In this document: positions 1 through 64,000 of the stretch, one piece after another | How positions within the stretch are numbered: the first letter of the stretch is position 1 | Layout of the letters: each line of letters begins with the position of its first letter | Program-made: the position numbers and the translations under genes | Assembly: GCF_053078305.1 (NCBI RefSeq) | Contig: NZ_CP166879.1 | Strand: one strand, 5' to 3' | Length of the DNA stretch: 64,000 bases | The notes under the pieces: generated by a model | Seen by the model: the letters and a program-made list of their open reading frames with translations, nothing else | Databases searched by the model: none | What the model was told of the DNA's origin: nothing

Positions 1-319
1 GGATGATATTGGCGTTGTCCGGCACTTTAATACCGATGGCATCTTCGATGGCGTAAACCGAAGCCAGGGCGTGTACGCCAGTACAGACGCCGCAGATACG
101 TTCAACGAACGCCCACGCATCGCGCGGGTCGCGCCCTTGCAGGATGATCTCCAGCCCGCGAAACATCGTGCCGCAGGAGACGGCATTGGTGATCACATTC
201 TGATCGTTAATATTCACTTCGCAGCGCATGTGGCCTTCAATGCGCGTAATCGGGTCGACCACCAGGCGGCGTCCGGCATTATTGATGGTGTATCCCTGAG
301 TTTCGTACTGAGTGCTCAT
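1..319 (-). CDS. hyaB: Hydrogenase-1 large subunit, N-terminal part (runs off window)
   Basis: Reverse translation from ATG at 319-317 gives [30 protein letters not shown]..., matching HyaB; ATG overlaps hyaA stop. Confidence 0.9.
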
Positions 320-1434
320 GCCTGTTTATCCTCATTGCCTGGCTGATGTTCGGTTTCTGTAGGTTGCTGGTTATGACGTCTGCGCTGGTCAACGGCGCTG
401 GCGACTGCGTGCACACCAACAGCCGCTGCCACCACGCCAAGCGCGGTTAAACCGACGGTATCGGCGGTGGAATGAGTACCCATTTGCGGAATATCGACCA
501 CGCGGCTGTAGAACGAACCGCGATCCCAGAAACCATTTTCCGCACAGCCCAGGCAGCCGTGACCAGACTGGATTGGGAAAGAAACGCCATCATTCCAGCG
601 TGTGGAGGAACAGGCGTTATAGGTGGTAGGCCCTTTGCAGCCCATTTTGTACAGGCAATAACCTTTGCGGGCAGCGTCATCATCCCAACTCTGGACGAAC
701 TCTCCGGCGTCGAAGTGAGCGCGGCGATAGCATTTATCGTGGATACGCTGACCATAAAACATCAGTGGACGACCCATTCTGTCGACATCTGGCAAGCGAT
801 CAAAGGTCACCATGTAAGTAATGATGGCGCTCATCACATCCGGGATCGGCGGGCAGCCAGGTACTTTGATAATGGGTTTGTCGGTGATGACTTTGTCGAT
901 AGGCGTTGCCTGTGTCGGATTGGGTCGCGCGGCCTGCACGCAGCCCCAGGACGCGCAGGTTCCCCAGGCGATAATCGCGCTGGCTCCGGCAGCGGCACGT
1001 TTGAGTTTCTCAATAAACGGTCGTCCGCTGCTGATACAGAACATCCCCTGCTCGCCCAGCGGCGGATTACCTTCTACTGCGAGGATATATTTGCCATTGT
1101 ATTGCGTGATGATGTCTTCAAAGACTTCTTCCGCCTGGGTTCCGGCGGCAGCCATCAAAGTATCATCGTAATCGAGGGAAATCAGGGAAAGGATGACGTC
1201 CTTTGCCAGCGGGTGAGCGGAGCGGATAAAAGATTCGGTACAGCAGGTGCATTCCAGACCGTGGATCCATACCACTGGAATGCGGGGTTTATTCTCCAGC
1301 GCCCAGGCAATCTTTGGTGCCATTCCCGCGCCTAATCCCAGCGACGTGGCAGCCAGACTACAATATTTGAGAAAGCTGCGCCGGGTAACGCCCTGACGCC
1401 GCATGGCCTGGTAAAATGTTTCCTCGTTATTCAT
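316..1434 (-). CDS. hyaA: Hydrogenase-1 small subunit; ORF-track entry extends upstream from a TTG, real start is the ATG at 1434
   Basis: [30 protein letters not shown]... Tat signal and Cys-rich Fe-S motifs; K-12 synteny with serT. Confidence 0.9.
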
Positions 1435-1859
1435 ATCGCACGTCTCTCCTCCTTGCGACACCGGCAGGACACCGGGCGCACATGGTCGGCAAGCGACGTC
1501 CCTGTAGCAAGGCAAACCATCGCTTCACGTGAGATGCTGAAAACGAAAGCTCATCCTTCTGCACTGGCGCACGTCGCCAGAAAGTAATGTTAATAAAGCG
1601 TAGTGAAACTTTTGCACAAAACAATACAAACTGTGTGGATTTATCTTTTAGCGATAAAAATGGACCTATTTTTCTTTTTGCCGGGCGGTGGGATGTTTAG
1701 CCTGTTGCTAAACGAGTAAAAGAGAAGGAATTCATGGTGATGAAATGATCAATCTGCTGTTATTTCACGCTATCAATGCACTTTTGGCTGTTTTTCAGGC
1801 AAACAAACAAATTAGGGGTTTACACGCCGCATCGGGATGTTTATAGTGCGCGTCATTCC

Positions 1860-1947
1860 GGAAGTGTGGCCGAGCGGTTGAAGGCACCGGTCTTGAAAAC
1901 CGGCGACCCGAAAGGGTTCCAGAGTTCGAATCTCTGCGCTTCCGCCA
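1860..1947 (+). tRNA. serT: tRNA-Ser (anticodon UGA), intact; 3' 60 nt is the attL core
   Basis: GGAAGTGTGGCCGAGCGGTTGAAGG...CGCTTCCGCCA, long variable arm, anticodon loop cTTGAAAa. Confidence 0.9.
1888..1947 (+). repeat. attL core: 60-bp direct repeat, identical to 51881-51940
   Basis: Exact 60-nt match read directly in sequence; mismatch immediately upstream (1887 c vs 51880 t). Confidence 0.85.
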
Positions 1948-1953
1948 AACAAT

Positions 1954-1987
1954 CAAGGGGTTACCAAATGGTAGCCCCTTTCCTTTT
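1954..1987 (+). terminator. Rho-independent terminator after serT (prophage-side copy)
   Basis: Hairpin aggggttacc/ggtagcccct followed by T-tract. Confidence 0.6.
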
Positions 1988-2087
1988 TTTGCTCTTAGTA
2001 TACACTTGGTATACTAATTGGTATATTTAGCTCAATACACACTAGGTACATTGTTCTCTTTACGATTTATCGCTATACCGATGAATT

Positions 2088-2417
2088 ATGAATAACCCCA
2101 ATCCATGCATGACGTGTGGTGCCTGTTGTGCATTTTTCCGCGTCTCTTTTTACTGGGCAGAAGCTGACGATGCTGGCGGAAAGGTTCCGGTCAGTCTCAC
2201 TGAGCAAATATCCCCCTTTCATCGCTGTATGCGCGGCACCAGTCAGAAAAATCCCCGATGTGTCGCTCTGGCGGGAACTCCGGGTAAAAACGCATATTGC
2301 TCTGTTTACAAAAACCGTCCGTCCACGTGCCGGGAATTCGCAATGTCCGGAGAAAATGGCATCGCAAATGAAGCATGCAACCGCGCCCGGGCAAAATACG
2401 GACTTCCGGAAATCTGA
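2088..2417 (+). CDS. YkgJ-like Cys-rich protein (UPF0153, putative Fe-S or zinc binding); moron at prophage left end
   Basis: [31 protein letters not shown]... CxxCxxCC motif; opposite strand to tail genes; hairpin terminator at ~2540-2565. Confidence 0.55.
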
Positions 2418-2580
2418 AAAATCATCCATATCAACAGGATGCACGAAAAATGAGAGTTCCATCACTTCCGGAATTAACTTTTCCGTGGCACTATTTACTC
2501 GGCATAGTGTATATCTTCACAATAATGACATAATCAACGCAGTTCATGGGGGAGGTGATGGTCCCCCATCTTTTTGTCTG

Positions 2581-3252
2581 TTATTCCTGTGCCCAGCCAA
2601 CCCTGTATGCCAGGATCTCATCCGCACTGCTCAGCGATTCCAGGTCCTTCTTCATGGTGCGCTGGCGAATGTGGATTTCCATCCCTTTGGTGAACATCGC
2701 CTGCTCTGCCGCTTCACTCAGCGCAATAAGCTCTTCTGCTGTCACCGGCACATCATTGTTTTCCGCATCCGTCCAGAAAAACGCCTCCGGCAGTTTCCCC
2801 GATTTCGCTGCCGCCACCGACGGCTCAAGACGCGTCTGCGTTGACTTCCCGTAGTCCCATTTACGCCCATTGTGCTCAAACGTGTAGTTCGCCGCTTCCA
2901 TCGCATTACGCCAGGCGTTAATTTCATCGCCCTTCATCCCTCGCGCTTTCTCCGCGGTCAGCAGGTCCGTGATTTTCTCCCCGTCAAAACCCCAGCGCCC
3001 CGAGATGTCAGCTTTGCGGTTTTCTTCCGTATCCGCCACCTCCACCACACTCTGGCCCACTGGCCACAGAACTGATGCCACCCTGCTGATGCCGGTAATG
3101 ACTCCGGCACTGTTATAAACCACCTTCAGCGTCTCTGCTGAAAATAACGACTGACACTCATACCAGTCCTGACCATCCTCTGATTTCAGGTACATCGCAC
3201 CCGGCACATCCGGATTTTCCGGCGTGTATTGTCTGAAATTCTTTATGTGCAT
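2581..3252 (-). CDS. tfa: Tail fiber assembly protein (Tfa-like)
   Basis: Position immediately downstream of side tail fiber; size and composition typical of lambdoid Tfa. Confidence 0.65.
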   Translation of the reverse strand: MHIKNFRQYTPENPDVPGAMYLKSEDGQDWYECQSLFSAETLKVVYNSAGVITGISRVASVLWPVGQSVVEVADTEENRKADISGRWGFDGEKITDLLTAEKARGMKGDEINAWRNAMEAANYTFEHNGRKWDYGKSTQTRLEPSVAAAKSGKLPEAFFWTDAENNDVPVTAEELIALSEAAEQAMFTKGMEIHIRQRTMKKDLESLSSADEILAYRVGWAQE

Positions 3253-3293
3253 CTGTAAGTCCTCCCGGTTACATGTCTGAAAGATGATGCGCT

Positions 3294-5012
3294 TTATAAT
3301 GGAAAATACTCAAACCCCGAAGCTCCTGACGACACATACTCACCCACGCTGACTGTACGCCACTGAGAACCATCAAATGTCACCTGAAGCGGCCTGTAAG
3401 AAACCGATATCACACCATCTGCTCCTCTACTTTTCAGACCAGTAATCACAGCTCCTATACTCAGGCTTATTGACAGAAAACCAGAGCTCTCTTCTGCTCT
3501 GTAAGTCTGTTCATTACCCAGCCTGATACCCACAACCCGGCTCTTCCCGTCTGATGCCCCGGGCGGCCCCATCGGCCCGGTTTCTCCACGCTCACCTCTG
3601 GGACCGGGGTCGCCTTTCTCCCCTTTCGGTCCCTGCGCTCCCCGCGGACCAGCGGGGCCTGTTGCTCCCGTTTCACCTTTCGGACCCTGTGCTCCGGGGT
3701 CACCTTTCTCTCCTTTCGGACCGGGAACACCACCTCCTGCTGCAGCCTCTTCTGCCTTTGTTTTCGCTTCATTTGCCACATCCATTGCCGCCTTCACGGC
3801 CTTCGGCGTGGCTGCCTTTGTTTCGTCATTACTGCCAGTATCACTGCTTAACTGCACCACACCTTTCTGCGTCGTGCTGGCATCCCGCTGGCTGACCGTA
3901 TCCGGTTTGTTTTTTGTGCTGTAATCCACCCGCCAGTGGAAATACCGTGTGTCGCCGTAAACCGTACAGGTACAGACCGTGCCATTAATAAACCCCGTTG
4001 CACCGTATTCGCCAATGGTGACCCGGACTATGGCAGCCTCATACGTTCCCATCACCTCAATGACACAGCCACCCAGATTGAGTTTTCCCGGTCCGACATC
4101 CGTGATGACTTTATTCATTGACGCAAGCAGTGATGCCTTCATCATCCAGTAAGGCTGGTCAAATGCCCCTTTTTCTTTCAGCCAGGCAACAAACTCGCGT
4201 GTTTTCCATTCACCGGCCCCCGTATGAATGTCCCGCCCGTATACTCTGGCTGCTCCCACGGTGTTCAGAAACTTCACCTTATCCGGGATATCATCACCGT
4301 TTTTCGCTTTCTCCAGGCATCCGTCCGCTTTGTCCATTGCCGCTTTCACCGCTTTCGGCGTGGCTGCCTTCGTTTCATCATCACTGTCCGTTGCGCTGCT
4401 TAACTGCACAATTCCCTTCTGTGCCGTCGTCGCATCCGGCCCTCCCGGCTCGCCTTTTTCGCCCTTCTCTCCCCGTTCACCTTTCACACCCTGAAGCCCC
4501 TGTGGTCCTGTCTCACCACGCTCACCCTTTGGCCCCCGCTCGCCGGTATCGCCTTTTGGCCCGGGAATACCCTGCGGCCCGGTGTCCCCCTTATCCCCCT
4601 TCGGTCCCCGCGCATTCTCTGCCCGTTTCTTCGCTTCCTCTGCACTCGCCGCTGACGCTTCCGCACGTTTCAGGATTTCCGCTGCCACCGCTTCCAGCTC
4701 TGCAAGGGCTTTCGGGTAATACTGTGCGTCTTCCAGGTCCATCAGAAATTTATTCAGCGTTCCCGGTGCAGAATCCGCCTTCACCAGAATGTCACCCACA
4801 TATGACGGCGCGTACCCTTCCGTGTTCAGCGTCACCCGGTACAACCCCGGCTCAACATCCATACTGTAACTGCCGGTTTCCCCCGGCTGACCATACGCCA
4901 CCGTGGTGACAATCACCATCTCCGTTGTGCGGCGCGCTTTCAGCTCTATCGTGCATCCCGGTACTGGTTTTCCCGTACCATCCTTCAGCACACCCGATAT
5001 TCTGACTGTCAT
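3294..5012 (-). CDS. stf: Side tail fiber protein with collagen-like G-x-x repeats
   Basis: Two blocks of [13 protein letters not shown]... repeats; conserved [10 protein letters not shown] motif twice; follows J. Confidence 0.75.
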
Positions 5013-5154
5013 GGATTTCCCCCATAAAAAAACCGCAGTACCGGTTTCCCGGCCTGCGGTAAAATTTGTGGTTTGTTGGTGTTAAAACGGTGCCATCCGG
5101 CTGACCACCCTCAGCAACCGGTCGGCGGGGGATATTCTCCCCCGCCACGGTTTC

Positions 5155-5295
5155 TTACTGCTTACACTGTAAGAACGCCGCAATCTCCGCGCCCGCTATC
5201 CGGAACCGGAACTCGCACAGTGAACTGTGGGTGATCCAGATAATGAGCACTACCGTGATACAAATCACGGTGGTTTTTAACGGTTTTTGCGACAT
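5155..5295 (-). CDS. hok: Hok/Gef-family type I toxin (46 aa), not in ORF track
   Basis: Own translation: MSQKPLKTTVICITVVLIIWITHSSLCEFRFRIAGAEIAAFLQCKQ; TM helix plus LCE-R-R...AAF signature; AAGGAG RBS 9 nt upstream. Confidence 0.6.
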   Translation of the reverse strand: MSQKPLKTTVICITVVLIIWITHSSLCEFRFRIAGAEIAAFLQCKQ

Positions 5296-5493
5296 AAACG
5301 CTTGCTCCTTTTACGGAGAGGCGCTAACCTTCAATTTGCTGAAGATCGAAAGTCAGGCCTCGGGTTAAACATGAATGTTTGTCCGGGGCCTTCGTCTTTC
5401 CGGCCTTCAGGTGTTCCCTCCGGCCATCAGCCAAAGGCACCCGCGCATACTGTACGGTTTTTGTCTCCTTCCGGCAATCCCGGGGCGCGATGT

Positions 5494-8400
5494 TCAACTG
5501 ATGCCGATCCCCGCCGTGGATTTTTTCATGACCACAACCAGTAAATCACTGATGTATGTTGTCGGCGTCCAGTGGTTCACCCCGTTCGACCACACATTAA
5601 ACGTCAGGGTCACATGACCCCGTCCTGCTGGCATATCAATGACGGACGAAAACACCCGGGTGACATCCGTTGCCGGCTGATGAAAAATTACCCTTCCGTT
5701 CATCTGCACCTGTAACTGACACGTGGAATACCATGTTGAAGTGTGATCTTTGCTGGACTGGTGCTCATGTCTCGCCCCCCGGAACAGCACCGGTGGAATG
5801 ATAATCTGCCGGTCGAAGCCCTGGTCATCGTAAACCGTGACGGTTATCGTGCCACTGGCATAACTGTTATTCCGGGGAAAGGCTTTCCCCACCGTCTTCA
5901 CCAGATCGCCTTCAATCTGGTTCGCAGACAGTTTCCCTCTGATGACACAGTTCTCGTTAATGGTGACATTATTGAGCGTGCCGCTATTCGCTGTGACAGC
6001 TCCACTGATGTCCGCATTGCGGGCCGTCAGCCTGCCCTCCGGCGTCAGGGAGAACGTCGGGGGATTGCCGGACGAGGTGATGCTCACTGCAAACAGTCGC
6101 TTCAGGAACACATCGTTCATGAACAGCTGATTCCCCTGCGCCACAAACAGCGGCGTGGTGTTGCCGTTCTCCGGGTTAATCATCGCGATACGGTCCGCCT
6201 GCAGCAGAATATTGCTCAGGGGCTGGCCATCAGCATCCTCAATCCCCGCACCTATACCGGCAACATACGGAATGCCGTTTTTCGTTTTCTGCACCTTCAG
6301 CATATACAGCGCAGCCAGGTCGTTATTTGTGTCTGTCTGCACCCGCTGTATCTGCTGTATGGTGGCACTCTGGTCTTCCAGGGTTTTACTGACCGTCTGC
6401 GTGATTTCATTGCGGGTTTCGGTGATGGTGGTCTTCATCTCCGCCATCTCATCGTCAAGCTGGCTGTTATCAATCAGCTCCCACATCCCCTGTGCCAGAT
6501 GTGTCTTCCCGATTTCTCCTCTGAAAAAGTCCAGATACCCTTCCGCATCATTGCTCGCCCGGCCACTGGCTTCCACAAACGCAGATTTCCCCACCAGGTT
6601 GACGCTGCGCACATAAAACCAGAAATCCTTCCCCGGCTTGATGTGCGGGCCGGAGACGCTCCACTGGCTGCCTGTCCCCAGATAACGGGCAGAGGTTTCC
6701 ACCTGAGATGTGTCTGCGATTTTTGCCTCCGAGAACCAGAACTCAAACTGTACCGTCGGGTCATACACCGCCAGCACCGGTACTGCTGTTATCTGATAAT
6801 ACCCCGGCGTCAGCTCAATGCTGGCCGGTGCTGCAGGCGCATTAATCCGGAACGCGGTGGTGGCAGGTTCGCCCTGCTGGCCGTAGCTGTTTATCGCCCT
6901 GACCGTCAGGGTGTATTCCCCCAGAGGCAGGCCACTGAAACGGTGCTCCGTGTCGGCAGTGATGGCGGTGGTCACCAGGCGGCTGTTTTCACCGTTTCCG
7001 CTGGTCAGGCGCAGACTGAAGCGCACGCCCTTCACCACCCGCGGCGTGTCCCATTTCGCCAGCGCCAGATACTGGCCGTCTGAGGCACTCACCTCCACCG
7101 TGAGGTGCTGCACTGCCGGCGGGATAACGCTGTTCAGTGAACCGGACAGCGGCTCAAAGCGAGCCCCGTTATCCACAATGGCTTCTTTTTCCGGTACGTG
7201 CTGCACTGCCGTGATGGCAAAAGTGCCGTCCGTGTTTTCCCGGATGGAAACACAGCGGAACAGGCGACGACGCAGTGACGGCAGGGAGAGTCCCCACACA
7301 CCGTATGTCTCCACGCCATCCGGCAGGGCGCTGACCTGTATCCGGTCCGGCGCGGGGTGTGCAGTGATGTCCACGCGCACCGGCTTACCGCTGCCGTTAA
7401 TCAGGTTCACCGTCGATGTCCCTGCTTCCGGCAGTGTCACCTCACGGTCCAGCGTCAGTGTGCGGCTGGCGGCATCAATGGACAGGATGCGTCCGCCGGT
7501 CAGGGTCCCGGCATAGTCGTTATCACAGATTTCAATGATGTCACCGGGCGTATGCCGCAGCCCCTGTGACCCGAGCGTGAAATCCACCGTCTGCGTTTCC
7601 AGCAGTTCGGTCTTTATCACCCACAGTCCGGCACGGTGGGCCTGACCGCGGCTGGTACAGCCAAACGCATCCATCTTCAGCAGGTTGCGTCCGTAGCGCA
7701 GGATGGCGTCCGGGTCTTCCACCAGTTCCGTGGAGGTCTGCCAGCCGTTCTGCGGGTCGGTGTAATTCACCTCCACCGCCGTGTGCCGGTCCTTCAGGGC
7801 ACTGAAGCTGTAGCGGAACCCCACGCCGTTATCATCCACCACCACATCGCTGTTGGTGTACGGCCACACCACATCCGACGGACGGTCCTGAACGAACGTC
7901 AGCGTCTGGCCGTTCCATACCGGCATACAGCGCATCGCCGAGCAGAAATCCCCCAGGACATCCCACACCTTACGCTGCTGTGACAGGTACGCATTGAAAG
8001 TCATCCGCGGCTCTGTTCCCCCGAAACCATCCGGGACCGTCTGGTCGCAGTACTGCCCGATGGCATACAGTGCCCACTTGTCCACATCCGCGGCCCCCAG
8101 GCGTTTTCCCATGCCGTAGCGCGGGTGGGTCAGCATGTCCCACAGGCACCAGGCCGGGTTATTGCTGTATGCCGGTTTCAGACTCCCGTCCCAGATACCG
8201 CTGTAGGTGCGTTTTTCCGGGTCATAGTTTGACGGCACCTGAATGATGCGACCACGGATATGGTAGTTCACCGTCAGCTGCTGGCCACCAAACTGCTCCG
8301 CATCCACCTGCAGCCCCACAATGGCCGTGTTCGGGTAGCACTGTTTCACATCGATGATTTCGGTGTATGACGACCACAGCGTTCTGTTCTGCAGCTGGTC

Positions 8401-8970
8401 CGTGGTGCTGTCCGCCGTCTCCCTGACCATCCGGATGTTAAAGGGGCGCTCAGGGAGATTATTCAGAATCACAGACGTCAGGTACTGCGAGGTGGTCTTG
8501 CCGTTAATGGTGATATCCTTCTCCGTCACCCAGTGCCCGTTACGCTCAAGCTGAATCAGCAGGCGGACAGAAGAGGGATTACGGTCACCCTTTGAGGTGG
8601 TCTCCACCAGTGACTGCACCCCGAAGGTGACCCGCAGACGGTCAATGTTCGCTGACGTGATGGTGCGCGTCACCGGCTTTGCCTTCGTCACCTCCACGCC
8701 CAGTGCGGTTTCTGCCCCGGAGGACTCAAAGCCTTCCGGCGGTGTCTGCTCCTGCTCCCCGGCGCGCCAGACGGCGGTCACACCGTGTATCACGGGATTA
8801 CCGTCCGTGTCCGTCAGCGGGGTTTTGTTCACCAGAATACTCTGCAGTCCCTTCACCGGACCTTCCACCGGTCCCTCACCAATGGCATCAATCACGCTCA
8901 TCATCTGCGTGGATTTGAGATTGTCCTTCGCCTCACGCGGTGTGTGCCCCTTGCCGCCCCCTTTACCCAC
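5494..8970 (-). CDS. J: Tail tip / host specificity protein J; likely GTG start at 8970 (track ORF extends to 9021)
   Basis: (V)[21 protein letters not shown]... collinear with lambda J throughout; AGGAGA RBS before GTG. Confidence 0.9.
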
Positions 8971-9211
8971 TCTGCCCCCCTCTCCTGTCTGATGTCTGAA
9001 TCTGTTTATGCCCAAAAACAACAGGCACCCCGGAGGGTGCCTGTGTCATGACGGAATAAAATTTCTGAAATTCTTCACATTTCCGGCAATTGCCTGTAGC
9101 CGCAATAATGACGCTGCGTTACTTTTTTGATGCCTGAAAAATAACTCCATAAAGTTAATCTTCATCGTTCTCTCCCGCAGCTCCACTAACTCTGCGGGAT
9201 TTTTTTTATTT

Positions 9212-9892
9212 TTATCCCCGCCCGATAACCACCACTTTCCCGTCTCCGCCCTCATCACGGGTGCTGATGTCCTGGGATATCCGTCGTGAACCAACCAGCA
9301 TTTCACCGTAAGGCACCGGCATCGGGTTACCCTGGGCAATCATGTTGTCCAGTGACGAAAAATACGTGTTCTGTTTACCGTTATCCGTACTTTTATACTC
9401 CGGCGTCTTTGCCTTCGGGGCCAGCATCTGAGCCACACCACCCAGTATCATGCTGGCACCCAGTGAGAACAGCATCGTGGTGGCAGTCAGCCCTCCGGCA
9501 CTCAGGGCTGCGCCCCATGCCGCCAGTGTTGCACCACCAGTGAAAAATGACCCGACAATCGCTGCAACCCCCAGCACCACCTGAAAAACACCATTTCCCC
9601 CGGCTCCGGCCAGCCGCGGTACAATATGAATCACGGCCCTCCCGCTCAGTGGCTCATGAAGACGGGCATACACCGCCTCCGGCGCGGTATCCTCACCGGC
9701 AATACGTATCTGATACCAGCCTTCGTTCATCTGACCGCGGAATCCCGGCACCTGCAGCGACAGGGCACGGATGGCCTCCGCTGCCGTGTTCACATACAGG
9801 CTGATGCGGCGACCAAATCGTTGTAAATCCCCGTGAAGGCAGATGCGGACCAGTGGCGGTGACGCCAGACAGAATGCGTTCGTCGTTGCCAT
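9212..9892 (-). CDS. I: Tail assembly protein I
   Basis: MATTNAFCLASPPLVRICLHGDLQRFGRR... matches lambda I. Confidence 0.85.
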   Translation of the reverse strand: MATTNAFCLASPPLVRICLHGDLQRFGRRISLYVNTAAEAIRALSLQVPGFRGQMNEGWYQIRIAGEDTAPEAVYARLHEPLSGRAVIHIVPRLAGAGGNGVFQVVLGVAAIVGSFFTGGATLAAWGAALSAGGLTATTMLFSLGASMILGGVAQMLAPKAKTPEYKSTDNGKQNTYFSSLDNMIAQGNPMPVPYGEMLVGSRRISQDISTRDEGGDGKVVVIGRG

Positions 9893-10533
9893 TTTTCAGA
9901 ATACCTCTCCCGTTTACTCAGTTGTTCAGGTATATGGTGAAGCAGTTCACCGTTGCCACAGTAAATGGCGGCATGATTCGGCACCGATGCGCCAAAGCAG
10001 CACAGCAGGATATCGCCCGCCTGTGCACAGGACGGAGACACCCGGTAAAAGCCGTTGTCCGCCAGGTTGTCCAGGTACAGGTTCTGGCCGTTGTGCCACC
10101 AGTCATCCTCACGCACAAAATCCGGCAGCGTTATCCCCGCCAGATGGTAAGCATCCCGGAACAGGGTGTAACAGTCCGTCACACCGTGTTCAAAGCGCCG
10201 TCCGGTCAGGTGCGGCACACAGCGGAACCGGTGAATTTCACCCCGGCAGACCAGCCACCAGGGCAGGGCACTCTTTATCTGCAGCCGCCGGTCCGCCTCG
10301 CTCAGCCAGGGCAGACCACCGGGATGACTGTGGACCAGCGCCACAATCTCCCCCTGCATCTGTGCCTGCAGCCAGTCTTCCGGTGTAATACGAAAATACG
10401 CCTCCGGCTCTGCGGAGATATTCACGCAGGGCTGGTACCGTTCGCCCTCCGGGGTGCTTATCACGAAGCCGCACGACTCCGCGGGCGCACATCGCCGGGC
10501 ATGCGCCAGAATCGCTGATTCAGTCTGTGTCAT
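9790..10533 (-). CDS. K: Tail assembly protein K (NlpC/P60-like); start trimmed to ATG at 10533
   Basis: MTQTESAILAHARRCAPAESCGF... matches lambda K; track ORF has 87 extra N-terminal codons. Confidence 0.85.
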   Translation of the reverse strand: MTQTESAILAHARRCAPAESCGFVISTPEGERYQPCVNISAEPEAYFRITPEDWLQAQMQGEIVALVHSHPGGLPWLSEADRRLQIKSALPWWLVCRGEIHRFRCVPHLTGRRFEHGVTDCYTLFRDAYHLAGITLPDFVREDDWWHNGQNLYLDNLADNGFYRVSPSCAQAGDILLCCFGASVPNHAAIYCGNGELLHHIPEQLSKRERYSEKWQRRTHSVWRHRHWSASAFTGIYNDLVAASACM

Positions 10534-10543
10534 AAACCGGGAT

Positions 10544-11242
10544 TTACTGCGAAAGTTTGTTAATGGAAAGGAAACCGCCAAAATTGACCGCCATGCCGCG
10601 CATCTCACACCCGCGCATGCATTTACTGCATCTGTCCTTCCGGATATCCGTGGTGGGGTTGTCGAACTCATCCGCCACTGCCGGACCGTTATACCCGCAC
10701 TCATCGCCCCGGTAATCCCACATACAGGTGTTCGCCAGCATGATGCGACCGGGAAACAGCGCACCGTCCGTCTCCGTCGGTGTCGCCAGCACAAACGAGG
10801 CCGTCATGGCCGTCAGCGCTGACATCTGCTCCACCACCCACCGGTCCGTCAGCTCCTGCTCCGGGTCGGCCTCAGGATTGCCTGCCACAAAGTTCACCGC
10901 ATCCAGAAAACGCGCATACACCCGGCGGCGGACCACCGTGGCACCCACCAGGCTCTGCAAATCCTCCGCCATCCCGGTGACAAGGCCGAACAGATTGGAC
11001 ACCGTCAGCGACGGGCGGGCACTGCTGCCCTTTCCGTTCATCTCAAAGCCACTCCCCTCAATCGGGTACGCCTGATATTCACGCCCCTGCCAGGTCACCG
11101 GCTCCCCTTTTTCATTCAGCTCATTGCAGAAAAAATACCGCTCACCGCCCTGCACCGTCAGGTCGATTTCCCAGAGCACCACCCGCGGTGACTGCTCTGA
11201 CTTAACCGACTCGTTCAGGCTTGCTTCGTGAATATCCTGCAT
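10544..11242 (-). CDS. L: Minor tail protein L
   Basis: MQDIHEASLNESVKSEQSPRVVLWEIDLT... matches lambda L. Confidence 0.85.
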   Translation of the reverse strand: MQDIHEASLNESVKSEQSPRVVLWEIDLTVQGGERYFFCNELNEKGEPVTWQGREYQAYPIEGSGFEMNGKGSSARPSLTVSNLFGLVTGMAEDLQSLVGATVVRRRVYARFLDAVNFVAGNPEADPEQELTDRWVVEQMSALTAMTASFVLATPTETDGALFPGRIMLANTCMWDYRGDECGYNGPAVADEFDNPTTDIRKDRCSKCMRGCEMRGMAVNFGGFLSINKLSQ

Positions 11243-11571
11243 CAGTTCACCACCTGCTTAAACTCCGCGCTGAACTCAACGCGCAACATCCCGACCCGCG
11301 CAGACCACCCGGCACAGGTCACCTTTATCTGCCGGTATGCATAGGGTGGCTTCCACAAAAATGCCTTCCAGCCCCCGTGCTCTGCCAGGAACGCTTCCAG
11401 ATGCCGGGCCTCCTCCCGGCTCACGGAAAGCATCACCCGGTATGTTTTCAGGTCAGCATTCAGCCCTGCCGCCATACGCTGTGAGTACCCGTCACCAAAA
11501 CGCACTTCACGCACCGATGGCTGCGAGTTCACCTCCATATCCGGCTTCACTTTCCAGCGAAAGGTTTTCAT
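11242..11571 (-). CDS. M: Minor tail protein M
   Basis: MKTFRWKVKPDMEVNSQPSVREVRFGDGYSQR... matches lambda M. Confidence 0.85.
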   Translation of the reverse strand: MKTFRWKVKPDMEVNSQPSVREVRFGDGYSQRMAAGLNADLKTYRVMLSVSREEARHLEAFLAEHGGWKAFLWKPPYAYRQIKVTCAGWSARVGMLRVEFSAEFKQVVN

Positions 11572-14180
11572 CGCCCGCTCCCTGATAACATACCGCCATC
11601 ACGCAACTGCAGCCGGAGTTCATCCTGCGCCCCCTTACGGGCCATGTCATACACCGCCTTCATCAGCTGCGGCCCCGCCTGTCCGTTGATACCGTCGTTC
11701 TGAATCACCACGTGATTGTTCTGATTAAAATTAATACCTTCCGCCCGCCGCATCTGCGCCGGACTTCCGGCACCACCCACATACCCCCCTTCCGCATAGC
11801 CGCGCATCAGACGGTAAAGATTCCCCACGCCAATCCGGCTGGTTGCCTCCTTCGTGAAGACAAACTCCCCGCGGTGAACTATCCCCGCAGGCTCATATTT
11901 GCCGCCCGTCCCCGTAAATCCTCCGGTCGCGAAATGGGAGTTCGCCGCCGCAGCCTGAATGGCCGTCCCCGTGGAAGCGGATGCGCCACCACCGAAAGCA
12001 CCACCAATGGCGCTGCCGATACTCCCGACAATCCCCACCATCGCCTGCTTCAGAAAAATCTCTGTCAGCATGGAGAGCACGGAACGGGTGAATCCCCGCC
12101 AGTTCTGTTCGCTGCCGGTCAGCATCGCTGCCATATTCTGTGCAATACCGTCAAAGGTCTGCGTGGCCGCGCTTTTCACCTGCGAAAAACTGTCCGTCGC
12201 ACTTTCCGCCCACTCGCCCCAGCCGGACTTCATCCCGGCCATCCAGCTTCCACGAAGCTGCTCCTCTGCAGACCAGGTGTTCTTCAGTGCAGATGTGGCC
12301 TTCGCCAGCGCAGCCGGATTATCACCGTACACGTCACGAAGGCGCTGCTCTTCCGACTCCCGCTGCGCCTGACGGTCGGTGAGGCCGCGGGCTTTTGCGC
12401 TGATGGCGGCCTGCTTCGCGCTCTGCTGCTGTTCAAACCGCGCCGCCTGCTGTGCCAGCTCATTCAGCCGTTTCTGGTGTTCAACCTTGTCGCCCAGGTC
12501 AGCCAGCTGGCGTTTGTACTCCAGCGTCTCTTTCTCATGGGCCAGCAGGGATTTTTCCTGCCCGGATAACTGTCGTTTCGTGGCGGCCTCTTTCAGGACC
12601 GCATACTGACTTTCCGCCTTCCATAAATCACGGCGCTGCCGGCTGATTCTCTCATTCGCACCGCTGTGTTTTTCCAGCGTCCTGAGCTCAGCTTCAAGGG
12701 CAAGCAGAGCCTCTCTTGCCTGCTCCTCTTCCCTCTCCCCGGCAGAGCGCGTTTTCGGTGATGTATGCTTTTTACCTGTCAGCTCTTCAGCCAGACGGCT
12801 GACGGCTTCCTGCTGCCCCGGACCTTTGCTGACGCCTGTTGCACGCGAACGGTTGATGTACCCCATTTCCCCCTGGCGTATACGCGCATCCCGTTCCGCA
12901 ATGGATTTTCTCAGCGCCAGTTCATCGCGTTTTGTCTTCTCAATAAATACGCGGTTCTCTTCTGCCAGTTCACCAAACAACGCACCAACGCCGGGCACAT
13001 TCTTTGTCGTTTCCCAGGCTGACTGAATAAATTCAGCCAGCGCCAGATCCCCCTGCACAAGCAGCAGCTTCACCTGTTCAACGGTTCCTGCCACCACGTC
13101 AGTGATCAGACTGAGTGCCCCCAGTGTATGATCACCTATCCATGCCCATGCGTCAGAAGTCCAGGTTTTAACATCGTCCCAGATTTTTTCCACCGGCGTG
13201 GCCGCTTTATCAAGTTGCTCCAGACGTGCATTCATGACATCCGCAAACAGGGACATCGCCTCCGTTACCGCAGCCTGTTTACCTTTCGTGCGCTCAAGCT
13301 CATCAATATGGCGTAACTGGGAAACGCTCAGGAAGTTATACTGCTGATTCAGGGAGGCCAGCGCCTTCACCGGATCAGCTGCAATCCCTTCAAAGGCTTT
13401 TTCCACCTTCCCGGCATCGTCCCCCACCGTCTGCAGCCATCTCTGAGAGGTTTCCCCCATGATCCGTAGCTGCCCGGCGGTATATTTCCCGCTTTCTGCC
13501 AGACGGGCCAGATTTTCTGCCGCCTGTCTGATACCACCACCGGCTTCATCGCTGATCACCCCGGCCATTTTCCACAATTCTGCCGTTGTGGTGGCAGCCG
13601 CCCCTCCGGTCAGGGTCAGTGAACGCAACAAGGCCCGGTCAGCCTGCTCTGCCTGCCAGGCAGCGGCAGCAAGCGCGGCCAGTACGGCAACCCCGCCACC
13701 TGCCGCCACACGGGCCACCGACATAAATCGTCCCAGTTCACCGGCATTCCGGGCATTTTCAGCCAGTGCATTTGCCGTATCTGACAGCGAATCCTCTGAT
13801 GATTCAGAGGCATCCCTGATCCCGAGAAGTTCCTCCTTCAGCAGGGTAAGCAGGCTGAGCGGTCCACCGAATGAATCGCTGATCTGCCCCCCCTGCTGCA
13901 GCATGATAAGGAAGGGATTCTGACCACCGGCAAGCTGAGTGACAATATCCGTGAACTGTGCGGGCAGTGTGCGCATGGCAGCCTTATACTGTCCGACTGA
14001 TATCCCGGCTTTTTGTGCAGCCAGCGCCTGTCGGCTCAGCCCCTGTTCAACAGTACTGGCGGTTTTTCTGGCATCCGCCTCCAGACTGGAAAAATGGCGG
14101 CGTACCCGGGCCATCTGTTCATCAAACCGGGCCGCATCCAGACTCAAATCAATAACAAGATCACCCGCTGGCTGGGACAT
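11568..14180 (-). CDS. H: Tail tape measure protein H
   Basis: 870 aa, coiled-coil rich, Gly-rich C-terminal region; position between GT and M. Confidence 0.85.
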   Translation of the reverse strand: MSQPAGDLVIDLSLDAARFDEQMARVRRHFSSLEADARKTASTVEQGLSRQALAAQKAGISVGQYKAAMRTLPAQFTDIVTQLAGGQNPFLIMLQQGGQISDSFGGPLSLLTLLKEELLGIRDASESSEDSLSDTANALAENARNAGELGRFMSVARVAAGGGVAVLAALAAAAWQAEQADRALLRSLTLTGGAAATTTAELWKMAGVISDEAGGGIRQAAENLARLAESGKYTAGQLRIMGETSQRWLQTVGDDAGKVEKAFEGIAADPVKALASLNQQYNFLSVSQLRHIDELERTKGKQAAVTEAMSLFADVMNARLEQLDKAATPVEKIWDDVKTWTSDAWAWIGDHTLGALSLITDVVAGTVEQVKLLLVQGDLALAEFIQSAWETTKNVPGVGALFGELAEENRVFIEKTKRDELALRKSIAERDARIRQGEMGYINRSRATGVSKGPGQQEAVSRLAEELTGKKHTSPKTRSAGEREEEQAREALLALEAELRTLEKHSGANERISRQRRDLWKAESQYAVLKEAATKRQLSGQEKSLLAHEKETLEYKRQLADLGDKVEHQKRLNELAQQAARFEQQQSAKQAAISAKARGLTDRQAQRESEEQRLRDVYGDNPAALAKATSALKNTWSAEEQLRGSWMAGMKSGWGEWAESATDSFSQVKSAATQTFDGIAQNMAAMLTGSEQNWRGFTRSVLSMLTEIFLKQAMVGIVGSIGSAIGGAFGGGASASTGTAIQAAAANSHFATGGFTGTGGKYEPAGIVHRGEFVFTKEATSRIGVGNLYRLMRGYAEGGYVGGAGSPAQMRRAEGINFNQNNHVVIQNDGINGQAGPQLMKAVYDMARKGAQDELRLQLRDGGMLSGSGR

Positions 14181-15023
14181 ATCTCACACCTCCGGAAATC
14201 CCCGCTGAAGCCATCATTAATGCAACATCATCTTCGCTGACATCCACCACATCCGCAGAAGGTGAAATATCGCCCCCACCCACCCCACAGAACCGGACGC
14301 CTCCGGCAACTCCTGCCGCTTTCTGCATCAGCATGTCTTCCTCGTCCGGCATCTCCGTCTGCTCTTCCTCACACGCTGGCGCAAGCAGACTGAAATCCGC
14401 CGGATGCATATCCGGATCGCCAAAAAACAGGCTGAGTACGGCGTACATCAGCCCGGAAAAATGAGCGTCCAGTTGGGTATCCTGAAAATAATGCGTGCAG
14501 TAAAAACGTCGCCAGTCGGCATATTCGGTGGATGTCATCCCGGCAAGCATGGCGCGCCAGTCGGGTCTCCCCATCTCTCGCGCCAGTTTCAGGACAAAGT
14601 TCAGCTCGCCTTCGAATGCTTTTTTGATGTTACCGGCTCAGTCGCTTCTGCTTTCCCGGTTTGTTCAGGATCGGCATCGTGCCGGTTATCCAGCATACCT
14701 GAAAGATAAAGCACCCGGTTCGTTGCCTGATTCAGTGCATCAGCAGGCCATCCCAGCATCACTTCACGGCGGATCTGCTGCATCTCTGTCTCCGGAGAGG
14801 CCAGAGTGCCTTTGAGGGAATGGGAATGCCATAGCGACATCGCCACAAGCAGGGATGCCGTTTCCAGATATCGCTGGTTAATGTGCACGACATCATGCTT
14901 CGTTGTCCCCTGTTGTTCTGCGTCTGAAACAAACTTCATATAATCAAACCGCTGCAGCGCGGACAGCTCCGACAGCGTGACGGACACACCGTTATATTCA
15001 AATTGTTCTGTTTTCAGGAACAT
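14161..15023 (-). CDS. GT: G-T fusion tail assembly chaperone made by programmed -1 frameshift near 14619-14625
   Basis: Slippery heptamer A_AAA_AAG near G 3' end; -1 frame continues AFEGELNFVLKLAREMGRPDW... into ORF 14161-14574. Confidence 0.75.
14601..15023 (-). CDS. G: Tail assembly chaperone G; start trimmed to ATG at 15023
   Basis: MFLKTEQFEYNGVSVTLSELSALQRF... matches lambda G; 140 aa. Confidence 0.85.
   Translation of the reverse strand: MFLKTEQFEYNGVSVTLSELSALQRFDYMKFVSDAEQQGTTKHDVVHINQRYLETASLLVAMSLWHSHSLKGTLASPETEMQQIRREVMLGWPADALNQATNRVLYLSGMLDNRHDADPEQTGKAEATEPVTSKKHSKAS
14619..14625 (-). promoter_or_regulatory. Programmed -1 ribosomal frameshift slippery site
   Basis: + strand ctttttt = minus-strand A AAA AAG, 5 codons before G stop. 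Confidence 0.75.
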
Positions 15024-15039
15024 GCTTGATCTCCTCCCC

Positions 15040-15789
15040 TCAGCCCGCAGCGCCATCCGTGACGGTGATCTCCGCCACCGCCGCAAACTCACCGTTGCCG
15101 GTGACAACAGGGATCTGCGCTTTACCTGCCGCAACACCTTTCACGGTGATCGTGTTCCCTTTCACGGTAATGGTGGCGAAATTCTGATTTGCCGACGTTG
15201 CGCGGAATGTTTTATCCGTTGCGCCTTCCGGCTGAACGGCCACAGTCAGGGTGGTGCTCTGACCTTTTGCCACATTCCCCGTTAGTGGCGTCACGGTAAT
15301 ACCGGTGACCGGTGTGATTTCTCCCCGATCCTCCGCCAGCGACGGACGACCAATATTGGTGATTTTTACCGTACGGGTAATCACTTCTTTGGCAGTCACC
15401 GCTTTACCAATGGCGCTGACCCAGCCACGAAACACATCCACCGTGCCATTCGGAAAACGGATTTTATAGGCCCGGACATCGCCGCTTTCAAACCAGCCTA
15501 TAAGCCCTTTCTGGCCTTCCTCTCCCGGCTTCCAGGCCAGCGTAAAACTGGTATCACCGGCAGATTTCTGCCCCTGCCCGGTGGATACCCAGTCAGCATC
15601 CTCATCATCCAGATAGTTATCATCGTAGGATTCCGCCGTCATCTCGCCGGGGGTCAGATCCTTCACCTTCGCCAGTCGCTGCCAGTCATCGTCTGACAAC
15701 GGGTTTGCATAAGCATCAGCCTTGCCGTTGTAAACCCACAGTGTGGTACCGGAACCTTTCACCGGCTCAAGAGGATTTGGTGTTGCCAT
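15040..15789 (-). CDS. V: Major tail protein V
   Basis: [33 protein letters not shown]... matches lambda V incl. C-terminal Ig-like region. Confidence 0.9.
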
Positions 15790-15796
15790 ATCGTCC

Positions 15797-16192
15797 TCAC
15801 ATCTCGTATGTAATGGAATAAGTCAGATCCGCAGAGCTCCATAACGCCATATCGTCATCACGACGATACTCATAGCCCTGCGTAACCATCGTGGTAATCA
15901 TGCCTGCCAGTGCAGGGATCTCCGCCATCGCCGGGTAAATCCGGCTTTCCATCCACTGATCAAGCTCTGAATCCGGTACCTGTGCCGGTAAAAACACCTC
16001 AATATGCAGTGTGGCCCGCCAGGTATCAGCATCCAGCTCTTCACCGGTATACTCTGCATCCGTCAGATAAACCGCGACCGCCGGAAAATCCGCCTCCTCA
16101 AAAACAGCGGGGCGACCATCAAACAGCGTCGCCCCGGTGTCATGCTTCTCCAGTGCATCCAGTACGGCTGCACGGATATCAGTATGTTTCAT
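15797..16192 (-). CDS. U: Tail terminator protein U
   Basis: 131 aa, position between Z and V. Confidence 0.8.
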
Positions 16193-16767
16193 CGTTTTAT
16201 CGCAATCCTCAGTTGTTGTTTCAGCGCGTATGCCAGTTCTTCTGGCAGGCGTTCACGCCGGATACGTTCAATATTCTGTTTAAATGCTGTGGTCAGCGGC
16301 ACCGCCATCGGGATTTTCACCACATCAATGGGGTAACGGTTTTTCCCGGCCACACGCTGCATGACATGCCACCGCCCATTTTTCAGTTGCTGAATAAACG
16401 CGCCGGGAATGCGACGGTTACCCACCACAAGCACACTGCCGCCACCTTTCAGGGATGAACGCTGCCCCTTTTTACGTCGCCTTCGTCGGGACAGAACAAC
16501 CCGCGCATTACCCAGCCTGATTACGGGCAAATCCCCCCGGTTAACTTTGATTCTGACCTGCGGATTTTTAACCGTGGCCCTTTTCAGCCTGGCTCTTTCC
16601 TTTACCAGTTTCCGGCGTACCTTTGTCTCACGGGCAACCTGTGACGCCGACTGATTTATTGCCGTTGTGGCCACACGGTTAATGGCCATTGCTGAAGCAG
16701 CAGGAATGGCGTTTTTACGAACCCGGCTCAGATTGTCAATCGCCTGATCAAGTCCTTTTATCACCAT
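16189..16767 (-). CDS. Z: Tail completion protein Z
   Basis: MVIKGLDQAIDNLSRVRKNAIPAASAMAINRV... matches lambda Z. Confidence 0.85.
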   Translation of the reverse strand: MVIKGLDQAIDNLSRVRKNAIPAASAMAINRVATTAINQSASQVARETKVRRKLVKERARLKRATVKNPQVRIKVNRGDLPVIRLGNARVVLSRRRRRKKGQRSSLKGGGSVLVVGNRRIPGAFIQQLKNGRWHVMQRVAGKNRYPIDVVKIPMAVPLTTAFKQNIERIRRERLPEELAYALKQQLRIAIKR

Positions 16768-16782
16768 AATTTCACCCTGCGT

Positions 16783-17136
16783 TTATCGTCGCCGGTTAAC
16801 TGCGGGTGGTTGCCCACGGTTGAGCCAGAGATAACAGCTGCCCCCGTCATCCGGAGAAACACGATCCACCCAGAACATCTCGCCGTTAATGGTCAGCGTG
16901 TCACCACGCCGCACAGCACGCACCGTATCCGTCCGCACAAATAATGACGGGCTGCTTCCTTCAATACGGACCCCGCCACCGGCAAAACCCAGCGACTCCG
17001 GATCGTCAAAAACCCCCTGAACTTCGCCGCCACGCTGTGCACCGGAGGTGAACTGCGCACGGATCCCCATCACTTCAACGATCGTACTGTCCACCCCGGC
17101 GAGGGCAGCATCAAAGGCATTCTGAAAATCACGCAT
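16783..17136 (-). CDS. FII: Head-tail joining protein FII
   Basis: C-terminal ...WVDRVSPDDGGSCYLWLNRGQPPAVNRRR matches lambda FII. Confidence 0.85.
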   Translation of the reverse strand: MRDFQNAFDAALAGVDSTIVEVMGIRAQFTSGAQRGGEVQGVFDDPESLGFAGGGVRIEGSSPSLFVRTDTVRAVRRGDTLTINGEMFWVDRVSPDDGGSCYLWLNRGQPPAVNRRR

Positions 17137-17512
17137 ATTCAGCCGTTCCGTGCTGTATCATGGCCGTTGCCAGTGATGATGGCACCAGAACACGCATACC
17201 CCGTAACGCCAGCTCAACGGGACGACCTGTCTCCGGGCAATACCCCATTACTTGCAGGCACTTCCGTACCCGGACGGCTTTAACATCATCCGGAGAATCC
17301 GTGTTGTTCAACTGCTCACCATCGTCTGTGTCATTTTGATCAGACCCGCTCTCATCAGAGTGCATAATGCCCTCCCGGGAAGCTGCAAGCTCCTCTTCCC
17401 ACTCAGACACACGCAGAGCAATATCCGCAGCACTCCCCGACATATCCACCTCGCGCCCCAGCAGACCAGCCAGTTGACGAAGACGATTCAGGTTTTCTTC
17501 TTTTGTTGCCAT
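17129..17512 (-). CDS. FI: DNA packaging protein FI-like; start trimmed to ATG at 17512
   Basis: MATKEENLNRLRQLAGLLGREVDMSGS...; position between E and FII; acidic middle. Confidence 0.7.
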   Translation of the reverse strand: MATKEENLNRLRQLAGLLGREVDMSGSAADIALRVSEWEEELAASREGIMHSDESGSDQNDTDDGEQLNNTDSPDDVKAVRVRKCLQVMGYCPETGRPVELALRGMRVLVPSSLATAMIQHGTAEYA

Positions 17513-17563
17513 CTCAGCCCCCTGTGAAAAAAGACACGGGGGCATTTCGCCCCCGCTCCCGGA

Positions 17564-18592
17564 TTATTTCACCTGTACCACCACAAACTCATCCGGATCC
17601 GGCAGCACCATCAGCGGCGCGGACTGCGTCATGGTGAATTCACGGGCCGGATCGCCCACGGTCATCCAGTGTTTCGGATAACGGGAAGAGGCCACCACAC
17701 CTTCGGACAACGCCTGCGCATCCTGAATGGCACCATAGCAACGGATGCCCTCCGCTGACGTATTTCCCAGGACCAGCGTGCCCTCCGGCAGATAACGTTT
17801 TTCGGTACCGTCCTCTGCCACATAAGACGTTTTCGCCACCACAATGGCCAGATCGCCGTAATACCCCTTGAAGGACACCACTGCGCCCAGATCTTTCACT
17901 GCCGTTTCGAGTTGTGAATTTGAGCCGCGACGGGTATCCAGTTTTTCGCGGAACAGCTTAAAGCCATTCAGCAGACGCCAGACCGTACCGTCCATAATGG
18001 CGATATTCACAAGACCGCTGGCCTGATCGCAGTAGAGGTCAATATCATGCGTCGGATCAAACGTATCACGGTCCTGCTCAGACCATTTTTTACCGTCAGC
18101 CTGCTCAATGTTATTTCCTTCAGAGCGCCCGAAATCCACCTCGACAGTATCAAACTGCTCCCCTTCCATGGTGTATTTGCCATACAGCACGGCATTCACC
18201 GCCTGCATTTCCTCCACCTGGACAATGGCATGCTCTTCCTGTTTGAGGTTATCAGTGATGATACGCAGACGACGGTAGGCCGGGTCGTTCAGTTGCGCCG
18301 GATCTTCACCGGGAAGGCGCTCCACCGCCTGCTGGTAATTAAATTCGTGTTTCGGCTTGACGTAGCCCGGACGCAACACGCGGGTTTCACCACCACGATG
18401 ACGCAGCACTTTTCCTTCAACAACCGGGGAGACATAGGCTGCCACCGGCGTTTTTCCGGTAATTTTGTCCAGCATCACCTCTTCGGTGTGGAAATTCACC
18501 GTACGGCGGAAAAACAGTTCCAGAAACAGCGCACGAAATTTCACTTTTTGTTCGGTATAACCGAGTAACTGGCGGGTCGTAAACAATCCCAT
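17564..18592 (-). CDS. E: Major capsid protein E
   Basis: ...GYVKPKHE...AYRRLRII...KLDTRRGSNS...DPAREFTM... collinear with lambda E. Confidence 0.9.
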   Translation of the reverse strand: MGLFTTRQLLGYTEQKVKFRALFLELFFRRTVNFHTEEVMLDKITGKTPVAAYVSPVVEGKVLRHRGGETRVLRPGYVKPKHEFNYQQAVERLPGEDPAQLNDPAYRRLRIITDNLKQEEHAIVQVEEMQAVNAVLYGKYTMEGEQFDTVEVDFGRSEGNNIEQADGKKWSEQDRDTFDPTHDIDLYCDQASGLVNIAIMDGTVWRLLNGFKLFREKLDTRRGSNSQLETAVKDLGAVVSFKGYYGDLAIVVAKTSYVAEDGTEKRYLPEGTLVLGNTSAEGIRCYGAIQDAQALSEGVVASSRYPKHWMTVGDPAREFTMTQSAPLMVLPDPDEFVVVQVK

Positions 18593-18649
18593 AAATCAGT
18601 TCCTTTCATTCAGAAATCAGTCAGGCCAACGCGGTGGCCTGATAACGTG

Positions 18650-18997
18650 TTACGGCAGCGCCGCGTGACTCAGGGCTGTGCCGACAAAGGCGTTGGCCTT
18701 TTTGTGTTCATCCACACTTTCAGGCCAGCGGATTGCCTCCGTCGCAAAGGTCCCCGACTTGTAATACGTCAGCACCGTCTCTGTGCCTTCAAGCGGCAGT
18801 ACCAGTATGCCAGCCGCACTACCGGCTTTCTGTCCGTCCCAGACCACCAGTTTCCCGCTGGCTTCATCCAGCATCAGGGGCGTCAGTGCCGGTGTTGCCT
18901 GAGAAATCCCGCTGCTGCCTGTGGCGGTATGAGCCGGATCATTACCGGCAAAAATACGTACTTCTGCACGTTGTTCAGTGATGGTTTTCGTTACCAT
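18650..18997 (-). CDS. D: Head decoration protein D
   Basis: ...NDPAHTAT...TPLMLD...YKSGTF... matches lambda D. Confidence 0.85.
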   Translation of the reverse strand: MVTKTITEQRAEVRIFAGNDPAHTATGSSGISQATPALTPLMLDEASGKLVVWDGQKAGSAAGILVLPLEGTETVLTYYKSGTFATEAIRWPESVDEHKKANAFVGTALSHAALP

Positions 18998-19033
18998 ATT
19001 GTAAAAACCTCATATTGATGGTCAGCACTGACT

Positions 19034-20539
19034 TCATGGCATGGCCATGAGCATTTTCACGTCCGCATCACCGTCTGCCGACGTCTGTGACACGCCACCC
19101 TGCACGGCTGCCGGTGAATGGTTCGCCATGATGCGTTCAAACATGGCGGTTGTGGATGCAGAAACCGGTTCTGCTTTATCCGGCGATGAGGACAGAATGT
19201 CGCGGGCAGCCTCCACCGTCATTCCGGGAAACGCCGCCAGTTTTTCAGCCTGCGCCTCAGCCCCTTTTGCCTCATCCAGAGCCATAATCTGATCACGGAG
19301 TGAGGGTCCGGCATCCGCCTGCGGTGAAGCCGCCAGGATCGGGCGGGCTTTTTCCACCGTCATATCCGGCATCGCCGCCAGCGTTGCCGCCAGTTGTTCA
19401 CGACCTTTAGCTTCTTCACACGCCATAATGCGATCGGCTTCACTCTGCGCGGATGCCACCGGCTGCTGCGGTGCTGCCGCGGCCAGAATCGCCCGGGCCT
19501 GTTCAACGCTCATGCCCTGTTGTCCTGCCAGCATCGTGGCAAGCTGTTCACGTCCTTTCGCTTCCTGACACGTCAGGATCCCCATCACTCGCTGGTTCTC
19601 CTGCGCGGCGGCTTCCGTTGCAGTTAATTGCGGCATAGTGCCTCCTGTATCATGTGTGTTCAGCGCCGCAGCCATCACGCTGATGGCATCCGACGCATTG
19701 ATTAATTCATCCGCCAGCCCGGCCTCAATACCGGACTGACCTTCAAAAACGGCAGCCTCTGTCCCCGTGACAGCTTCCACAGACAGCCCCGTATACATCG
19801 CCACTTTTTCGGCAAACATCCGGTGCGCCGCATCAATCCGCTGCTGCATGTCCTGGCGAACCTCTGACGGCAACGCTTCAAACTGATTGCCATCCACCTT
19901 ATGCGCCCCGGCATAAATCAGCGTGATATCCACTCCGGCCTGCGCCAGATGACCGGCATAGCTGACATGGCCCATCATCACGCCAATGGAGCCGATACGG
20001 GATGTCTGGGTAACCAGCCGTCGGGAGCAGGCCGACGCCAGCAGCATGGCCGCAGAACAGGCCGTGTCATTACACAGTGCCCAGACCGGCTTCTGCTGCC
20101 GGAGGCGGTAAATCATGTCAGCGCAGTCAAACGCACCGGCGGCCTGCCCGCCCGGACTGTCAATATCCAGCAGTACGCCCCGGACAGAGGTGTCCGCCAT
20201 TGCCTGCTGAAGACAGGCAACAATGCCGTCATAGCCTGTCATTCCGGAAAATGGCCGCATACCACCCAGCCGGTGCACCAGCGTGCCGGTCACCGGCAGT
20301 ACCGCAATACCGTTCACCACCCGGTAAACACGGGCCGGTCGTTTACCTCCGGCCATGTACTCGTCCGTTTCAGCCAGCATCCCGGGAGCATCAAGCTGTA
20401 CCTGCTGTTGTGGTAACGAAAGACTTGCTGCCCCCATCTCGCGCCCCAGCGCGCAAAAGAAAACCCGCGCATAGGCGGGCTCCAGAAGCAGCGGTTCATT
20501 GAATGCTGCGGCAATAATGTGTGAAAGATTACGTCTCAC
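19034..20539 (-). CDS. C: Head maturation protease / scaffold (C, Nu3-like C-terminus) with three tandem ~40-aa repeats
   Basis: 501 aa; position between portal and D; repeated (Q/E)EAKGREQLA...M(S/T)VE(Q/K)AR(A/P)ILAA units. Confidence 0.8.
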   Translation of the reverse strand: MRRNLSHIIAAAFNEPLLLEPAYARVFFCALGREMGAASLSLPQQQVQLDAPGMLAETDEYMAGGKRPARVYRVVNGIAVLPVTGTLVHRLGGMRPFSGMTGYDGIVACLQQAMADTSVRGVLLDIDSPGGQAAGAFDCADMIYRLRQQKPVWALCNDTACSAAMLLASACSRRLVTQTSRIGSIGVMMGHVSYAGHLAQAGVDITLIYAGAHKVDGNQFEALPSEVRQDMQQRIDAAHRMFAEKVAMYTGLSVEAVTGTEAAVFEGQSGIEAGLADELINASDAISVMAAALNTHDTGGTMPQLTATEAAAQENQRVMGILTCQEAKGREQLATMLAGQQGMSVEQARAILAAAAPQQPVASAQSEADRIMACEEAKGREQLAATLAAMPDMTVEKARPILAASPQADAGPSLRDQIMALDEAKGAEAQAEKLAAFPGMTVEAARDILSSSPDKAEPVSASTTAMFERIMANHSPAAVQGGVSQTSADGDADVKMLMAMP

Positions 20540-22121
20540 GTGGTGTTGTCTCCTCTTCCGGCCTGCGGCTCTCCGCTATCTGCTGCTGATACGCCTGCGC
20601 TATCCACACCGGACGTGAGAGTCCGGCTTTTTCCCGCTCTGCGGATTCCCTGACCTGCTGGCGGAAAATGTCCTGATAATCCTCACCCATCAGCGCCAGC
20701 TCTTTCTCATACGTGCTCAGTCCGGAATCAATACGCATCACCGATTCCTGGACCTCCTTGAGCCCGTCAATGGCCATTCTTCCGGCACCAATCCACTCTG
20801 CCCGTGACCAGGCTGATCGCGCCTGATAAAAATCAAAACGTGCCCGTGGCGGACGGATAATCCCCCGAAGAAGTGCCTCTTCCAGCCAGCAGGAAAACAT
20901 CTGCGTGGCCAGCCGGGCCGCAATAAATTTTCGTCGTCCCATAAAATAGCGCCACGACTCATTGGCAGAGGCGCGGGCACTTGAATAACTGACCTTCGAG
21001 TAATCACGGGACAACTGTTCGTAGGAAACGCCAAGACCGGCGGCGATATACCGCAGCAGCGCCTGTTCAAGCGCCGAAAATCCATTGTCTGAATCCTGCG
21101 CGGTCTGCAGTTTCAGATCATCACCGGGGAAAAGGTGCGGAATTTTGACACCACCCAGCGTCACGTGATTCGTGTCATACCAGCTGGAGAACTTCTCCAG
21201 AATATTAATGAGCGGATTATCCTGCTGACCCTGTGGTGCCCCCGCGATATATTCAAAGGCCTTTTCGGTATCAAGTTCACTTTCAATCGTCGCTGCATAC
21301 ATCGCCTTCACTATGGCCGACTGAAGCTGTGTTGCCTGCAGGGAATCGAGCATCTTCAGCCGTTCCATGACGCTGTAAAACTGATTGGCCCCACGGGTCT
21401 GCCCGTCCTCCACCGGCTCGAAAATATGCAGCATGGCCGGACGCCCGGTGGGAAGTTCACGCGGGATCCGTTCCCATCGTCCACTTCCGGAGAACGGAAA
21501 ATCATCCTCACAGATATGGTACGCAACGGCACGGCCATATCGATCGACCTCCACACCGGCACGCAGAAAACGGTTCCCCATACCGTGTCCTGGCGTGTCC
21601 ACCCGTTTCGGACTCACGGCTTTAAAACGCGTGCGGAATAACTGCGTGGTTTCCGTATCCCAGACCGGCTGCACAAAGATTTCGCCGTTAAAGGCATGAA
21701 CGCCCACACCTTCACGGATAAATTCCGTGAACGTGCGTTTCCCTTCCACGTCGATCTCGCCAAACATCCCTTCTGCGTATTCCGACCAGGCCGCCTCCAC
21801 CTCATCGACAAAACTTTTTGCCGCAGTCTCCCGCATCCCCAGCCAGCGCCAGTTCGGACGGTAGCTGATAAGAAACATATGCCCGACAATATGATCCTTA
21901 TGCAGGGCCACCGCATTAGCCGCTATCCCGTTATTGCGTACCAGATCATCTGCACGGGCATTCCCCAGACGCAACGCGGGCAGCAGGGCCGCATCGGCAC
22001 TCTGCGCCGGTGGCAACCACTCCGCCATTTGCCCGCCAAATCCTGCACCGCCCCCGTGGTAGCTGAGACTCTCCCGAAGCGGAACGCCGTTCACATCAAT
22101 CAGGACAGGCGTTCGTTTCAT
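20529..22121 (-). CDS. B: Portal protein B
   Basis: 530 aa, position and conserved blocks as lambda B. Confidence 0.85.
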   Translation of the reverse strand: MKRTPVLIDVNGVPLRESLSYHGGGAGFGGQMAEWLPPAQSADAALLPALRLGNARADDLVRNNGIAANAVALHKDHIVGHMFLISYRPNWRWLGMRETAAKSFVDEVEAAWSEYAEGMFGEIDVEGKRTFTEFIREGVGVHAFNGEIFVQPVWDTETTQLFRTRFKAVSPKRVDTPGHGMGNRFLRAGVEVDRYGRAVAYHICEDDFPFSGSGRWERIPRELPTGRPAMLHIFEPVEDGQTRGANQFYSVMERLKMLDSLQATQLQSAIVKAMYAATIESELDTEKAFEYIAGAPQGQQDNPLINILEKFSSWYDTNHVTLGGVKIPHLFPGDDLKLQTAQDSDNGFSALEQALLRYIAAGLGVSYEQLSRDYSKVSYSSARASANESWRYFMGRRKFIAARLATQMFSCWLEEALLRGIIRPPRARFDFYQARSAWSRAEWIGAGRMAIDGLKEVQESVMRIDSGLSTYEKELALMGEDYQDIFRQQVRESAEREKAGLSRPVWIAQAYQQQIAESRRPEEETTPRET

Positions 22122-22324
22122 AACCTCACTCCCAGCGGACGACGGCGACGGCGGGTTGTCCCCAGTACCGACTCCGCATCATTGATCGCACGGTTAAGCT
22201 CATCCAGAGAAGCCGCCGTATATTCAATTCTGCGACCATCTTTCTGGACAGACACCACCCGTTTACCGGTTAATAAATCAAGGCGCGCCTGACGCAGCGC
22301 CTGCAGTTCAGCGACTGTAACCAT
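22118..22324 (-). CDS. W: Head-tail connector W
   Basis: 68 aa, ...LTGKRVVSVQKDGRRIEYTAASL... matches lambda W. Confidence 0.8.
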   Translation of the reverse strand: MVTVAELQALRQARLDLLTGKRVVSVQKDGRRIEYTAASLDELNRAINDAESVLGTTRRRRRPLGVRL

Positions 22325-24236
22325 TCACTCCTCCGGACAGCTTCGCTGCCAGTTCTTTCAGGGTTGGCCGGGTCGTCTCTTCTTCCCGGGATTTTGCCAG
22401 TACAGCCAGATCAAGCTGCCAGCGTTGCACGGACACACGTAATGCCGCGTAGGCATACACCAGGCAGTCCAGCGCTTCGTTACGCCGCTTTTTGTTATCC
22501 CACAGCAGACGCATCTTTCCTTTTTCCCACTTCTCCACCAGTTCTTCCGCCACCAGTTGCTGCGCCTCTGTCTGCGAAAAAATCTCCGGATCATCAGGAA
22601 AACGGATGGCATACGACGTGGCTTCATCCGCAGGCGTGGGATCGGCTTTCATACGGGCATAGAGAATTTCTTTTGCGGTGTCTGTCCCCACTTCACACAG
22701 ATACACGCCCCGCTGATTGCGGGTTTTTGGCATGGTGATCACCGGCTTGCCATAGACAGATGCGCCTTTTACCGGCAGCACCCGGAAAACACCGTGTTTT
22801 TTTGATCTCTGATAAACAATTTCACCATCGATCCCCCCGGTGTCCCAGCAGACACGGGAAATGGTCATTTCGGTACCGTCTGCATGGCGGTATTTTTTGT
22901 TGATCGCCGCATCCACACGTAACAGCGTCTCTTCCTCATCAGGACGCCCCATAATGATGATTTTATCCACCAGAAAGGCTTCCTCTCCCGGAGCCCATCC
23001 CCAGACATACATCTCAAAACGGTTACGCTGCGAGTCAATGCCCGCCGTCAGATAAACCACCCGGGCAGGCACCGCTGCCGTGTAATGCACGACCTTATCC
23101 ATCAGCACCTGGTGATCGAGTTTTTCGCCCACGGCCTCTTCCCAGGTCTCGCCCAGCGTGGTGTTCACAAAAGTTTTCAGGCCGTTGGGATCTTTCAGTG
23201 CATCCAGCCAGTCATAGACTATCTGTACCCAGGTGGTGAACGGACTGTACGCCGTCCAGATATGGAAAGTGATGGAGCGCGGCGGCGGAATTTCATTACC
23301 CGCAGCGCTGAAAAACGTCAGGCCGTCACGGGTCCACATGCCCGTGTTTTCACAGATCCACCGCCCGTTGCTCTGGTCAAGCTCAGACTGATGGATCACG
23401 CAGCCATGATGTTCACAGAGATAGAAAACGCTTTCGGGGCTGTCCTTCTCCCATTTAAGGCCAAAAGGCGTGGACTCATCGCCAAATTTCAGATACTGCT
23501 CCTCCCCACAGTGCGGGCAGGGCACATAAAAACGCATGAAATGCGCCGACTCGTTGGCCGCTTTTTCGATCTGGCAGGAGCCTTTTATTTTTGGCGTCGA
23601 GCCGCGAATGGATTTTGGCCATACCGAGCCCTCAATACGCTTATCCCCCAGCAGGGTTGGCGAGCCCTCTTTTTCGACATCCGGCTCGAACGAGGAAAGT
23701 TCGTCATAGCAGACCACGTCCACGGATTTTTCACGGTAGTTTTTTGCTGCCGCACCACCCAGGCACCAGAAGCCCACCCCCGATGAAAAGCGTTTCAGCG
23801 TGAGAGTATTGTCACGATGTTTACGACCCAGCCACGGGGAAAGATCTTTCAGGCATGGCACGTCCCGAATCGTCGCCTCCACGTGAGACTTCATAAAATC
23901 TTCAGCGGCAGAATCCGTGGGCTGAAAAAGCAGACTGTTTCGGGATTTATGCTCAATAAAATACCCGACCACCCCCAGCAACATCTTTGTATAGCCAACA
24001 CGGGCAGATTTAATCAGATTAACAGTGCGGATCTGATCATTCCCCATGCTGTTCATGATGGCGATCTGGAATGGCAGCGTTTTCCATTCTCCGTCACCGT
24101 ATGAGGAGTCTTTAGGCAAATAATAATTTTGATCAGCCCATTCAACTGCCGTCATCGGTACAACTCTGACCAGAGGCTGCAGCGCAACCGAAACGGCAGC
24201 CATCATATTATTCAGTTGTTGCTCTGATATATTCAT
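22308..24236 (-). CDS. A: Terminase large subunit A; start trimmed to ATG at 24236
   Basis: MNISEQQ...TAVEWADQNYYLPK...GSVWPKSIRGSTPK...CPHCGEEQYLKFGD... collinear with lambda A. Confidence 0.9.
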   Translation of the reverse strand: MNISEQQLNNMMAAVSVALQPLVRVVPMTAVEWADQNYYLPKDSSYGDGEWKTLPFQIAIMNSMGNDQIRTVNLIKSARVGYTKMLLGVVGYFIEHKSRNSLLFQPTDSAAEDFMKSHVEATIRDVPCLKDLSPWLGRKHRDNTLTLKRFSSGVGFWCLGGAAAKNYREKSVDVVCYDELSSFEPDVEKEGSPTLLGDKRIEGSVWPKSIRGSTPKIKGSCQIEKAANESAHFMRFYVPCPHCGEEQYLKFGDESTPFGLKWEKDSPESVFYLCEHHGCVIHQSELDQSNGRWICENTGMWTRDGLTFFSAAGNEIPPPRSITFHIWTAYSPFTTWVQIVYDWLDALKDPNGLKTFVNTTLGETWEEAVGEKLDHQVLMDKVVHYTAAVPARVVYLTAGIDSQRNRFEMYVWGWAPGEEAFLVDKIIIMGRPDEEETLLRVDAAINKKYRHADGTEMTISRVCWDTGGIDGEIVYQRSKKHGVFRVLPVKGASVYGKPVITMPKTRNQRGVYLCEVGTDTAKEILYARMKADPTPADEATSYAIRFPDDPEIFSQTEAQQLVAEELVEKWEKGKMRLLWDNKKRRNEALDCLVYAYAALRVSVQRWQLDLAVLAKSREEETTRPTLKELAAKLSGGVNGYSR

Positions 24237-24714
24237 CGAGTAAATCCGGTAATTTATCCCCTGCCCGCGCACACTGATTTGCGCCCTTTGCAATAAGGGT
24301 TTTCAGATGGTCAATATGACGTGGCGTTAAATCCGGGAACTGTCGCTGCATGGATAACGGAATGGAATCAAGCGTACTGGACAATGCCATCGCCAGTTTG
24401 CTGAGGGCGAAAACGCAGAAGTCTGAATCGATGAGCTTACCTTCGGTTACCTGATTTTTAAGTTTTTGAGCTACAGCCTGTTCTTCTGTCAGTTCAGCTC
24501 TGGCCCGAAGCAGCCTTTCCTCCAGTTCTCCTCCGTCATCAGGTGTTCTCTGATTGTGTTGTCGCCGCTCGCGATCTATCTCCAGTACAGTTTTAACGTC
24601 ATATAAAACTTCCCTCCCCCGACGTTCAACAGGAGGAACGCCCCATTTATCAAATGCCTGAACAGAGATACCGATGGAGGAGGCCATATCACTTTTATTC
24701 AATAAAAAGGCCAT
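24208..24714 (-). CDS. nu1: Terminase small subunit Nu1; start trimmed to ATG at 24714
   Basis: ...VLYD...LPLSMQRQFPDLTPRHIDHLK... matches lambda Nu1 C-terminal half; immediately downstream of cos. Confidence 0.8.
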   Translation of the reverse strand: MAFLLNKSDMASSIGISVQAFDKWGVPPVERRGREVLYDVKTVLEIDRERRQHNQRTPDDGGELEERLLRARAELTEEQAVAQKLKNQVTEGKLIDSDFCVFALSKLAMALSSTLDSIPLSMQRQFPDLTPRHIDHLKTLIAKGANQCARAGDKLPDLLDEYIRATTE

Positions 24715-24930
24715 CTCCTCTCCATAAGTCATCGATAAAAAGCGAAACAACAACCATGTGTTTTTGCAAAACCATTTGATATCATTGACATTTTTCGCAT
24801 TGACGACATCAAAACACATCGTAAGGTTGTTGTATTGATTTTATTTTCACCTTACTTATCAAGTAGATATACCAAACAATTAAACAACAACCACCCCCTC
24901 AAAAAATCTCATAAATAGTGAAAACGCGCG

Positions 24931-24942
24931 AGGTCGCCGCCC
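24931..24942 (-). other. cosN cohesive-end sequence (GGGCGGCGACCT on minus strand)
   Basis: rc of 24911-24942 = GGGCGGCGACCTCGCGCGTTTTCACTATTTAT, near-identical to the lambda left end. Confidence 0.85.
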
Positions 24943-25201
24943 CGTAACGGGTCCATATGCCGGAAAGGACCCGAGAAAATGATAATGATTATCAGTTGCA
25001 ACAAAATCCAGTTTCTTCCACCATCGCACCGGACCAGCGACCATGAGGGGACAACGCCGCGCTCCGTTAACGCGGTAAACCCCGGTGTGTATCGTTTTTG
25101 ATTATCCCCGCACACTCGCGCAGAGGAGTCTCCCTGTCGGGCTGCGGTCTCTGTTAATGCAGGAATACGGCGACAATACCGCGCATGGATAATAAGGTCG
25201 C

Positions 25202-25426
25202 TCAACACACTGGCTGTAATGCAGCCGATACCATGCGGCATTTAGCTGCATTCATCGTACACTCAACGGTTAGCTCTTCATTCGTGGCATTCACCTGAAA
25301 GGTCCGGGAGTGTAATTGCGTACATTTACCACTGAACGAACCTTCAACAAGAACACGACCACACTGCAAAATACGGAACGGAATTGTTCCCTGAAAAGGC
25401 TTTACGGTTACCAGTAATTTCTTCAT
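25202..25426 (-). CDS. Hypothetical 74-aa protein between Rz and cos
   Basis: MKKLLVTVKPFQGTIPFRILQCGRV...; GGAG RBS 5 nt upstream of ATG at 25426. Confidence 0.4.
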   Translation of the reverse strand: MKKLLVTVKPFQGTIPFRILQCGRVLVEGSFSGKCTQLHSRTFQVNATNEELTVECTMNAAKCRMVSAALQPVC

Positions 25427-25449
25427 GCATTCTCCGGATAACAAAAATA

Positions 25450-25917
25450 CTAGTTAATACACTGAGTGCGGATATATTCCTTCGCCCCTTCCAGCTGCTT
25501 CTGCATTGTCATCAACCGTTCTCTGAGGATGAAATAATCCCGTTCAGCGGTGTCTGCCAGTCGGGGGCCGGTTGCATTATCCACGCCGGAGGTGGTGGGG
25601 GCTTCACGCACGGAGCCTGGACAGGTGGCTTTAACCCGCAGGCGCTTACGACCAGCGGCAACATCAGCACGCAGAGTTTCATTTTCAGCTCTCGCATCGG
25701 CTAATTCCCTCGAGTATTTAGCATCGAGCGCAGCAACATCGCGCTGGCGCTGCTGCATATCAGTAATGGTTGCGTTTGCCAGCTCCAGCTCTCTGGCTTT
25801 TTTATCGCGCTGCGCTTTGTAGGTGATGGCGTTATCGCGGTAATGATTCAGCCCCAGACTAAGCGCACCACAGGCCACCAGCAGGACAATAATCACCACA
25901 CACAGAACACGGTTCAT
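25450..25917 (-). CDS. Rz: i-spanin Rz
   Basis: ...[45 protein letters not shown]... matches lambda Rz. Confidence 0.9.
25512..25697 (-). CDS. Rz1: o-spanin Rz1 lipoprotein, embedded in +1 frame of Rz
   Basis: ...[27 protein letters not shown]... matches lambda Rz1; lipobox VSAC. Confidence 0.85.
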
Positions 25918-26849
25918 ATCACCACCATTTCACTGTTTTCTTTTTCCAGACGTTTTTTTGCAACAGCGAAATACCGGTCATCCTTTTCTATTCCGGTAAA
26001 CCGTCTCCCCGTCCGGATACATGCAACACCTGTTGAACCACTCCCCATAGTAAAATCCAGTACCCTGTCGCCAGGGTTGCTGTACGTCTGAATCAGCTCT
26101 TCCAGTAATGCAACTGGCTTCTGGGTCGGATGCCATCGCTCCCGCTCCCGCGCGTACTCCAGAATATTTGCGCGGTATTTTTTCCCCTGAGGGAGATTAA
26201 AAACCACAGTGCCGTAACCGGAATTCACTTTGCACATTTCTTCATATGTCATGAAACCCGGCATACGGTCGATACCAAAGCGTTTAATTAACTCGTTGTA
26301 CGTATCCTGTGAGCAGAGGGAAAACTGGACTGTGTTCACGCGAAAAAAATGCTCTGCCCGACAGTGCCCCAGTGTTTTGTTAACTTCCTTGTCTGTCCTG
26401 TGGCCAATGAAAGAAAGGATATTTCGGGCGTACTCCCTCAGCGGGTGGTTTTTCTCACTGTCATATTTTTTCCGGAAAACAACGATATCCTCGAATAAAG
26501 ATACAGGTGCTTTTTTTACTGAAAGCGGGTTGGGGAAATGCTCCTTCTTCCACACCATACGATATAAAAACGGCAGGTTTTTATCCGCCAGAGTAATCAT
26601 CGTGCTTGTATGCGGCTCCTGGCTGAACATGACCAGCACACCGCCCACCCTCAGCAGTCGTTCGCACTGTGTGAAAATATCTTCAGGATTTAAGGCATCG
26701 TCCCATGCTGTCGTACTCTTATCCCATGTACGGAGTGTAAGCCCTTTAATGGTTCCATACGGCGGGTCACATAAAACCAGGTCAACACTTCCCGGTAGTA
26801 ATGAAGGCATAACATCAAGACAGTCACCGGAATACAGTACACATTTCAT
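25914..26849 (-). CDS. DNA methyltransferase, beta-class (DPPY, N6-adenine or N4-cytosine); stop overlaps Rz start
   Basis: [10 protein letters not shown] near N-terminus; HPTQKP and FTMGSGSTG (SAM-binding) near C-terminus; ATGA overlap with Rz. Confidence 0.75.
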
Positions 26850-26856
26850 GTTTCTG

Positions 26857-26988
26857 TCACCCCACCAGCCCTGACAGAGTTAAGACGCGCCAGGCAGTGG
26901 AAAAGCAAATAGCAACCAGCATTAGTGAAAATGAAATGCCGACGATTACACAGAGGATCTTCGCCAGCATTATGAGTTTGTCTGACAT
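26857..26988 (-). CDS. Small single-pass membrane peptide (43 aa)
   Basis: MSDKLIMLAKILCVIVGISFSLMLVAICF...; GGGAGG RBS; ends 5 nt before the MTase start. Confidence 0.45.
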   Translation of the reverse strand: MSDKLIMLAKILCVIVGISFSLMLVAICFSTAWRVLTLSGLVG

Positions 26989-27002
26989 GTTTAATCCTCC
27001 CT

Positions 27003-27185
27003 TCACGATTTCAACGCAATGACCAGTTTTGCCAGCCCATACAGCATCGGAGACACAGCGATACCGACCGCCACCCACTTAATAGCAAAAGCCAGTGCTC
27101 TGCTGATGTCATCAGTTACTGGCGCTTTCAGTTCAAGGCCGTTTTTCATAGTCAACCTCAACAGAATTCGTTTATACTTTTCCAT
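27003..27185 (-). CDS. Small membrane protein (60 aa from ATG 27185; track ORF uses GTG at 27218)
   Basis: MEKYKRILLRLTMKNGLELKAPV...IKWVAVGIAVSPMLYGLAKLVIALKS; GGGAG RBS; C-terminal TM helix. Confidence 0.45.
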   Translation of the reverse strand: MEKYKRILLRLTMKNGLELKAPVTDDISRALAFAIKWVAVGIAVSPMLYGLAKLVIALKS

Positions 27186-27227
27186 GTTCTCCCTTGCCTT
27201 ATCCAAGGTCAGAAACACAAAACCCCG

Positions 27228-27256
27228 CTTGCTGCCAACAAACGGGGTTTTTACTT
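27228..27256. terminator. Bidirectional hairpin terminator between endolysin and downstream insert
   Basis: aaaaccccg...cggggttttt with A-run and T-run flanks. Confidence 0.5.
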
Positions 27257-27341
27257 TTATTCACTTACATTTTGCCAGTTCGCAGGATTTCGTGTTATCC
27301 GTCCATGTAAGCAAACCTCATTTTTCAGCAAAATATTCTGC

Positions 27342-27875
27342 TTATCTGTCGATTTCCCAGCACGCCAGCGCGCTCTCCTGGTCTCTCCGGGATACCTGAC
27401 CGTAACAGTTATTTGAGCGAATACGGCAGTCTCTGCCACCGTCCTTAATCCACCAGCGAATCGCCTCACACGCTCCCCTGCGATCGCCTGCATTAATTCG
27501 TTTATAAAACGTCGACGGGAAACACTTACCTGGGCCAATGTTGTAAGGACAGAATGACGCGATCCCCGCTTTCTGGGGTTCAGTCAGTGGCACTTTGATG
27601 TTTTTCGCCACCCATGCCAGCGCCTTATCACGTTCAATGGCGTTAACCTGGTCGCATTTTTCCTTCGACAGCTTCATGCCAGGGACGACAGGCTTACCAT
27701 CCACCCGGGTGGCACCACGGCAGATGGTCCAGATACCCGCACCATCACGGTATGCCGTGCTGTGGTTACCTTCTTTTTCGTCAAGAAACTGGTCGAGGAT
27801 TTCAGGCGCAGGCGCACCTGCGGCAATCAGCGCCAGAACAGCAGCTGACAGGCCGTATTTGATTTTTGCGTTCAT
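27342..27875 (-). CDS. R: SAR endolysin (phage lysozyme with N-terminal signal-anchor-release domain)
   Basis: N-terminal weakly hydrophobic Gly/Ala-rich TM (LSAAVLALIAAGAPAPE) then lysozyme-like body; pinholin partner upstream. Confidence 0.8.
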   Translation of the reverse strand: MNAKIKYGLSAAVLALIAAGAPAPEILDQFLDEKEGNHSTAYRDGAGIWTICRGATRVDGKPVVPGMKLSKEKCDQVNAIERDKALAWVAKNIKVPLTEPQKAGIASFCPYNIGPGKCFPSTFYKRINAGDRRGACEAIRWWIKDGGRDCRIRSNNCYGQVSRRDQESALACWEIDR

Positions 27876-27911
27876 GTATATATTAAATATTCAGCCGCTG
27901 TCCCTGGCCCA

Positions 27912-28898
27912 CTAAATACGCACTTTAAGATAAGTCAGCCCCGGCTGGATCCAGCCATCAGGCTCTTTCTTAAAGGGTGGCGTATTGAAATCACAAAGAA
28001 GAGCCTCCCGCACCGCAGCATCCCTGTCTGCACCACTGGCAAGTGCTTCAATCTCTGCCGCCAGCTGCAGATATCCCATGCAGCGACCAATGCGCTTCAT
28101 CAGCCCCTGTTTTTTATTGTTCTTCAGGTAATCAATGGCAAATTCAATGAGCGTCTCACTGTGCTGGTGCGATGGCGGTGTTACTTTTCCATTTTCTGAT
28201 ATGGTGATTTTCCCGTCATCACCGGATACAACAAAGGATGGCCGGTTACACTCCCGTTCCTGGTTTTTGTCCGACACAGGCACAGTAAAATCACTTTCAT
28301 GCCCGTTTTTACGACAGTCCTCGCCACGTACCGCAGCAAATACCGACAAGGCATACTCCTTTGCTCTCGCTTCATAGTCGCTGAATGTTGTTTTCGGATC
28401 GTAGTCTTCCCTGTACATAACCGACAGAACTTCCTCATGATCAATATGAACACTGACCACGCTGCCTATTCTTTTGGTCAGCACAAGACGAGAATCTTCC
28501 CCGACTTTCACTCCTGGTGTCACACGTGCCGGAAGCTCCACATTAACCATCGCGCTCTGCACATCATCAGGCGCATTTTTTACCGGTTCGTTGACCTTTT
28601 CACGCCCCGGGTAAGTGGCGATTTTTTCCGGCATTGTCCATGAAGAAATATTCTGAAAGCCACATCGCGCAGTCCCTTCGCGTAATCCGAGAGCCGCATC
28701 CATGAAAAACTGCTTCGCCTGTTTTTTCGCCTCAGCTTCGTAAAATTCCAGCGTGGCACCTTCAGTACGGTCAAGACTAATCGCCACATATGGCGACAAC
28801 AACGACGGCTGACCGGCAATTTCCAGTGCCACCGTAACAGTTATCTTATCCGGGTAATGATTTATCCCTTTTACAACCAGTTCATATTTGTTATTCAT
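27912..28898 (-). CDS. Unknown 328-aa protein inserted between holin and endolysin
   Basis: MNNKYELVVKGINHYPDKITVTVALEIAG...; GGGGAGAG RBS; start 5 nt after S stop; no TM or signal peptide; no motif I can assign. Confidence 0.7.
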   Translation of the reverse strand: MNNKYELVVKGINHYPDKITVTVALEIAGQPSLLSPYVAISLDRTEGATLEFYEAEAKKQAKQFFMDAALGLREGTARCGFQNISSWTMPEKIATYPGREKVNEPVKNAPDDVQSAMVNVELPARVTPGVKVGEDSRLVLTKRIGSVVSVHIDHEEVLSVMYREDYDPKTTFSDYEARAKEYALSVFAAVRGEDCRKNGHESDFTVPVSDKNQERECNRPSFVVSGDDGKITISENGKVTPPSHQHSETLIEFAIDYLKNNKKQGLMKRIGRCMGYLQLAAEIEALASGADRDAAVREALLCDFNTPPFKKEPDGWIQPGLTYLKVRI

Positions 28899-28902
28899 CG
28901 CT

Positions 28903-29118
28903 TTACTCTCCCCGGGCCGCCTTACGCCGGTCTTCTCTGATTTTAAAATACAGGTTCGTCAGGTATGTCAGCAGACCAAACAGCAGACTCCCCAGCACGC
29001 CTATTGCCGCCCACTGAGACGGGGAAACCCTGTCCAGCAACTGCAGGAACCAGTAGCCCGTTCCCACCGCTGACGTGGTGTATGACACACCTGTTGTGAT
29101 TTTTTCCATCTGGTACAT
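28903..29118 (-). CDS. S: Class II pinholin (phage 21 S-like), dual-start motif MYQMEK
   Basis: ...[51 protein letters not shown] matches S21; GGGAGACGGGG RBS. Confidence 0.85.
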
Positions 29119-29194
29119 ACCCCGTCTCCCGCAATCCGGAAGCTCACAACAATATAAAGACCACCGGCACACACCGATGGTCCCTTGCGCATGC

Positions 29195-29440
29195 TTACAT
29201 CATCATGTCGCTGTCAGGTGTGGGTTCACCGCCATCTGAAGCACTCCCCTCACCCGCAATGCCTTCCGGCTCCGGAACTGCCGGTGCGCCCAGCAGTTCA
29301 TCCAGAATGGCATCCACTTCTGCATCAAGACGCGCCTCAAGGTTCTGGCGGAGTTTCTGTTTCAGTGCGCTCAGGACTTCTTCAGAGCGCAGGACTTCCT
29401 TCACTGCCTCTGCAGTGACCAGGGATGTAATTTCTGACAT
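29195..29440 (-). CDS. Hypothetical acidic 81-aa protein
   Basis: [30 protein letters not shown]... from internal ATG of track ORF 29195-29614. Confidence 0.4.
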
Positions 29441-29480
29441 GGGATTTTCTCGTCGAAAGGTGTGATTAAGAAAGTTGCAG

Positions 29481-29660
29481 CTAAATGAGCGGCTCTTCGG
29501 GTTTGCTTCCGGCTGACTGACTGGCGCTGATTTTCTCTGCGGCCCTTTTATCAATCTGCCTGCGCCAGAAATCGCGCACTGCCCTGTACCCACCCGAAAG
29601 AAGATACAGCACACAGACCGCCGTACAGAAGTACAGCATCACCTGATGAATAAATGTCAT
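29481..29660 (-). CDS. Hypothetical small membrane protein (59 aa), not in ORF track
   Basis: Own translation MTFIHQVMLYFCTAVCVLYLLSGGYRAVRDFWRRQIDKRAAEKISASQSAGSKPEEPLI. Confidence 0.4.
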   Translation of the reverse strand: MTFIHQVMLYFCTAVCVLYLLSGGYRAVRDFWRRQIDKRAAEKISASQSAGSKPEEPLI

Positions 29661-29798
29661 AATTTCTTACCGTTATGGTTGACAATAAAAACTGTTTTCA
29701 TTTAAAAAACAACCGATGTACGAAAGCATCTTTTCTTTACATTCTCCATTGGGATTACCTCCGCCAGCTTCCATTCCTGCCGCTGGCGGCTTTTTTTA

Positions 29799-31766
29799 TC
29801 ATGCCGCGACGTCCGCGTTGTTCACTTCCACCTTCACACTGTCAATCAGCAGCGTATATGCCGCCGCCTTTGATATGTCTGTCAGTTGCAGTTTGTCCGC
29901 CGACCCTGATGCCGGAGATTTCACCAGTGTGAACGGTGTACCCCGTTTCTCATCCAGTACCGGCATCACCTGAATGCTGTTGTTTCCGGCAAACTCAAAA
30001 GCCAGTGTGTGCCATCCGTTATCAAAGACCCCGAACGTATCCAGCTTCGCATTCTGCTTCTTGTGGTACATCGCGTTCAGGTTCGTCGCATCCGTCTGCA
30101 GGAAGAAGGACATCAGCATGTCGTTGCCTTCCTCTGACAGCGTCACTCCCTCCGGCAGGGACGGCAACTGCCAGTAAATACCCAGGGCAAACTGATTCGG
30201 CACCAGTGCGCCCGGCACCTTAAACCGCACGCTCACACGTCCGCCTTTCTTCAGCAACTCTGCTCCCTGCCCGGCGGCATCATGCTCCAGAAACCAGATG
30301 TGGCTTTCCGGTTTGTTCAGTTGCAGGGCCTTACCACCGGTGGCACCCTCATCACTGACCACAGCCTCAGCGATGTTTTTATCAACACTGTCTCCGCTCG
30401 CCGGTTTGTGATAATAGCGCCAGCCCTGTGATGCCAGGTCTTCACCGGACGCCAGCAGACTCATCAGGGTTCGGTTACTGACCGGGGCTTCCGGCTCTCT
30501 CTCCGGGCCTTCACCGGAAGGTCCGGTGGGCTTCACCGTATCAGGCTGTTTTCCGGTAATGAATTCAGCGGTTCTCCCGGCATGCACCAGAATCGCCGTT
30601 GCCAGACGGTCGGAAATAATCCCACGGCGTGCCCAGGTGCTGAAATGGCTGGCCCTGTCCACAGATGTCCAGGTCTTCTGGTCATTACGCCACTTTGAAC
30701 CGTAATAACCGACGGCTTCCAGGTCCGGGTCTTCTGCCGGGTCATTGGTCTGCACATTCGCACCATTCTCATCCGTCATTAACGGTACAAAGAAAATGTT
30801 CTGCGACTCCTTACCCTTATACCCTCCGTATACTGATGCATACCCTTCCGCATGACGCTGCTTCCAGAAATACGTTGTGTCCCCGCAAATCCACGGTACC
30901 GTTGATGCGCTGCCTCCTGTGCACTGTGATGCCTGACCGGCAAGGTCCGTTCTGAACTGATTCACCATCGCACTAAACAGCCCCGGATGCTGCGCATGCG
31001 TCCCCACTGCCGCATCACCTTCTCCCTGCATCCACACCACCGCAAGCAGACGGTTTTTCGGGTTCTTCGCCAGTGCGGCTTTAGTCCGGCTCACCAAATC
31101 CTGATACAGCGGCTTACCCACACCCCAGCGCAGTGAATTTTCCGATGCACCGGCTGATTCGCTGTATGTGCCGTCTGCACCCGTTGTGAATGCCGAAGCA
31201 CCACGGCAGCACGGAACCAGCAAAATGCCCGCATTCGCCGGTATAAACGGCAGCAGTTTTTTGGCGATATGCAGCCCCTGCCCCACGGTTCCGTACTGCC
31301 CCTTTGACAGGTCCGCTTTCGGATGGTTAAGACGGCTCATGTCCTGCACATCATGCAGACAATGGTCCGCCGGAATAATGTCGTTATACTTACAGGCGGC
31401 ACCGCCCGGTGTCACCGTACTGCGACGCGCCAGCTGCTTAATACGCGGGTCCGGACGGTCATATGTCTCCGGCAGCGGAAGGCCTTCACCATACGACATG
31501 CCGTTTGACTGCCCCGCCAGAACAACAACAAAGTAATACTCCGGTTCGCTGGTGGCGCTGATAACTGTGCCTTCTCCATCCGACGGCTTCACCACCACAG
31601 GTGTGGTGACATCACCTTCCGCCGCAATAGCCTGCATCAGGGTATAAGGCGTGATGGCCACCGGACTGCCAAATGGCTGCCACCCCTCCTTCAGTTTTTG
31701 AGTCAGTCGCTCCGCAAGGTCTGACGGCGACGCCGCCCTGACCACGTCATAGTGTTTAAATGCCAT
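29799..31766 (-). CDS. nanS-p: NanS-p-like sialate O-acetylesterase (DUF1737 N-terminus + SASA/SGNH domain)
   Basis: VVLAGQSNGMSYG catalytic-Ser motif; 655 aa; occupies the position seen downstream of stx in Stx phages. Confidence 0.7.
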   Translation of the reverse strand: MAFKHYDVVRAASPSDLAERLTQKLKEGWQPFGSPVAITPYTLMQAIAAEGDVTTPVVVKPSDGEGTVISATSEPEYYFVVVLAGQSNGMSYGEGLPLPETYDRPDPRIKQLARRSTVTPGGAACKYNDIIPADHCLHDVQDMSRLNHPKADLSKGQYGTVGQGLHIAKKLLPFIPANAGILLVPCCRGASAFTTGADGTYSESAGASENSLRWGVGKPLYQDLVSRTKAALAKNPKNRLLAVVWMQGEGDAAVGTHAQHPGLFSAMVNQFRTDLAGQASQCTGGSASTVPWICGDTTYFWKQRHAEGYASVYGGYKGKESQNIFFVPLMTDENGANVQTNDPAEDPDLEAVGYYGSKWRNDQKTWTSVDRASHFSTWARRGIISDRLATAILVHAGRTAEFITGKQPDTVKPTGPSGEGPEREPEAPVSNRTLMSLLASGEDLASQGWRYYHKPASGDSVDKNIAEAVVSDEGATGGKALQLNKPESHIWFLEHDAAGQGAELLKKGGRVSVRFKVPGALVPNQFALGIYWQLPSLPEGVTLSEEGNDMLMSFFLQTDATNLNAMYHKKQNAKLDTFGVFDNGWHTLAFEFAGNNSIQVMPVLDEKRGTPFTLVKSPASGSADKLQLTDISKAAAYTLLIDSVKVEVNNADVAA

Positions 31767-31963
31767 GAATCCTCCCGGTCGGGATAATGTTGTGAGTCAG
31801 ATAAGGGGCGGGCTGAAGTCCGGAAGTTACAGGACAATGGCAGGAGGAAGACTACAGCCCGCAATACGAAAAAGGCCGCGCAGTTGCGCAGAGTGATTAC
31901 TGTCGGGTATTATTCGCCAGCTGAAAAATTGATTACTTCACGTTTTGTTGTTTATTCCTTGCT

Positions 31964-31993
31964 GCCCGCATCTCACCATGCGGGCTTTTTTTA
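31964..31993 (+). terminator. Rho-independent terminator on + strand
   Basis: cccgcat-ctcacc-atgcggg hairpin followed by cttttttta. Confidence 0.5.
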
Positions 31994-32000
31994 TCCATAA

Positions 32001-32238
32001 GAAAGCCCCTCCGGAGAGGGGCTGGAGTAGCGCTATGTACCGTTCATTACATGATGCCGGGTGCCTCCCGGTGAGTTCAGCCCGGTGCCACCGAACCCGC
32101 GTCATTCTCGCTAACGATCATCAGAGACCATTCCGTACACCAGCCGCCCCTCCGCACAGGGGGATTCATCATGCAGAAATTTTTTAACAAATTCTCAGTC
32201 GGGAAGACAACCTTCAACTGACTGAATTGTGAGCAACA
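32001..32238. repeat. Structured repeat unit 1 (~238 bp), diverged copy of unit at 32489-32723
   Basis: Shared blocks: gcccctccggagaggggc hairpin, gccgggtgcctcccggtgagttcag, cccctccgcacagggggattca-ATG, ttttaacaaa, ctgaattgtgag. Confidence 0.7.
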
Positions 32239-32488
32239 TAGCATTTAACGGGGAACCTGTTTTCTGCAGTAAAAAGGCCCACCGGAGCGGACGGGCCTGG
32301 AAGGATAGCGGTCATGTGATGCCGGTTTCCCGGTAACTCAGCACCGGTATCTGAGTCAACGTTTTCTCTACTGGGTCATTTCCGATACGCCCTGCCTGCT
32401 GACAGGCTTTCATCACATCTGAAAATATAGCACCCTGACTGATACTGTAGTACCCAAGGTTCCAGAAACTGTGATGTATCCGGCACAG

Positions 32489-32723
32489 AAAAGCCCCTCC
32501 GGAGAGGGGCTGACGCTGCGTATCTGTATCATCATGCGCATGGTGCCGGGTGCCTCCCGGTGAGTTCAGTATCAGCACCTGAACCCGCACAGAAAGGATA
32601 AGGGATGTAACCAAACACCTGTCGCTGATATGCCCCTCCGCTCAGGGGGATTCACCATGCCAGTTTCTTTTAACAAACTCCCCGCAAATCAGACAACTGT
32701 CAACCGTCTGAATTGTGAGACAT
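32489..32723. repeat. Structured repeat unit 2 (~235 bp)
   Basis: Same block order as unit 1; hairpins preserved by compensatory changes (ccgcaca vs ccgctca loop). Confidence 0.7.
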
Positions 32724-32789
32724 TTAAAATTTTCGGGGCAACAGGAAGACAATCATCACGACACCGGCAACCAGCGACCGGCACCAGAT

Positions 32790-33725
32790 TTAACGTATGT
32801 GCACACAACCTGAACCGGCATCAAAAAACAAACCGTGCACTGACAGAAAACGGGAAACCTCCGTCCGCTGATCATCACTCATTAAGGACCACACAAAGGC
32901 GTTATGCTCATCTTCAAGTTTCCGTCTTCTTGTTTGCCTTACAAGCAACTCAGCCGTCACCTGTACAATGTCAATGACCACCTTCTCTTCAGCAATGTAC
33001 GGCCTGTTCCAGTTCTCTGTGTTAATCTTCTCCGTCACCGGCGCTGACTTTTTGCAAGTTTCCCCATTAAACCCGACGCCATAAACAACAACATCATCGC
33101 TTTGCTTTTCGTTATCAATAATGACGAATAATACAGAAACCGATGTATCAGCGAACCCGCCTGAAATCTGAACCAACTCAACAACGCGGTTGCCAAAATA
33201 CTGACGCATTGCCAGCTCACCACGCCTGTAACCAACCCCGGGAAAGCACAAAAAAAATGAAAATCTTGCCTTCATACTCGCCAGAACATAAAACGCGTCA
33301 TCCAGAACACCGGAGGTCTTTTTATAAGGCATCATCGCTGAAATCTTCTCCCTGATATCCGCGCTCTGTGCTTTGTACTGTAGCGAAAAAGGCGGATTCA
33401 TGATGACACAATCGAACGTGTCCGTGTCACTGACATCATCTATGGCGTTGAAGAAATTTTCATTGACCGTCTTCACTGTGGCATCCGGAAAGTTATCCGG
33501 GATATGCAACAACGGAGAGGCCTGTATATCCACAGCATACAGACTTCCCACCGTGAGAAACTGCTCCAGTTGCCCGGAGCCACACGCACCATCAAAAATA
33601 CTCAGGGGCAGATCACCACAATATTCCCGCACTTTTTCAGCGACAAACCGACGCAAAGGAACGGACGTGATGTACTCTGCGTATTTTCTGGCGACTTCGC
33701 GATTATTGGATTCCTGAAAAACCAT
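32790..33725 (-). CDS. Putative N6-adenine DNA methyltransferase, gamma-class-like (motif I before NPPF)
   Basis: IFDGACGSGQL (SAM-binding) then VIMNPPF; 311 aa, too small for a separate target-recognition domain; lies at stx-equivalent locus. Confidence 0.6.
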   Translation of the reverse strand: MVFQESNNREVARKYAEYITSVPLRRFVAEKVREYCGDLPLSIFDGACGSGQLEQFLTVGSLYAVDIQASPLLHIPDNFPDATVKTVNENFFNAIDDVSDTDTFDCVIMNPPFSLQYKAQSADIREKISAMMPYKKTSGVLDDAFYVLASMKARFSFFLCFPGVGYRRGELAMRQYFGNRVVELVQISGGFADTSVSVLFVIIDNEKQSDDVVVYGVGFNGETCKKSAPVTEKINTENWNRPYIAEEKVVIDIVQVTAELLVRQTRRRKLEDEHNAFVWSLMSDDQRTEVSRFLSVHGLFFDAGSGCVHIR

Positions 33726-33810
33726 TTGTGAAAGGCTCTGTGGTTGATATGCGCCGGGCGTGGCACGGAGACAAAAAAGGCCCGCAAAAGCGAGCCTGGG
33801 AAAATAAGTG

Positions 33811-33887
33811 TGGCGCGTTGTACTGGATTCGAACCAGTGACCGATTGCTTAGAAGGCAATTGCTCTGTCCGACTGAGCTAACAACGC
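33811..33887 (-). tRNA. argO: tRNA-Arg (anticodon UCU), argO-like
   Basis: Cloverleaf folded by hand: acceptor GCGTTGT/ACAACGC, anticodon loop CTTCTAA, T-loop GGTTCGAATCC, CCA end. Confidence 0.75.
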
Positions 33888-33900
33888 ATGATGCTGATAA

Positions 33901-33977
33901 TGGACCGCCATCGGGGACTTGAACCCCGCGCAGCCAGCTTCGAAGGCTGGCGCTCTGTCCCGATGAGCTAATGGCGG
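33901..33977 (-). tRNA. argN: tRNA-Arg (anticodon UCG as read), argN-like
   Basis: Acceptor CCGCCAT/ATGGCGG, anticodon loop CTTCGAA, T-arm CGGGGTTCAAGTCCCCG. Confidence 0.65.
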
Positions 33978-33986
33978 TATGTGATA

Positions 33987-34062
33987 TGGTGGCCCTTGCT
34001 GGATTTGAACCAGCGACCTGGCGATTATGAGTCGCTCGCTCTCACCACTGAGCTAAAGGGCC
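33987..34062 (-). tRNA. ileZ: tRNA with CAU anticodon, ileX-like (tRNA-Ile2 via lysidine, or Met)
   Basis: GGCCCTTTAGCTCAGTGGTGAGAGC...CTCATAA...GGTTCAAATCC...CCA; close to E. coli ileX. Confidence 0.75.
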
Positions 34063-34102
34063 GGGTGCAGGATAATAACGGTACGTAACTAATCCTGCAA
34101 TA

Positions 34103-35161
34103 TCATCCGTTCTGACTGGCTAAATCCTGAACTTCCCTGACCGTCTGCTCAAAACGTTCAGTCTCCAGCTCAACGCCAGTTGCACGACGCCCCAGCGCCA
34201 TCGCGGCTTTGACTGTCGAACCCGACCCCATGAAAAAATCTGCAACCAGGTCCCCCGGACGACTGCTCGCGCTGATTATCTGCTGCAGCATTTCTGCCGG
34301 TTTTTCGCACGGATGTTTCCCGGGATAGTACTGCACCGGTTTATGCGTCCACACATCCGTGTACGGCACCTGCGCCGTCACACCGAAATACCGCCGCAGA
34401 TGCTTATATTCACTCTGCAGTTCCGCATACTGCCGGTTCAGTGAAGTATATGTCTCCAGCAGCTGGTGGTGGGGCTTTTCCAGTTCACCCCGCTGATGCT
34501 TCTCTTCTGCCACCCGGGCAAACAGCGCCTGTAATTTCAGATAATCACTTTCGTTCGGCAGCTGCCACTGACTGGCACTGAACCAGTGCGACACCATGTT
34601 TTTCTTTCCTGTGGCATCCACTATCTGTTTTGCCGTTATCCCCAGGGCAGCGCGCGCATCACGAAAGTAAGCAATCAGCGGGGCCATCACATGCTGTTTC
34701 AGTGCCCTGCCCTTCGCCTCATACCCGGCATCTTTCGGACGATACGGCCCCTGATAATGTTCCGCGAACAGAATGCGCTCTGTGGCGGGGAAATACGCCC
34801 GCAGGCTTTCCTTGTTGCACCCGTTCCAGCGTCCGGACGGCTTTGCCCAGATGATATGGTTCAGCACACTGAAGCGTTCACGCATCATGATTTCAATGTC
34901 AGACGCCAGGCGATGACCACAGAACAGGTAAAGACTTCCGGCAGGTTTCAGCACCCGCCAGAACTGCGCCAGACACTGGTCCAGCCACTTCAGGTAATCA
35001 TCGTCGCCCTTCCACTGGTTATCCCAGCCCTCGGGCTTCACTTTAAAGTATGGCGGGTCTGTGACTATCAGATCGACAGAGTTTTCCGGTAAGGTCTGGA
35101 TAAATTCCAGGCAATCAGCGTTGATTAACTCACAACTGGATATTTTTACAGTATTAAGCAT
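34103..35161 (-). CDS. DNA methyltransferase, beta-class (DPPY ... FxGxG), 352 aa
   Basis: DLIVTDPPYF near N-terminus; DFFMGSGSTV near C-terminus. Confidence 0.75.
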   Translation of the reverse strand: MLNTVKISSCELINADCLEFIQTLPENSVDLIVTDPPYFKVKPEGWDNQWKGDDDYLKWLDQCLAQFWRVLKPAGSLYLFCGHRLASDIEIMMRERFSVLNHIIWAKPSGRWNGCNKESLRAYFPATERILFAEHYQGPYRPKDAGYEAKGRALKQHVMAPLIAYFRDARAALGITAKQIVDATGKKNMVSHWFSASQWQLPNESDYLKLQALFARVAEEKHQRGELEKPHHQLLETYTSLNRQYAELQSEYKHLRRYFGVTAQVPYTDVWTHKPVQYYPGKHPCEKPAEMLQQIISASSRPGDLVADFFMGSGSTVKAAMALGRRATGVELETERFEQTVREVQDLASQNG

Positions 35162-35311
35162 GGATCATTAAGCCTGTCTCTGATAGGCTCATTCTGCTTT
35201 TGCGCAAAGCAGTGGGCCTGAGGTTTGCTTGTGACCCCAACGCATGAGCAGATGGCTGGTGAGTGCCCCTAACACCCACCAGCCGCCCATTTACCACAAA
35301 TAAAAAAGCCT

Positions 35312-35509
35312 TCAGGACTGAAGGCGTCTGTAACAACCGAACTGATAGTCTGCCAGACCCGCCATAACAAGCTGGGTCAGTATTAACTGACAGCGTTCGC
35401 GTGAAAGGTAAGTATTCTGCGCAATCTCCCCGACTGTCGCCGGTTCGGTGACGCTTAATTCATTAAACACCACTCTGGCGGTTTCGGTCATATCCTGCTG
35501 TTTCAGCAT
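35312..35509 (-). CDS. Hypothetical small protein (65 aa); start uncertain
   Basis: MLKQQDMTETARVVFNELSVTEPATVGEIAQNTYLSRERCQLIL...; longer track ORF crosses a terminator hairpin so N-terminal extension rejected. Confidence 0.3.
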   Translation of the reverse strand: MLKQQDMTETARVVFNELSVTEPATVGEIAQNTYLSRERCQLILTQLVMAGLADYQFGCYRRLQS

Positions 35510-35632
35510 GTCTTTTTCCCTTTTCCGGTTAACGTGACACACCAATAACTCTTGTCGAAAAAGCCAGCAAGCTGAAAGACCCGTATTCGCAACCACCAGC
35601 GCGTTTACTGTACTGACGCGATTTTCGGACAT

Positions 35633-35660
35633 AAAAAAACCACCTGGCGGTGGTTTTTTC
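35633..35660 (-). terminator. tR'-like rho-independent terminator downstream of Q
   Basis: aaaaaaaccacctggcggtggttttttt palindromic hairpin with flanking A/T runs. Confidence 0.55.
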
Positions 35661-35720
35661 TTACTTTGCCATCGCGTACAAAATCGGCAAAATATCAGAT
35701 TTATACGAAACATACGCGAT

Positions 35721-36410
35721 TTAATTGACTTTTGCAATATCTCGTCGTGAAAAGGTCGCTTTTTGTTGCGCTCTTATTTTCACGGAGCAAATCAAGGATT
35801 CTCTATCGAGGCGCTTAAAAATATCGCACATCTCACGCCAGTAGTTCGCATAATTATGGCTCCAGTTATCAGGCTTAACTCCACACAGTCTGGCAAGCTC
35901 CTGTCTCTGGTAGACCTCACACCCGGTAACCCATCCTCTGACATCCTGTGCCGCCAGCCAGATCAACTTCTTCACACGCTCCAGCGTTTTCACTGCAATT
36001 TTTCTGGTACCAGACTGAGTTTTAAATTCATTCCACACCCACTGCGTTATCGCGATCTGATGCTCCCAGCAAATGTTTCCGCCATAACACCACAACAACC
36101 ACGCCTTCTGATGTTCTTCCAGTTCCAGAAGGGCACGCCGCCACGATGATGTTGCAAACTCAACAGGACTGACCAGCGCAATTGATGAGCCTTTCGCCAG
36201 TGATTGTTTACCCGGGATTGGGGGATTATCCCGCGTGATCATTTTTCCGGTTACCTCATCGCGGTAACGAATTTTTTTGCGTCTGTAACGCCCTGTATCG
36301 AACAGGGCATTTTCCTGCCAGGCTTCCAGTTGACCTTTTGTCGCCCCACTGAGATCCGCAGTGGCAATCATGAGTTGCTCACGAACAAACTGTAAATACT
36401 GGTTATTCAT
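35721..36410 (-). CDS. Q: Late antiterminator Q-like protein
   Basis: Position directly upstream of terminator and late genes, downstream of rusA; ~230 aa as Qin-type Q proteins. Confidence 0.55.
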   Translation of the reverse strand: MNNQYLQFVREQLMIATADLSGATKGQLEAWQENALFDTGRYRRKKIRYRDEVTGKMITRDNPPIPGKQSLAKGSSIALVSPVEFATSSWRRALLELEEHQKAWLLWCYGGNICWEHQIAITQWVWNEFKTQSGTRKIAVKTLERVKKLIWLAAQDVRGWVTGCEVYQRQELARLCGVKPDNWSHNYANYWREMCDIFKRLDRESLICSVKIRAQQKATFSRRDIAKVN

Positions 36411-36766
36411 GCACACCCCACCTCTGTAATTTTTATCTCCAGCCGTCCACCAGATACTGGCTTGCCACGTACAATATTGATTTCATCAAACTGCTCGTCA
36501 TCAATAAGCACTCCCGCATGCGTCAGCGCATCCAGCGGTGCTTTCAGAATATTGTCCAGGTCACGACGACGCTTATCCGGTGGCTCTGCAATAATTTTTA
36601 TTGCCAGCCGTCCGGACAGGCTTAATTTCAGCCGCTGCTGGCGAACAATAAGCGCCACTGCACGGCGATAACGCTCCCCGGCTTTTGATACAAAATATGT
36701 GCTGCCACGGCGTCGCCAGTAAGTGTTCACCGTCGGCGGGTAAGGTAAAACCAAATCTATGAGCAT
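36407..36766 (-). CDS. rusA: Holliday junction resolvase RusA
   Basis: ...PYPPTVNTYWRR...KRRRDLDNILKAPLDALTHAGVLIDDEQ...GGRLEIKITE matches RusA. Confidence 0.85.
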   Translation of the reverse strand: MLIDLVLPYPPTVNTYWRRRGSTYFVSKAGERYRRAVALIVRQQRLKLSLSGRLAIKIIAEPPDKRRRDLDNILKAPLDALTHAGVLIDDEQFDEINIVRGKPVSGGRLEIKITEVGCA

Positions 36767-36778
36767 CAGTCACCTCTT

Positions 36779-37861
36779 TTACCCGAGCACGCCAGTCGCA
36801 AAGGCGTGATCAAGAAAACGAAAAATTAACTCAATCTGAGAGCCGTACTTTTTCTCAAACTCCAGCGGGTCTGCATGAAGTTCGTTGTGGTGCTCCCGGC
36901 ACAACGGTAGCGTGAAAATATCGTGGGCCTTTGTCCCCATTCCCCCCTGACCATGACCAATCAGGTGATGCGGATCGTCAGCAGGCTTACCACAACACGC
37001 ACACGGCTGTGTCTTTACCCAGCGCGTGTATTTCTCATTAACCCAACGGCGACGTTTAGGCCGCCTCATGAACGATTCAGGAGACTCCGGATCAACGGCG
37101 ATACTGACAACCGTTTTTTTCTGTGGTGGATTTTGTTGCTGGTGGACGTGAAGTGGCAGCGCAATATTTTTTGTGCGCTGCTTCAGTATGCTGATGGCTG
37201 TCTGTTCTCCCGGTACGATGTCACTCTCACGGTATACGGAGCGGATTTTTTCCGCTGGTAATCCCAGCGAACGACGCGCTACTGCCTCAGGTAGTGCATC
37301 CACCACCTGATTGCAGGCCGCCCACCAGGATAATTCGGCCAGCGATAACTCCCTCTCCTGCGTGCCGCTTATTGCGTGACGGATGACGTCAATCATCCAG
37401 GCAACCAGATTCTGCTGAGCAAGTTGATCGAGTGATTCTGATGTCTGGTCGCGCAGCTGGTTGTCACAGTGCCAGCACAACACCATCGCGCCGGTACCGT
37501 AACGGTGAATGACGGTTTCGCTGTGATGATAATCGCCATGTGGCCACTGGCAGGATTTCACGTGACGTAATAACCAGTCAGACAGCGCACCAGCACCGCC
37601 AGCGGCACGAATCACCCGTTCATTGCTGAAAAATGGCAGTAATGATTTATCCTCAGCCAGCGGCTGGCAAACGACAGGAACAACCCCGGACGGCAAACTC
37701 CGCATGCTTTTGGGTTCCGGCTCCACCAGCACCCTGCCGCGATGAAAAACCGGCAGTAATTCGCGACCAGGCTTAATGACCACCAGGCCAAGTTCCGGGA
37801 CCAGAACAGGTCGAAGTAATACCCGCACATTATCTCCAGACACGCTGACGGTAGCAGGCAT
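36779..37861 (-). CDS. DUF968 (YdfU-like) nin-region protein
   Basis: 360 aa; C-terminal Cys/His cluster CACCGKPADDPHHL...CREHHNELH; position as Qin ydfU. Confidence 0.55.
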   Translation of the reverse strand: MPATVSVSGDNVRVLLRPVLVPELGLVVIKPGRELLPVFHRGRVLVEPEPKSMRSLPSGVVPVVCQPLAEDKSLLPFFSNERVIRAAGGAGALSDWLLRHVKSCQWPHGDYHHSETVIHRYGTGAMVLCWHCDNQLRDQTSESLDQLAQQNLVAWMIDVIRHAISGTQERELSLAELSWWAACNQVVDALPEAVARRSLGLPAEKIRSVYRESDIVPGEQTAISILKQRTKNIALPLHVHQQQNPPQKKTVVSIAVDPESPESFMRRPKRRRWVNEKYTRWVKTQPCACCGKPADDPHHLIGHGQGGMGTKAHDIFTLPLCREHHNELHADPLEFEKKYGSQIELIFRFLDHAFATGVLG

Positions 37862-38102
37862 TTGTTCGTGGCAGATGTGCGCGAACAGGAAGATATACAG
37901 AAACGGTCCAGGTCAGACGATCAACGTTCAGACTCCGCTCCACACGGACACCGCGACGCAGATACGCCTCTTGAAGCATATCTGCCTCATCGGTCGTACA
38001 GAACAGATAGTGAAACCAGCCATACTGAGGCGTACGAAAACGCCACCCCCGCTTAATTTCCGGGTCGGCTTCAGAATTGTGGGATTTTATGTGTTGTGTC
38101 AT
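37830..38102 (-). CDS. Hypothetical nin-region protein (90 aa)
   Basis: ORF with coding-like composition; no family recognised. Confidence 0.35.
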   Translation of the reverse strand: MTQHIKSHNSEADPEIKRGWRFRTPQYGWFHYLFCTTDEADMLQEAYLRRGVRVERSLNVDRLTWTVSVYLPVRAHLPRTNACYRQRVWR

Positions 38103-38172
38103 CGGATTCTCCGGTGACAGCAGGTGTCAGTTGTTCAGGCTGACGGCGCGAATTGTAAGTCAATACGCCTGG

Positions 38173-38205
38173 AATGTACAAACAGAAAACCCGTCAGTAA
38201 GACGG
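38173..38205 (-). terminator. Rho-independent terminator after YgiW-like gene
   Basis: Minus strand cccgtcttactgacggg followed by ttttctgtttg. Confidence 0.55.
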
Positions 38206-38224
38206 GCTTAGCAAGCCGGGACGG

Positions 38225-38569
38225 TTACTTTAATAATTTCAGTGCCTTTACATCAACTTCAACACTGCTCAGGTCTTTATCAATTTCACCCTCAATTCTT
38301 ACTTTGTCTTTCGGAGAAACATTCTGCCCGGCCCATACGCTGTCATCAATATCCGTGACAATTGTCCCGCTATTGTCACGAAACTCATAACGTTCATCAC
38401 CCACTTTTTTAATGATGCTCCCTTCAAGGATAACCCATGCATCATCCTTCAGTTCTTTTGCCTGCGCTACTGTTGAACGCTCTGCTTCAGGCCCCTGGAA
38501 ACCACCCTGCTGTGCAAAAACGCCAAAAGACACACCGGAAATAAGTGCTGCAATCAATACCTTTTTCAT
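38225..38569 (-). CDS. Periplasmic OB-fold protein, YgiW/YdeI (BOF) family; moron
   Basis: Signal peptide MKKVLIAALISGVSFGVFA; QGGFQGP...AKELKDDAWVILEGSIIKKVGDERYEFRDNSGTI... resembles YdeI/YgiW. Confidence 0.7.
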   Translation of the reverse strand: MKKVLIAALISGVSFGVFAQQGGFQGPEAERSTVAQAKELKDDAWVILEGSIIKKVGDERYEFRDNSGTIVTDIDDSVWAGQNVSPKDKVRIEGEIDKDLSSVEVDVKALKLLK

Positions 38570-38690
38570 TCATAGTCCTCTTTCAGAAATGAACATTCAA
38601 ACAGCATTTTCAGTATGGTAAAGCGCGGGTGCGTTGAGGATGCCTGACACATCAGAGGTGGCGAGGGATTTCTCCCTCGCCTGGTCACTC

Positions 38691-38846
38691 TTACTTCTCA
38701 GATTCGTAGTCTACGAAGACAGCAACCTCCGTCTGGCCGGTTCGGATTCGTACCTCGCAGAGGTCTTTCCTCGTTACCAGTGCCGTCACAACAACGGTAA
38801 TACAGATGACGATCAGGGCGATTAACATCGCCTTTTGCTGCTTCAT
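38691..38846 (-). CDS. hok: Hok-family type I toxin (51 aa)
   Basis: MKQQKAMLIALIVICITVVVTALVTRKDLCEVRIRTGQTEVAVFVDYESEK; track ORF extends upstream (mok-like reading frame). Confidence 0.8.
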   Translation of the reverse strand: MKQQKAMLIALIVICITVVVTALVTRKDLCEVRIRTGQTEVAVFVDYESEK

Positions 38847-39136
38847 AGCCTGCTTCTCCTTGCCTTTCGGCACGTAAGAGGCTAACCTACGTTTGTGAAG
38901 CATAGATTGGGCCTCAGATTAATGTTAAGCGTCCTGCAAGACGCGTAATGTTAACTGGGGCTTTTCTCTGTCTGCCTTACGGCGGCATGCCCGAGGCAGA
39001 CAGCCTCAAGCACCCGCAGCAATTCTACTTAACTCTTCTTTCCCCGCAAACCGTTTTTATCCCCAGCGGCAAATCGAATACACCACCAGCGCCACCGCCA
39101 TTGCAATACCAACATTTGAGAAGGCCTCAGGCCAGC

Positions 39137-39490
39137 TCATTGGCGCACCTCCTTCGGCGGTTCTGGTAGCGGCATCCAGTGTGTGGCTTCACACACGATA
39201 GGCGCACCGAAACACTGCGCATACTGGAAGTCACCCGTATTATCCAGGTTAAAACCTGTAAACTGTTCCCCCGTGCTGGACACAAACAGTTGTACATCAA
39301 CACCAACTGGCGGCATTCGCTCACTACAGCTTATCCAACCATCCGGAGTTACCGGAGAATTGCCAGCCTTGCACATGGCAATCTCCATGATTTCAACCAT
39401 ATCTCCTGGTGGAATTTTACAATGCTGACCAATATGCCTCTGCTGCCTGGCATATTCGAGGATGTGCTCCAGTTTGGTTCGATCAATCAT
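39137..39490 (-). CDS. Hypothetical nin-region protein (DUF551-like?)
   Basis: 117 aa, Cys-containing; family assignment from memory only. Confidence 0.35.
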   Translation of the reverse strand: MIDRTKLEHILEYARQQRHIGQHCKIPPGDMVEIMEIAMCKAGNSPVTPDGWISCSERMPPVGVDVQLFVSSTGEQFTGFNLDNTGDFQYAQCFGAPIVCEATHWMPLPEPPKEVRQ

Positions 39491-39855
39491 GATTTATCTC
39501 CATTAAGCATTGCAGCACGGCAATCGTTCCATCCTTCAGCATAATCACTATGCGCAAGAGGCCAACCTCTTATGTATTCACGCGGCGACTTATCAGGCAC
39601 TACCAGCGCTGGCGGGACGGCAAATAGATATCCGCCAAAGTCAGGAAGCTCTCCAATGGCCTGTACGAACTTTTGTTTGCCTACGTCAACTCCTAATGGG
39701 TAATGAGCTATAATCTTTGCCACTGGCTCTGCTTCCAGCGATGCCAGTGCGATAAGCGCCAGCTCACGAATTTCACCGCCGTCTATATCGTCAATGTCAT
39801 CGCGGCCAGAAATGTTAGCCAGCCATTGCAGTCGCTCTTTGGTAATAGTGGTCAT
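39487..39855 (-). CDS. Hypothetical protein
   Basis: 122 aa ORF, stop-start overlap with neighbours. Confidence 0.35.
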   Translation of the reverse strand: MTTITKERLQWLANISGRDDIDDIDGGEIRELALIALASLEAEPVAKIIAHYPLGVDVGKQKFVQAIGELPDFGGYLFAVPPALVVPDKSPREYIRGWPLAHSDYAEGWNDCRAAMLNGDKS

Positions 39856-39856
39856 C

Positions 39857-40201
39857 TCACTCTCCTTCTATGCGAATACCAGCAACAGTCAGTGCGGCAT
39901 TGACCTCATCAGCGTAGTAGTACGTTAATCCACTTGATGATTTAGCCAGCTTGAATGGTTCTGGTAACTTCACTATGCGGGACTCCTGCTCGTCGATACG
40001 CTGTTTTGCTTCCTCCAGTTCATCCAGCAAATCAGCGATAATATCCACTTCACGATGACGGATTTCACACTTAAACGCAGCCAAAGCTGCATCACAATCC
40101 TGCTCAGCGTTTGGACTGTCTGGTTTCTCCTGATACCACGCCAGCATCGACCGATAGTTTTGTGCTGCCTCACGCAATGCCTGATAGTCAATCTTGCTCA
40201 C
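39857..40201 (-). CDS. Ead/Ea22-like protein, short paralog; GTG start
   Basis: (V)SKIDYQALREAA...; AGGAGGCAACCA-GTG initiation region identical to the downstream paralog. Confidence 0.5.
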   Translation of the reverse strand: MSKIDYQALREAAQNYRSMLAWYQEKPDSPNAEQDCDAALAAFKCEIRHREVDIIADLLDELEEAKQRIDEQESRIVKLPEPFKLAKSSSGLTYYYADEVNAALTVAGIRIEGE

Positions 40202-40848
40202 TGGTTGCCTCCTTTGCGAAGCTGGGCAGCAAAGTCAACTAACCACTCAGTCATTTCAACCTTCCCTATCAGGTCTGAACCAGGGTGCATACAGCAATCA
40301 CTCTGCGCCGCTTTGAAATCCTTATACTCATATTCTTGGGCCACCAGATTTTTTGCAGCTTCTATAGCAGCATCCACCCCCAGCGCCCGCACTTCAGACA
40401 GGAAAGCATCGGTGGCTGGCATATTTCCTGTTGCCTTCATGGCCTCCAAAATAACCAGAACGCCATCTCTCCCAACCTCCTCGCAGATAACCTCGGTGTT
40501 GTCGCCAACAACATCGCAGAATGCCTGAACTGCTTTACGAGCAAGTGCATTCTCCGCCGCCAGCGCCACAAGATTAGCTTCCAGCTCGGCAATACGTTTG
40601 CTTTGGGCTTCCCGTTCATCCAGCAGTGCCTGTACTACTTCAGGGTTGAAAGCTGCAATAAATTCTGCGTTGTTCTCTGCATTTTTCTGGTCATCAAAGC
40701 CAGGCCATTTGATAATGTCTCCGCAACGTTCATCCCCCGGCGTATGCACCGCATATGTATCAGTGCCCGGCGAAATGAATGCGACCCATTCGCCCTGGGT
40801 TGCCAGTTTTGCTATCTCACGTAGCGTCTGATAATTAATTTTTCTCAC
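40198..40848 (-). CDS. Ead/Ea22-like protein; GTG start at 40848
   Basis: (V)RKINYQTLREIAKLATQGEW...; AGGAGG RBS 6 nt before GTG; coiled-coil middle. Confidence 0.5.
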   Translation of the reverse strand: MRKINYQTLREIAKLATQGEWVAFISPGTDTYAVHTPGDERCGDIIKWPGFDDQKNAENNAEFIAAFNPEVVQALLDEREAQSKRIAELEANLVALAAENALARKAVQAFCDVVGDNTEVICEEVGRDGVLVILEAMKATGNMPATDAFLSEVRALGVDAAIEAAKNLVAQEYEYKDFKAAQSDCCMHPGSDLIGKVEMTEWLVDFAAQLRKGGNQ

Positions 40849-41140
40849 TGGTTGCCTCCTGGAAAATAACCGCATGTCCCAGTTTCTCCGCCAGTGCCAG
40901 TTCTGCCTTAGCGCCTGCCGACCGCTGCCAGCCTTTCAGCATATAAACCGCATCCACACAACGAATCATTGCCATGCAAATATCCATGTACTGCGGCTGA
41001 GTCAGCCCGTCCGGAAGTACTGCCGGGTTTAAAACGGTATGCCCTTCCCGTTTCAGTGCTTCTTCCGCCCTGTGAAATGCCTCGCGGTTGAAATTTTCAT
41101 ATCCCGTCATTGGACCGGCGATATAAATGCTCACCCTCAC
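40835..41140 (-). CDS. DUF4406-like (nucleoside 2-deoxyribosyltransferase-like fold) protein
   Basis: MRVSIYIAGPMTGYENFNREAFHRAEEALKREGHTVLNPA... Confidence 0.5.
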   Translation of the reverse strand: MRVSIYIAGPMTGYENFNREAFHRAEEALKREGHTVLNPAVLPDGLTQPQYMDICMAMIRCVDAVYMLKGWQRSAGAKAELALAEKLGHAVIFQEATSEKN

Positions 41141-41391
41141 GCCTGAACCCTCCTGTCGAAATAAACGTAGTTATTCACTATGCGCAGCGGCATGCCTAAT
41201 TTTCTGGCAATTTCCCTTCTTTGCATGCCTCTCTGATGCAGTTGCCGCGCCAGCTCAATATCACGCTGAGAATATTTTGCTGACTGGTGATAATCACCCC
41301 GTAACATCATGCTGATACCCAGTTCCCGCGCTTTCGTCCTGACGGCTGACTCACTACGGCCAATCAGATAACCGATGCTTTCGACTCTCAT
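41137..41391 (-). CDS. Hypothetical HTH protein (84 aa from internal ATG)
   Basis: ...MQRREIARKLGMPLRIVNNYV... HTH-like segment; start uncertain. Confidence 0.3.
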   Translation of the reverse strand: MRVESIGYLIGRSESAVRTKARELGISMMLRGDYHQSAKYSQRDIELARQLHQRGMQRREIARKLGMPLRIVNNYVYFDRRVQA

Positions 41392-41450
41392 CGTTCCCGC
41401 ACACTGCCGGAGTATCAGGATTTCAGCCCAGCTCCACTTCTTCCAGCCAC

Positions 41451-42212
41451 TCACCGCTGCTGCCCTCTGGTGGCCGTAATATCCCGGAGAATATCCCTGT
41501 GTTTGTTCAGTTCCCGCAGCGCAGCACAGACTCGCTCCCACTTCTGAACATCACTTTTCGCCCTGCGCAGCGCCAGGTTTGCCCTGCACAGGGACAGAAA
41601 AATCAGCTCATCTGCTTGCGTTTCGGTAAACGATGGCAACGACTGCACAATGTCCGCCACTGTTTCTGTTTTAATATCTTCCTGTGTTGCAGATTCCTGT
41701 ACTGGTAACGCAACACCTGCTGGCTGAGGAAAGGCCTTACCATCATTTTCCGTTACCGGCACGGCTTTCGGCTCTGCTGGTAAATTATCGCCCGGCATGC
41801 AGTAACGAAATTTACCGTTCTGATTTACGCGTGCCAGGCGTCCCGTTGCGGTTACCACCGCCAACGTGGAAGCAACCTTGCGAATGCTAACACCGAACTT
41901 ATCCGCCAGTTCCTCACACGTTTTAGCCCCCTCCTGACCGATAAACTCAATCATCATGTCTGCGGTAACTTTTTGTTCGACCTCCCCGGTCAGCACATCC
42001 GGTACTTCAGACTGTGCTGGCTGCTCTTCGGTTACCCCGGATTCACCTTCGCCAGCCAGAAACCAGATGTGACCCGCTTTATCAACAACGCCATTTCTTT
42101 TGAGTTCCCACAGTTCGTTGAGAACCTCTTCACGACTGATATCAAGCCGCTCAGCCAGTCCAACAGAGCTGGCTTTTCCCATTGCTTTCAGTGCGTCAAA
42201 AACGGTTTCCAT
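41451..42212 (-). CDS. Hypothetical protein with N-terminal winged-helix-like region
   Basis: [43 protein letters not shown]... Confidence 0.4.
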
Positions 42213-42245
42213 TAAAATTTCCTCCTACAAAATCGCTTCTCAGAT

Positions 42246-42788
42246 TCAAATAAAACCAGCTGCCTTCCGGCGTTCGTATTCCTGTTTCAGCCGTTCAATT
42301 GGCGTTGGCCCTTGCGGGTGTTTCGCCCCTTCCAGTTGTCGTCGCACTGGCGGAACACTCATCCCGTTACCAACATGCTTTGCCCATTTCGTCAGTTGCC
42401 GTTCCGCAAGTCGTTTTAACTCACCCTGCGTCATCTGGCGCTCAATCCCTCTGGTACGCATTTCGAGGCAGATGTGGTACAGCACAGGCTGTGGCCACGG
42501 GTATTTATCACTCCCGTCGTATCGCCAGGATTCATTGCGCCAGCGCCGGTACTCTTCCATCACGGCATCCACCGTAAGACCAAATGGATTTGCCCCACTC
42601 TCCGAAATCAGCGCAACAAACTCAGCCAGGTCCGGGGGCCACGTTTCACCCGCCCGACAGCGGTCCATGCACTGACGGCAGACCTGCCGGATTTGCTGTT
42701 CAGTCATCGCACCAATCTGGGCAATCCAGAGCTTCGAAGGTGCGGCCCCGTTCTTCTGAGTCCAGCGGTTCGAATACACCTCCCCCAT
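42246..42788 (-). CDS. Replication protein P-like (helicase loader); start uncertain
   Basis: Blocks resembling lambda P C-terminal half (...EFVALI..., ...YPWPQPVLYHICL...); follows O-like gene. Confidence 0.5.
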   Translation of the reverse strand: MGEVYSNRWTQKNGAAPSKLWIAQIGAMTEQQIRQVCRQCMDRCRAGETWPPDLAEFVALISESGANPFGLTVDAVMEEYRRWRNESWRYDGSDKYPWPQPVLYHICLEMRTRGIERQMTQGELKRLAERQLTKWAKHVGNGMSVPPVRRQLEGAKHPQGPTPIERLKQEYERRKAAGFI

Positions 42789-43710
42789 AAGCTCCCACAG
42801 CTTCCAGGCCGTTTCCGTTGCTGATAAATCCGTTGTCACGTTCCCACTGTTCGCGTGCTGCCCGGATTTCCTGAACTGCCCGTGATGCCGTGCCACCTGA
42901 TGCTGCATGGCTTACCCCCTTGCTGACTGGTTTTACCTGTGCCCTGACGTGCTGCACGTGGCGGGCAAATTTCTGCTCCCACTGAACCTGCGTGAAAACC
43001 TTCCCCTCCGCCATCCAGTAATCCCGGAATGCGACAAGCTCAGCAGGTGTAAATTCCGGCTCAGGCAGAGCCATACCCCACACTGCTGCCCGTTGTCGAA
43101 AATCCGGCGACGGCTGCCAGACAGTGGTCATCGAAAATTTCCCGATCGGTTCGCTCAGGCCGTCCAGGTATTCAGGTTCGGCTGTCTGCAACGGCGCACC
43201 ATGCAACTCACTGGTCGGAATACTCTCGCGTTCACGCACGTTATGTGTGGGGTTTAATTCTTTTAGATCTGTATCTTTATTAGTTGCTTTTGTGTTTGCG
43301 TCATGTTCAAACACAACACCAACATTTGTTTGAACACCTGTTAAATCTCTCTCTTGTTTTGTTTGAACATATACTTCCTTTCTGCTTCTTCTGGCCTGAA
43401 CAGATGCTTTTCCGGCGGCTGATTTTTTGGTCAATTTTTCCCTGACTGATGCCAGATCTTCCTCAATCCGAAGATGCACCCATTCATCGCCGTTATCGCA
43501 AAAAAACTCACGCAAGGATGGTTCCACATCAGCCCATCGCTCGTTAGTCAGACGGGAAATTTTTGCCAGCCTGTTTTTAGGTATTGGTTTCCCTGTTTGC
43601 CAGTAATTGAACATCAGCAACAAATACGCACCGTGCTCCTCTGCGGACAAATGCATGGTGTCAGCCAGGTAATCAGCTATGTACAGTTGCATGTATGGTA
43701 ATGCGGCCAT
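42700..43710 (-). CDS. Replication initiation protein, O-like (DUF1376 N-terminus, DnaT-like C-terminus)
   Basis: MAALPYMQLYIADYLADTMHLSAEEHGAYLLLMFNYWQTGKPIP...; position after cro/cII-like genes. Confidence 0.55.
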   Translation of the reverse strand: MAALPYMQLYIADYLADTMHLSAEEHGAYLLLMFNYWQTGKPIPKNRLAKISRLTNERWADVEPSLREFFCDNGDEWVHLRIEEDLASVREKLTKKSAAGKASVQARRSRKEVYVQTKQERDLTGVQTNVGVVFEHDANTKATNKDTDLKELNPTHNVRERESIPTSELHGAPLQTAEPEYLDGLSEPIGKFSMTTVWQPSPDFRQRAAVWGMALPEPEFTPAELVAFRDYWMAEGKVFTQVQWEQKFARHVQHVRAQVKPVSKGVSHAASGGTASRAVQEIRAAREQWERDNGFISNGNGLEAVGAYGGGVFEPLDSEERGRTFEALDCPDWCDD

Positions 43711-43796
43711 AATTGCCTCATCTTGTGACGAACCATCCTCTGGTGATATTCTGTGATTCCCCAATCAACAGAATCAGCAGGGGGCTGGCATAAATA

Positions 43797-44234
43797 TCAA
43801 TGCACCACAACAGACTCGCCGGATGACCCGCCGTCGCTGAAATACGCTTTCCGGTAAACGGCCTGGACAGCATCATCATGTGCATCAATTGCCGTGCTCA
43901 ACGCTTCCTGCGCCGCCAGTAATGCACGGCGCTCAACAGTGTCAAAAATACTGAGGTGATAACGCAGTTCACGCGGAAGAACAGTCAGGATAGCCGGAAT
44001 TAGTGCCTGAATTTTTTCAACAGCATCAGGCGTATCCTTTTCAAGCCAGCGAAAAATATTTTGTATATTCAATCCAATACCCTCTGTCGTAGAGGTGTCA
44101 TGCATTGGTGGATAAGTCATTTCAAGCTCAAAATATGCTGTCGCTATATCATCAGCGATTTTTTTGCGCCCTACCCTCGGATAAAGCAGCCACGCATTCA
44201 TCGCCATGCGGATGTGCTCATGCTTGATTTTCAT
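43797..44234 (-). CDS. YdaT-like (CII-like regulator / toxin YdaT family)
   Basis: MKIKHEHI...ALIPAILTVLPRELRYHLSIFDTVERRALLAAQEALSTAIDAHDDAVQAVYRKAYF... resembles Rac YdaT. Confidence 0.6.
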   Translation of the reverse strand: MKIKHEHIRMAMNAWLLYPRVGRKKIADDIATAYFELEMTYPPMHDTSTTEGIGLNIQNIFRWLEKDTPDAVEKIQALIPAILTVLPRELRYHLSIFDTVERRALLAAQEALSTAIDAHDDAVQAVYRKAYFSDGGSSGESVVVH

Positions 44235-44491
44235 GAATCAACTCCCGCCGCTGCTTGTGCGTTAGCCTGATACTCAACAGGTAAACCATCGGTTGGATTA
44301 GGGTATTTATCAGGGCGCAATTCATGCGGAGTTACTCCCCAGTCAAGCGCCTCACATGCTGGTATAACCTCCTCCGCTGGCACTCGTTTTTTAAACCACC
44401 CACTTATGGTTTGCGGTGTTTTACCAAGACGACGCCCTAATTCTGATTGGCTCATTATTGACAGGATTTTCACTTGAGTACTTTTTTGCAT
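44231..44491 (-). CDS. Cro-like HTH protein (YdaS/DicC-type)
   Basis: ...SQSELGRRLGKTPQTISGWFKK... HTH; divergent from repressor gene. Confidence 0.6.
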   Translation of the reverse strand: MQKSTQVKILSIMSQSELGRRLGKTPQTISGWFKKRVPAEEVIPACEALDWGVTPHELRPDKYPNPTDGLPVEYQANAQAAAGVDS

Positions 44492-44611
44492 GTTTCCCTC
44501 CGAACTTTACGATGACACCGATGATTACAAATTTAAATTTAAATTTCAACTTCTATTTGTAATGCCACTTATCAATTTTTTCTGTAGGATCGCGGAACTA
44601 GTTTACGAGGG
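44492..44611. promoter_or_regulatory. Immunity-region intergenic spacer with candidate operators / divergent promoters
   Basis: Inverted repeat ttacaaat ... atttgtaa flanking aatttaaatttaaattt, between divergent repressor and cro-like genes. Confidence 0.4.
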
Positions 44612-45010
44612 GTGGTGATGATCTTTGTAAAACGCCTTCAGCAGGTGTTGCAGGAATTGAATATAAACCAGTCAGAGCTGGGAAGACGTCTTGGTGTAAA
44701 ACCCCAATCCGTGCAAGGTTGGTTGAAAGGCGTGATGCCAAGAATGGATAAACTGGAAAAATTAGCAGAGCTCTCACAACATCCCGTCCATTGGTTCTTT
44801 ATGGAAGAAGAAACTCTCGGCGATAAAATGGCTGTATCCAGTAATGACAACCAACCGCAACTTACAGAACAACAACGAAAAATCATATCGCTTTTAGATG
44901 AGTTACCTCAAAGCGACGCAGAGCAGATCATTCGTGATATGGAGCAAAAACGCGATTTCTATAAACGGAAACTTGAAGAGTTACTGCGGCAGAAAAACAA
45001 AACTGCCTGA
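44612..45010 (+). CDS. Immunity repressor, DicA/RacR-like (HTH only, no peptidase domain)
   Basis: ...LNINQSELGRRLGVKPQSVQGWLKG... HTH; C-terminal ...LTEQQRKIISLLDELPQSDAEQII... resembles DicA. Confidence 0.65.
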   Translation: MVMIFVKRLQQVLQELNINQSELGRRLGVKPQSVQGWLKGVMPRMDKLEKLAELSQHPVHWFFMEEETLGDKMAVSSNDNQPQLTEQQRKIISLLDELPQSDAEQIIRDMEQKRDFYKRKLEELLRQKNKTA

Positions 45011-45056
45011 TGCATTCCTTTTCTGGAACGAGCATCAGGCAAATGACTAGCAGATT

Positions 45057-45416
45057 TTATAATCCAACCAGGCTTTCCAGGGGGATACCAAATTGATTAT
45101 GAAGACGGCGAATCATTGGTAACGTAAGGCTTCTGGTACCATTCAACACCTCATAAACCCGATTTTTTTTCCCAATTGCGGGTTCCAAATCTTTCACAGT
45201 CAGCCCCTGCTGTTCCATGCGAAATCTTATAGCTTCAATTGGGGATGGTGGCTCAATGGGATAATGTTTTTTTTCATATTCCTCTATTAGCAAACACATC
45301 ACCTCAAAAAAATCCCCCTCAGGCGTGTCAATTTCGGGCTCATTGTCGAACATGGGTTCAACAGCACGCAACGCGGCTTCATAATCTTGCTCTGTACGAA
45401 TAGGTTTGATGTTCAT
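45057..45416 (-). CDS. higA: HigA-like antitoxin (C-terminal HTH)
   Basis: ...GLTVKDLEPAIGKKNRVYEVLNGTRSLTLPMIRRLHNQFGIPLESL...; downstream of and adjacent to toxin. Confidence 0.65.
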   Translation of the reverse strand: MNIKPIRTEQDYEAALRAVEPMFDNEPEIDTPEGDFFEVMCLLIEEYEKKHYPIEPPSPIEAIRFRMEQQGLTVKDLEPAIGKKNRVYEVLNGTRSLTLPMIRRLHNQFGIPLESLVGL

Positions 45417-45418
45417 GC

Positions 45419-45721
45419 TTACTCCAGTTCGATGGTATCAGCATCAATAGCATCGTATTCCTTGTGGTTTCCGATGAATTTAACAAATACCCATCCTCGC
45501 TGATACGCAATTGCAACAATTAAACGGTAATGATTACCTTTTATGTTGAATACCACGCGCCGGTTTTTCAATATACTGGCCGTTCGGTATTGTGCCTTAA
45601 TGTCTGCTGGGCTTTTCCAGTCAGCTTTTGCCGCCTCATCCACCCATGCCCTTAGCGGTTGTTCTGCATCAGGATTCTCCGCCCAAAAATCCCTGAGTGT
45701 TTTAACTGAGATAATCTTCAT
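45419..45721 (-). CDS. higB: HigB-like toxin (RelE/ParE fold); start trimmed to ATG at 45721
   Basis: MKIISVKTLRDFWAENPDAEQ...NIKGNHYRLIVAIAYQRGWVFVKFIGNHKEYD... Confidence 0.65.
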   Translation of the reverse strand: MKIISVKTLRDFWAENPDAEQPLRAWVDEAAKADWKSPADIKAQYRTASILKNRRVVFNIKGNHYRLIVAIAYQRGWVFVKFIGNHKEYDAIDADTIELE

Positions 45722-45995
45722 AACTGTATAGTAGTCCCATTTTGGGACTGATGCAACAGCTCGCAATTACAAATTTAATAATAAACATGTTGACCAGTTA
45801 AATTTTAATTTGTAAATTGTATCCATAAACCCACCCCGCCCCACAGAACGCAGGGCAATACTTCGAGTTACCCGGCAGTGGTCAGGGGTTAAGTAGCCAG
45901 CCTGAGGCGTATGAACATGACGGCGGGGATTACGTTTAACTATGCAGCAGGTTTTTTGTTCCGCTACCCCGGCGTTAAGGGGAAATGAGGTCAAC

Positions 45996-46148
45996 ATGGA
46001 TACGCTCAATCTTGGCAACAACGAATCTCTGGTATGCGGTGTGTTCCCTAACCAGGACGGCACGTTTACCGCGATGACGTATACCAAAAGTAAAAAGTTT
46101 AAAACCGAAGCTGGCGCGCGTCGCTGGTTAGCCAGAAACACTAACTGA
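45996..46148 (+). CDS. ydfA: YdfA/YdaF-like small protein (DUF1391)
   Basis: MDTLNLGNNESLVCGVFPNQDGTFTAMTYTKSKKFKTEAGARRWL...; GAGG RBS. Confidence 0.6.
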   Translation: MDTLNLGNNESLVCGVFPNQDGTFTAMTYTKSKKFKTEAGARRWLARNTN

Positions 46149-46412
46149 TTAGCACCAGTAAAAACAGGTTGCCACTGGTTAATTTACCCTGAAAAGTCAG
46201 GGCACAACAGAAAGCACACGGCGAAGGCGTCTTTTCCTTAGAAGGCTTGTCGTTAGATTTCTTCGACCGTGTGCTTCCGGTTGTGGCAATCCGCGAAATG
46301 GCGCGGCGGTAAATATGGCTGGGGGTTTTTATTTCTTTTCCCCTCATTGAGGACACCGGGTTGTCAGGTTGACCATATGCCTGAGTGACAACCCCGCCAC
46401 AACATCTCCATG

Positions 46413-46475
46413 TTTCAATGGCAGTGGTACCTTTGGCGGCATCAGTTTATTAGCTTTCTGATGTCCGCCCTTTTT
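46413..46475 (+). ncRNA. dicF: DicF-like sRNA (ftsZ translation inhibitor homolog)
   Basis: tttggcggcatcagttta...ctgatgtccgccc + T-tract; downstream aaagtgaattttgtgatg..gtgaatgcggct.agcgcacgcggaac recalled as matching the Qin dicF region. Confidence 0.5.
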
Positions 46476-46933
46476 AAAGTGAATTTTGTGATGCGGTGAA
46501 TGCGGCTAAGCGCACGCGGAACAGTTAAAACCGTAAAGTGGTCTTTTACGGGGCGTAACGGGCATACTTCTGTATTCCGGCGTTAATTGTTAACTGGTTA
46601 ACGTCACCTGGAGGCACCAGGCACTGCATCGACAAAGTTCACTTCGGTGATGAAAGGTAAGAGAAAATGTTGAATGTAGCTATTGAAAACCAGAACGGGT
46701 GGAATTATAGTGCACCTGCACCTCATAAAGCGGGTGCCGGGATTGCTACCCCGATGTTCATCATGGCGCATAACCGCGCTCAGGCGTTTTTTTTATGCGT
46801 AATGCACAGCCACATTCAGATTATGGTGGGGCGTGCAGGGCAGCCGCAAGGCTGGCCGGGTTCCATGATGACCGGTTGTAGCAACCCTGTGCGTCTCACC
46901 ACCCATGAGATTGCTACCTCCGGTGGTGAGTTA

Positions 46934-47518
46934 ATGAAATTCATCATGGAGGCTGCCATCATGGCTACTATCCCTGCCCTTTCTCACCCTGAAATTACTA
47001 TCGCCAATGGGCGTGCTGTTACATCCTCTTTAGCTGTTGCCGAGTATTTCCGGAAACCACACAAAGATGTACTGGCAAAAATTTCACGTCTAGACTGTTC
47101 AGCAGAATTCACTGAGCGAAATTTTTCGCCCAGTGAATATACCGACTCAACCGGGCGCAAACTCCCTATGTACCAAATCACCAAAAACGGCTTCGTTTTC
47201 CTGGTGATGGGCTTCACCGGCAAAAAAGCCGCTGCATTTAAAGAAGCCTACATCGCTGAGTTCGATCGCATGGAGAAAGAACTGCGCCAGAATAACGCCC
47301 CGTCTCCCGACAAAATGATTCACGGGGACGGACGTACCCTGGTTATCCGTCTCGACGAACACGGCAATATCAAATTCACTGAAACCGTTCCTGATGGTGC
47401 AATGGTCTGCACCCTGGATACCTTCCAGTTTTATCTGGAGAAACAAGGCTGGACTCTTGTAAACCGGAGCGCAATTAAAAATATGACTGTGGAGCAATTA
47501 CTAAAAATTCATTGTTGA
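46934..47518 (+). CDS. rha: Rha-family phage regulatory protein (start uncertain: 46934 or 46961)
   Basis: ...ITIANGRAVTSSLAVAEYFRKPHKDVLAKISRL...PMYQITKNGFVFLVMGFTGKKAAAFKEAYI... Rha domain. Confidence 0.65.
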   Translation: MKFIMEAAIMATIPALSHPEITIANGRAVTSSLAVAEYFRKPHKDVLAKISRLDCSAEFTERNFSPSEYTDSTGRKLPMYQITKNGFVFLVMGFTGKKAAAFKEAYIAEFDRMEKELRQNNAPSPDKMIHGDGRTLVIRLDEHGNIKFTETVPDGAMVCTLDTFQFYLEKQGWTLVNRSAIKNMTVEQLLKIHC

Positions 47519-47528
47519 GGACGCGATA

Positions 47529-47717
47529 ATGGAAACGTTATTACCAAACGTTAATACGTCTGAAGGGTGTTTTGATATTGGTATTCTGCTCAGTAACCGG
47601 GAGTTTACTGAAGATGCCATTAAGATGAGAAAATATGAGCCTTATCTTCTCAATGATAATTCCATACTCTCCAGAATTGCCCTTCTTAAACTTGGTATTT
47701 TCGGAGGGCAGCAGTGA
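47529..47717 (+). CDS. dicB: DicB-like cell-division inhibitor
   Basis: METLLPNVNTSEGCFDIGILLSNREFTEDAIKMRK... matches DicB N-terminus. Confidence 0.7.
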   Translation: METLLPNVNTSEGCFDIGILLSNREFTEDAIKMRKYEPYLLNDNSILSRIALLKLGIFGGQQ

Positions 47718-47902
47718 CTTCTGCATTTGCACTGGTGATGACGGTTTTTCTTATAACGGGTGAGCCACAGAATGTGATTACCGGAATTTATGCCAGTAAA
47801 GAATCATGCCTCCGTGCAAGAGACGAGCAAAAAATTTCTGGCGAATGCCTCCCGTTAAAAAAAGTATCGCTGTACCTGAATAACGAAATACCGGCTGGAT
47901 AA
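47714..47902 (+). CDS. ydfD: YdfD-like small membrane (lysis) protein; GTG start
   Basis: (M)TSAFALVMTVFLITGEP...EQKISGECLPLKKV...NEIPAG resembles Qin YdfD. Confidence 0.6.
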   Translation: MTSAFALVMTVFLITGEPQNVITGIYASKESCLRARDEQKISGECLPLKKVSLYLNNEIPAG

Positions 47903-47994
47903 TCCACCAGCCATATTAACGCCATACCCGTTGATTAAGCATGCCAGCAATGGCAGGGGTTCGTACAACCTTAAAATAGTTATGAGGTTTATCC

Positions 47995-50433
47995 ATGAGC
48001 ACTGATAAAGAAGAATTTTCGCTATATTGCGAAGCAAAAAATGACAAGGTCAGAAAACGCCTTGGGATTAAAGGAGGTTTTTACTGGACTACAGCAAAAA
48101 AATTATCTGTTGCCATCTCACGGTGCGTTGTTGCAATGGACGAGGCAGGCTACGACGCTGATGATTTCAAAAAACCTGTCCGCGTCCATTTCCCCGTTGT
48201 GAATGACCTTCCACCGGAAGGCGTGTTTGATACCGAATTCTGCAACCGCTATGAAAAAGGCGGGGAAGATGGCATCACAATGATATTTATAGCGCCTTCC
48301 CCCTCAGTTCAGGACAAACCAGCCAGCACTGACAATACCAACGTCAATGGCGAAGACATGGCTGAGATTGAGGATAATATGCTCCTGCCGATTTCCGGTC
48401 AGGAACTGCCCATTCGCTGGCTTGCGCAACATGGCAGCGAAAAACCGGTAACGCACGTTTCACGGGAAGAACTTCAGGCATTACATATCGCACGAGCTGA
48501 AGAACTGCCGGCTGTTACTGCCCTGGCTATTTCCCACAACACAAAGCTGCTCGACCCGCTGGAGATTCGCGACCTTCATAAACTGGTACGCGACACAGAC
48601 AAAGTTTTCCCTAATCCCGTTAATTCCAGTCTGGGGTTAATGACTGCTTTTTTCGAAGCATACCTGGACGCTGACTATACCGATCGAGGTCTGCTGACAA
48701 AAGAGTGGATGAAAGGAAATCGTGTTTCTCGCATCACCCGCACGGCTTCCGGTGCAAATGCCGGTGGCGGAAATAAAACCGATCGTAATCCTGACTTAGT
48801 ACACACCCTCGATACTCTGGATGTGGAGGCTGCAGCAGCCACACTTCCGATGGATTTTAATATTTATGAAATACCCGTGAGCGTTTATCGTCGCGCAAAA
48901 GAAATCGTCCTGAAAAAAGAAAGTCCGTTCAGGGAATGGTCCGCAGCACTTCGCGCAACCCCTGGTATCCTGGACTATTCCCGCGCAGCTATTTTTGCAC
49001 TTATCCGGAGCGCCCACCCTGAGTTTTATCACTACCCGGGACGCCTTCAGGGGTATATCAATGCCAACCTGACAGAAACTGATCACGAGAATCCCACAGC
49101 TGAAACGCTCATGGCTGCCCGGCATACACCGGAAAAAGATATCCTGGAAGAAATTAACGGCGGACTGGCTGCTGAGTGCAAAACAGAAGAAGAAAAAAAT
49201 GATGAAGAAAACCCGCAACCATCTGGCGCAATGGCAGATGAACAGGCAACGGCTGAAACAATGGCAGCGGATACAGTTGAACATCATCAGGACCCGCAGC
49301 CGCTGGATGACAAGTCACAGGTAAAAGTTACTGCTGAAGAAGTAAATAAAATTATGGAGGCAGCAGACATCAGTCGACCAGATGCCGACAAATTGCTTGC
49401 CGCTTCTCGTGGTGAGTTTGTTGAAGGGATTAGCGACCCGAATGATTCGAAATGGGTTAAGGGGATTGAAACCTGCGATTCTGTGAACCAGAACCAGCAA
49501 GAAACGGAACAGAACGGTCAGAAAGCGGAACAAAACAGCCCAAATGCGTTACAAAACGAGCCAGAAACGAAACAACCTGAACCAGTAGTGCAACAGGAAG
49601 AGGAAAAAGTTTGTACCGCATGCAATCAGACTGGTGGTGGTAACTGCCCTGATTGTGGCGCAGTGATGGGGGACGCAACCTACCAGGAGACATTCAACGA
49701 AGAAAGCCAGGATGAAGCCCGGGAAAAAGATCCGGAGGAAATGGAAAGTGCCGGACTCCCGAACAAGGAGTGCACCGAAGGCGATCAACATGCCAATGGC
49801 AATAATGAAACAGGCGAGACAGCAAATCCCTTAATTAAGGTGAACGGTCATCGTGAAATCACATCCACCAGCAGGTTATGGCACCATCTGATGATTGACC
49901 TTGAAACAATGGGCAAAAATCCTGACGCACCAATAGCCTCAATAGGCGCTGTATTTTTCGATCCACAAACCGGAGAGCAGGGGCCTGAATTCAGCAAAAT
50001 AATTGATATGGGTACATGTGGCGGCACTGTAGACATAAGCACCATCGAATGGTGGCTTCAACGCTCTGGCGAAGCCCGTGCCGCCATTTTAGCTGATCGA
50101 ATACCGCTTGATGATGCGCTTTTACAATTACGGGAATTTATAGACGAAAACTCCGGTGAGTTTTTTGTTCAGGTCTGGGGAAATGGAGCCAACTTCGACA
50201 ACGTGATTTTACGCCGTTCATATGAACGGCAGGAGATCCCCTGCCCGTGGCGTTACACCAATGATCGTGATGTAAGAACGATTGTTGCCCTGGGGCTGGT
50301 GATGGATTTCGATGCTCGAAGTGTCATCACATTTGAGGGTGAACGCCATAATGCCCTGCACGATGCGCGTTACCAGGCAAAATACGTTTCAGCTATCTGG
50401 CAAAAACTGTTCCCGAATCAGGCTGATTTTTAA
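47995..50433 (+). CDS. Large early-left protein: RecE-like N-terminal region + acidic linker + Cys4 zinc ribbon + C-terminal DEDDh 3'-5' exonuclease domain
   Basis: C-terminus MIDLETMG ... WGNGANFDN ... [10 protein letters not shown] (Exo I-III motifs); [16 protein letters not shown]; N-terminal blocks recalled as RecE-like. Confidence 0.6.
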
Positions 50434-50499
50434 TGTTCAACCCATATCGCCGCCCACAAGCTATAGTGGCGGCGGTCATGCTGTAAGGCACGTGACCAC

Positions 50500-50751
50500 A
50501 TGTACGAATTAACTCTATCGCCAGCAGAAATTCAAGAGATCACGAGATACGAACGGTATACAAAACAGCAACAACAGTTAAGGTTGCACGGTATCCCATT
50601 TGTACCCGGTCCTAAAAACGAACCAATAGTTCTTCGCAGTGATGTCCCGCGCGGACTGACTGCGATACCGAAAGTATCTGAACTGGTTTCTGCTGACCCC
50701 GATTTTGAGGCGCTGAACAATGGGAAGACCAAGAAAAAACAAAAAAGATAA
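50500..50751 (+). CDS. xis: Putative excisionase
   Basis: Small basic protein immediately upstream of and overlapping int. Confidence 0.5.
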   Translation: MYELTLSPAEIQEITRYERYTKQQQQLRLHGIPFVPGPKNEPIVLRSDVPRGLTAIPKVSELVSADPDFEALNNGKTKKKQKR

Positions 50752-51739
50752 TGCACTACCGCCACGTGTTAGATCGAATGGTTACAGTTACGTATGGAAA
50801 CCCGAAGGAAGCACAAAAACTATAGGGCTAGGAAGAGTGCGGGAAACCAGCATAGCTAAAGTCTGGCAGAATTATGAACTGGAAAAAGCAAAACGCCACA
50901 ACATAATGACCGTCGCTAAATTATGGCACATGTTTATGGATTCCCCCGCATTTACAGAACTGGCCCCCAGAACCCAAAAAGATTATCGGCAACATCAGAG
51001 GGCGTTACTGGCAGTCTTCGGAAAAGTACTGGCTGATAATGTAAAAATTGAGCAGGTAAGAATTTTCATGGATAAACGGGGGATTGAGAGCAAGACCCAG
51101 GCAAACCATGAACTGGCAAGTCTCAGTCGTGTATACGGGTGGGGATATGAGCGTGGATATGTGAAGAATAACCCATGCAAAGGAGTCAGGAAATTTACGC
51201 TTAAAGCCCGCACTGTTTACATCACAGATGAACAGTATGCGGCGATATATGCGGAAGCAATACCACAGTTACGCATTGCAATGGAGATATCCTATCTTTG
51301 TGCGGCAAGACTCGGTGATGTGCTCGAGCTGAAATGGCAGGATATTATGGATAAAGGAATCTACATTGAGCAAAACAAGACCGGCACCAAACAAATCAAG
51401 GAATGGTCTCCACGATTACGAACCGCGATCCAGTTAGCCAGAAATGTATCTTCAGGCACATGTGAATATGTGATCAACACAACCAAGGGCGGGAAGGTCA
51501 TAGCTAAAACGCTAAACAACTGGTGGAACCAGGCTAAACACGCAGCCGAGAAAAAATCCGGCGTCCCGTTTGGGTGCAATTTCCATGACATAAAAGCCAA
51601 AGGAATATCAGATTACGAAGGAAGCAGTCGCGACAAACAGATTTTCAGTGGACATAAAACAGAAAATCAGGTGTTGATTTATGATCGTAAAACAAAAATC
51701 ACGCCGACACTGGATTTGCCACTTGTGGTCAGCAAGTAG
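50720..51739 (+). CDS. int: Tyrosine integrase
   Basis: 339 aa; catalytic R (AARLGDV), H-x-x-K and terminal HKTENQVLIYDRK (Tyr) motifs; adjacent to attR. Confidence 0.85.
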   Translation: MGRPRKNKKDNALPPRVRSNGYSYVWKPEGSTKTIGLGRVRETSIAKVWQNYELEKAKRHNIMTVAKLWHMFMDSPAFTELAPRTQKDYRQHQRALLAVFGKVLADNVKIEQVRIFMDKRGIESKTQANHELASLSRVYGWGYERGYVKNNPCKGVRKFTLKARTVYITDEQYAAIYAEAIPQLRIAMEISYLCAARLGDVLELKWQDIMDKGIYIEQNKTGTKQIKEWSPRLRTAIQLARNVSSGTCEYVINTTKGGKVIAKTLNNWWNQAKHAAEKKSGVPFGCNFHDIKAKGISDYEGSSRDKQIFSGHKTENQVLIYDRKTKITPTLDLPLVVSK

Positions 51740-51880
51740 GCAACTCAGGAAATTTTCTGGCAAAAAAGACTTGGTATACTAACTCTGAAAGCTCCCTAAC
51801 AGCCTGATTTTTCTAGGTGTTAAGTTTGGTTAATTTTTCAGCTATTTTTCGTATTGCATTGATTTTTATTTATTTTTCAT

Positions 51881-51940
51881 CGGTCTTGAAAACCGGCGAC
51901 CCGAAAGGGTTCCAGAGTTCGAATCTCTGCGCTTCCGCCA
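51881..51940 (+). repeat. attR core: 60-bp direct repeat (displaced serT 3' fragment)
   Basis: Identical to 1888-1947. Confidence 0.85.
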
Positions 51941-51946
51941 GATAAG

Positions 51947-51985
51947 ATAAGGGGTTAGCTAAATGCTAACCCCTTTTTCTTTTGC
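51947..51985 (+). terminator. Rho-independent terminator (likely the original serT terminator)
   Basis: aggggttagc-taaat-gctaacccct perfect hairpin + T-tract. Confidence 0.6.
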
Positions 51986-52146
51986 CTGTCGAAATTCTCA
52001 GGGCGTTATATTTGCTTAATGACCTGATAATCCGCTGTTAAACCTGTTCCAGATCAAATGCGTAAAGATGGGTAAAACTTCTGGGTGCCCTTACGCATTA
52101 TCATTATGCTGCTTAATTAATTACATCTGTCATAGAGAGTGACTCA

Positions 52147-52806
52147 ATGGATCGTATTGTTAGTTCTTCACATGACCGTACATCACTGCTTAGCACCCAT
52201 AAGGTGCTGCGTAATACCTATTTTCTGCTGAGCCTGACGCTGGCCTTTTCGGCGATTACCGCAACTGCCAGTACGGTGCTGATGCTGCCATCTCCGGGTC
52301 TGATTCTGACGCTGGTGGGTATGTATGGTTTGATGTTCCTGACCTATAAAACGGCGAATAAGCCGACCGGGATTATCTCCGCATTCGCCTTTACCGGTTT
52401 TCTGGGTTATATCCTCGGACCAATTCTGAACACCTATCTGTCTGCCGGAATGGGTGACGTAATCGCTATGGCACTGGGCGGAACGGCGTTAGTGTTCTTC
52501 TGCTGCTCTGCATATGTGCTGACCACCCGCAAAGATATGTCGTTCCTCGGCGGTATGCTGATGGCGGGTATTGTGGTGGTGCTGATTGGTATGGTTGCTA
52601 ATATCTTCCTGCAACTGCCTGCTCTGCATCTGGCGATCAGCGCGGTCTTCATTTTGATCTCCTCTGGCGCTATTTTGTTTGAAACCAGCAACATCATTCA
52701 TGGCGGTGAAACGAACTATATTCGTGCCACGGTTAGCCTGTATGTTTCGCTGTACAACATCTTCGTCAGCCTGCTGAGCATTCTGGGCTTCGCCAGCCGC
52801 GATTAA
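52147..52806 (+). CDS. yccA: Inner-membrane protein YccA (BAX inhibitor-1 family, FtsH modulator)
   Basis: [34 protein letters not shown]... Confidence 0.9.
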
Positions 52807-52896
52807 TCTCACCCGCTAACACTTTCATAGCCTCGCTTTATGCGGGGCTTTGTTTTTTGTTACACTGCCGGCAGTCTGATTAAGGTAGTAATAATT

Positions 52897-53226
52897 ATGC
52901 TGATCTTCGAAGGTAAAGAGATAGAAACGGATACCGAAGGCTATCTCAAAGAAAGCAGCCAGTGGAGTGAGCCGCTGGCAGTGGTGATTGCAGAGAACGA
53001 AGGGATTTCGCTGTCGCCAGAACACTGGGAAGTGGTGCGTTTTGTGCGTGATTTCTATCTGGAATTTAATACGTCTCCGGCGATTCGTATGCTGGTAAAA
53101 GCGATGGCGAATAAATTTGGCGAAGAAAAAGGTAACAGCCGCTATTTATACCGACTGTTTCCGAAAGGTCCGGCTAAGCAAGCCACCAAAATTGCTGGCC
53201 TGCCAAAACCGGTAAAATGTATTTAA
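52897..53226 (+). CDS. tusE: Sulfurtransferase TusE
   Basis: [36 protein letters not shown]... Confidence 0.9.
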
Positions 53227-53501
53227 CGGATACGAAAATCGGTTAATTCACCCGAGGGATGATGCGGCTCGCTGAGCACCCGTTCTACACGCGCAGAACG
53301 CGGGCCGCCACTCTTTAACCACTGCATTAATTTTTCTACCTGCCCTTCTTCACCGCAAGCAACCACTTCCACGCTGCCATCGTCAAGATTTTTGGCGTAC
53401 CCGCTTAACCCGAGTTTTTTCGCTTCGTACTGCGTGGTATAGCGAAATCCTACGCCCTGAACTCGCCCGTAAACCCAGGCAATTATGCAGACTTTCGACA
53501 T
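53223..53501 (-). CDS. yccX: Acylphosphatase
   Basis: [32 protein letters not shown]...; start trimmed to ATG at 53501. Confidence 0.9.
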
Positions 53502-53595
53502 TGCTGCTCTCCTTATCCTTAATGGACGCGTTGCAAATCCATGGAAAACTCCGGACAATGACGCCCATTTCTTTGCATCGACAGAAAAGTAAATT

Positions 53596-54786
53596 ATGAG
53601 TGTACGTTTAGTGTTAGCCAAAGGGCGCGAAAAATCATTACTTCGTCGCCATCCGTGGGTCTTTTCCGGGGCCGTTGCCCGCATGGAAGGTAAAGCCAGC
53701 CTCGGTGAAACCATCGATATTGTTGATCATCAGGGAAAATGGTTAGCACGCGGCGCTTATTCGCCAGCTTCGCAAATCCGGGCGCGCGTCTGGACGTTTG
53801 ACCCGTCTGAGTCTATCGACATTGCTTTTTTTTCCCGCCGTTTGCAACAAGCACAAAAATGGCGTGACTGGCTGGCGCAAAAAGATGGCCTCGACAGCTA
53901 TCGTTTAATCGCCGGTGAATCTGATGGCCTGCCGGGTATTACTATCGATCGTTTCGGTAATTTTCTGGTGCTGCAACTGCTGAGTGCTGGGGCAGAGTAT
54001 CAGCGCGCGGCATTAATTAGTGCCCTGCAAACGCTGTACCCGGAATGTGCGATTTACGATCGCAGCGATGTTGCGGTACGTAAAAAAGAAGGGATGGAGC
54101 TGACCCAGGGCCCCGTCACCGGCGAGTTGCCGCCTGCCCTGCTGCCGATTGAAGAACACGGCATGAAGCTGCTGGTGGATATTCAGCACGGACACAAAAC
54201 GGGCTACTACCTGGACCAGCGTGATAGTCGCCTGGCTACCCGCCGCTACGTTGAAAATAAACGCGTACTGAACTGTTTCTCCTATACCGGTGGTTTCGCC
54301 GTATCGGCACTGATGGGCGGTTGCAGCCAGGTTGTCAGCGTTGATACCTCCCAGGAAGCGCTGGATATTGCACGGCAGAACGTTGAGCTGAACAAACTGG
54401 ATCTGAGCAAGGCGGAGTTTGTCCGTGATGATGTCTTTAAATTGCTGCGTACTTATCGCGATCGCGGTGAAAAATTTGACGTTATCGTGATGGACCCGCC
54501 GAAGTTTGTTGAGAATAAAAGCCAGTTGATGGGCGCGTGTCGTGGCTATAAAGACATCAACATGCTGGCGATTCAGTTGCTGAATGAAGGCGGTATTCTC
54601 CTGACTTTCTCCTGTTCCGGTCTGATGACCAGCGATTTATTTCAGAAAATCATCGCGGATGCCGCAATTGATGCCGGCCGTGATGTACAATTTATAGAGC
54701 AGTTCCGTCAGGCAGCCGATCATCCGGTGATCGCTACCTACCCGGAAGGGCTATATCTGAAAGGGTTTGCCTGTCGCGTCATGTAA
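53596..54786 (+). CDS. rlmI: 23S rRNA m5C1962 methyltransferase RlmI
   Basis: [27 protein letters not shown]...; 396 aa. Confidence 0.9.
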
Positions 54787-55161
<375 letters not shown>

Positions 55162-55205
55162 TCCCTGAACAAATCCCCGGAAGGTTTTTGCCTTCCGGGG
55201 ATTTT

Positions 55206-55619
55206 TTATTTGGCCAGGCCCAGGCGAGGGATCTCAATAGCCGGGCAGCGATCCATCACCACATTCAACCCGGCATCCCGTGCCAGTACTGCCGCTTGCT
55301 CATTAATCACCCCCAGTTGCATCCAGAGGGTTTTCGCGCCAATGGCAATAGCTTCCTGTGCCACGCCCCACGCCGCTTCTGAATTACGGAAAACATCGAC
55401 CATATCGACCTTTTCCGGAACGTCTGCCAGCGTGCCGTACCCCTGCTGGCCCAGCAGCGTTTTGCCGGCAACTTTTGGCGAAACCGGAATGACGTGATAC
55501 CCCTGGTCGAGTAGATATTTCATCACGCGATAGCTGGGACGATCGGGTTTGTCGCTTGCCCCCACCAGCGCAATGGTGTGAGTGGACGTTAAAATGCCTG
55601 CAATATCGGTTTCTTTCAT
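55206..55619 (-). CDS. yccU: CoA-binding protein YccU
   Basis: [41 protein letters not shown]... Confidence 0.9.
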
Positions 55620-55791
55620 TATTTCCTCCAGACTGTTTCACAAAGTGTACGACAAAGCCGACATGCCAACCATGCAGCTAATACGAATGAATGAGAGCAA
55701 AAGCGGGAAATATGTCTATATGTTAGTAAGTATGATTAAAGAAAAATTTTGACACATTATTATTCGGGCGGTCTTTTGACAGGAGCTACCT

Positions 55792-56454
55792 ATGAAAACC
55801 GGCATCGTGACCACCTTGATTGCATTATGTTTGCCGGTATCCGTTTTTGCCACCACGCTGCGGCTTTCAACCGATGTCGATCTTCTGGTACTCGACGGCA
55901 AGAAGGTCTCCAGCTCTCTGCTGCGCGGTGCGGACAGCATTGAACTGGATAATGGACCGCATCAGTTAGTGTTTCGCGTTGAGAAGACGATTCATCTTTC
56001 CAATAGTGAAGAACGGCTGTATATCTCCCCACCGCTGGTGGTCAGTTTTAATACCCAGCTCATCAACCAGGTCAATTTTCGCCTGCCTCGCCTGGAGAAT
56101 GAGCGGGAAGCTAACCATTTTGATGCCGCGCCGCGCCTTGAATTGTTGGATGGCGATGCGACGCCGATTCCGGTAAAGCTGGATATTCTCGCCATTACCT
56201 CAACGGCAAAAACGATTGATTATGAGGTCGAGGTTGAACGCTATAACAAATCCGCGAAACGCGCTTCACTACCGCAATTTGCCACGATGATGGCAGATGA
56301 CAGTACGCTGCTTTCGGGTGTTTCCGAGCTGGATGCTATTCCACCGCAGTCTCAGGTGCTCACAGAACAACGGCTGAAGTATTGGTTTAAACTGGCTGAC
56401 CCACAAACGCGAAATACTTTCCTGCAGTGGGCGGAAAAACAACCATCTTCCTGA
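55792..56454 (+). CDS. yccT: UPF0319 protein YccT
   Basis: [34 protein letters not shown]... Confidence 0.85.
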
Positions 56455-56549
56455 GATTTTTGTGCCTGTGCGCAGGCTTTTTCGGTCTTTAACTTGCAGC
56501 GATAAGTGCTTACAGTAATCTGTAGGAAAGTTAACTACGGATGTACATT

Positions 56550-57008
56550 ATGGAACTGACGACTCGCACTTTACCTGCGCGGAAACATATTGCGCTGGTG
56601 GCACACGATCACTGCAAACAAATGCTGATGAGCTGGGTGGAACGACATCAACCGTTACTGGAACAACACGTACTGTATGCAACAGGCACTACCGGTAACT
56701 TAATTTCTCGCGCGACCGGCATGAACGTCAACGCGATGTTGAGTGGCCCAATGGGGGGTGACCAGCAGGTTGGCGCATTGATCTCAGAAGGGAAAATTGA
56801 TGTATTGATTTTCTTCTGGGATCCACTAAATGCCGTGCCGCACGATCCTGACGTGAAAGCCTTGCTGCGTCTGGCGACGGTATGGAACATTCCGGTCGCC
56901 ACCAACGTGGCAACGGCAGACTTCATTATCCAGTCGCCGCATTTCAACGACGCGGTCGATATTCTGATCCCCGATTATCAGCGTTATCTCGCGGACCGTC
57001 TGAAGTAA
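56550..57008 (+). CDS. mgsA: Methylglyoxal synthase
   Basis: [34 protein letters not shown]... Confidence 0.9.
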
Positions 57009-57039
57009 TATTGCACAGGTGGCAAACGCCACCTGTTTC

Positions 57040-59094
57040 TTACGGTTTTCTCGCCACCGGCACATCCAGATTTTTCAGTATTTCCACAAAGGGAGAGGGA
57101 TTCTCTTTGTTAAACAGTGCCCATACCCGATGGCGTGCCCGGGTCAGCGCCACGTACATTAACCGCCGTTCTTCAGCGTCCGGGAAATCCTCAACCGGTG
57201 GCAGTAGCGCCTCTTCCATAATCGACTCCCGCGCCGCAGCCGGAAAACCATCACTTCCCTCCTGCAAGCCAACGATGATGACGTAATCCGCCTGTTGCCC
57301 TTTGCTGGCATGAATGGTCATAAAGTCGATTTGCAACTTCGGCCAGCGTGTTGCCGCTTTTTCCAGGCTGGCAGGCCTCATGTGATGGTAACGCGCCAGG
57401 ATCAGAATGCGCTCTTCCGGTTTGGCATAACCAGAGAGCTTATCCAGCAAAGCGTCAAGATGGCTCTCATCCAATAACGTGACGGCTTTTTTGTCTCCAT
57501 TGGTTAAGCTGTTTAGCGGCTTTTTCAGCTGGCCTGGGTTCTGCTGAATAAACCGGTTTGCCACCTCACCGATACGACTGTTAAAACGGTAAGTCGTGTC
57601 TAAATCGCAGCGATCGCCTTCACCAAAGTTTTCATGGAAAGCGGTGGTGAGCGACATTTGCGCACCGCTGAATCGGTAAATCGCCTGCCAGTCATCACCA
57701 ACGGCGAACAACGTCGTCTGACTGTTTTGCTTGCGTAATGCCGCTAACAACGCTGCCCGCTGCGGCGAGATATCCTGAAATTCATCAACCAGAATATGCT
57801 TCCACGGGCTGATAAAGCGACCTTTCTCCAGAATCACAATCGCCTGGTGAATAAGGCCCGAAAAATCGACAGCGTTTTCTGCCTTCAGCGCACCTTTCCA
57901 GGCTTTTAATAACGGAGCCATCAACTTGATACGTTTACTGAACAGATCGCGAATCTCTTCGGGTGCACTGGCAATCATTTCTGCCTGTGCACCACCGTGC
58001 ATCCGCATCAGACTTACCCAACGATCGAGGCGTGAGGCAAGACGACGCTGTAATTTTTCATCATCCCAGAAGTTACCTTCTGGCACTGACCACTGCATTT
58101 CTTCCGTCAGCCATTGCCGCCAGCCCTTCGCCTGCGCTTTCTTTTCGCTGCATTGCTTGCGCCACTCAGCAATAAAGAGTTCATGACGGGCAGCGGTATC
58201 ATTTTCCAGTTTGCTGACTATCGGAACTTTTTTGCTGCCCTGCTGAATAATATGCAGCGCCAGCGCATGAAACGTGCGTGCGGTAATGTCTTCGGTATGT
58301 AGCCGTTCGCGAATACGCTCGTCCATCTCTTCAGCGGCTTTGCGACCAAACGCCAGCAATAAAATTTGCTCAGGGGACGCTTCACCACGCGCCAGCAACC
58401 AGCCTGCACGGGCCACCAGCACCGACGTTTTTCCGCTTCCTGCACCTGCCAGCACTAACAGAGAATGCTCGCCATTAACGACTGCCCGGGCCTGCGCCGG
58501 ATTCAGCGGTGAAGACTCGACCTGGCGGAAAAAATCCGCATACTCGGTAAGCATGGCTTCGGTATACGCCTGGTTATGCTGCAACCGAGCGCTTTCAATA
58601 TCTTTCAACCAGGCCTGACATTTACGCCACGCCTCACGGCAGTTATCGAATTCTTCCAGTCGGTTAACCGGCAACGGCAACGCCGACAAAGCCTGGCGGA
58701 TTTGTTGCTGAACGCCAGAGGTTTGCTCACGCGTCAGCCATTTATTTTCTCCAGTGCGCGTGGCAATCAAATCCAGTTGCTGGCGTAAAACACCAGACGC
58801 AATTTCGCTCATCTCGCCACTCCACCGCCGCCAGTGAGCATCAAGATGATGGTAAAAACGCTGCGTCTCGCCCCATTCGGTGCCGTGCAAACGCACCACT
58901 TTTTCGTCCGGCAGTACAAATTCCAGCTCGCCCCATACCAGACCGCGCTTACAGTGAATCGCCAGTAATTGATTGAAAGGAATAAGGTATTCGTGGCGAT
59001 CGCCGGAGACTTTAATACCGGCATTGAGGATCACCGCCCGATCGTAAGGGTGCTGTGCCAGACGTTTTCCAAGCGTTGTCGCTTTCAGTTCCAT
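57040..59094 (-). CDS. helD: DNA helicase IV
   Basis: MELKATTLGKRLAQHPYDRAVILNAGIK...; Walker A LAGAGSGKTSVL; start trimmed to ATG at 59094. Confidence 0.9.
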   Translation of the reverse strand: MELKATTLGKRLAQHPYDRAVILNAGIKVSGDRHEYLIPFNQLLAIHCKRGLVWGELEFVLPDEKVVRLHGTEWGETQRFYHHLDAHWRRWSGEMSEIASGVLRQQLDLIATRTGENKWLTREQTSGVQQQIRQALSALPLPVNRLEEFDNCREAWRKCQAWLKDIESARLQHNQAYTEAMLTEYADFFRQVESSPLNPAQARAVVNGEHSLLVLAGAGSGKTSVLVARAGWLLARGEASPEQILLLAFGRKAAEEMDERIRERLHTEDITARTFHALALHIIQQGSKKVPIVSKLENDTAARHELFIAEWRKQCSEKKAQAKGWRQWLTEEMQWSVPEGNFWDDEKLQRRLASRLDRWVSLMRMHGGAQAEMIASAPEEIRDLFSKRIKLMAPLLKAWKGALKAENAVDFSGLIHQAIVILEKGRFISPWKHILVDEFQDISPQRAALLAALRKQNSQTTLFAVGDDWQAIYRFSGAQMSLTTAFHENFGEGDRCDLDTTYRFNSRIGEVANRFIQQNPGQLKKPLNSLTNGDKKAVTLLDESHLDALLDKLSGYAKPEERILILARYHHMRPASLEKAATRWPKLQIDFMTIHASKGQQADYVIIVGLQEGSDGFPAAARESIMEEALLPPVEDFPDAEERRLMYVALTRARHRVWALFNKENPSPFVEILKNLDVPVARKP

Positions 59095-59216
59095 GACTCT
59101 GTAGATCCACACGAAATTATTTCTTATCAGTGTAACCGTCAGAGAAAACGTGCTCCAGCCCAAAAAAACGTTACAATTGCCGCCCATTACTGAAAACCAC
59201 AGTAAAGCGAGGTTTT

Positions 59217-59663
59217 ATGCGTACCGTTTTGAACATTCTGAACTTTGTGCTTGGCGGATTTGCCACCACTCTGGGCTGGCTGTTGGCGACTCTGGTCAGT
59301 ATTGTGCTGATTTTTACCTTACCGCTGACACGATCCTGCTGGGAGATCACTAAACTGTCTCTGGTGCCTTATGGCAATGAAGCTATTCATGTCGATGAAC
59401 TGAACCCGGCTGGCAAAAATGTGCTGCTGAATACTGGCGGTACGGTATTGAATATTTTCTGGCTGATTTTCTTTGGCTGGTGGTTATGCCTGATGCACAT
59501 TGCAACGGGCATCGCACAATGTATTTCCATCATTGGCATTCCTGTCGGTATTGCGAACTTTAAAATTGCCGCTATTGCACTATGGCCGGTTGGTCGTCGC
59601 GTGGTATCGGTAGAAACAGCGCAAGCTGCGCGTGAAGCCAATGCACGTCGTCGTTTTGAATAA
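59217..59663 (+). CDS. yccF: Inner membrane protein YccF
   Basis: MRTVLNILNFVLGGFATTLGWLLATLVSIVLIF... Confidence 0.9.
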   Translation: MRTVLNILNFVLGGFATTLGWLLATLVSIVLIFTLPLTRSCWEITKLSLVPYGNEAIHVDELNPAGKNVLLNTGGTVLNIFWLIFFGWWLCLMHIATGIAQCISIIGIPVGIANFKIAAIALWPVGRRVVSVETAQAAREANARRRFE

Positions 59664-59672
59664 TCCACTAAT

Positions 59673-61835
59673 ATGGCCTTTATGCTAAGTCCTTTGCTCA
59701 AACGCTATACCTGGAACAGCGCCTGGCTGTATTACGCGCGTATTTTTATTGCGCTTTGTGGAACCACAGCGTTTCCGTGGTGGCTGGGTGATGTAAAACT
59801 GACGATTCCGCTAACGCTGGGGATGGTGGCAGCGGCGCTGACCGATCTCGATGACCGACTGGCGGGACGTTTGCGTAACCTCATCATTACGCTGTTCTGC
59901 TTTTTTATCGCCTCGGCCTCAGTAGAATTGCTGTTTCCCTGGCCCTGGCTATTTGCGATTGGCTTAACGCTCTCTACCAGCGGCTTCATTTTGCTCGGCG
60001 GTCTGGGTCAACGCTATGCAACAATTGCCTTCGGTGCATTGCTGATCGCTATTTACACTATGTTGGGAACATCACTGTATGAGCACTGGTATCAGCAGCC
60101 GATGTATCTGCTGGCCGGTGCCGTCTGGTACAACGTCCTGACACTTATTGGTCATCTGCTGTTCCCGGTCCGCCCGCTGCAGGACAACCTGGCGCGTTGC
60201 TATGAACAACTGGCGCGTTATCTTGAGCTCAAGTCGCGCATGTTTGATCCTGATATTGAAGATGAAAGCCAGGCACCGCTGTACGATTTGGCTCTCGCCA
60301 ACGGTCAGCTGATGGCGACATTGAATCAGACGAAACTCTCGCTGCTGACCCGCTTACGTGGCGATCGTGGTCAACGGGGAACGCGTCGCACGCTGCATTA
60401 TTACTTTGTCGCACAGGATATTCACGAGCGTGCCAGCTCTTCTCATATTCAGTATCAAACATTGCGTGAACATTTTCGCCACAGCGACGTGCTGTTCCGT
60501 TTTCAGCGGCTGATGTCGATGCAGGGCCAGGCGTGCCAGCAACTGTCACGCTGTATTTTGCTGCGTCAGCCTTATCAACATGATCCGCATTTTGAACGCG
60601 CTTTTACGCATATTGATGCTGCGCTGGAGCGGATGCGCGATAACGGCGCGCCTGCCGATTTACTCAAAACACTGGGATTTTTGCTGAACAATTTACGCGC
60701 CATTGATGCCCAACTGGCAACAATTGAATCAGAACAGGCCCAGGCACTGCCCCATAATAATGACGAAAATGAGCTCGCTGATGACAGCCCGCACGGATTG
60801 AGTGATATCTGGCTGCGTCTTAGCCGTCACTTCACGCCGGAATCCGCCCTCTTCCGTCATGCGGTAAGAATGTCGCTGGTGTTGTGCTTCGGCTACGCCA
60901 TCATTCAAATAACCGGAATGCATCACGGGTATTGGATCTTGCTGACAAGTTTGTTTGTCTGCCAGCCAAACTATAACGCCACGCGCCACCGCCTGAAGCT
61001 AAGGATTATTGGTACGCTGGTAGGTATCGCCATTGGCATTCCTGTGCTGTGGTTTGTGCCATCACTGGAAGGGCAGCTGGTGCTGCTGGTTATTACCGGC
61101 GTGCTCTTTTTTGCCTTCCGTAACGTGCAATACGCTCATGCAACGATGTTCATCACACTTTTGGTGCTACTGTGTTTTAACTTACTGGGTGAAGGTTTTG
61201 AAGTAGCGTTACCTCGCGTAATCGATACGCTGATTGGTTGTGCCATTGCGTGGGCGGCAGTGAGCTACATCTGGCCTGACTGGCAGTTTCGCAATCTGCC
61301 GCGCATGCTCGAACGCGCCACAGAGGCCAACTGTCGCTATCTCGATGCCATACTGGAGCAATACCATCAGGGGCGTGATAACCGTCTGGCGTATCGTATT
61401 GCCCGCCGCGATGCACACAACCGTGATGCTGAACTGGCGTCGGTGGTATCAAATATGTCCAGCGAACCGAACGTTACCCCGCAAATTCGCGAAGCCGCGT
61501 TTCGGTTGCTGTGCCTTAACCATACGTTTACCAGCTATATCTCAGCCCTCGGTGCTCACCGGGAGCAGTTAACTAATCCTGAAATTCTGGCATTTCTTGA
61601 TGACGCAGTTTGCTATGTTGATGACGCGTTACATCATCAACCTGCTGATGAAGAACGCGTCAATCAGGCATTAGCTGGCCTGAAACAACGGATGCAGCAA
61701 CTTGAACCACGGGCAGACAGCAAAGAACCTCTGGTCGTACAACAAGTTGGGTTATTGATTGCATTACTGCCTGAGATTGGTCGTCTGCAACGCCAGATTA
61801 CTCAAGTTCCGCAGGAAACTCCTGTTTCGGCGTAA
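59673..61835 (+). CDS. yccS: Inner membrane protein YccS (FUSC-like)
   Basis: 720 aa polytopic membrane protein; K-12 synteny. Confidence 0.9.
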   Translation: MAFMLSPLLKRYTWNSAWLYYARIFIALCGTTAFPWWLGDVKLTIPLTLGMVAAALTDLDDRLAGRLRNLIITLFCFFIASASVELLFPWPWLFAIGLTLSTSGFILLGGLGQRYATIAFGALLIAIYTMLGTSLYEHWYQQPMYLLAGAVWYNVLTLIGHLLFPVRPLQDNLARCYEQLARYLELKSRMFDPDIEDESQAPLYDLALANGQLMATLNQTKLSLLTRLRGDRGQRGTRRTLHYYFVAQDIHERASSSHIQYQTLREHFRHSDVLFRFQRLMSMQGQACQQLSRCILLRQPYQHDPHFERAFTHIDAALERMRDNGAPADLLKTLGFLLNNLRAIDAQLATIESEQAQALPHNNDENELADDSPHGLSDIWLRLSRHFTPESALFRHAVRMSLVLCFGYAIIQITGMHHGYWILLTSLFVCQPNYNATRHRLKLRIIGTLVGIAIGIPVLWFVPSLEGQLVLLVITGVLFFAFRNVQYAHATMFITLLVLLCFNLLGEGFEVALPRVIDTLIGCAIAWAAVSYIWPDWQFRNLPRMLERATEANCRYLDAILEQYHQGRDNRLAYRIARRDAHNRDAELASVVSNMSSEPNVTPQIREAAFRLLCLNHTFTSYISALGAHREQLTNPEILAFLDDAVCYVDDALHHQPADEERVNQALAGLKQRMQQLEPRADSKEPLVVQQVGLLIALLPEIGRLQRQITQVPQETPVSA

Positions 61836-62427
61836 GAGAGTCAGCCCATTCTGCAAGCTCCTGGCGGCGTGCCACCGGGAGCGCAGCTTCATGAATGCCG
61901 ATAATGGCACCTTCAAGCATAAACAGAATCTTTTCTGTCACCAGACTGTTTTGCTGCCGCAGTCGCAACCAACACATTTTTGCCCCAAGTATACGTAACG
62001 CCCGTACATCCTTAATCCCCACCTCCCCGAGAATCGCTTCCAGATGAAAAGACATATTGGGCAAATCTTTCAGTCTTTCCCGGGTATTGCGCGTGCTTTT
62101 CTCTTTCAGCGCTGCATCGAGAGAATATTTCGACAGACGCACCAGCTTCAGTTGATTTCGCCATAGACTTTCATCAACCCGATAGTAATTGAGGGTAACG
62201 GATCGGCCACACTTTTTATATGTCAGCCAGACAGGCGGATGTTTTACACAGTACTGTGCACTTTGCTCACAAGCCCGAAGATATAACTCACCATCAGAAA
62301 CCATCGCAAACACCGTGTCGTCAACGGTCAGGCTGTAACTACCAAACAATGATCGGTATTCAATTGTGCCCAACGTTGCCAGGTATTCTTGTGATTTATA
62401 GATCCGCTTATAGGAGAGGCTTTTCAT
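61798..62427 (-). CDS. sxy: Competence regulator Sxy/TfoX
   Basis: MKSLSYKRIYKSQEYLATLGTIEYRSLFGSYSLTVDDTVF... Confidence 0.9.
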   Translation of the reverse strand: MKSLSYKRIYKSQEYLATLGTIEYRSLFGSYSLTVDDTVFAMVSDGELYLRACEQSAQYCVKHPPVWLTYKKCGRSVTLNYYRVDESLWRNQLKLVRLSKYSLDAALKEKSTRNTRERLKDLPNMSFHLEAILGEVGIKDVRALRILGAKMCWLRLRQQNSLVTEKILFMLEGAIIGIHEAALPVARRQELAEWADSLTPKQEFPAELE

Positions 62428-62603
62428 AAAATTCCTTTTAAAATCATAACATAAAAGAATGATTCACATTAACGGATCCGTTAAATACGAAAATAGGCAA
62501 CTTATTCTTTAGGGGCAAGATTAATTTATGTTTTCCCGTCACCAACGACAAAATTTGCGAGGCTCTTTCCGAAAATAGGGTTGATCTTTGTCGTCACTGG
62601 ATG

Positions 62604-62623
62604 TACTGTACATCCATACAGTA
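62604..62623 (+). promoter_or_regulatory. LexA (SOS) box upstream of sulA
   Basis: TACTGTACATCCATACAGTA fits CTGT-N8-ACAG, 23 nt upstream of sulA ATG. Confidence 0.85.
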
Positions 62624-62645
62624 ACTCACAGGGGCTGGATTGATT

Positions 62646-63155
62646 ATGTACACTTCAGGCTATGCACATCGTTCTTCGTCGTTCTCATCCGCAGCAAGTA
62701 AAATTGCGCGTGTCTCTACGGAAAACACTACAGCCGGGCTTATCAGTGAAGTTGTCTATCGCGAAGATCAGCCCATGATGACGCAACTTCTACTGTTGCC
62801 ATTGTTACAGCAACTCGGTCAGCAATCGCGCTGGCAACTCTGGTTAACACCGCAACAAAAACTGAGTCGGGAATGGGTTCAGGCATCTGGGCTACCCTTA
62901 ACGAAAGTAATGCAGATTAGCCAGCTCCCCCCTTGCCACACTGTGGAGTCAATGGTTCGCGCTTTACGCACGGGCAATTACAGTGTGGTGATCGGTTGGT
63001 TGGCAGATGATTTGACTGAAGAAGAGCATGCTGAACTTGTTGATGCGGCAAATGAAGGTAACGCTATGGGGTTTATTATGCGTCCGGTAAGCGCATCCTC
63101 TCACGCAACGAGACAACTTTCCGGGCTAAAAATTCACTCTAATTTGTATCATTAA
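62646..63155 (+). CDS. sulA: SOS cell-division inhibitor SulA
   Basis: [38 protein letters not shown]... Confidence 0.9.
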
Positions 63156-63511
63156 GTAAATTTAGGATTAATCCTGGAACTTTTTTTGTCGTCCAGCCAA
63201 TGCTTTCAGTCGTGATTAATTTTCCTTGCGGAGGCTTGTCTGAAGCGGTTTCCGCGATTTTCTTCTGTAAATTGTCGCTGACAAAAAAGATTAAACATAC
63301 CTTATACAAGACTTTTTTTTCATATGCCTGACGGAGTTCACACTTGTAAGTTTTCAACTACGTTGTAGACTTTACATCGCCAGGGGTGCTCGGCATAAGC
63401 CGAAGATATCGGTAGAGTTAATATTGAGCAGATCCCCCGGTGAAGGATTTAACCGTGTTATCTCGTTGGAGATATTCATGGCGTATTTTGGATGATAACG
63501 AGGCGCAAAAA

Positions 63512-64000
63512 ATGAAAAAGACAGCTATCGCGATTGCAGTGGCACTGGCTGGTTTCGCTACCGTAGCGCAGGCCGCTCCGAAAGATAACACCTGGTACAC
63601 TGGTGCTAAACTGGGCTGGTCCCAGTACCATGACACTGGTTTTATTCCTAACAATGGTCCGACCCACGAAAACCAACTGGGTGCAGGTGCTTTTGGTGGT
63701 TACCAGGTTAACCCGTATGTTGGCTTTGAAATGGGTTACGACTGGTTAGGTCGTATGCCGTACAAAGGCGACAACATCAATGGCGCATACAAAGCTCAGG
63801 GCGTTCAGCTGACCGCTAAACTGGGTTACCCAATCACTGACGATCTGGACATCTACACTCGTCTGGGTGGTATGGTATGGCGTGCAGACACCAAGGCTAA
63901 CGTACCTGGTGGCGCATCCTTTAAAGACCACGACACCGGCGTTTCTCCGGTTTTCGCAGGTGGTGTTGAGTACGCGATCACTCCTGAAATCGCTACCCGT
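63512..64000 (+). CDS. ompA: Outer membrane protein A, N-terminal part (runs off window)
   Basis: [44 protein letters not shown]... Confidence 0.9.

Follow-up and report, generated by a model that had tools for sequence, protein, structure and literature searches.

Tandem genes of the STnc100 small RNA family beside a methyltransferase cargo gene at the stx2AB position of a Shiga-toxin-type prophage

The DNA considered here, a 64,000-nucleotide stretch of contig NZ_CP166879.1 (assembly GCF_053078305.1) that is called the window below, carries a cluster of phage tRNA genes, a putative DNA methyltransferase gene and, beyond it, about 1 kb of DNA that ends at a nanS-p-type esterase gene (Table 1). 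The 1-kb interval holds no long conserved ORF and is non-coding; the first-pass annotation of this DNA had likewise seen no convincing ORF in it. The two diverged units that this annotation described there, with the same block order and with GC hairpins resembling terminators on the minus strand, are also present. A repeat finder returns a 111-nt pair (32146-32256 and 32632-32742) that is 72% identical, an identical 23-mer, AAAGCCCCTCCGGAGAGGGGCTG, at 32002 and 32490, and a 31-mer pair at 32050 and 32539 with 97% identity, and both hairpins score as terminator-like on that strand.

Table 1. Features of the cargo site and its relatives in the window
Feature	Position	Strand	Remarks
STnc100 copy A (unit 2 of the first-pass annotation)	32485..32660	-	Leading copy in the direction of transcription; the predicted RNA begins with the first base of P1 and ends in the terminator U-tract
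Copy A terminator stem	32511-32492	-	Scored terminator-like
Copy A promoter	32667..32696	-	-35 TTGTCT 32691-32696, 18-nt spacer, extended -10 TGtTAAAAG 32667-32675
Degenerate third copy	32269..32418	-	Between A and B; whole unit 32269-32442
STnc100 copy B (unit 1 of the first-pass annotation)	31997..32174	-	Last in the tandem array
Copy B terminator stem	32023-32004	-	Scored terminator-like
Copy B promoter	32181..32210	-	-35 TTGTCT 32205-32210, extended -10 TGtTAAAAA 32181-32189; read from sequence
Fourth, divergent family member	46487..46632	+	Followed by isrK, C4 and an antirepressor-like ORF; ~14 kb from the array
Convergent short sRNA gene (predicted)	31935..31992	+	AsxR/AgvB-type anti-sRNA position; 5' end approximate
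Convergent sRNA terminator	31964-31985	+	Stem, then T7; terminator-like site
DNA methyltransferase, N6-adenine-type (putative), 311 aa	32790..33725	-	Motif I DGACGSG, then motif IV NPPF
Cargo ("moron") cassette, ~1.04 kb	32730..33771		Carries the methyltransferase gene; from the tRNA-Arg terminator to the TTTTAAATGTCTCACAATTCAG junction
Phage tRNA cluster Met/Ile-CAT, Arg-TCG, Arg-TCT	33811..34062	-	Marks the stx insertion site

The structured repeat units belong to STnc100, a known and catalogued sRNA gene family of Shiga-toxin-type prophages, and are arranged in tandem. Their likeness is not due to chance, because both match one covariance model, Rfam RF02076 (STnc100), end to end. On the minus strand, which is the strand of the phage late genes, copy B scores 164.2 bits (31993-32203, model positions 1-206 of 206) and copy A scores 134.9 bits (32483-32689, again 1-206 of 206), with E-values of 5e-37 and 2e-29 for the two matches. 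These scores are about three times the gathering score of 47 bits, the membership threshold for the whole model, and thus mark both copies as full-length members. A core model built in this analysis, R1, gives 106 bits for copy A and 107.7 bits for copy B. The middle copy stays below the gathering score (28.5 bits, E = 6e-4) and reaches 31.5 bits with R1 (E = 7.5e-5), and the copy at 46487-46632, for which the Rfam scan of the window found no match at the gathering score, reaches 48.4 bits with R1 (E = 4e-9). By Rfam's rule, these two are relatives of STnc100 rather than members. The same tandem array recurs in several IMG/VR contigs. A search of the stretch found no transposase-type ORF, related genomes carry no such annotation, and since the repeats are explained by an RNA family, they do not represent the remnant of an IS or REP element that the first-pass annotation had named as a way in which its reading could fail. 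That annotation did not recognise the catalogued family (RF02076, with EcOnc27/sRNA103 and the relative PasD), and it overlooked the degenerate unit, the plus-strand terminator and the fourth member. Overall it is partly supported: the observation was real, the interpretation was mostly wrong, and the feature was already known.

Each copy is a self-contained gene, composed of a σ70 promoter with an extended -10 sequence, a multi-helix 5' domain of ~115-130 nt, a variable, single-stranded linker, and an intrinsic terminator. The extended -10 of copy A ends 6 nt ahead of helix P1, and in lambdoid and Gifsy-type relatives this position is kept, with the extended -10 ending 5-7 nt upstream of P1; divergent family members have no recognisable promoter directly upstream. 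For the homologue PasD2, RNA-seq places the estimated 5' end at the first base of P1. Transcripts of the STnc100 copies therefore probably start at helix P1, and the RF02076 model, which starts ~30 nt upstream of this likely start, includes promoter DNA. When copy A is folded as a single sequence, P1, P3 and P4 are recovered, followed by the linker and the terminator; the fold of copy B (z = -2.9) favours an alternative in which P2 pairs with the terminator. The linkers of copies A and B lie at about 32512-32540 and 32024-32052, respectively. The U-tracts at the terminators of copies A and B are poor (UUUCUGU and UUCUUAU), so the actual 3' ends could deviate from those predicted. The degenerate copy has the architecture of A and B, with P1 formed by AUGUGAUG and CAUCACAU, P2, P3, and a P4 of CCGG-GAAA-CCGG. 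Its extended -10 is TGCTATATT (32424-32432), its terminator is strong (stem 32298-32275, then UUUUU), and its fold has a z of -2.4. Of 5,426 E. coli genomes, 672 contain the sequence of this copy, and none annotates it. In the member at 46487-46632, P4 is CCUGG/CCAGG, a compensatory change.

The first-pass annotation had suggested selection on RNA structure, and the covariation check bears this out. Among 74 distinct relatives, double (compensatory) changes occur at 25 of 29 helix pairs, and 89% of the helix cells pair, compared with ~40% when the partners are slid; none of 500 shuffles matched the observed value. Because the 74-relative alignment was fitted to the covariance model, it is biased toward that structure, but an independent plain MAFFT alignment gives 88% pairing versus 41-47%. 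Thus, the consensus helices P1-P4 of STnc100 have covariation support. The 5' domain also contains a strongly covarying pseudoknot, in which the stretch just 3' of P2 pairs with the loop of P3; in copy B, CUGGUG at 32137-32142 would pair with CACCGG at 32081-32086. Pair counts from structure tools were dropped here because the MAFFT and Infernal alignments shift the 5' strand by one column between subfamilies; shuffling and partner swapping on unaligned windows were used instead. At least 20 distinct complementary strand pairs occur, the diagonal sum in the partner-swap test is 128 versus 91.6 +/- 4.8 (0 of 200,000 permutations as high), and the combined shuffle p is ~2e-12. Shuffles of single sequences are individually weak (p < 0.05 in 12 of 36), and it is the combined and swap tests that make the evidence convincing. 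No mention of this pseudoknot was found in the RF02076 model or in the literature consulted; together with the divergent copies of the domain recognised in phage P1, it appears to be new here.

Across relatives with very different helices, a single-stranded signature is near-invariant: GGUGAAUcC, GCG in the P2 loop, gCGg before P3, and ACCGGGAGGCACCCGG. The family loci were gathered using a 19-mer from the P4 region, and invariance in that region is thus partly an artefact. In contig L017, domain members lie 5 nt upstream of tRNA genes. Phage P1 carries the domain within its tRNA-upl-plp region, with a copy between tRNA-Thr and upl, and next to tRNA genes the 5' domain is also found with no obvious linker or terminator. 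Close association of the domain with tRNA genes was considered as a rule and rejected: it is seen only in contig L017, and elsewhere the tRNA genes lie 100-1,400 nt upstream with cargo between.

At its far end the array meets a predicted sRNA gene on the plus strand. The stretch 31767-32010 is 94% identical to the stretch of a Stx2d phage that holds the reported position of AsxR (PMC4104026), and the EPEC homologue of the plus-strand terminator sequence has been recovered as an Hfq-bound sRNA (PMC8550237). Convergent sRNA pairs were described at the cargo site of eight Sakai prophages (PMC4104026, 2014). An AsxR/AgvB-type gene was expected to encode a short RNA in antisense orientation to the late genes, conserved over ~42 nt of its 3' part and ending against the STnc100 terminator; the position and the terminator are present, and the start is approximate. 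At E-values up to 10, the Rfam AsxR and AgvB models matched neither the window nor a genuine Stx2 phage that served as positive control, so this negative result carries little weight. Since the models match neither sequence, the assignment is by position and literature sequences.

The predicted methyltransferase lies upstream of the array. The 311-aa NPPF methyltransferase ORF of the first-pass annotation exists, with DGACGSG at about residues 45-51 and NPPF (in VIMNPPF) at about 110-113 of the translation, which is the gamma-class order of an AdoMet motif I, FxGxG-like, N-terminal to the catalytic motif IV, (N/D)PP(F/Y/W). It matches PHROG phrog_6380 ("DNA methyltransferase") at E = 1.5e-77 and is named SAM-dependent DNA methyltransferase in RefSeq. 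Its Pfam matches are weak (MTS, and N6_Mtase and Eco57I with E-values of 0.0026 and 0.015), the NCBIfam hsdM model gives 25.5 bits against a cutoff of 243, and among solved structures the EcoR124II M subunit is nearest (E = 1.4e-4). No restriction partner (S or R) is encoded nearby. A role in defence was considered and set aside, as PADLOC gave only weak, generic methyltransferase matches.

A three-way alignment of the window, an empty site (L047) and a Stx2d phage defines the boundaries of the cassette that carries this gene. The cargo sits exactly where stx2AB lies, between the tRNA-Arg terminator and TGTCTCACAATTCAG, and the earlier description of the site as an stx-equivalent locus is correct. 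The GC content of the cassette is 45-47%, versus 54-58% in the flanks. The arrangement with the methyltransferase is rare (11 of 5,426 complete E. coli genomes), in contrast to sequence similar to parts of the 2.4-kb stretch, namely the RNA units, the tRNA genes and the start of the esterase gene, which is found in 3,213 of the 5,426. The same RNA units are also seen behind stx2AB and where the site is empty. Since they exist without the methyltransferase, the RNAs do not serve it, and the proposal that they regulate it fails. The putative methyltransferase is unrelated, horizontally acquired cargo in the stx2AB slot.

Several relatives of the array have been studied. Eleven STnc100 copies of EDL933 are transcribed, one confirmed by Northern blot (PMC5331693), and a copy lies 75 nt after stx2B (PMC12370729). 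STnc100 overlaps the Hfq-bound EcOnc27/sRNA103 of EHEC (PMC12711010; PMC7873438) and is related to PasD, an Hfq-dependent sRNA with the seed UGUGAG in its 3' linker (PMC8550237; bioRxiv 10.64898/2026.05.13.724894). Reports on STnc100 function comprise only an effect of overexpression on fimZ/espA and an in-silico match to stxB. PasA was also sought near the esterase gene, and its published probe sequence has no match there at up to 3 mismatches.

Together, these results make it likely that the ~1-kb interval from the methyltransferase gene to the nanS-p-type esterase gene represents an sRNA gene cluster, with three tandem genes of the STnc100/PasD family and one convergent sRNA gene. The cluster would lie at the cargo site that follows the Q-dependent late promoter, as is typical of Stx-type lambdoid prophages. 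On the minus strand, copy A, the degenerate copy and copy B would follow one another, each independently promoted, and copy B would converge on the short plus-strand sRNA of the AsxR/AgvB type. Each STnc100 RNA is predicted to be ~150-180 nt long and to start at the first base of the closing helix P1. Its 5' domain would fold into P1, hairpins P2, P3 and P4, and the pseudoknot between the post-P2 stretch and the P3 loop; a variable single-stranded linker of ~25-35 nt and a GC-rich intrinsic terminator would follow. By analogy with the studied relatives, the window copies would be expressed as Hfq-associated trans-acting regulators, whose variable linker may hold the seed and pair with host and prophage mRNAs, and whose structured 5' domain may be a stabilising or partner-binding module. 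The seed position is carried over from PasD, whose P4 hairpin is missing.

The proposal of type-I-TA-like loci, that is, paired cis-antisense RNA and mini-ORF loci encoding a small plus-strand peptide, is very improbable. The GGGGGA-N6-ATG motif is present as described, and in unit 1 it opens a 16-codon plus-strand ORF. It is not conserved, however: of 94 relatives, 29 lack the ATG, and in the others the ORF has 2, 5, 6, 10, 16, 28, 59 or >60 codons. The copy B mini-ORF, MQKFFNKFSVGKTTFN, is the reverse complement of the copy B promoter stretch, and the conserved residues FNK and TT correspond to the -10 (TTGTTAAAA) and the -35 (TTGTCT) in reverse complement; thus, the conserved codons mirror the promoter of the opposite strand. 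The peptide is not hydrophobic, and the real hok/sok loci that an Rfam scan finds within the window look quite different. Appreciable ribosome footprints have been reported on some EDL933 STnc100 copies, but on the sRNA strand (PMC5331693). The comparative sequence data already contradict the mini-ORF reading, and the remaining suggestion, that the units are remnants of a duplicated gene start, is at odds with the covariation and with the promoter and terminator that each unit has of its own. It is also unlikely that the units merely act in cis on the late transcript, for example as sites for its processing or stabilisation, or as leaky terminators that keep cargo and lysis genes insulated until they are passed by Q-modified polymerase. 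Consistent with that idea, they share the strand of the late operon, always lie between the late promoter, tRNAs or cargo and the esterase and lysis genes, and place three consecutive minus-strand terminators within 700 bp. Against it stand the well-placed promoter in front of every unit, the 5' end at P1 in a homologue, the abundance of homologues in lysogens without induction, and the existence of family members outside late operons.

The 5' domain is unusually elaborate and conserved for a plain base-pairing sRNA, and it sometimes occurs next to tRNA genes without an obvious linker or terminator, which hints at a function outside the base-pairing model. It is possible, if doubtful, that the function resides in the pseudoknotted domain itself, through a specific partner that may be a protein, an RNA or a small molecule, and that the lambdoid sRNAs are one packaging of it; in other phages, it could be released from tRNA-containing transcripts or act as the leader of a downstream gene. 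The near-invariant signature, the covarying pseudoknot, the members beside tRNA genes in contig L017 and phage P1, the member upstream of isrK/C4, and the divergent members lacking a recognisable promoter all point this way. On the other hand, the P4 invariance is inflated by the 19-mer collection, PasD is a functional Hfq partner without P4, tRNA linkage is tight in a single contig, no riboswitch or ribozyme model of Rfam gave a match, and the partner is purely hypothetical. A tentative extension, with a similarly low probability, is that the 5' domains of STnc100, PasD, the two sub-threshold window copies, phage P1 and other tRNA-bearing phages form an unrecognised class of pseudoknotted RNA with its own partner or activity; it might serve, for example, as a decoy for a protein, as a stable RNA linked to tRNA operons or as a sensor, and Hfq-dependent sRNA behaviour in lambdoid phages would be a secondary add-on.

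Taken as an sRNA gene cluster, the repeats belong to a prophage sRNA family that is catalogued and multicopy, and they lie where this family is usually found. Few annotated sRNAs of bacterial genomes are as abundant as STnc100, which lies directly after stx2 and overlaps sequence features reported to predict severe disease. The probable start of the transcript at P1, the promoter DNA in the Rfam model, and the covarying pseudoknot are handles for experimenters; together with the relatives in phage P1 and at isrK/C4, the pseudoknot and start site would allow gene boundaries to be corrected and add new homologues. The methyltransferase gene adds to the known cargo of the stx slot, an ordinary arrangement for such phages, and its cassette shows that the slot swaps cargo at a precisely defined junction.

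Compared with known systems, the window array closely parallels STnc100, including the copy after stx2B that overlaps EcOnc27/sRNA103: the array copies A and B match the full-length model, and the strand relative to the late genes, the terminator hairpin (GCCCCUCUCCGGAGGGGC) and the position behind tRNAs and cargo, ahead of the nanS-p esterase gene, are the same. The Stx2 phage compared has a single copy, whereas the window has three in tandem, the middle one below the Rfam gathering score; the linker sequences also differ, so their targets may differ. The RF02076 model itself includes promoter DNA and lacks the pseudoknot. PasD1 and PasD2 of EPEC E2348/69 (EcOnc13 homologues), whose Hfq dependence is documented by Northern blot and RIL-seq, share the promoter type, the start at P1, P1, P2, P3, the pseudoknot (AAUGAUC/GAUCAUU in PasD), and a location upstream of a sialate esterase gene. 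Unlike the window copies, PasD has lost the P4 hairpin, leaving GGGAGG, and has another linker and another terminator; it scores only 32 bits with R1. Neither its UGUGAG seed nor its GGCUGCGCAU(G/U)GCGC terminator is shared by the window copies, and only the 5' domain architecture is common. As in the AsxR/EcOnc27 and AgvB/EcOnc06 pairs (Tree et al. 2014), the terminator of the plus-strand sRNA abuts the last STnc100 terminator, but the terminator loop and 5' part differ from the Stx2-phage version. Type I TA loci such as hok/sok are likewise short structured prophage repeats with a possible small ORF opposite an RNA; here, in contrast, there is no conserved ORF, no hydrophobic peptide, and no overlap of the RNA with a translated mRNA. 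Finally, the putative methyltransferase resembles the HsdM/Eco57I-like gamma class (PHROG 6380) in having motif I followed by NPPF and a distant similarity to the EcoR124II M subunit, but it is short (311 aa), lacks an obvious large target-recognition domain and S/R partners, and has its nearest phage homologues, at 40-44% identity, in Streptococcus, Mannheimia and Fusobacterium phages.

The two repeat units that the first-pass annotation had described from sequence lie in the late region of a lambdoid prophage, which is transcribed from the minus strand (see table). The units are real: a repeat finder returns a 111-nt pair (72% identical), a 23-mer shared exactly and a 31-mer shared at 97% identity, and their GC hairpins are, as proposed, terminator-like sites on the minus strand. 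Both units match Rfam RF02076, "Gammaproteobacterial sRNA STnc100", end to end on the minus strand (164.2 and 134.9 bits; gathering score 47), and Rfam at a relaxed threshold gives a third, degenerate copy between them (28.5 bits, E = 6e-4). A core-domain covariance model built from 21 diverse relatives finds all three tandem copies and a fourth on the plus strand. The order copy, degenerate copy, copy also occurs in several IMG/VR contigs, and a search with the middle copy alone finds it in 672 E. coli genomes, unannotated in the matches listed.

The units are a known sRNA family at its known site, a real but ordinary finding. In EDL933, 11 STnc100 copies are transcribed, one of them confirmed by Northern blot (PMC5331693). 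Another copy, which starts 75 nt past stx2B, has been found in outer-membrane vesicles (PMC12370729); it overlaps EcOnc27/sRNA103, an sRNA bound by Hfq, as well as sequence features linked to haemolytic uraemic syndrome (PMC12711010; PMC7873438). At the cargo site, eight Sakai prophages carry convergent sRNA genes, as Tree et al. described (PMC4104026), and a 2026 preprint ties the EPEC sRNAs PasD1 and PasD2 and esterase genes to STnc100 (bioRxiv 10.64898/2026.05.13.724894). Beyond the searchable literature are a pseudoknot, a corrected 5' boundary, two sub-threshold paralogues in the window, and relatives in phage P1. The nearest complete genomes are human STEC isolates (identity about 98.8%); the whole 2.4-kb arrangement is found in 11 of 5,426 complete E. 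coli genomes, and similarity to parts of it in 3,213.

Features of the prophage late region (minus-strand genes in transcription order) and of other parts of the window
Feature	Position	Strand	Remark
Q antiterminator-like gene		-	first in late region
352-aa PF01555-type DNA methylase	34103-35161	-	after Q-like gene
Three tRNA genes	33811-34062	-	after 352-aa methylase
Methyltransferase cassette	about 32730-33771		between tRNA-Arg terminator and junction TTTTAAATGTCTCACAATTCAG
311-aa methyltransferase ORF	32790-33725	-	after tRNA genes
Stretch without long ORF			about 1 kb, between methyltransferase ORF and esterase gene
STnc100 copy A	32485-32660	-	P2 hairpin 32632-32653; look-alike terminator 32483-32511
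Middle copy	32269-32442	-	degenerate
STnc100 copy B	31997-32174	-	P2 hairpin 32146-32167; look-alike terminator 31993-32030
Convergent sRNA-like gene	31935-31992	+	short; strong terminator 31964-31985
Terminator-like hairpin	31876-31891	-	about 110 nt upstream of esterase start
655-aa nanS-p-type (SASA) esterase gene	29799-31766	-
Small lysis-region genes			last, past esterase gene
Fourth, divergent STnc100/PasD-domain member	46487-46632	+	48 bits on core model, below Rfam gathering score
283-aa ORF across isrK/C4	46667-47518
isrK	46718-46794	+	58 bits
C4 antisense RNA	46819-46906	+	78 bits
sok antitoxin RNA match	38841-39015	-	118 bits
sok antitoxin RNA match	5284-5442	-	63.5 bits

Relatives gathered by a 19-mer from the 3' hairpin came from more than 120 viral contigs (a lower bound), with 63-68 distinct cores among the matches listed. 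The core is closed by helix P1, GCAUGGUG/CACCAUGC, with variants GUUGCGGUG/CACCGCAAC, GUGUGGUG/CACCACAC and UUGCAGUG/CACUGCAA. There follow a GAAU junction, a P2 hairpin whose loop contains GCG, a variable insert, hairpin P3, a single A, and hairpin P4 (CCGGG-AGGCA-CCCGG), which lies directly against the 3' strand of P1. In a plain MAFFT alignment, 88% of pairing cells can pair, versus 41-47% with the partners slid, and 13 pairs contain double changes. Among 74 distinct relatives, in an alignment that, unlike the plain one, was fitted to the model, the values are 89% and about 40%, with compensatory changes in 25 of 29 pairs; none of 500 shuffles reached the observed pairing values. P4 covaries (CCUGG/CCAGG) in members found by the model, and is otherwise invariant by ascertainment. 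Folded singly, copy A and the middle copy each show the domain, linker and terminator. Within each copy the arms of hairpin P2 (CCCCCUGUGCGGAGGGGC) are nearly identical to those of the terminator hairpin (GCCCCUCUCCGGAGGGGC), so that the two hairpins can also pair together. In copy B the minimum-energy fold does join P2 to its look-alike terminator, which may be an artefact or an alternative state.

In nearly every relative, a stretch 2-5 nt past P2 is complementary to the P3 loop, with differing sequences: CUGGUG/CACCGG in copy B, AUCAGC/GCUGAU in copy A, AAUGAUC/GAUCAUU in PasD2, and elsewhere CCAGUC/GACUGG, CCAGAC/GUCUGG, AAGGUUG/CAACCUU, UAAGCUAA/UUAGCUUA, GAACUGGC/GCCAGUUC and AGACUGACA/UGUCAGUCU. 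Tests of this pseudoknot on individual sequences are weak; shuffling gives a combined p-value of about 2e-12. In a partner-swap test across 20 distinct types, the real pairs score 128 versus 91.6 +/- 4.8, and 0 of 200,000 permutations scored as high. The pseudoknot is absent from the RF02076 structure line and unmentioned in the most relevant preprint.

Members of the lambdoid and Gifsy types have a sigma-70 promoter whose end lies 5-7 nt before P1, with a -35 of TTGTCT, TTGCCT, TTGACT or TTGACC, a spacer of 16-18 nt and, in many, an extended -10 such as TGTTAAAAA. For PasD2, the 5' end estimated from RNA-seq (NC_011601:741157) falls precisely on the base that opens P1. The predicted transcription start is therefore at P1, and some 30 positions at the front of the Rfam model probably represent promoter DNA. 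Past P1, a variable stretch of about 25-35 nt leads to the terminator. Because the RIL-seq-derived seed of PasD, UGUGAG, sits in this 3' linker (PMC8550237), we infer by analogy that the linker would be the pairing region in the window copies.

This promoter also accounts for the plus-strand mini-ORF on which a possible type I toxin-antitoxin reading rested. The ORF begins at the CAT of P1 and continues through the promoter; the residues conserved in it, FNK and TT, are the reverse complement of the -10 and -35 hexamers. Its ATG is missing in 29 of 94 distinct relatives, and elsewhere ORF length ranges from 2 codons to over 60. The mini-ORF is not a gene, and the toxin-antitoxin reading is unsupported. 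Remnants of a duplicated gene start are likewise unsupported, given the covariation and the promoter and terminator that each unit has of its own. Nor do the units appear to be regulators of the methyltransferase, since the same units accompany stx2AB and occur at empty sites. Elsewhere in the window, two sok matches point to genuine hok/sok-type type I loci.

The proposal that the methyltransferase occupies the stx-equivalent locus is borne out. Alignment with a Stx2d phage and with L047, an empty site in which the RNA gene follows tRNA-Arg by 102 nt, places the cassette exactly where stx2AB lies; its GC content is 45-47%, versus 54-58% in the flanks. The protein matches PHROG 6380 ("DNA methyltransferase", E = 1.5e-77) and has a motif I ahead of NPPF, like gamma-class N6-adenine enzymes. 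Pfam matches (MTS, N6_Mtase, Eco57I) are marginal, NCBIfam matches fall far below cutoff, PADLOC gives generic matches only, and among solved structures the EcoR124II M subunit comes closest (E = 1.4e-4). Its closest phage homologues (40-44% identity) are in Streptococcus, Mannheimia and Fusobacterium phages; a search for phage-encoded homologues found it in no E. coli phage record. No restriction gene adjoins it. It is a rare, foreign, solitary cargo gene for a predicted methyltransferase. In the related locus L001 (NZ_CP027323, 5093-5959), RefSeq gives a 288-aa protein starting downstream of the 311-aa ORF's ATG; NZ_CP027340 carries an IS1 in the region, and another related genome annotates the gene as subunit M of a type I R-M system.

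On the plus strand, a short sRNA-like gene converges on the units. The stretch that its terminator closes (CACGUUUUGUUGUUUAUUCCUUGCUGCCCGC...) is 94% identical to Stx2d-phage sequence at the reported position of AsxR (PMC4104026), and is very similar to an intergenic RNA of EPEC that was recovered with Hfq. Neither this stretch nor its counterpart in a genuine Stx2 phage is matched by the AsxR or AgvB model of Rfam, and so the assignment is kept at "AsxR/AgvB-type by position"; position and sequence suggest a relation to these anti-sRNAs. An extra terminator-like hairpin, CTGCGCAACTGCGCGG then CCTTTTTCGT, precedes the esterase gene and is also kept in the Stx2d phage.

The domain extends beyond lambdoid cargo sites, and the core model matches divergent copies that fall under the Rfam threshold. 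In phage P1 and relatives, a copy of the pseudoknotted domain lies between tRNA-Thr and upl/plp, upstream of ban; that in the viral contig L077 (4931-5060), in the same orientation as the tRNAs and ban, matches P1, RCS47 and vB_EcoM-813R1, and is unannotated in the phage records among the matches listed. Another viral contig, L017, has four copies among tRNA genes (335-461, 682-805, 1308-1426, 1876-2011), two of which end 5 nt ahead of a tRNA gene, a spacing that suggests release by RNase P processing. In the P1-type and L017 copies the lambdoid promoter is missing, and helix P1 is directly preceded by a conserved GUGCUCUUUCC-like stretch. A same-strand tRNA gene lies within 3 kb of about half of the distinct cores, usually upstream with cargo between. 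The divergent copies without a lambdoid promoter and the tRNA neighbourhood support, but do not prove, a role of the core domain's own.

The fourth copy in the window, whose P4 carries the compensatory change CCUGG/CCAGG, lies ~85 nt before isrK, and ~35 nt beyond the copy an ATG starts a long ORF through isrK and C4; the start of the 283-aa ORF called here is probably wrong. The tandem isrK-C4 arrangement upstream of an antirepressor-like ORF resembles the immI region of P1 and the isrK regions of Gifsy prophages.

What the first reader, a model, noticed from the sequence alone, without database searches (positions are those of the whole stretch)
35633..35737. Late-operon control region: tR'-like terminator immediately after Q
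A palindromic hairpin with A and T runs lies about 60 bp downstream of the Q stop, the expected place for PR'/qut/tR'. An ORF-track entry (35312-35737) reads straight through it and is therefore likely an artefact in its 5' part.
Basis: partly seen in the sequence, partly recalled or inferred. Interest (0 to 1): 0.25.

Follow-up and report, generated by a model that had tools for sequence, protein, structure and literature searches.

The report
Phage-82-type late promoter and terminator
The hairpin just after the prophage's Q gene is real and, with the conserved promoter and pause signal in front of it, forms the ordinary, already well-studied phage-82-type switch that keeps late (lysis) genes off until Q protein is made.

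Summary
Confirmed and ordinary. All genes here lie on the minus strand. Q (35721-36410) belongs to Pfam PF06323, the phage 82 Q family, and is 67% identical to 82 Q. Its last codons carry a -35 hexamer, TTGCAA (35737-35732). After a 17-bp spacer comes TATGTT (35714-35709), which predicts a start at A35702.

The first 26 transcribed bases are AAATCTGATATTTTGCCGATTTTGTA. They fit every published descriptor of 82 pR': an AAA start, an extended -10-like pause element at +6..+14, GCC at +15-17, an AT-rich tract, and U at the +25 pause site.

A strong intrinsic terminator follows at 35660-35633: 12 pairs, a 7-U tract, -16.1 kcal/mol, and 0 of 200 shuffles fold as well. The predicted RNA is about 70 nt.

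All 34 distinct versions of this region, from 84 Q82-family loci, keep the layout. The terminator stem changes by compensatory substitutions, and the T-run is kept in 31 of 34. The GenBank record of phage 434 annotates a terminator at the same place.

The 141-aa ORF 35312-35737 is an artefact in its 5' part. Its TTG start is the -35 hexamer itself, and the real gene is a 65-aa winged-helix-like ORF starting at 35509.

No transcript data were available, so promoter activity and Q-dependent read-through are inferred, not shown.

The parts
35721..36410 (-). Q antiterminator gene, Q82 family (229 aa from ATG 36410; the ORF list gives a GTG start at 36416)
   Evidence: Pfam PF06323, E = 4.7e-84. 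phrog_304 'anti-termination protein Q-like'. 67% identical to phage 82 Q and 63% to phage 434 Q. PF06323 is the Q82 family per PMC9388147.
35732..35737 (-). PR' -35 hexamer TTGCAA, inside the last codons of Q (...I-A-K-V-N-stop)
   Evidence: Invariant in all 34 variants and in Klebsiella and Enterobacter phages. Phage 82 itself has the same hexamer at the same offset from the Q stop. It also supplies the TTG 'start' of the artefactual ORF.
35715..35731 (-). 17-bp promoter spacer AAGTCAATTAAATCGCG, the candidate Q-binding element (QBE)
   Evidence: PMC4914094 places the QBE between -35 and -10. The spacer is nearly invariant among Q proteins at least 81% identical and differs in the 434 and PPompW lineages, whose Q C-terminal regions differ. 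Binding was not tested.
35709..35714 (-). PR' -10 hexamer TATGTT
   Evidence: The TAnnTT pattern is kept in the Escherichia-type variants and CobraSix as TATGTT, TACATT, TACGTT, TAAATT, TATATT or TATACT at a fixed 17-bp spacing. The Klebsiella phage reads CATATT. The promoter matches 8 of 12 consensus positions, below the scanner's 9-of-12 cut-off, so the scan did not list it.
35700..35702 (-). Predicted transcription start: the A at 35702, first base of an AAA triplet
   Evidence: It lies 7 nt after the -10 hexamer. 82 pR' starts with AAA (PMC5001585). With this start, GCC falls at +15-17 and U at +25, as published.
35686..35697 (-). Sigma70-dependent pause element: TG (+6,+7), A, TATTTT (+9..+14), then the discriminator GCC (+15..+17)
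   Evidence: It fits the published description of 82 pR': an extended -10-like element, closer to TATAAT than lambda's, with GCC at +15-17. The core TGnTAT is kept in all E. coli, Klebsiella and Enterobacter loci examined. Gifsy-1 differs here.
35677..35678 (-). Predicted promoter-proximal pause positions +25 (U) and +26 (A), where Q would load
   Evidence: This follows from the published 82 pR' pause at +25/+26 with U at +25. It is an inference for this locus.
35662..35694 (-). Predicted first stem-loop of the leader RNA (+9..+41), UAUUUUGCC.../...GGCAAAGUA
   Evidence: Predicted by RNAfold. It is absent from the short-leader variants (434, L063, L075) and its pairs are not maintained in L009 and L036, so no evidence of selection was found.
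35633..35660 (-). Intrinsic terminator tR' (t82-like): 12-bp stem, GCCA loop, U7 tract at 35639-35633; predicted RNA 3' end near 35633
   Evidence: Fold energy -16.1 kcal/mol, z = -6.15; listed by the scan. All 34 variants have a hairpin, in at least five stem versions with compensatory changes; 31 of 34 keep a T-run of 6 or more. Phage 434 annotates a terminator at the same place.
35312..35509 (-). First gene after tR': a 65-aa winged-helix-like protein (the real gene inside the long ORF)
   Evidence: Annotated as a 198-bp gene in phiP27 (L23) and in RefSeq as a 'TrmB family transcriptional regulator'. phrog_331, E = 1e-37. Pfam TrmB scores 18.1 bits, below the 25.6 cut-off. The ATG is invariant in 25 contexts.
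35510..35737 (-). Non-coding 5' part of the mechanical ORF 35312-35737 (promoter, leader, terminator and 5' UTR)
   Evidence: The upstream in-frame stretch is open for only 2, 6 or 15 codons in many relatives. 1-nt indels occur near the ribosome-binding site and after the T-run.
35308..35325 (-). Second terminator-like hairpin GCCTTCAG-TCCT-GAAGGC followed by TTTTTTATTT, overlapping the stop codon of the 65-aa gene
   Evidence: Listed by the scan. Fold energy -10.5 kcal/mol, z = -2.8. phiP27 has an equivalent hairpin with a changed loop.

Best explanation
The interval 35633-35737 (minus strand) is the late-gene control region of a lambdoid prophage whose Q protein belongs to the phage 82 family.

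A constitutive sigma70 promoter, PR', has its -35 hexamer TTGCAA inside the last codons of Q, a 17-bp spacer that should hold the Q-binding element, and the -10 hexamer TATGTT. It starts transcription at A35702.

Sigma70 then re-binds an extended -10-like element, TGATATTTT, at +6..+14, and RNA polymerase pauses at about +25/+26.

Without Q, the polymerase escapes the pause and terminates at the hairpin and U7 tract (+43..+70). This releases an RNA of about 70 nt.

When Q is made, it binds the spacer DNA and the paused complex. The Q-modified polymerase reads through this terminator and the later ones (35325-35308, 33797-33778 and the hairpins in the two STnc100 elements). It then transcribes the small winged-helix gene, two DNA methyltransferases, three tRNAs, a nanS-p-like esterase gene and the lysis genes.

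Shown here: the sequence elements, their conservation, the compensatory change in the stem, and the fit to published descriptors of 82 pR'. Inferred: promoter activity, the pause, termination and Q-dependent read-through at this particular locus.
For: Q is PF06323, E = 4.7e-84. PF06323 is the Q82 family (PMC9388147). The window's Q is 67% identical to 82 Q over its full length.

The authentic phage 82 record ends ...ATATTGCAAAACTGGATTAA, so it has the same TTGCAA at the same offset from the stop codon.

With the start at 35702, the window matches every textual descriptor of 82 pR' in PMC5001585: an initial AAA, an extended -10-like element, GCC at +15-17, an AT-rich tract before the pause, U at +25, and a pause at +25/26. 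PMC4914094 places the QBE between -35 and -10.

In 34 distinct variants from 84 loci, the -35 hexamer, the spacing, the TAnnTT -10, the initial transcribed region and a terminal hairpin are all present; 31 of 34 keep a T-run of 6 or more. The first 26 transcribed bases are 100% identical in a lineage whose Q gene is only 76% identical (L005).

The stem occurs as CCACC/GGTGG, CUGCC/GGCGG, CCCGC/GCGGG, CCCGCU/AGUGGG and GCCUGC../..GCGGGC, with two-sided changes at two core positions. The T-run after the stem is kept, while the A-run before it varies from 0 to 8. Selection therefore acts on the Q-sense strand.

The hairpin folds at -16.1 kcal/mol and 0 of 200 shuffles do as well. Phage 434, which has a Q82-like Q, has an annotated terminator 49-74 nt after Q.
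Against: No transcript mapping or biochemistry exists for this locus.

The promoter matches only 8 of 12 consensus positions, and the consensus scan did not list it.

The phage 82 sequence downstream of its Q stop was not in any collection or paper text I could reach. The identity with 82 pR' therefore rests on five verbal descriptors plus the last 21 nt of Q, not on an alignment.

The window's Q differs from 82, 434 and PPompW Q in its C-terminal third, so its exact binding site is unknown.

The hairpin also sits at a mosaic junction and recurs, with a different stem, behind an unrelated gene in phiP27. In other genomes it is therefore not exclusively a PR' terminator.
Confidence: 0.9

Rival explanations
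1. The hairpin is mainly the terminator that ends the upstream (delayed-early, ydfU-rusA-Q) transcription unit. The true late promoter lies elsewhere, for example near the STnc100 elements upstream of the lysis genes.
For: The hairpin follows the Q stop by 61 nt, so it would also stop any unmodified polymerase coming from upstream. In phiP27 an equivalent hairpin follows an unrelated 409-aa gene, L22.
Against: A conserved promoter plus pause element lies between Q and the hairpin, and it is more conserved than Q itself. It fits the published features of 82 pR'. No Q gene and no comparable promoter was found next to the lysis genes. The two roles do not exclude each other.
Confidence: 0.05
2. 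The hairpin works chiefly as a bidirectional terminator that shields Q from plus-strand (antisense) transcription coming out of the late region.
For: In the window the stem is flanked by A6 and T7, and the plus-strand fold is -13.6 kcal/mol followed by TTTTTT.
Against: No credible plus-strand gene or promoter points at it. Across variants the A-run, which would be the plus-strand T-run, shrinks to 0-4, while the sense-strand T-run stays at 6-9.
Confidence: 0.05
3. The long ORF (141 aa from TTG 35737, or 106 aa from ATG 35632) is a real gene, and the hairpin is simply coding sequence or an attenuator inside it.
For: The reading frame is open for 88 codons upstream of ATG 35509 in the window. 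An ATG directly follows the T-run. The phrog_331 profile extends 34 positions beyond the N-terminus of the 65-aa protein.
Against: Relatives have stop codons 2, 6 or 15 codons upstream of the conserved ATG. 1-nt indels shift the frame. phiP27 has no ATG after the T-run. Curated and RefSeq annotations call only the 65-aa gene.
Confidence: 0.02

Closest known systems
Phage 82 late promoter region (82 pR', QBE, sigma70-dependent pause at +25/26, downstream terminator) with the Q82 antiterminator
   Same: The Q family is the same (PF06323; 67% identity). TTGCAA sits at the same offset in the end of Q. The transcript starts with AAA. An extended -10-like pause element lies at +6..+14, GCC at +15-17 and U at +25. 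A terminator follows within about 70 nt.
   Different: The C-terminal third of Q and part of the spacer (the presumed QBE) differ, so DNA-binding specificity may differ. The full 82 sequence downstream of Q was not available for alignment.
Phage 434 late region (OL657226: Q82-like gene followed by an annotated terminator)
   Same: Same order and spacing: Q, TTGCAA-17-TATACT, AAATTTGGTATGTT, then a hairpin with a T-run.
   Different: The 434 leader is about 19 nt shorter and lacks the first stem-loop. It has GTA, not GCC, at +15-17. Its stem is CCCGCU/AGUGGG. The cargo after the terminator is a membrane protein rather than the wHTH-methylase-tRNA module.
Lambda PR'-qut-tR' (6S RNA)
   Same: The logic is the same: a constitutive promoter after Q, a sigma70-dependent promoter-proximal pause, an intrinsic terminator, and Q-dependent read-through (PMC4914094, PMC9388147).
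   Different: The Q family is unrelated (PF03589). Lambda pauses at +16/17 and terminates at +193, against +25 and about +70 here.
StxS (Stx phage PR'-tR' RNA) and IsrK (Gifsy-1 short RNA directly downstream of the Q82-family antQ)
   Same: Both are short terminated transcripts made just downstream of a Q gene in lysogens. Gifsy-1 antQ is a Q82-family relative whose stop codon overlaps a promoter and is followed by a terminator.
   Different: No sequence homology was found. The Rfam isrK model scores 19.2 bits here against a gathering score of 50. The unprocessed StxS precursor is 258 nt. No evidence exists that the RNA here binds Hfq or acts in trans.

Membership tests
Q82-type late control region (PR'-QBE-pause element-terminator) | Lies immediately downstream of, or overlapping, a Q gene of the Q82 family (PF06323) | tested here: met
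   PF06323, E = 4.7e-84, 281.9 bits against a cut-off of 25. 67% identical to 82 Q.
Q82-type late control region (PR'-QBE-pause element-terminator) | A sigma70 promoter at the 3' end of Q | tested here: met
   At sequence level only: TTGCAA-17-TATGTT, conserved in 34 of 34 variants, with the same -35 hexamer in the phage 82 record. Promoter activity was not tested.
Q82-type late control region (PR'-QBE-pause element-terminator) | An initial transcribed region with an extended -10-like element, GCC at +15-17, and U at the +25 pause site | tested here: met
   AAATCTGATATTTTGCCGATTTTGTA, counted from 35702, fits all descriptors in PMC5001585.
Q82-type late control region (PR'-QBE-pause element-terminator) | A Q-binding element between -35 and -10 | tested here: inconclusive
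   The spacer is conserved among close Q relatives and diverges along with the Q C-terminal region.
Q82-type late control region (PR'-QBE-pause element-terminator) | An intrinsic terminator downstream of the pause site | tested here: met
   Hairpin at +43..+70 with a U7 tract, -16.1 kcal/mol, z = -6.15. A hairpin is present in all 34 variants, with compensatory changes in the stem.
Q82-type late control region (PR'-QBE-pause element-terminator) | Q-dependent read-through of the terminator | not testable with these tools
   This needs in vitro transcription or reporter assays with and without Q.
Rfam isrK (RF01394) | A score at or above the family's gathering threshold | tested here: not met
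   19.2 bits against 50, at 35633-35711 on the minus strand. A true isrK hit lies elsewhere, at 46718-46794 on the plus strand.
Protein-coding gene 35312-35737 | The reading frame and start codon are conserved in relatives | tested here: not met
   Only the 65-aa part is conserved. The upstream frame is broken by stop codons and 1-nt indels.

The most novel reading that the evidence does not exclude
The RNA of about 70 nt made from PR' and ended at this terminator may not be a mere by-product. It could be a constitutively expressed, Hfq-binding regulatory RNA of the lysogen, as shown for StxS in Stx phages and IsrK in Gifsy-1. It ends in a U7 tail preceded by an A-rich linker (AGUAAGAAAAAA) that resembles an ARN-type Hfq distal-face motif. 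The cassette (this Q 3' end, PR' and the small gene) is present in at least 259 of 5426 complete E. coli genomes. Nothing here tests this reading. The leader's 5' half is constrained anyway by its DNA-level pause function.
Probability: 0.12. Interest if true: 0.4.

Novelty: already known. Interest (0 to 1): 0.12.

Why it matters
It matters mainly for annotation. The result places the late promoter, the pause site and the first late terminator of a common E. coli prophage type to the base. It removes a spurious 141-aa ORF. It shows that the wHTH-methylase-tRNA cargo, and everything down to the lysis genes, sits behind a Q82-type antitermination switch.

The comparative set may be of modest use to people studying Q82, the only Q family without a solved structure. 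It comprises 34 natural variants of an 82-type pR' with an invariant pause element, variable terminator stems and two leader lengths.

Tried and rejected
(1) I looked for the phage 82 sequence downstream of Q. The only 82 record in the phage collection (X92588) stops at the Q stop codon. Full-text searches for 12-13-mers of the leader found only unrelated papers. The supplement of PMC4914094 with the template sequences is not held. A search for 't82' found nothing useful.

(2) The sigma70 consensus scan did not list PR', which matches 8 of 12 positions. It listed only a plus-strand TTGCCA-16-CAAAAT at 35666-35693. I reject that hit as chance: 2 hits were found against 3.1 +/- 1.8 expected, and it is the complement of the leader stem.

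(3) An Rfam search at a permissive threshold gave only sub-threshold, terminator-driven hits (STnc370, Phe_leader, isrK, RNAI). None is a family assignment.

(4) A PDB sequence search with Q found no solved relative. The only hit was a chance one, E = 0.065.

(5) The first leader stem-loop (+9..+41) is missing in short-leader variants and not maintained in others, so I do not claim it is functional.

(6) My first two scripted hairpin finders failed. They were replaced by RNAfold per variant and a pattern table.

Full report
**Observation**

All relevant genes lie on the minus strand, in this order:
- ydfU/DUF968, 36779-37861
- rusA, 36407-36766
- Q, 35721-36410
- a small gene
- a DNA methyltransferase, 34103-35161
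- three tRNAs, 33811-34062
- a second methyltransferase, 32790-33725

The hairpin begins sixty-one nucleotides after the Q stop codon (TAA, 35723-35721). It reads G-AAAAAACCACC-GCCA-GGTGGTTTTTT-U and spans 35660-35633. As RNA on the Q-sense strand it folds at -16.1 kcal/mol, with z = -6.15, and none of 200 dinucleotide-preserving shuffles folds as well. The plus-strand version folds at -13.6 kcal/mol. The consensus scan lists it on both strands.

The mechanical ORF 35312-35737 exists and translates the hairpin as KKKPPPGGFF.

**What Q is**

The Q protein matches Pfam PF06323 end to end (E = 4.7e-84) and phrog_304. Yin et al. 2022 (PMC9388147) equate PF06323 with the Q82 family, one of three unrelated Q families. 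The window's Q is 67% identical to phage 82 Q, 63% to phage 434 Q, and 74-75% to the Q of the PPompW and 606R7 phages.

Its likely start is ATG 36410. That codon overlaps the rusA stop as ATGA, and it is the start used in all relatives. No solved structure of this family was found.

**The promoter and pause element**

Between Q and the hairpin the minus strand reads:

TTGCAA (35737-35732) – AAGTCAATTAAATCGCG – TATGTT (35714-35709) – TCGTAT – AAATCTGATATTTTGCCGATTTTGTA...

The -35 hexamer lies inside the last Q codons. The genuine phage 82 record ends ...ATATTGCAAAACTGGATTAA, so it has the same hexamer at the same offset.

A start 7 nt after the -10 hexamer puts +1 at A35702. Bird, Strobel and Roberts 2016 (PMC5001585) describe 82 pR' with these features:
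- it starts with AAA
- its -10-like pause element is closer to TATAAT than lambda's and carries an extended -10 motif
- GCC lies at +15-17
- an AT-rich tract precedes the pause
- U is at +25
- the pause is at +25/+26

Counting from 35702 the window has AAA at +1-3, TG at +6/+7, TATTTT at +9-14, GCC at +15-17, AUUUU at +19-23 and U at +25. Every descriptor fits. Wells et al. 2016 (PMC4914094) place the Q82 binding element between -35 and -10. Here that is 35731-35715.

The consensus scan did not list this promoter, because it matches only 8 of 12 positions.

**Comparative evidence**

A scan of viral contigs returned 80 loci with Q 81-100% identical to the window's. With the window, phage 434, PPompW and 606R7 these collapse to 34 distinct versions of the Q-downstream region.

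All 34 keep the following:
- TTGCAA
- the 17-bp spacing
- a TAnnTT -10 hexamer
- a 6-nt gap
- the initial transcribed region
- a terminal hairpin

31 of 34 follow the hairpin with a T-run of 6 or more. L005 has TTTTGTTG, and L079/L080 have TATCTTTT. The predicted RNAs are 53-74 nt long.

The first 26 transcribed bases are more conserved than Q itself. They are 100% identical in a lineage whose Q gene is 76% identical at the DNA level (L005).

The terminator stem occurs in at least five versions:
- CCACC/GGUGG
- CUGCC/GGCGG
- CCCGC/GCGGG
- CCCGCU/AGUGGG
- GCCUGC../..GCGGGC

Two-sided substitutions occur at two of the five core pairs. The A-run before the stem varies from 0 to 8, while the T-run after it is much better kept. 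What is selected is therefore a terminator for the Q-sense strand. The window's own A6/T7 version could also work in both directions.

Klebsiella phage 2 LV-2017 and Enterobacter phage CobraSix share the -35 hexamer, the spacer, the TGATAT pause core and a downstream terminator. Gifsy-1 has a consensus promoter across its Q stop and a terminator about 80-100 nt on. The curated phage 434 record annotates a terminator 49-74 nt after its Q82-like gene.

**The long ORF**

RefSeq and phiP27 annotate only a 198-bp gene (35509-35312). It is labelled 'hypothetical' or 'TrmB family transcriptional regulator'.

In 25 distinct contexts its ATG is invariant. The in-frame open stretch upstream ranges from 2 to 88 codons, and 88 occurs only in the window. 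1-nt indels occur near the ribosome-binding site and after the T-run. phiP27 has no ATG after its T-run. The TTG 'start' at 35737 is the first half of the -35 hexamer.

**Mosaic junction**

Stx2 phages and phiP27 carry other Q types. Their homology with the window starts inside the hairpin, at window positions 35657 or 35649. Conversely, Q82-type loci that lack the small gene diverge from the window right after the T-run.

phiP27 has a different hairpin, CCCGCC-GCCT-GGCGGG-TTTTTT, at the same spot, but behind an unrelated 409-aa gene. The terminator is thus the seam between the Q/PR' module and the wHTH-methylase-tRNA cargo module.

**Mechanism**

The mechanism is inferred from the 82 paradigm. 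PR' fires constitutively. Sigma70 re-binds the -10-like element, and the polymerase pauses at +25/26. Without Q, the polymerase terminates at +70. With Q bound to the spacer and to the paused complex, the polymerase becomes resistant to termination.

It then reads through this terminator, the one at 35325-35308, the one at 33797-33778, and the hairpins in two STnc100 elements. It finally reaches the esterase and lysis genes.

**Comparison with known systems**

This is the phage 82 / phage 434 type of late control region, not the lambda type. The lambda type has a pause at +16/17 and terminates at +193.

Short PR'-derived RNAs are known to act as regulators in two cases. One is StxS (PMC7547250). 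The other is IsrK, which lies directly after the Q82-family antQ of Gifsy-1 (PMC4825925). The window's leader is not a member of the Rfam isrK family: it scores 19.2 bits against a threshold of 50. A regulatory role for the 70-nt RNA is not excluded, but it is untested.

**Verdict**

The finding is correct and the element is ordinary and already well understood. Its value is in precise annotation. Nothing was measured experimentally here. Promoter activity, pausing, termination and Q dependence at this locus are inferences from conservation and from the literature on phage 82.

Noticed in passing
window 31993-32203 and 32483-32689 (minus strand): Two tandem full-length matches to the Rfam sRNA family STnc100 (164 and 135 bits) lie between the second methyltransferase and the nanS-p-like SASA esterase gene (29799-31766). 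Each ends in a terminator-like hairpin, AGCCCCTCTCCGGAGGGGCT (32511-32492 and 32023-32004). They sit inside the presumed late operon. Their role there is unknown.
   Followed up: partly
window 46718-46794 and 46819-46906 (plus strand): Above-threshold Rfam hits to isrK (58 bits) and to the C4 antisense RNA (78 bits) lie side by side. They overlap the 5' part of the mechanical ORF 46667-47518, whose role is untested. The layout resembles the P1 immI module. In Gifsy-1, IsrK sits directly after a Q82-family Q. Here it lies 11 kb from Q and on the other strand.
   Followed up: partly
window 35312-35632 (minus strand): The 65-aa winged-helix-like gene (phrog_331; weak TrmB match) is the first gene after tR'. 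Its 5' UTR of about 120 nt is almost invariant across phages with different Q families, including the Stx2a, Stx2d and Stx2e phage phiP27. The UTR is conserved to a degree that suggests a function of its own.
   Followed up: partly
window 35649-35657: DNA homology with Stx2 phages and phiP27 starts inside the terminator hairpin. Q82-type loci with other cargo diverge right after the T-run. The terminator is the recombination seam between modules.
   Followed up: yes
window 36407-36416: The rusA stop and the Q start overlap as ATGA. Q most likely starts at ATG 36410, not at the GTG 36416 given by the ORF list.
   Followed up: yes
window 33778-34062 (minus strand): Three tRNA genes (Met-CAT, Arg-TCG, Arg-TCT) are followed by a strong terminator-like hairpin (33797-33778). 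They lie between two DNA methyltransferase genes inside the late operon, as in Stx phages.
   Followed up: no
window 38691-39015 and 5284-5442 (minus strand): A hok-like ORF (38691-38903) with an Rfam sok match (117.7 bits at 38841-39015) lies upstream of the ydfU-rusA-Q block. A second, weaker sok match is at 5284-5442.
   Followed up: no
window 35721-35950 (C-terminal third of Q): The C-terminal part of this Q (roughly residues 158-215) differs markedly from 82, 434 and PPompW Q, while the N-terminal two-thirds are well conserved. The promoter spacer differs in parallel. This may reflect a different DNA-binding specificity.
   Followed up: partly

Follow-up and report, generated by a model that had tools for sequence, protein, structure and literature searches.

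A hokW-type toxin-antitoxin locus and the YgiW-like gene on its 3' side very probably form one swappable lambdoid-prophage cassette

We propose that positions 38187-39050 of the window, the whole 64,000-nucleotide stretch of DNA that was analysed (contig NZ_CP166879.1), very probably constitute a single swappable moron cassette of a lambdoid prophage, in which an intact type I toxin-antitoxin locus of the hokD/hokW type is fused at its 3' side with a YgiW-like gene. The cassette is already known as the hokW/sokW-L0136 (hokD-type) module, the hok/sok part of which has been experimentally characterised elsewhere, and the copy described here is an ordinary one; it is named in the 1999 GenBank record of 933W (AF125520) and is also recognised by PGAP and PHROGs. 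An earlier note on this DNA had described a 51-aa Hok with an in-frame mok-like upstream extension, a neighbouring YgiW/YdeI-family OB-fold protein with a signal peptide and its own terminator, a nin-region position and a second hok locus in the same prophage. All of these features are present where it placed them, on the minus strand, and its gene identities, its two hok loci and its nin-region position hold, but the named module to which they belong had gone unrecognised. As annotation the cassette is routine, and its remaining value lies in small points, such as a YgiW-like gene that is apparently transcriptionally welded to a toxin gene. The features of the cassette and of the second locus are as follows.

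38187-38209, minus: intrinsic terminator AAGCCCGUC-UUACU-GACGGGUUU followed by UCUGUUU, from the terminator scan; closes the cassette
38225-38569, minus: gene of a BOF (YgiW-YdeI family) protein of 114 aa, predicted to be periplasmic, with an OB-fold and a putative signal peptide at residues 1-19
38570-38617, minus: junction of the hok locus and the YgiW-like gene, 48 nt to the SD (GAGGA) and ATG of the latter
38627-38639, minus: fbi (fold-back inhibition) element CCUCAACGCACCC, paired with tac in the MFE fold
38660-38681, minus: 3'-UTR hairpin GGCGAGGGA-GAAA-UCCCUCGCC, just 3' of the hok stop codon
38691-38846, minus: hok toxin gene, 51 aa (Pfam HOK_GEF, PF01848, E=8.4e-23, above the gathering score)
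38691-38903, minus: mok-like ORF, 70 aa, an in-frame N-terminal extension of hok, from the ORF list
38841-39015, minus: hok mRNA leader with tac, Sok target, mok SD and hok SD (Rfam RF01794)
38860-38888, plus: predicted Sok promoter, -35 TTGCCT (38860-38865), 17-nt spacer, -10 TAACCT (38883-38888)
38895-38965, plus: predicted Sok antisense RNA, 71 nt, from gap-free homology to the sokW misc_RNA of AF125520
39022-39050, minus: predicted hok/mok promoter, -35 TTTGCG (39050-39045), 17-nt spacer, -10 TAGAAT (39027-39022), read from the sequence
39057-39140, minus: unannotated hydrophobic small ORF, 27 aa, directly upstream of the hok promoter; status uncertain
5030-5442, minus: second, divergent hok/sok locus of this prophage, flanked by the J gene and the tail-fibre gene
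5155-5295, minus: Hok of the second locus, 46 aa (NCBIfam and PHROG Hok matches)
5284-5442, minus: hok leader of the second locus (Rfam RF01794, 63.5 bits)
about 5338-5400, plus: predicted Sok of the second locus
about 5065-5030, minus: terminator of the second locus

The toxin encoded here is identical to HokW at 49 of its 51 residues, to Qin-type HokD at 45 and to HokC at 42, and both differences from the experimentally toxic HokW are conservative. The mok-like ORF shares 65 of 70 residues with MokW of 933W and 50 of 70 with MokC of K-12, matches PHROG 251 ('MokW-like host killing', E=6.9e-32) and is preceded, 6 nt upstream of its start, by the SD GAGG (38913-38910, minus); its geometry is that of the annotated mokC/hokC (K-12) and mokW/hokW (933W) pairs, with a common stop codon and a length difference of 57 nt. 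A hok leader lacking the conserved regulatory fold had been put forward in the earlier note as evidence against its reading, and that fold is present: the match to RF01794 is full-length, scores 117.7 bits (gathering score 59, E=3.8e-26) and lies on the hok-sense strand, with its 3' limit at the hok start codon. Transcription is predicted to start at about 39015 (minus), so that tac, GGGUGCUUGAGG (39015-39004, minus), forms the 5' end of the hok mRNA, with the hok SD AAGGAG further downstream (38861-38856, minus). The hok -10 and its GTTAAGTAGAAT context are conserved, at an equal distance from GGGTGC, in 933W, Qin-type hokD and K-12 hokC. In the MFE fold of the 404-nt transcript from 39015 to 38612, nt 1-12 pair with nt 377-389 (-164.6 kcal/mol, z=-7.4), and the 3'-UTR hairpin (-19.7 kcal/mol, z=-4.0) is kept with compensatory changes in an alignment of 12 loci. 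The E-values and bit scores of the Hok and leader matches, and those of the BOF match given below, are far beyond chance.

A sok-like antisense RNA, which the earlier note had sought in 38850-39130, is predicted within that interval from its homology to sokW, with which it is identical at 64 of 71 positions. The predicted Sok begins with a single-stranded 5' tail of 14 nt, followed by a long terminator hairpin and a final UUUU (-28.1 kcal/mol, z=-4.1), an architecture seen also in SokW and SokC, and its sequence complements the mok SD and start codon. Variation across the locus peaks in this 5' tail (pi 0.25 vs about 0.05 elsewhere) and, among the non-coding parts, is lowest in the Sok promoter (pi 0.019). 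Mutation of sokW around the -10 abolishes antitoxin activity (Takada et al. 2021, PMC8621323), and, on our own reading of its sequence, the mutagenic primer YO-421 of that study would alter bases complementary to the TAACCT hexamer.

It might be supposed that the hok locus has decayed into a relic without function, as have the IS-disrupted or truncated ones of K-12, in whose lineage hokD is reduced to its coding and 3' part and hokC has IS186 20 bp downstream of the stop codon, and the lack of the usual terminator after fbi could be taken as a sign of such decay. We regard this as very improbable, however, as every element is intact (the -10, tac, the Sok target, the mok SD and ATG, the hok SD and ATG, the Sok promoter and terminator, and fbi), the toxin is HokW save for the two conservative residues, and the terminator-less arrangement is also that of the working Sp5 locus. 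HokW toxicity and sokW antitoxin activity have been demonstrated for the 94%-identical Sp5 homologue (PMC8621323).

The YgiW-like protein matches Pfam BOF (PF04076, E=3e-33), NCBIfam NF033674 (135.5 bits, cut-off 35) and TIGR00156 (112 bits, cut-off 108.15), and resembles E. coli YgiW (PDB 1NNX, E=4.6e-29, about 52% identity over 94 residues); it falls short of the YdeI equivalog cut-off (65.6 vs 179 bits). It is identical to L0136 of 933W at 111 of 114 residues and also belongs to PHROG 1230. On inspection, its N-terminus, MKKVLIAALISGVSFGVFA followed by QQGGF, resembles a Sec signal peptide, with MKK, a hydrophobic core and VFA before the QQ, and the crystallised YgiW chain begins at the homologous QGGF motif. 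The terminator that closes the cassette (38209-38187) has a 9-bp stem and a T-run (-13.7 kcal/mol, z=-4.9). The family, the predicted signal peptide and the terminator agree with the earlier description. Peroxide, cadmium or antimicrobial-peptide tolerance and interaction with porins are known for YgiW, YdeI and SipA (PMC6370654), and a role of the YgiW-like protein in lysogenic conversion would be speculation; a full-text literature search for phage-borne YgiW homologues returned no expression or phenotype data, only a GWAS association and work on chromosomal homologues. A porin partner within the prophage was considered and dropped, an ompC-like gene being present in the tail region of a related prophage and no such ORF in the window.

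The junction between the two halves bears on whether they form one transcription unit or two. Homology to Qin-type hokD stops at about 38617 (blastn boundary, query position 453). The terminator after fbi is absent from all four BOF-linked loci, the present one included, and present in all six chromosomal hokD-type loci without a BOF gene; a terminator of different sequence follows fbi in one plasmid locus and in the hok locus at 5030-5442. An intrinsic terminator directly after fbi, giving a transcript of about 400 nt, is usual in the hok/sok family and is not decisive for membership, the functional hokW also being without one. A terminator scan of the minus strand from fbi to the end of the BOF gene found no terminator-like site, and the promoter and terminator content of the whole cassette comes to the hok promoter and one terminator, with no separate BOF promoter evident. 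Because the BOF-linked hok loci have no terminator after fbi, we infer that the YgiW-like gene is probably transcribed together with hok as a single unit.

The main competing explanation holds that the YgiW-like gene is an independent moron with a promoter of its own, possibly stress-regulated or of a non-sigma-70-consensus kind, within the 48-120 nt upstream of its ATG, and adjoins hok by history only. The gene does have a good SD and terminator of its own, and chromosomal ygiW and ydeI are stress-regulated genes (PMC6370654). A consensus promoter scan at a threshold of 9/12 found no match upstream of it, but the same scan also missed the hok (8/12) and Sok (7/12) promoters, so that the lack of a match says little; with a relaxed threshold the candidates scored no higher than 7/12 (TCCTCA-17-CATACT and TTACCA-18-AATGTT), and these are no worse than the functional Sok promoter and therefore leave room for an independent one. 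Against this, each of the four BOF-linked loci examined has lost its hok terminator precisely at the junction, which makes read-through from hok unavoidable unless it is stopped otherwise, and the BOF gene is carried by 549 of 5426 complete E. coli genomes (about 10%), the same count as for the whole module. We therefore consider an independent unit a serious contender that is nonetheless somewhat unlikely. Co-transcription has a difficulty of its own in the MFE fold of a hypothetical 836-nt hok-BOF bicistronic RNA, where tac folds locally and its pairing with fbi is lost, although MFE folds of this length are unreliable; either the long RNA would be processed, or the idea of co-transcription may be incomplete.

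Both hok loci lie in one prophage of about 50 kb, which runs from a tRNA-Ser gene (1860-1947) to an integrase gene next to yccA (about 50.7-52.1 kb), and the nin-region position of the cassette is borne out by its neighbours, a DUF551 gene on one side and DUF968-RusA-Q genes on the other. Another prophage, located at this same yccA site and 98% identical in the flanks, has an unrelated cassette in place of 39057 to about 38127, and Qin-type prophages have rem in place of the YgiW-like gene. This swap between exactly the same flanks backs the earlier reading of the genes as morons; that they would be two separate morons fits less well, as the missing hok terminator and the want of a good BOF promoter make them look like one transcription unit. 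The 963 bp of the module are 94% identical in DNA to 45 Stx-phage records, and for the hok half a match to the hokD locus, of about 91%, is found in 4720 of 5426 genomes. The 27-aa ORF is conserved in 933W, where it accompanies the cassette, and in NZRM3614 and FHI_NMBU_10, and its start overlaps the stop of the upstream gene (ATGA) in both contexts; family searches (NCBIfam and PHROG) gave no match for it. A 90-aa ORF matched only a PHROG of unknown function in family searches.

The presence of two hok loci had raised the question of independent antisense regulators or cross-talk. The second locus has a 5'-3' foldback in its MFE fold (z=-9.9), and each locus has a predicted Sok of its own. 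Cross-talk between them is unlikely because the longest non-cognate Sok/leader complementarity is only 6 nt, and the predicted tail-duplex energies are -10 to -15 kcal/mol for non-cognate vs -37 to -39 kcal/mol for cognate pairs. STEC genomes contain several copies of the hokD/hokW type, some with identical Sok tails (for example the O157 nin copy and the Stx-phage copy) and others, the present one included, with divergent tails. Such likeness or divergence bears on how the induction of one prophage affects the toxins of another.

We envisage the following model for the cassette. A weak constitutive promoter (-10 TAGAAT) would give a hok mRNA from about 39015, which pairing of tac at its 5' end with the downstream fbi would keep translationally inert, Hok being made only upon translation of the overlapping, in-frame mok. 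The 71-nt Sok would be transcribed from a stronger promoter, placed where mok and hok start, and its single-stranded 5' tail would pair with the mok SD and start codon, blocking mok translation, and thereby that of hok, and leading to cleavage by RNase III. Once Sok is gone, for example upon prophage induction, the stable hok mRNA would yield the membrane-depolarising 51-aa peptide. As the usual terminator after fbi has here given way to the YgiW-like gene and its terminator, the YgiW-like protein is most likely encoded by the distal cistron of the hok transcript; it would be expressed constitutively at a low level in the lysogen and transcribed also by pR read-through after induction. The second hok locus, with an unrelated Sok, would be regulated independently. 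More tentatively, and on balance doubtfully, the hokW subfamily may have exchanged the hok terminator for the YgiW-like gene, so that a secreted OB-fold protein would be produced from the 3' part of a toxin mRNA. With fbi then internal, hok would have to be activated by endonucleolytic and not by 3'-exonucleolytic processing; the membrane toxin would be functionally paired with the envelope-stress protein, the two being mobile as a unit from one phage position to another, and in parallel the hypervariable Sok 5' tails would define specificity groups that decide cross-regulation among the hok copies of an STEC genome.

[quoted passage not shown] The lysis-assisting role that we infer for the present copy comes from the Sp5 copy, at the right end of its prophage and opposite to late transcription (PMC8621323). 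The present copy could instead serve prophage retention, by killing cells that lose the prophage, or phage exclusion, given that R1 hok/sok acts in post-segregational killing and has been reported to lower the plating of T4 (cited in PMC8621323) and that the 933W record labels hokW 'prophage maintenance'. We think it rather unlikely that these functions take the place of aid in lysis and progeny release, since the Sp5 deletion is the sole direct experiment on the subfamily, although retention, exclusion and lysis assistance are not mutually exclusive. A GWAS tied a 'ygiW_2' and mokC-like gene pair to HUS (PMC11950266); this pair looks like the present cassette type, and we suspect that linkage to Stx2a phages, and not causation, is the likeliest source of the signal.

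The closest known system is L0136-mokW-hokW-sokW of 933W and Sakai Sp5 (AF125520; PMC8621323), which has the gene order and orientation found here and is 94% identical in DNA over 963 bp, a stretch reaching from the terminator at 38178 as far as the small ORF upstream (39140). The two loci have in common a 16-nt extension of the Sok hairpin, which makes it longer by that amount than the Rfam consensus and sokC, and both are without a terminator after fbi. They differ at 4 of the first 16 positions in the 5' tail of Sok, in codons 3-5 of mok and in location: the present copy belongs to the nin region of a lambdoid prophage with a long tail and is co-directional with early rightward transcription, whereas that of 933W is found at the right end, in the opposite orientation to the late genes. 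The Qin-like hokD (relF) locus occupies the same nin slot in the same orientation, in the order hokD-rem-hyp-DUF968(ydfU)-Q, and is about 91% identical in DNA over the 414-bp hok/sok core (38617-39030), but Qin-type loci keep the intrinsic terminator CCCGCTTCGGCGGGTTTT directly after fbi, followed by rem instead of the YgiW-like gene. In K-12 itself, hokD has neither the leader nor the sok part, query positions 453-696 being all that is left. The regulatory logic is also that of R1 hok/sok and K-12 hokC/mokC/sokC, with a tac/fbi foldback, mok coupling and a cis-antisense Sok that has a 5' tail and a terminator hairpin. K-12 mokC is in frame with hok, as here, whereas in plasmid R1 mok and hok use different reading frames. 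HokW shares only 44% identity with R1 Hok (PMC8621323). Finally, the YgiW-like protein has the BOF domain, a similar size and, as predicted, a signal peptide in common with YgiW (1NNX), YdeI/OmdA and V. cholerae SipA and, unlike these, is phage-borne and welded to a hok locus.

We read the cassette as a hokW/sokW-type locus followed on the minus strand by a YgiW-like (BOF) gene; the observation made in the earlier note is confirmed and its interpretation is essentially right. The features are as follows.

38860-38888, plus strand: predicted Sok promoter, TTGCCT-17-TAACCT
38895-38965, plus strand: predicted antisense RNA Sok, transferred from sokW by gap-free alignment to phage 933W
38691-38903, minus strand: mok-like ORF of 70 aa, from the ORF list
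ATG at 38846, minus strand: hok, 51 aa, the last 51 codons of the 70-aa ORF, MKQQKAMLIALIVICITVVVTALVTRKDLCEVRIRTGQTEVAVFVDYESEK
38225-38569, minus strand: BOF/YgiW-like ORF of 114 aa (Pfam BOF, E=3e-33)
38209-38187, minus strand: terminator-like site, the sole one on this strand, 16 nt past the BOF stop codon
~5338-5400: predicted Sok of the tail-region hok locus

The proposed 51-aa Hok is borne out by Pfam HOK_GEF, which matches the protein at E=8.4e-23, and its in-frame mok-like extension by the 70-aa ORF. An Rfam scan of the whole window at gathering thresholds returned RF01794 ('sok antitoxin') at 38841-39015 (117.7 bits against a gathering score of 59) and again at 5284-5442 (63.5 bits), in agreement with two hok loci in one prophage. 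As both matches lie on the hok-sense strand and terminate at the hok start codon, what the model represents is the hok mRNA leader rather than the antisense RNA. GGGUGCUUGAGG opens this leader at 39015, 6 nt downstream of a TAGAAT -10 element (39027-39022) that is kept at equal distance in 933W, Qin-type hokD and K-12 hokC. The 404-nt RNA from 39015 to 38612 folds at -164.6 kcal/mol (z=-7.4), with nucleotides 1-12 paired to CCUCAACGCACCC (38639-38627) as the fold-back of the 5' tac element on the 3' fbi element, which in the established R1 hok/sok work holds the full-length mRNA inert. The conserved regulatory fold, whose absence the earlier note had named as grounds for doubt, is thus present in the leader, both as the Rfam match and as the tac-fbi pairing. 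The sok-like antisense that had been sought is placed by homology to sokW; it overlies both the SD of mok (38913-38910) and its start codon (38903-38901). Like SokW and K-12 SokC, it is predicted to fold (-28.1 kcal/mol, z=-4.1) with 14 nt free at the 5' end, then a long hairpin and a terminal UUUU.

Alignment of 12 loci, including six chromosomal hokD-type loci without a BOF gene and four BOF-linked loci (the window, 933W and two nin-region copies), places the terminator CCCGCTTCGGCGGGTTTT directly 3' of fbi in all six of the former; in all four of the latter homology stops exactly at this terminator, with the BOF SD and ATG 48 nt on. Judged from this alignment, the hok terminator is lost in BOF-linked loci. 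Since a minus-strand scan found no terminator-like site between fbi and the BOF gene, and the best promoter candidates 5' of that gene reach only 7/12, the simplest reading would be one unit running from the hok promoter through mok/hok and BOF to the terminator. A BOF promoter of its own is the alternative, given that the 7/12 candidates score at least as well as the genuine Sok promoter. Loss of the tac-fbi pairing in the MFE fold of the 836-nt RNA would also speak against the single unit, though at this length such folds are unreliable.

Membership of the 114-aa protein in the YgiW/YdeI family, claimed earlier together with its own terminator, is solid. The protein passes both NCBIfam NF033674 and TIGR00156 (NirD/YgiW/YdeI family) and matches the solved YgiW structure, 1NNX, at E=4.6e-29 (49 identities in 94 columns). 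Its N-terminus, MKKVLIAALISGVSFGVFA followed by QQGGF, looks by inspection like a Sec signal peptide, and the crystallised YgiW chain starts at the homologous QGGF motif. Chromosomal relatives, which bind porins or peptides, confer tolerance of peroxide, cadmium and antimicrobial peptides (PMC6370654); for the phage protein, the lysogenic conversion suggested in the earlier note is a candidate role. Literature on the phage-borne protein yielded nothing beyond one GWAS, in which a pair of 'ygiW_2' and a mokC-like gene is associated with HUS (PMC11950266). This adjacency of the same two gene families resembles the hok-BOF cassette, which 45 Stx phages carry, and linkage to Stx2a phages would be the most likely source of the association. 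BOF proteins reportedly bind porins, and a closely related prophage with an identical cassette (L003 21351-22505, NZ_CP027586.1) has an ompC-like porin gene inserted among its tail genes, a gene absent from the window's prophage.

The prophage spans from tRNA-Ser (1860-1947) to an integrase adjoining yccA, and the cassette, flanked by a DUF551 gene on one side and a 90-aa ORF, then DUF968, RusA and Q on the other, lies in the nin-equivalent region. A Qin-like prophage of ATCC 25922 has the order hokD-rem-hyp-ydfU(DUF968)-Q, so slot and orientation are usual for hokD, with the YgiW-like gene replacing rem. In strain FHI_NMBU_10, a prophage integrated at this yccA site shares 98% identity over 25 kb and has, from the stop of a 27-aa ORF (39057) to ~38127, a cassette unrelated to the present one. 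The exchange directly supports a swappable moron slot and, together with the flanks, upholds the nin-region moron reading. The 414-bp hok/sok core (38617-39030) is ~91% identical to the PGAP 'hokD' locus in 4720 of 5426 complete E. coli genomes, the match in K-12-lineage genomes being to its coding and 3' part only. The whole module and the BOF half alone each occur in 549 complete genomes, and from the agreement of these two totals we infer that this BOF gene hardly ever, if at all, stands apart from hok.

The unannotated, hydrophobic 27-aa ORF (39057-39140, minus strand; MSWPEAFSNVGIAMAVALVVYSICRWG) has an ATG overlapping the DUF551 stop (ATGA) and a stop codon abutting the hok promoter. It is kept in two other prophages and in 933W (MTWPEAFANVGTVMAVVLVVYSICRWR), there overlapping a different upstream gene's stop, and has no match in Pfam, NCBIfam or PHROG; in Qin-type loci its position is held by another small hydrophobic ORF. 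Elsewhere, two STnc100 sRNA copies in tandem, scoring 164 and 135 bits (31993-32203 and 32483-32689, minus strand), are found immediately downstream of the phage tRNA cluster (33811-34062). Stx phages carry stxAB at this position; the 150-aa ORF list holds no stx-sized ORF pair in the interval. IsrK (58 bits) and C4 antisense RNA (78 bits) at 46718-46906 (plus strand) fall in the 5' part of a 283-aa ORF (46667-47518), whose counterpart carries the annotation of a Rha family regulator in a related genome. Perhaps the ORF has been annotated with a start too far upstream, or else the RNAs may control it in cis, in the manner of the P1/P7 and Gifsy prophages.

The tail-region hok locus (5030-5442, minus strand) sits between the J gene and the tail-fibre gene. 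Its hok is without an in-frame mok, a stop codon lying 5 codons upstream of the ATG; the locus retains a strong terminator, a Sok-like promoter (TTGCTC-17-TAACCT) and the Rfam leader, and its 5' end folds back on the 3' end (z=-9.9). To the question raised earlier, independent regulators or cross-talk, the sequences answer in favour of the former: perfect complementarity of each Sok to the other's leader is at most 6 nt, non-cognate tail duplexes come to -10 to -15 kcal/mol and cognate ones to -37 to -39 kcal/mol, and the Hok peptides are identical at 18 of 51 positions. Independent regulation is expected and cross-talk inside the window unlikely.

The Sok 5' tail appears as the variable spot of the locus, the mean pairwise difference within the hokD/hokW group of the 12-locus sample being 0.25 under the tail (38895-38915), 0.049 in the hok CDS, 0.042 in the Sok stem and 0.019 in the Sok promoter; the window cassette's tail allele is unique in this small sample. 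Neutral drift would be an adequate alternative explanation, because the tail bases also encode the first mok codons, which are probably unconstrained. O157:H7 genomes have a nin-type copy, likewise flanked by DUF551 and DUF968, and since the Sok 5' tail of the copy in NZRM3614 (L008 4001-4863, NZ_CP032793.1) matches the 933W tail exactly, cross-talk between it and a 933W-type copy is plausible. Were one genome also to hold a Stx-phage copy with the same tail, the Sok of one prophage could silence the other's hok; in the published work on Sp5, the lysogen was K-12 and had one copy only (PMC8621323).

The cassette is already known: the 1999 GenBank record of 933W names it, experiments characterised it in 2021, PGAP and PHROGs both recognise it, and one complete E. 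coli genome in ten carries it. Replacement of the terminator and hypervariability of the Sok tail are minor points that merit a line of annotation and fall short of a discovery. By megablast against phage records, 38178-39140 is 94% identical to 933W, VT2-Sakai (Sp5) and >40 other Stx phages. The 933W record (AF125520) annotates exactly the same arrangement of L0136 ('similar to YgiW and YdeI'), mokW, hokW and a 71-nt sokW antisense RNA, with identities of 49/51 for Hok, 65/70 for Mok and 111/114 for the BOF protein. HokW of the Sp5 homologue arrests growth (Takada et al. 2021, PMC8621323) and is neutralised by sokW expressed from its own promoter, a protection abolished by mutation around the sokW -10 element (PMC8621323); from its sequence, we read primer YO-421 as altering bases complementary to the TAACCT hexamer. 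The uninduced Sp5 lysogen contains both RNAs; after RecA-dependent induction sokW is gone and HokW appears, and deletion of the locus halves phage release (PMC8621323).

Follow-up and report, generated by a model that had tools for sequence, protein, structure and literature searches.

The 17-nt sequence AGGAGGCAACCAGTGAG is conserved at gene boundaries in many phages, where it combines with a variety of partners on either side and where homology between related genomes switches. It is probably a translationally coupled gene-boundary linker that also acts as a recombination joint for cassette exchange. In the window (the whole 64,000-nt stretch of DNA analyzed here) this core opens two adjacent Ead/Ea22-like genes, hereafter Ea22L and Ea22S, and the identity of the 17-mer in both is best read as reflecting a population-wide linker rather than a local duplication. 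The matter bears on the long-standing question of whether phage mosaicism arises by recombination at short conserved linkers or by random illegitimate joining. The junction is a compact natural test case for this question: its 17-nt core is reused between dozens of unrelated gene pairs, and among E. coli prophages that are closely related, those of Shiga-toxin strains included, there are clean gain/loss variants. The linker concept is already known, as are the gene family and its mosaicism; the junction is a well-documented instance.

The host element is a lambdoid E. coli prophage, in which Ea22L and Ea22S lie between the replication gene P and the hok/Q side. The genes follow each other on the minus strand in the order DnaT/DUF1376 replication protein, P, DUF1627, DNA-binding gene, DUF4406, Ea22L, Ea22S, hyp122, DUF551, hok/sok and YgiW-like; in relatives, DUF968, RusA and Q come after the hok side. 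An earlier note on this DNA had assigned the pair to the nin region, which is right by position (from P to hok, with Q in relatives), while the junction itself is not nin-specific. The left arm of the prophage carries the repressor region, Rha/Ash and a RecE-like gene for exonuclease VIII (47995-50433), which directly adjoins the integrase gene (50720-51739); chromosomal genes follow.

That the two neighbors share the same GTG and the same preceding spacer, as first pointed out in that note, is confirmed on the minus strand, where the shared segment is an exact 17-mer followed by a similar head. It comprises a Shine-Dalgarno motif, a 6-nt spacer, the GTG start and the next two nucleotides (AGGAGGCAACCA + GTG + AG). 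No third copy with up to two mismatches is present in the 64-kb window, for which 0.01 would be expected from shuffled sequences. Together with the head codons the core forms a direct repeat, the two copies of which are 80% identical over 54 nt and lie at a period of 647 nt; outside the core, 26 of the 37 nucleotides of head DNA are identical (70%). The encoded heads, VRKINYQTLREIAKL and VSKIDYQALREAAQN, follow the pattern V[S/R]KI[D/N]YQ[A/T]LRE. Coordinates of all features are collected in Table 1.

Table 1. Features of the Ea22L/Ea22S locus in the window
Feature	Coordinates	Strand	Description
DUF4406 gene	40835..41140	-	directly upstream of Ea22L; 3' end passes through junction copy 1
Ea22L	40198..40848	-	Ead/Ea22-like, 216 aa, GTG start; ORF, Pfam PF13935 E = 2.3e-26, same start in PGAP
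Ea22S	39857..40201	-	Ead/Ea22-like, 114 aa, GTG start; ORF, Pfam PF13935 E = 6.6e-8
hyp122	39487..39855	-	downstream of Ea22S, via the second conserved junction GAAGGAGAGTGAGATG
DUF551 gene	39137..39490	-	ends the variable block; overlaps hyp122 by ATGA
Junction core copy 1	40844..40860	-	AGGAGG, CAACCA spacer, GTG of Ea22L, AG
Junction core copy 2	40197..40213	-	same 17-mer; GTG of Ea22S overlaps TGA stop of Ea22L (GTGA)
54-nt direct repeat copy A	40160..40213	-	core and Ea22S head codons
54-nt direct repeat copy B	40807..40860	-	core and Ea22L head codons
Conserved Ea22L tail FAAQLRKGGNQ-stop	40198..40233	-	last codons form Shine-Dalgarno and spacer of the next gene
Second homologous patch, Ea22S copy	39984..40029	-	codes for ADLLDELEEAKQRIDEQE
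Second homologous patch, Ea22L copy	40580..40625	-	codes for LLDEREAQSKRIAELE

The two copies of the core close their upstream genes in different ways. The DUF4406 gene crosses copy 1 as QEATSEKN-stop, with its TAA within the ATT-AAT codons of Ea22L, giving a 14-nt overlap (40835-40848), and the GTGA overlap between Ea22L and Ea22S occupies 40198-40201. Besides the overlap of hyp122 and DUF551, the DNA-binding and DUF4406 genes are joined by a similarly tight GTGA. From the stop/start overlap, and from the Shine-Dalgarno motif inside the upstream coding sequence, we infer that Ea22L and Ea22S are translationally coupled. A programmed -1 frameshift fusing Ea22L to Ea22S was considered and rejected, as inspection reveals no slippery heptamer ahead of GTGA (CAACCAGTGA). 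The GTG starts of both genes are those given by RefSeq/PGAP in near-identical E. coli prophages. A 225-aa ORF starting at ATG 40875 is a mechanical extension with no Shine-Dalgarno motif, and PGAP as well as the family alignment favor GTG 40848.

Both proteins are Ea22-like, as the note had proposed: they score 93.5 (Ea22L) and 33.7 bits (Ea22S) against Pfam PF13935 (Ead_Ea22), the gathering cut-off of which is 27 bits, and PGAP names both of them accordingly. Searches of NCBIfam with these proteins gave no matches, and a sequence search of the PDB with Ea22L returned nothing below E = 0.7. Ea22L is built of the head, an N-domain, a long helix, a helical C-terminal domain and the tail FAAQLRKGGNQ-stop; Ea22S consists of the head, a short coiled-coil and a lambda-type tail, AGIRIEGE-stop. 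Ea22 has been described as having a short N-terminus, a long helix and a variable C-terminal domain, and as being mosaic; tetramer formation and a pro-lysogenic phenotype have been reported for the lambda type (PMC10834534, PMC7093339). The AF2 model of Ea22L, with predicted helices 6-15 (head) and 69-114, a poorly defined N-domain and a helical C-terminal domain, fits this three-part architecture (PMC10834534), the confidence of the model being modest (mean pLDDT 64, pTM 0.33, with pLDDT of about 70-84 in helix 69-114). The central coil of Ea22S is predicted from the sequence similarity of LLDELEEAKQRIDEQE to Ea22L.

The exact core was found in at least 120 IMG/VR stretches, and an 86-nt query made of tail, core and head matched 359 phage records, including Escherichia, Stx-converting, Salmonella P22-like and Shigella phages. 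Flanking genes were translated for 138 core instances among the matches listed. Downstream of the core, Ea22 heads are present in 104 of these 138 instances, on 17 different bodies, and the remaining 34 represent eight families without an Ea22 head, these frequencies being biased because the loci were picked for containing the core or the head. The head-less families begin with, for example, VSNSARLQLG, VSGKRMTNRE, VSVYLIDKRR, VSESKCQING, VSVTVEKIDV or VSNRFYMMC. Upstream of the core, two classes of gene ends can be distinguished. In the first (97 listed cases) the upstream protein ends in (F)A(A/D/E)(Q/E)(L/I)RKGGNQ-stop, with TGA overlapping GTG (GTGA), and among the listed matches the RKGGNQ tail is borne by at least 20 different C-terminal bodies. 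In the second (34 listed cases) proteins of unrelated families, e.g. DUF4406 and DUF1627, end in (K/Q)EATSE(Q/R/K)(D/N)-stop; genes of this type traverse the core and stop at a TGA or TAA that arises within ATT-GAC or ATT-AAT of the downstream gene. Clustering of 127 listed junctions yielded 37 upstream and 29 downstream clusters, joined in 86 combinations, and the C-terminal domain of the window's Ea22L has six different downstream partners among the listed matches. The 17-mer is a short boundary sequence common to modules that are otherwise unrelated on one or both sides.

Information content is high from -22 to -1 (tail), in the core, and from +17 to about +65 (head), and conservation drops sharply at the core edge where the neighboring gene belongs to another family. 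When 250-nt flanks were compared among 122 unique contexts from the matches listed, 41 pairs of contexts had both flanks in common, 235 the upstream one alone and 336 the downstream one alone; in these 122 contexts, pairwise similarity breaks off either at an edge of the core or where the head or tail ends. In BLAST comparisons of the window with about 200 loci, HSP ends are concentrated at 40160-40219 and, within Ea22L, in conserved blocks at 40360-40440 (PATDAFLSEVRALGV) and about 40560. The 1.9-kb region is represented piecewise in 2312 of the 5426 complete E. coli genomes, with matches over at least 80% of its length in only 3. Judging from these alignments, homology breakpoints between related genomes coincide with the core, and the recombination hotspot that the note had offered as one of its two explanations is supported by the comparative evidence.

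Natural variants of the stretch from DUF4406 to hok display gains and losses of whole genes. The window has Ea22L, Ea22S, hyp122 and DUF551 in this stretch, and locus L001 has the same genes with an extra 109-aa gene between Ea22L and Ea22S. In L002 and L211, Ea22S comes directly after DUF4406, without Ea22L. L210 carries a 200-aa Ea22, five other genes, Ea22S and two hypothetical genes, and L212 a 187-aa Ea22, an Ea22 pseudogene and DUF551. The joint in L002 consists of the upstream flank of the window's copy 1 (293/300 identical) and the downstream flank of copy 2 (335/345), so that L002 equals the window less exactly one 647-bp repeat unit (Ea22L). Similarly, L211 is L210 minus the six genes between two cores, with 45/45 identical nucleotides in the adjacent upstream sequence and 342/345 downstream, and the switch falls within the 17-nt core. 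A direct crossover between the two heads of the window was considered as the source of L002 and rejected: the L002 head (TGGG ATT AAT...) is a separate allele, also present in L210, and the parent was thus not this exact window sequence.

Head and core are separable elements. A head-anchored scan (ATTGACTATCAGGCNCTGCG) produced 109 unique contexts, 64% of which have the core within three mismatches (28 exact) and 36% unrelated initiation regions. The lambda ea22 gene starts with GTG AGC GAA ATT AAC... (VSEINSQALREAAEQ), and its Shine-Dalgarno motif and spacer differ from the window core. The heads with unrelated initiation regions, together with the lambda case, indicate that the head is kept for protein reasons, independently of the core. 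Positions M1, I4, L9, R10 and A13 are invariant across 38 aligned family members, including lambda Ea22, and the PF13935 matches of Ea22L and Ea22S begin at protein residues 2-3 and at profile positions 1-2. Either element can thus be present without the other, the head as a family signature at the protein level and the core as a junction at the DNA level. Synonymous sites of the head are also strongly biased relative to codon usage in the body (ATT 56/57 vs 0.50, CGT 52/56 vs 0.18 and GCA 37/41 vs 0.31), in a test that ignores the shared ancestry of the sequences. There is one specific constraint on ATT, the T of which is needed for the out-of-frame TGA or TAA that ends EATSE-type upstream genes.

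We propose the following scenario. Ea22L and Ea22S are old, diverged members of a mosaic Ead/Ea22-like family, placed in tandem in the accessory block that separates the replication genes from hok/Q. The core supplies a strong Shine-Dalgarno motif, a 6-nt spacer and a GTG start, and it provides the upstream gene with a stop in one frame or another, with TGA over GTG or with TGA/TAA in ATT-GAC/ATT-AAT; the head peptide, the first helix of the Ead_Ea22 domain, is the second conserved element. Since the core is found on the 3' tails of many genes and at the 5' ends of many others, it may be regarded as a portable linker. Phages and prophages could recombine there, and at the flanking head and tail, by a homologous or short-homology route, so that whole genes are added, deleted or swapped, each exchange regenerating a coupled and correctly terminated operon. 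The recombination mechanism, the selection for it and the functional translational coupling are parts of the scenario that we infer from sequence. Lambdoid recombinases can act on sequences that are short and diverged. Red needs about 30 bp (PMC3945230), and RecET is usable with 5-13 bp at a low frequency of about 1e-8 (PMC2327257). The 17 nt of exact identity are below the approximately 30 bp quoted for efficient Red, and the head copies in the window add only 70% identity; the prophage in the window encodes its own RecE-like exonuclease. A Chi-like site on the complementary strand was also considered, but the agreement between ACTGGTTG and GCTGGTGG by inspection, just 6 of 8 positions, is unconvincing.

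Alternatively, functional constraint might suffice, the core being kept as a near-optimal coupling signal and the head as a needed protein motif, with recombination incidental and no more frequent here than elsewhere. The junction does combine a strong AAGGAGG, a 6-nt spacer and the GTGA overlap, and 4-nt overlaps as well as AGGAGG-N7-GTGAG recur at other genes of the operon; moreover, the head is retained beside unrelated initiation regions and in lambda, and the Pfam profile starts at the head. However, the spacer CAACCA and the AG after GTG answer to no evident requirement, and yet they are found ahead of unrelated genes and also behind unrelated genes that are read in another frame. Nor would constraint account for homology switching exactly at the core edges or for the 86 partner combinations, and the near-invariance of synonymous sites in the head, with the above reservation about shared ancestry, also speaks against it. 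We consider this explanation rather unlikely.

The established view of Hendrix and Juhala, as cited in PMC2327257, is one of illegitimate recombination with subsequent selection: joints would form at random, those at gene boundaries would survive, and the core would travel with one partner. Selection for intact gene boundaries could in this way produce a similar picture. In the EATSE class, conservation starts abruptly at the core, as if each gene had moved with its own ribosome-binding site, and at the left end of the L001 insertion only AAAGGAG is shared. Against this, the core is both the 3' end of upstream modules, as where the tail class precedes non-Ea22 genes, and the 5' end of downstream modules, which implies that both parents carried it before the exchange, and the joints in L002 and L211 regenerate it exactly. 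Random joining is in our view distinctly unlikely as the origin of the junction.

Even less probable is the recent duplication that the note had put forward beside the hotspot, i.e. a local tandem duplication with subsequent divergence, of which the initiation region would be the least-diverged remnant. Ea22L and Ea22S are adjacent, have the same orientation and belong to the same Pfam family, and the 54-nt repeat recurs at its 647-nt period. However, the proteins are only 27% identical (BLASTP E = 2e-4) and differ by large indels, which makes them old paralogs and not products of a recent duplication. Their DNA similarity is restricted to two patches, the 54-nt repeat and a second patch of 46 nt (72% identical) covering the LLDExE start of the coiled-coil. 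In addition, each gene has copies with 97-100% identity elsewhere, in other arrangements, either without its partner or one to five genes apart from it. The identical 17-mer, which also precedes genes lacking an Ea22 head, is the commonest version of a junction common to many unrelated gene pairs. A recent duplication is thus very improbable. Similarity confined to the N-terminal codons, which the note had named as the outcome that would speak against its observation, is not what we see: PF13935, the BLASTP match and the second DNA patch all extend the homology, distant as it is, beyond the head. Finally, a cis-regulatory RNA or DNA element co-regulating the paralogs (structured leader, sRNA target, promoter/terminator or protein-binding site), which could be suspected from the identity between the two genes and the conserved synonymous sites, is exceedingly improbable, if slightly less so for the target of a trans-acting sRNA, because four folds at both junctions gave z = -0.45 to +1.1 relative to shuffles, none being supported, no Rfam family matched at the junctions (the sole match in 36-44 kb is sok, next to hok), and neither promoters nor terminators were detected on the coding strand of the junction, counts being not above those of shuffles.

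A second junction of the same general kind is found at the other end of Ea22S. The gene ends as GGT ATT CGC ATA GAA GGA GAG TGA G ATG, which combines the tail AGIRIEGE-stop, a Shine-Dalgarno motif and the ATG of hyp122. A 15-mer scan for this junction retrieved mostly chance environmental matches, and only the 40 instances with an Ea22-type tail were used; in these, AGIRI(K/E)GE-stop / AAGGAGAGTGAGATG joins at least nine Ea22 bodies to at least nine downstream genes. Lambda retains a relic of this junction, with ATC instead of ATG. A "common K/RGE motif" has been noted at the C-termini of Ea22 proteins (PMC7093339), and the second junction offers a possible DNA-level reading of it. Viewed together, the two junctions suggest that conserved Ea22 termini may be imposed by the DNA junction, namely by the Shine-Dalgarno motif of the next gene and the stop codon, and not by protein function. 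Junction-imposed termini would matter for the interpretation of these lysogeny-modulating genes, which are poorly understood, and for their annotation, start codons included.

More tentatively, the Ea22-like genes and their neighbors might constitute a cassette-shuffling system. In such a system, selected linkers (the 17-nt core with head or tail, and AGIRIKGE-stop/GGAGAGTGAGATG) would double as translation signals and dual-frame stops, and phage single-strand-annealing recombinases would reshuffle accessory genes within and between the leftward exo-xis and the rightward nin operons, always in expressible form. We regard this as possible but doubtful. If true, it would give the linker model of Susskind and Botstein a concrete case open to testing, and the K/RGE and RKGGNQ termini would be DNA-level linkers, not protein features.

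Relationships to known systems can be considered against this background. Lambda Ea22 and P22 Ead (PF13935, IPR025153) have in common with the window proteins the GTG-AGC start and the head VSxI(N/D)xQALREAA, and the C-terminus of lambda Ea22, AGIRIKGE-stop, resembles that of Ea22S in its last residues (AGIRIxGE-stop). BLASTP alignments of the two proteins with lambda Ea22 are limited to the head and part of the coil, to which Ea22S adds its last 18 residues. The C-terminal domain of lambda Ea22 is unrelated to those of the window proteins, and the PDB sequence search with Ea22L gave no match to a solved structure. Moreover, the place of lambda ea22 is in the leftward early operon, with exo on one side and xis on the other, whereas the window genes belong to the rightward region from replication to Q. 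By location and C-terminal domain, Ea22L and Ea22S are not orthologues of lambda ea22. Stx phage P13374 has the same block as the window, consisting of two Ea22-like genes, a small hypothetical gene and DUF551, with the same junction between the Ea22-like genes. In P13374, however, the block belongs to the leftward early operon, where exo/recT and xis flank it, and in the window it follows the replication genes; the presence of the junction in the exo-xis region of P13374 means that it is not specific to the nin position.

Coupled overlapping genes of the ATGA/GTGA type are similar to the overlaps in the window, the unusual feature here being the reuse of one junction between many unrelated pairs. 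Integron cassettes are alike in outcome, in that small promoterless genes are added, lost or reordered at a repeated boundary in an operon. They depend, however, on attC and a dedicated integrase, and the array in the window has neither an attC-like imperfect inverted repeat nor an adjoining integrase; the locus is not of the integron cassette kind, and its exchanges presumably proceed by general or phage homologous recombination. A further parallel is the linker model of Susskind and Botstein and of Clark 2001 (as cited in PMC2327257), in which a short conserved boundary sequence, common to otherwise unrelated modules, likewise marks where homology starts or ends. Compared with the linkers of that modular theory, the one in the window is also a translation signal and is coding in two frames. 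Exchange at short conserved flanking sequences was proposed for lambdoid phages in connection with HK620 (Clark 2001, as cited in PMC2327257), and HK620 carries both the head and the second junction.

A second conserved junction lies where the shorter of the two adjacent Ead/Ea22-like genes, Ea22S, meets the next gene downstream, hyp122. Here GAAGGAGAGTGAG-ATG codes for the Ea22S C-terminus, AGIRIEGE*, and contains within it the Shine-Dalgarno sequence and ATG start codon of hyp122. Elsewhere this junction was found in 40 instances, in which at least nine Ea22 bodies are joined to at least nine different downstream genes, and lambda ea22 (near 29847) carries a relic of it with ATC in place of ATG. 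The published K/RGE C-terminal motif may thus be explicable at the DNA level by this junction.

The linker shared by the starts of Ea22L, the longer gene, and Ea22S can also enclose a single small gene. An 84-aa gene (VSNSARLQLGFSPLSK...) has the exact 17-mer of the linker on either side, the copies being 241 nt apart, in comparison loci L041, L042, L074, L080, L098 and L111. With an Ea22-type tail on one side and an Ea22 head on the other, the gene forms a single small cassette that has a copy of the linker at each end. Within Ea22L itself, the conserved block PATDAFLSEVRALGV looks like an intragenic mosaic joint, because ends of BLAST HSPs cluster at 40360-40440. In the form TPATDAFLAEVRAQGVE, the block is present in many Ea22-like proteins, where it precedes hypervariable C-terminal segments.

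Features in and around the variable block and at the integrase side
Feature	Position in the window	Strand	Match
YgiW/YdeI-like OB-fold gene	38225-38569		
hok/gef-type toxin ORF	38691-38903	minus	
sok antitoxin RNA, full-length	38841-39015		Rfam RF01794, 117.7 bits
Second conserved junction, Ea22S end/hyp122 start	39855-39872	minus	
Internal conserved block of Ea22L	40375-40419	minus	
DUF4406 gene start	41130-41160	minus	
RecE-like exonuclease VIII and the integrase directly after it	47995-51739		

PHROG 60, a 461-position profile, is matched by both hyp122 and the Ea22L N-terminus, at different profile positions. In some Stx-phage Ea22 variants the C-terminal domain is DUF551 (PMC10834534). 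The separate genes of the window (39137-39855 and 40198-40848) appear to be fusions elsewhere, or the reverse.

The same block of two Ea22-like genes, a small gene and a DUF551 gene occurs in the O104:H4 Stx2 phage P13374 (4300-5429 of locus L213), where it occupies the exo-xis region. For the second Ea22-like gene of P13374, the annotated start lies 37 nt upstream of the conserved GTG; the start codon has probably been misassigned there. PP818812.1, named Actinobacillus phage vB_Apl-pPE4, has an annotated Ead/Ea22-like protein and carries the junction that contains the 17-mer linker at 89.7% identity; its host label is unexpected for an enterobacterial lambdoid sequence.

Upstream of Ea22L, the DUF4406 gene starts with a similar signal, AGGAGG-N7-GTGAGG, and overlaps the preceding gene by GTGA; as a rule, the genes of this operon begin with GTG within a GTGA overlap. 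The hok/sok pair (38691-39015) is the immediate downstream neighbour of the variable block. The RecE-like protein comprises 812 aa and contains an Rv2179c-like exoribonuclease domain; no recT-sized ORF (at least 110 aa) was found between its gene and the integrase. Chromosomal genes (Bax1-I/yccA-like, rlmI-like methyltransferase, DUF2057 and helicase IV) follow from ~52.1 kb on, and the prophage end therefore lies near 51.8 kb.
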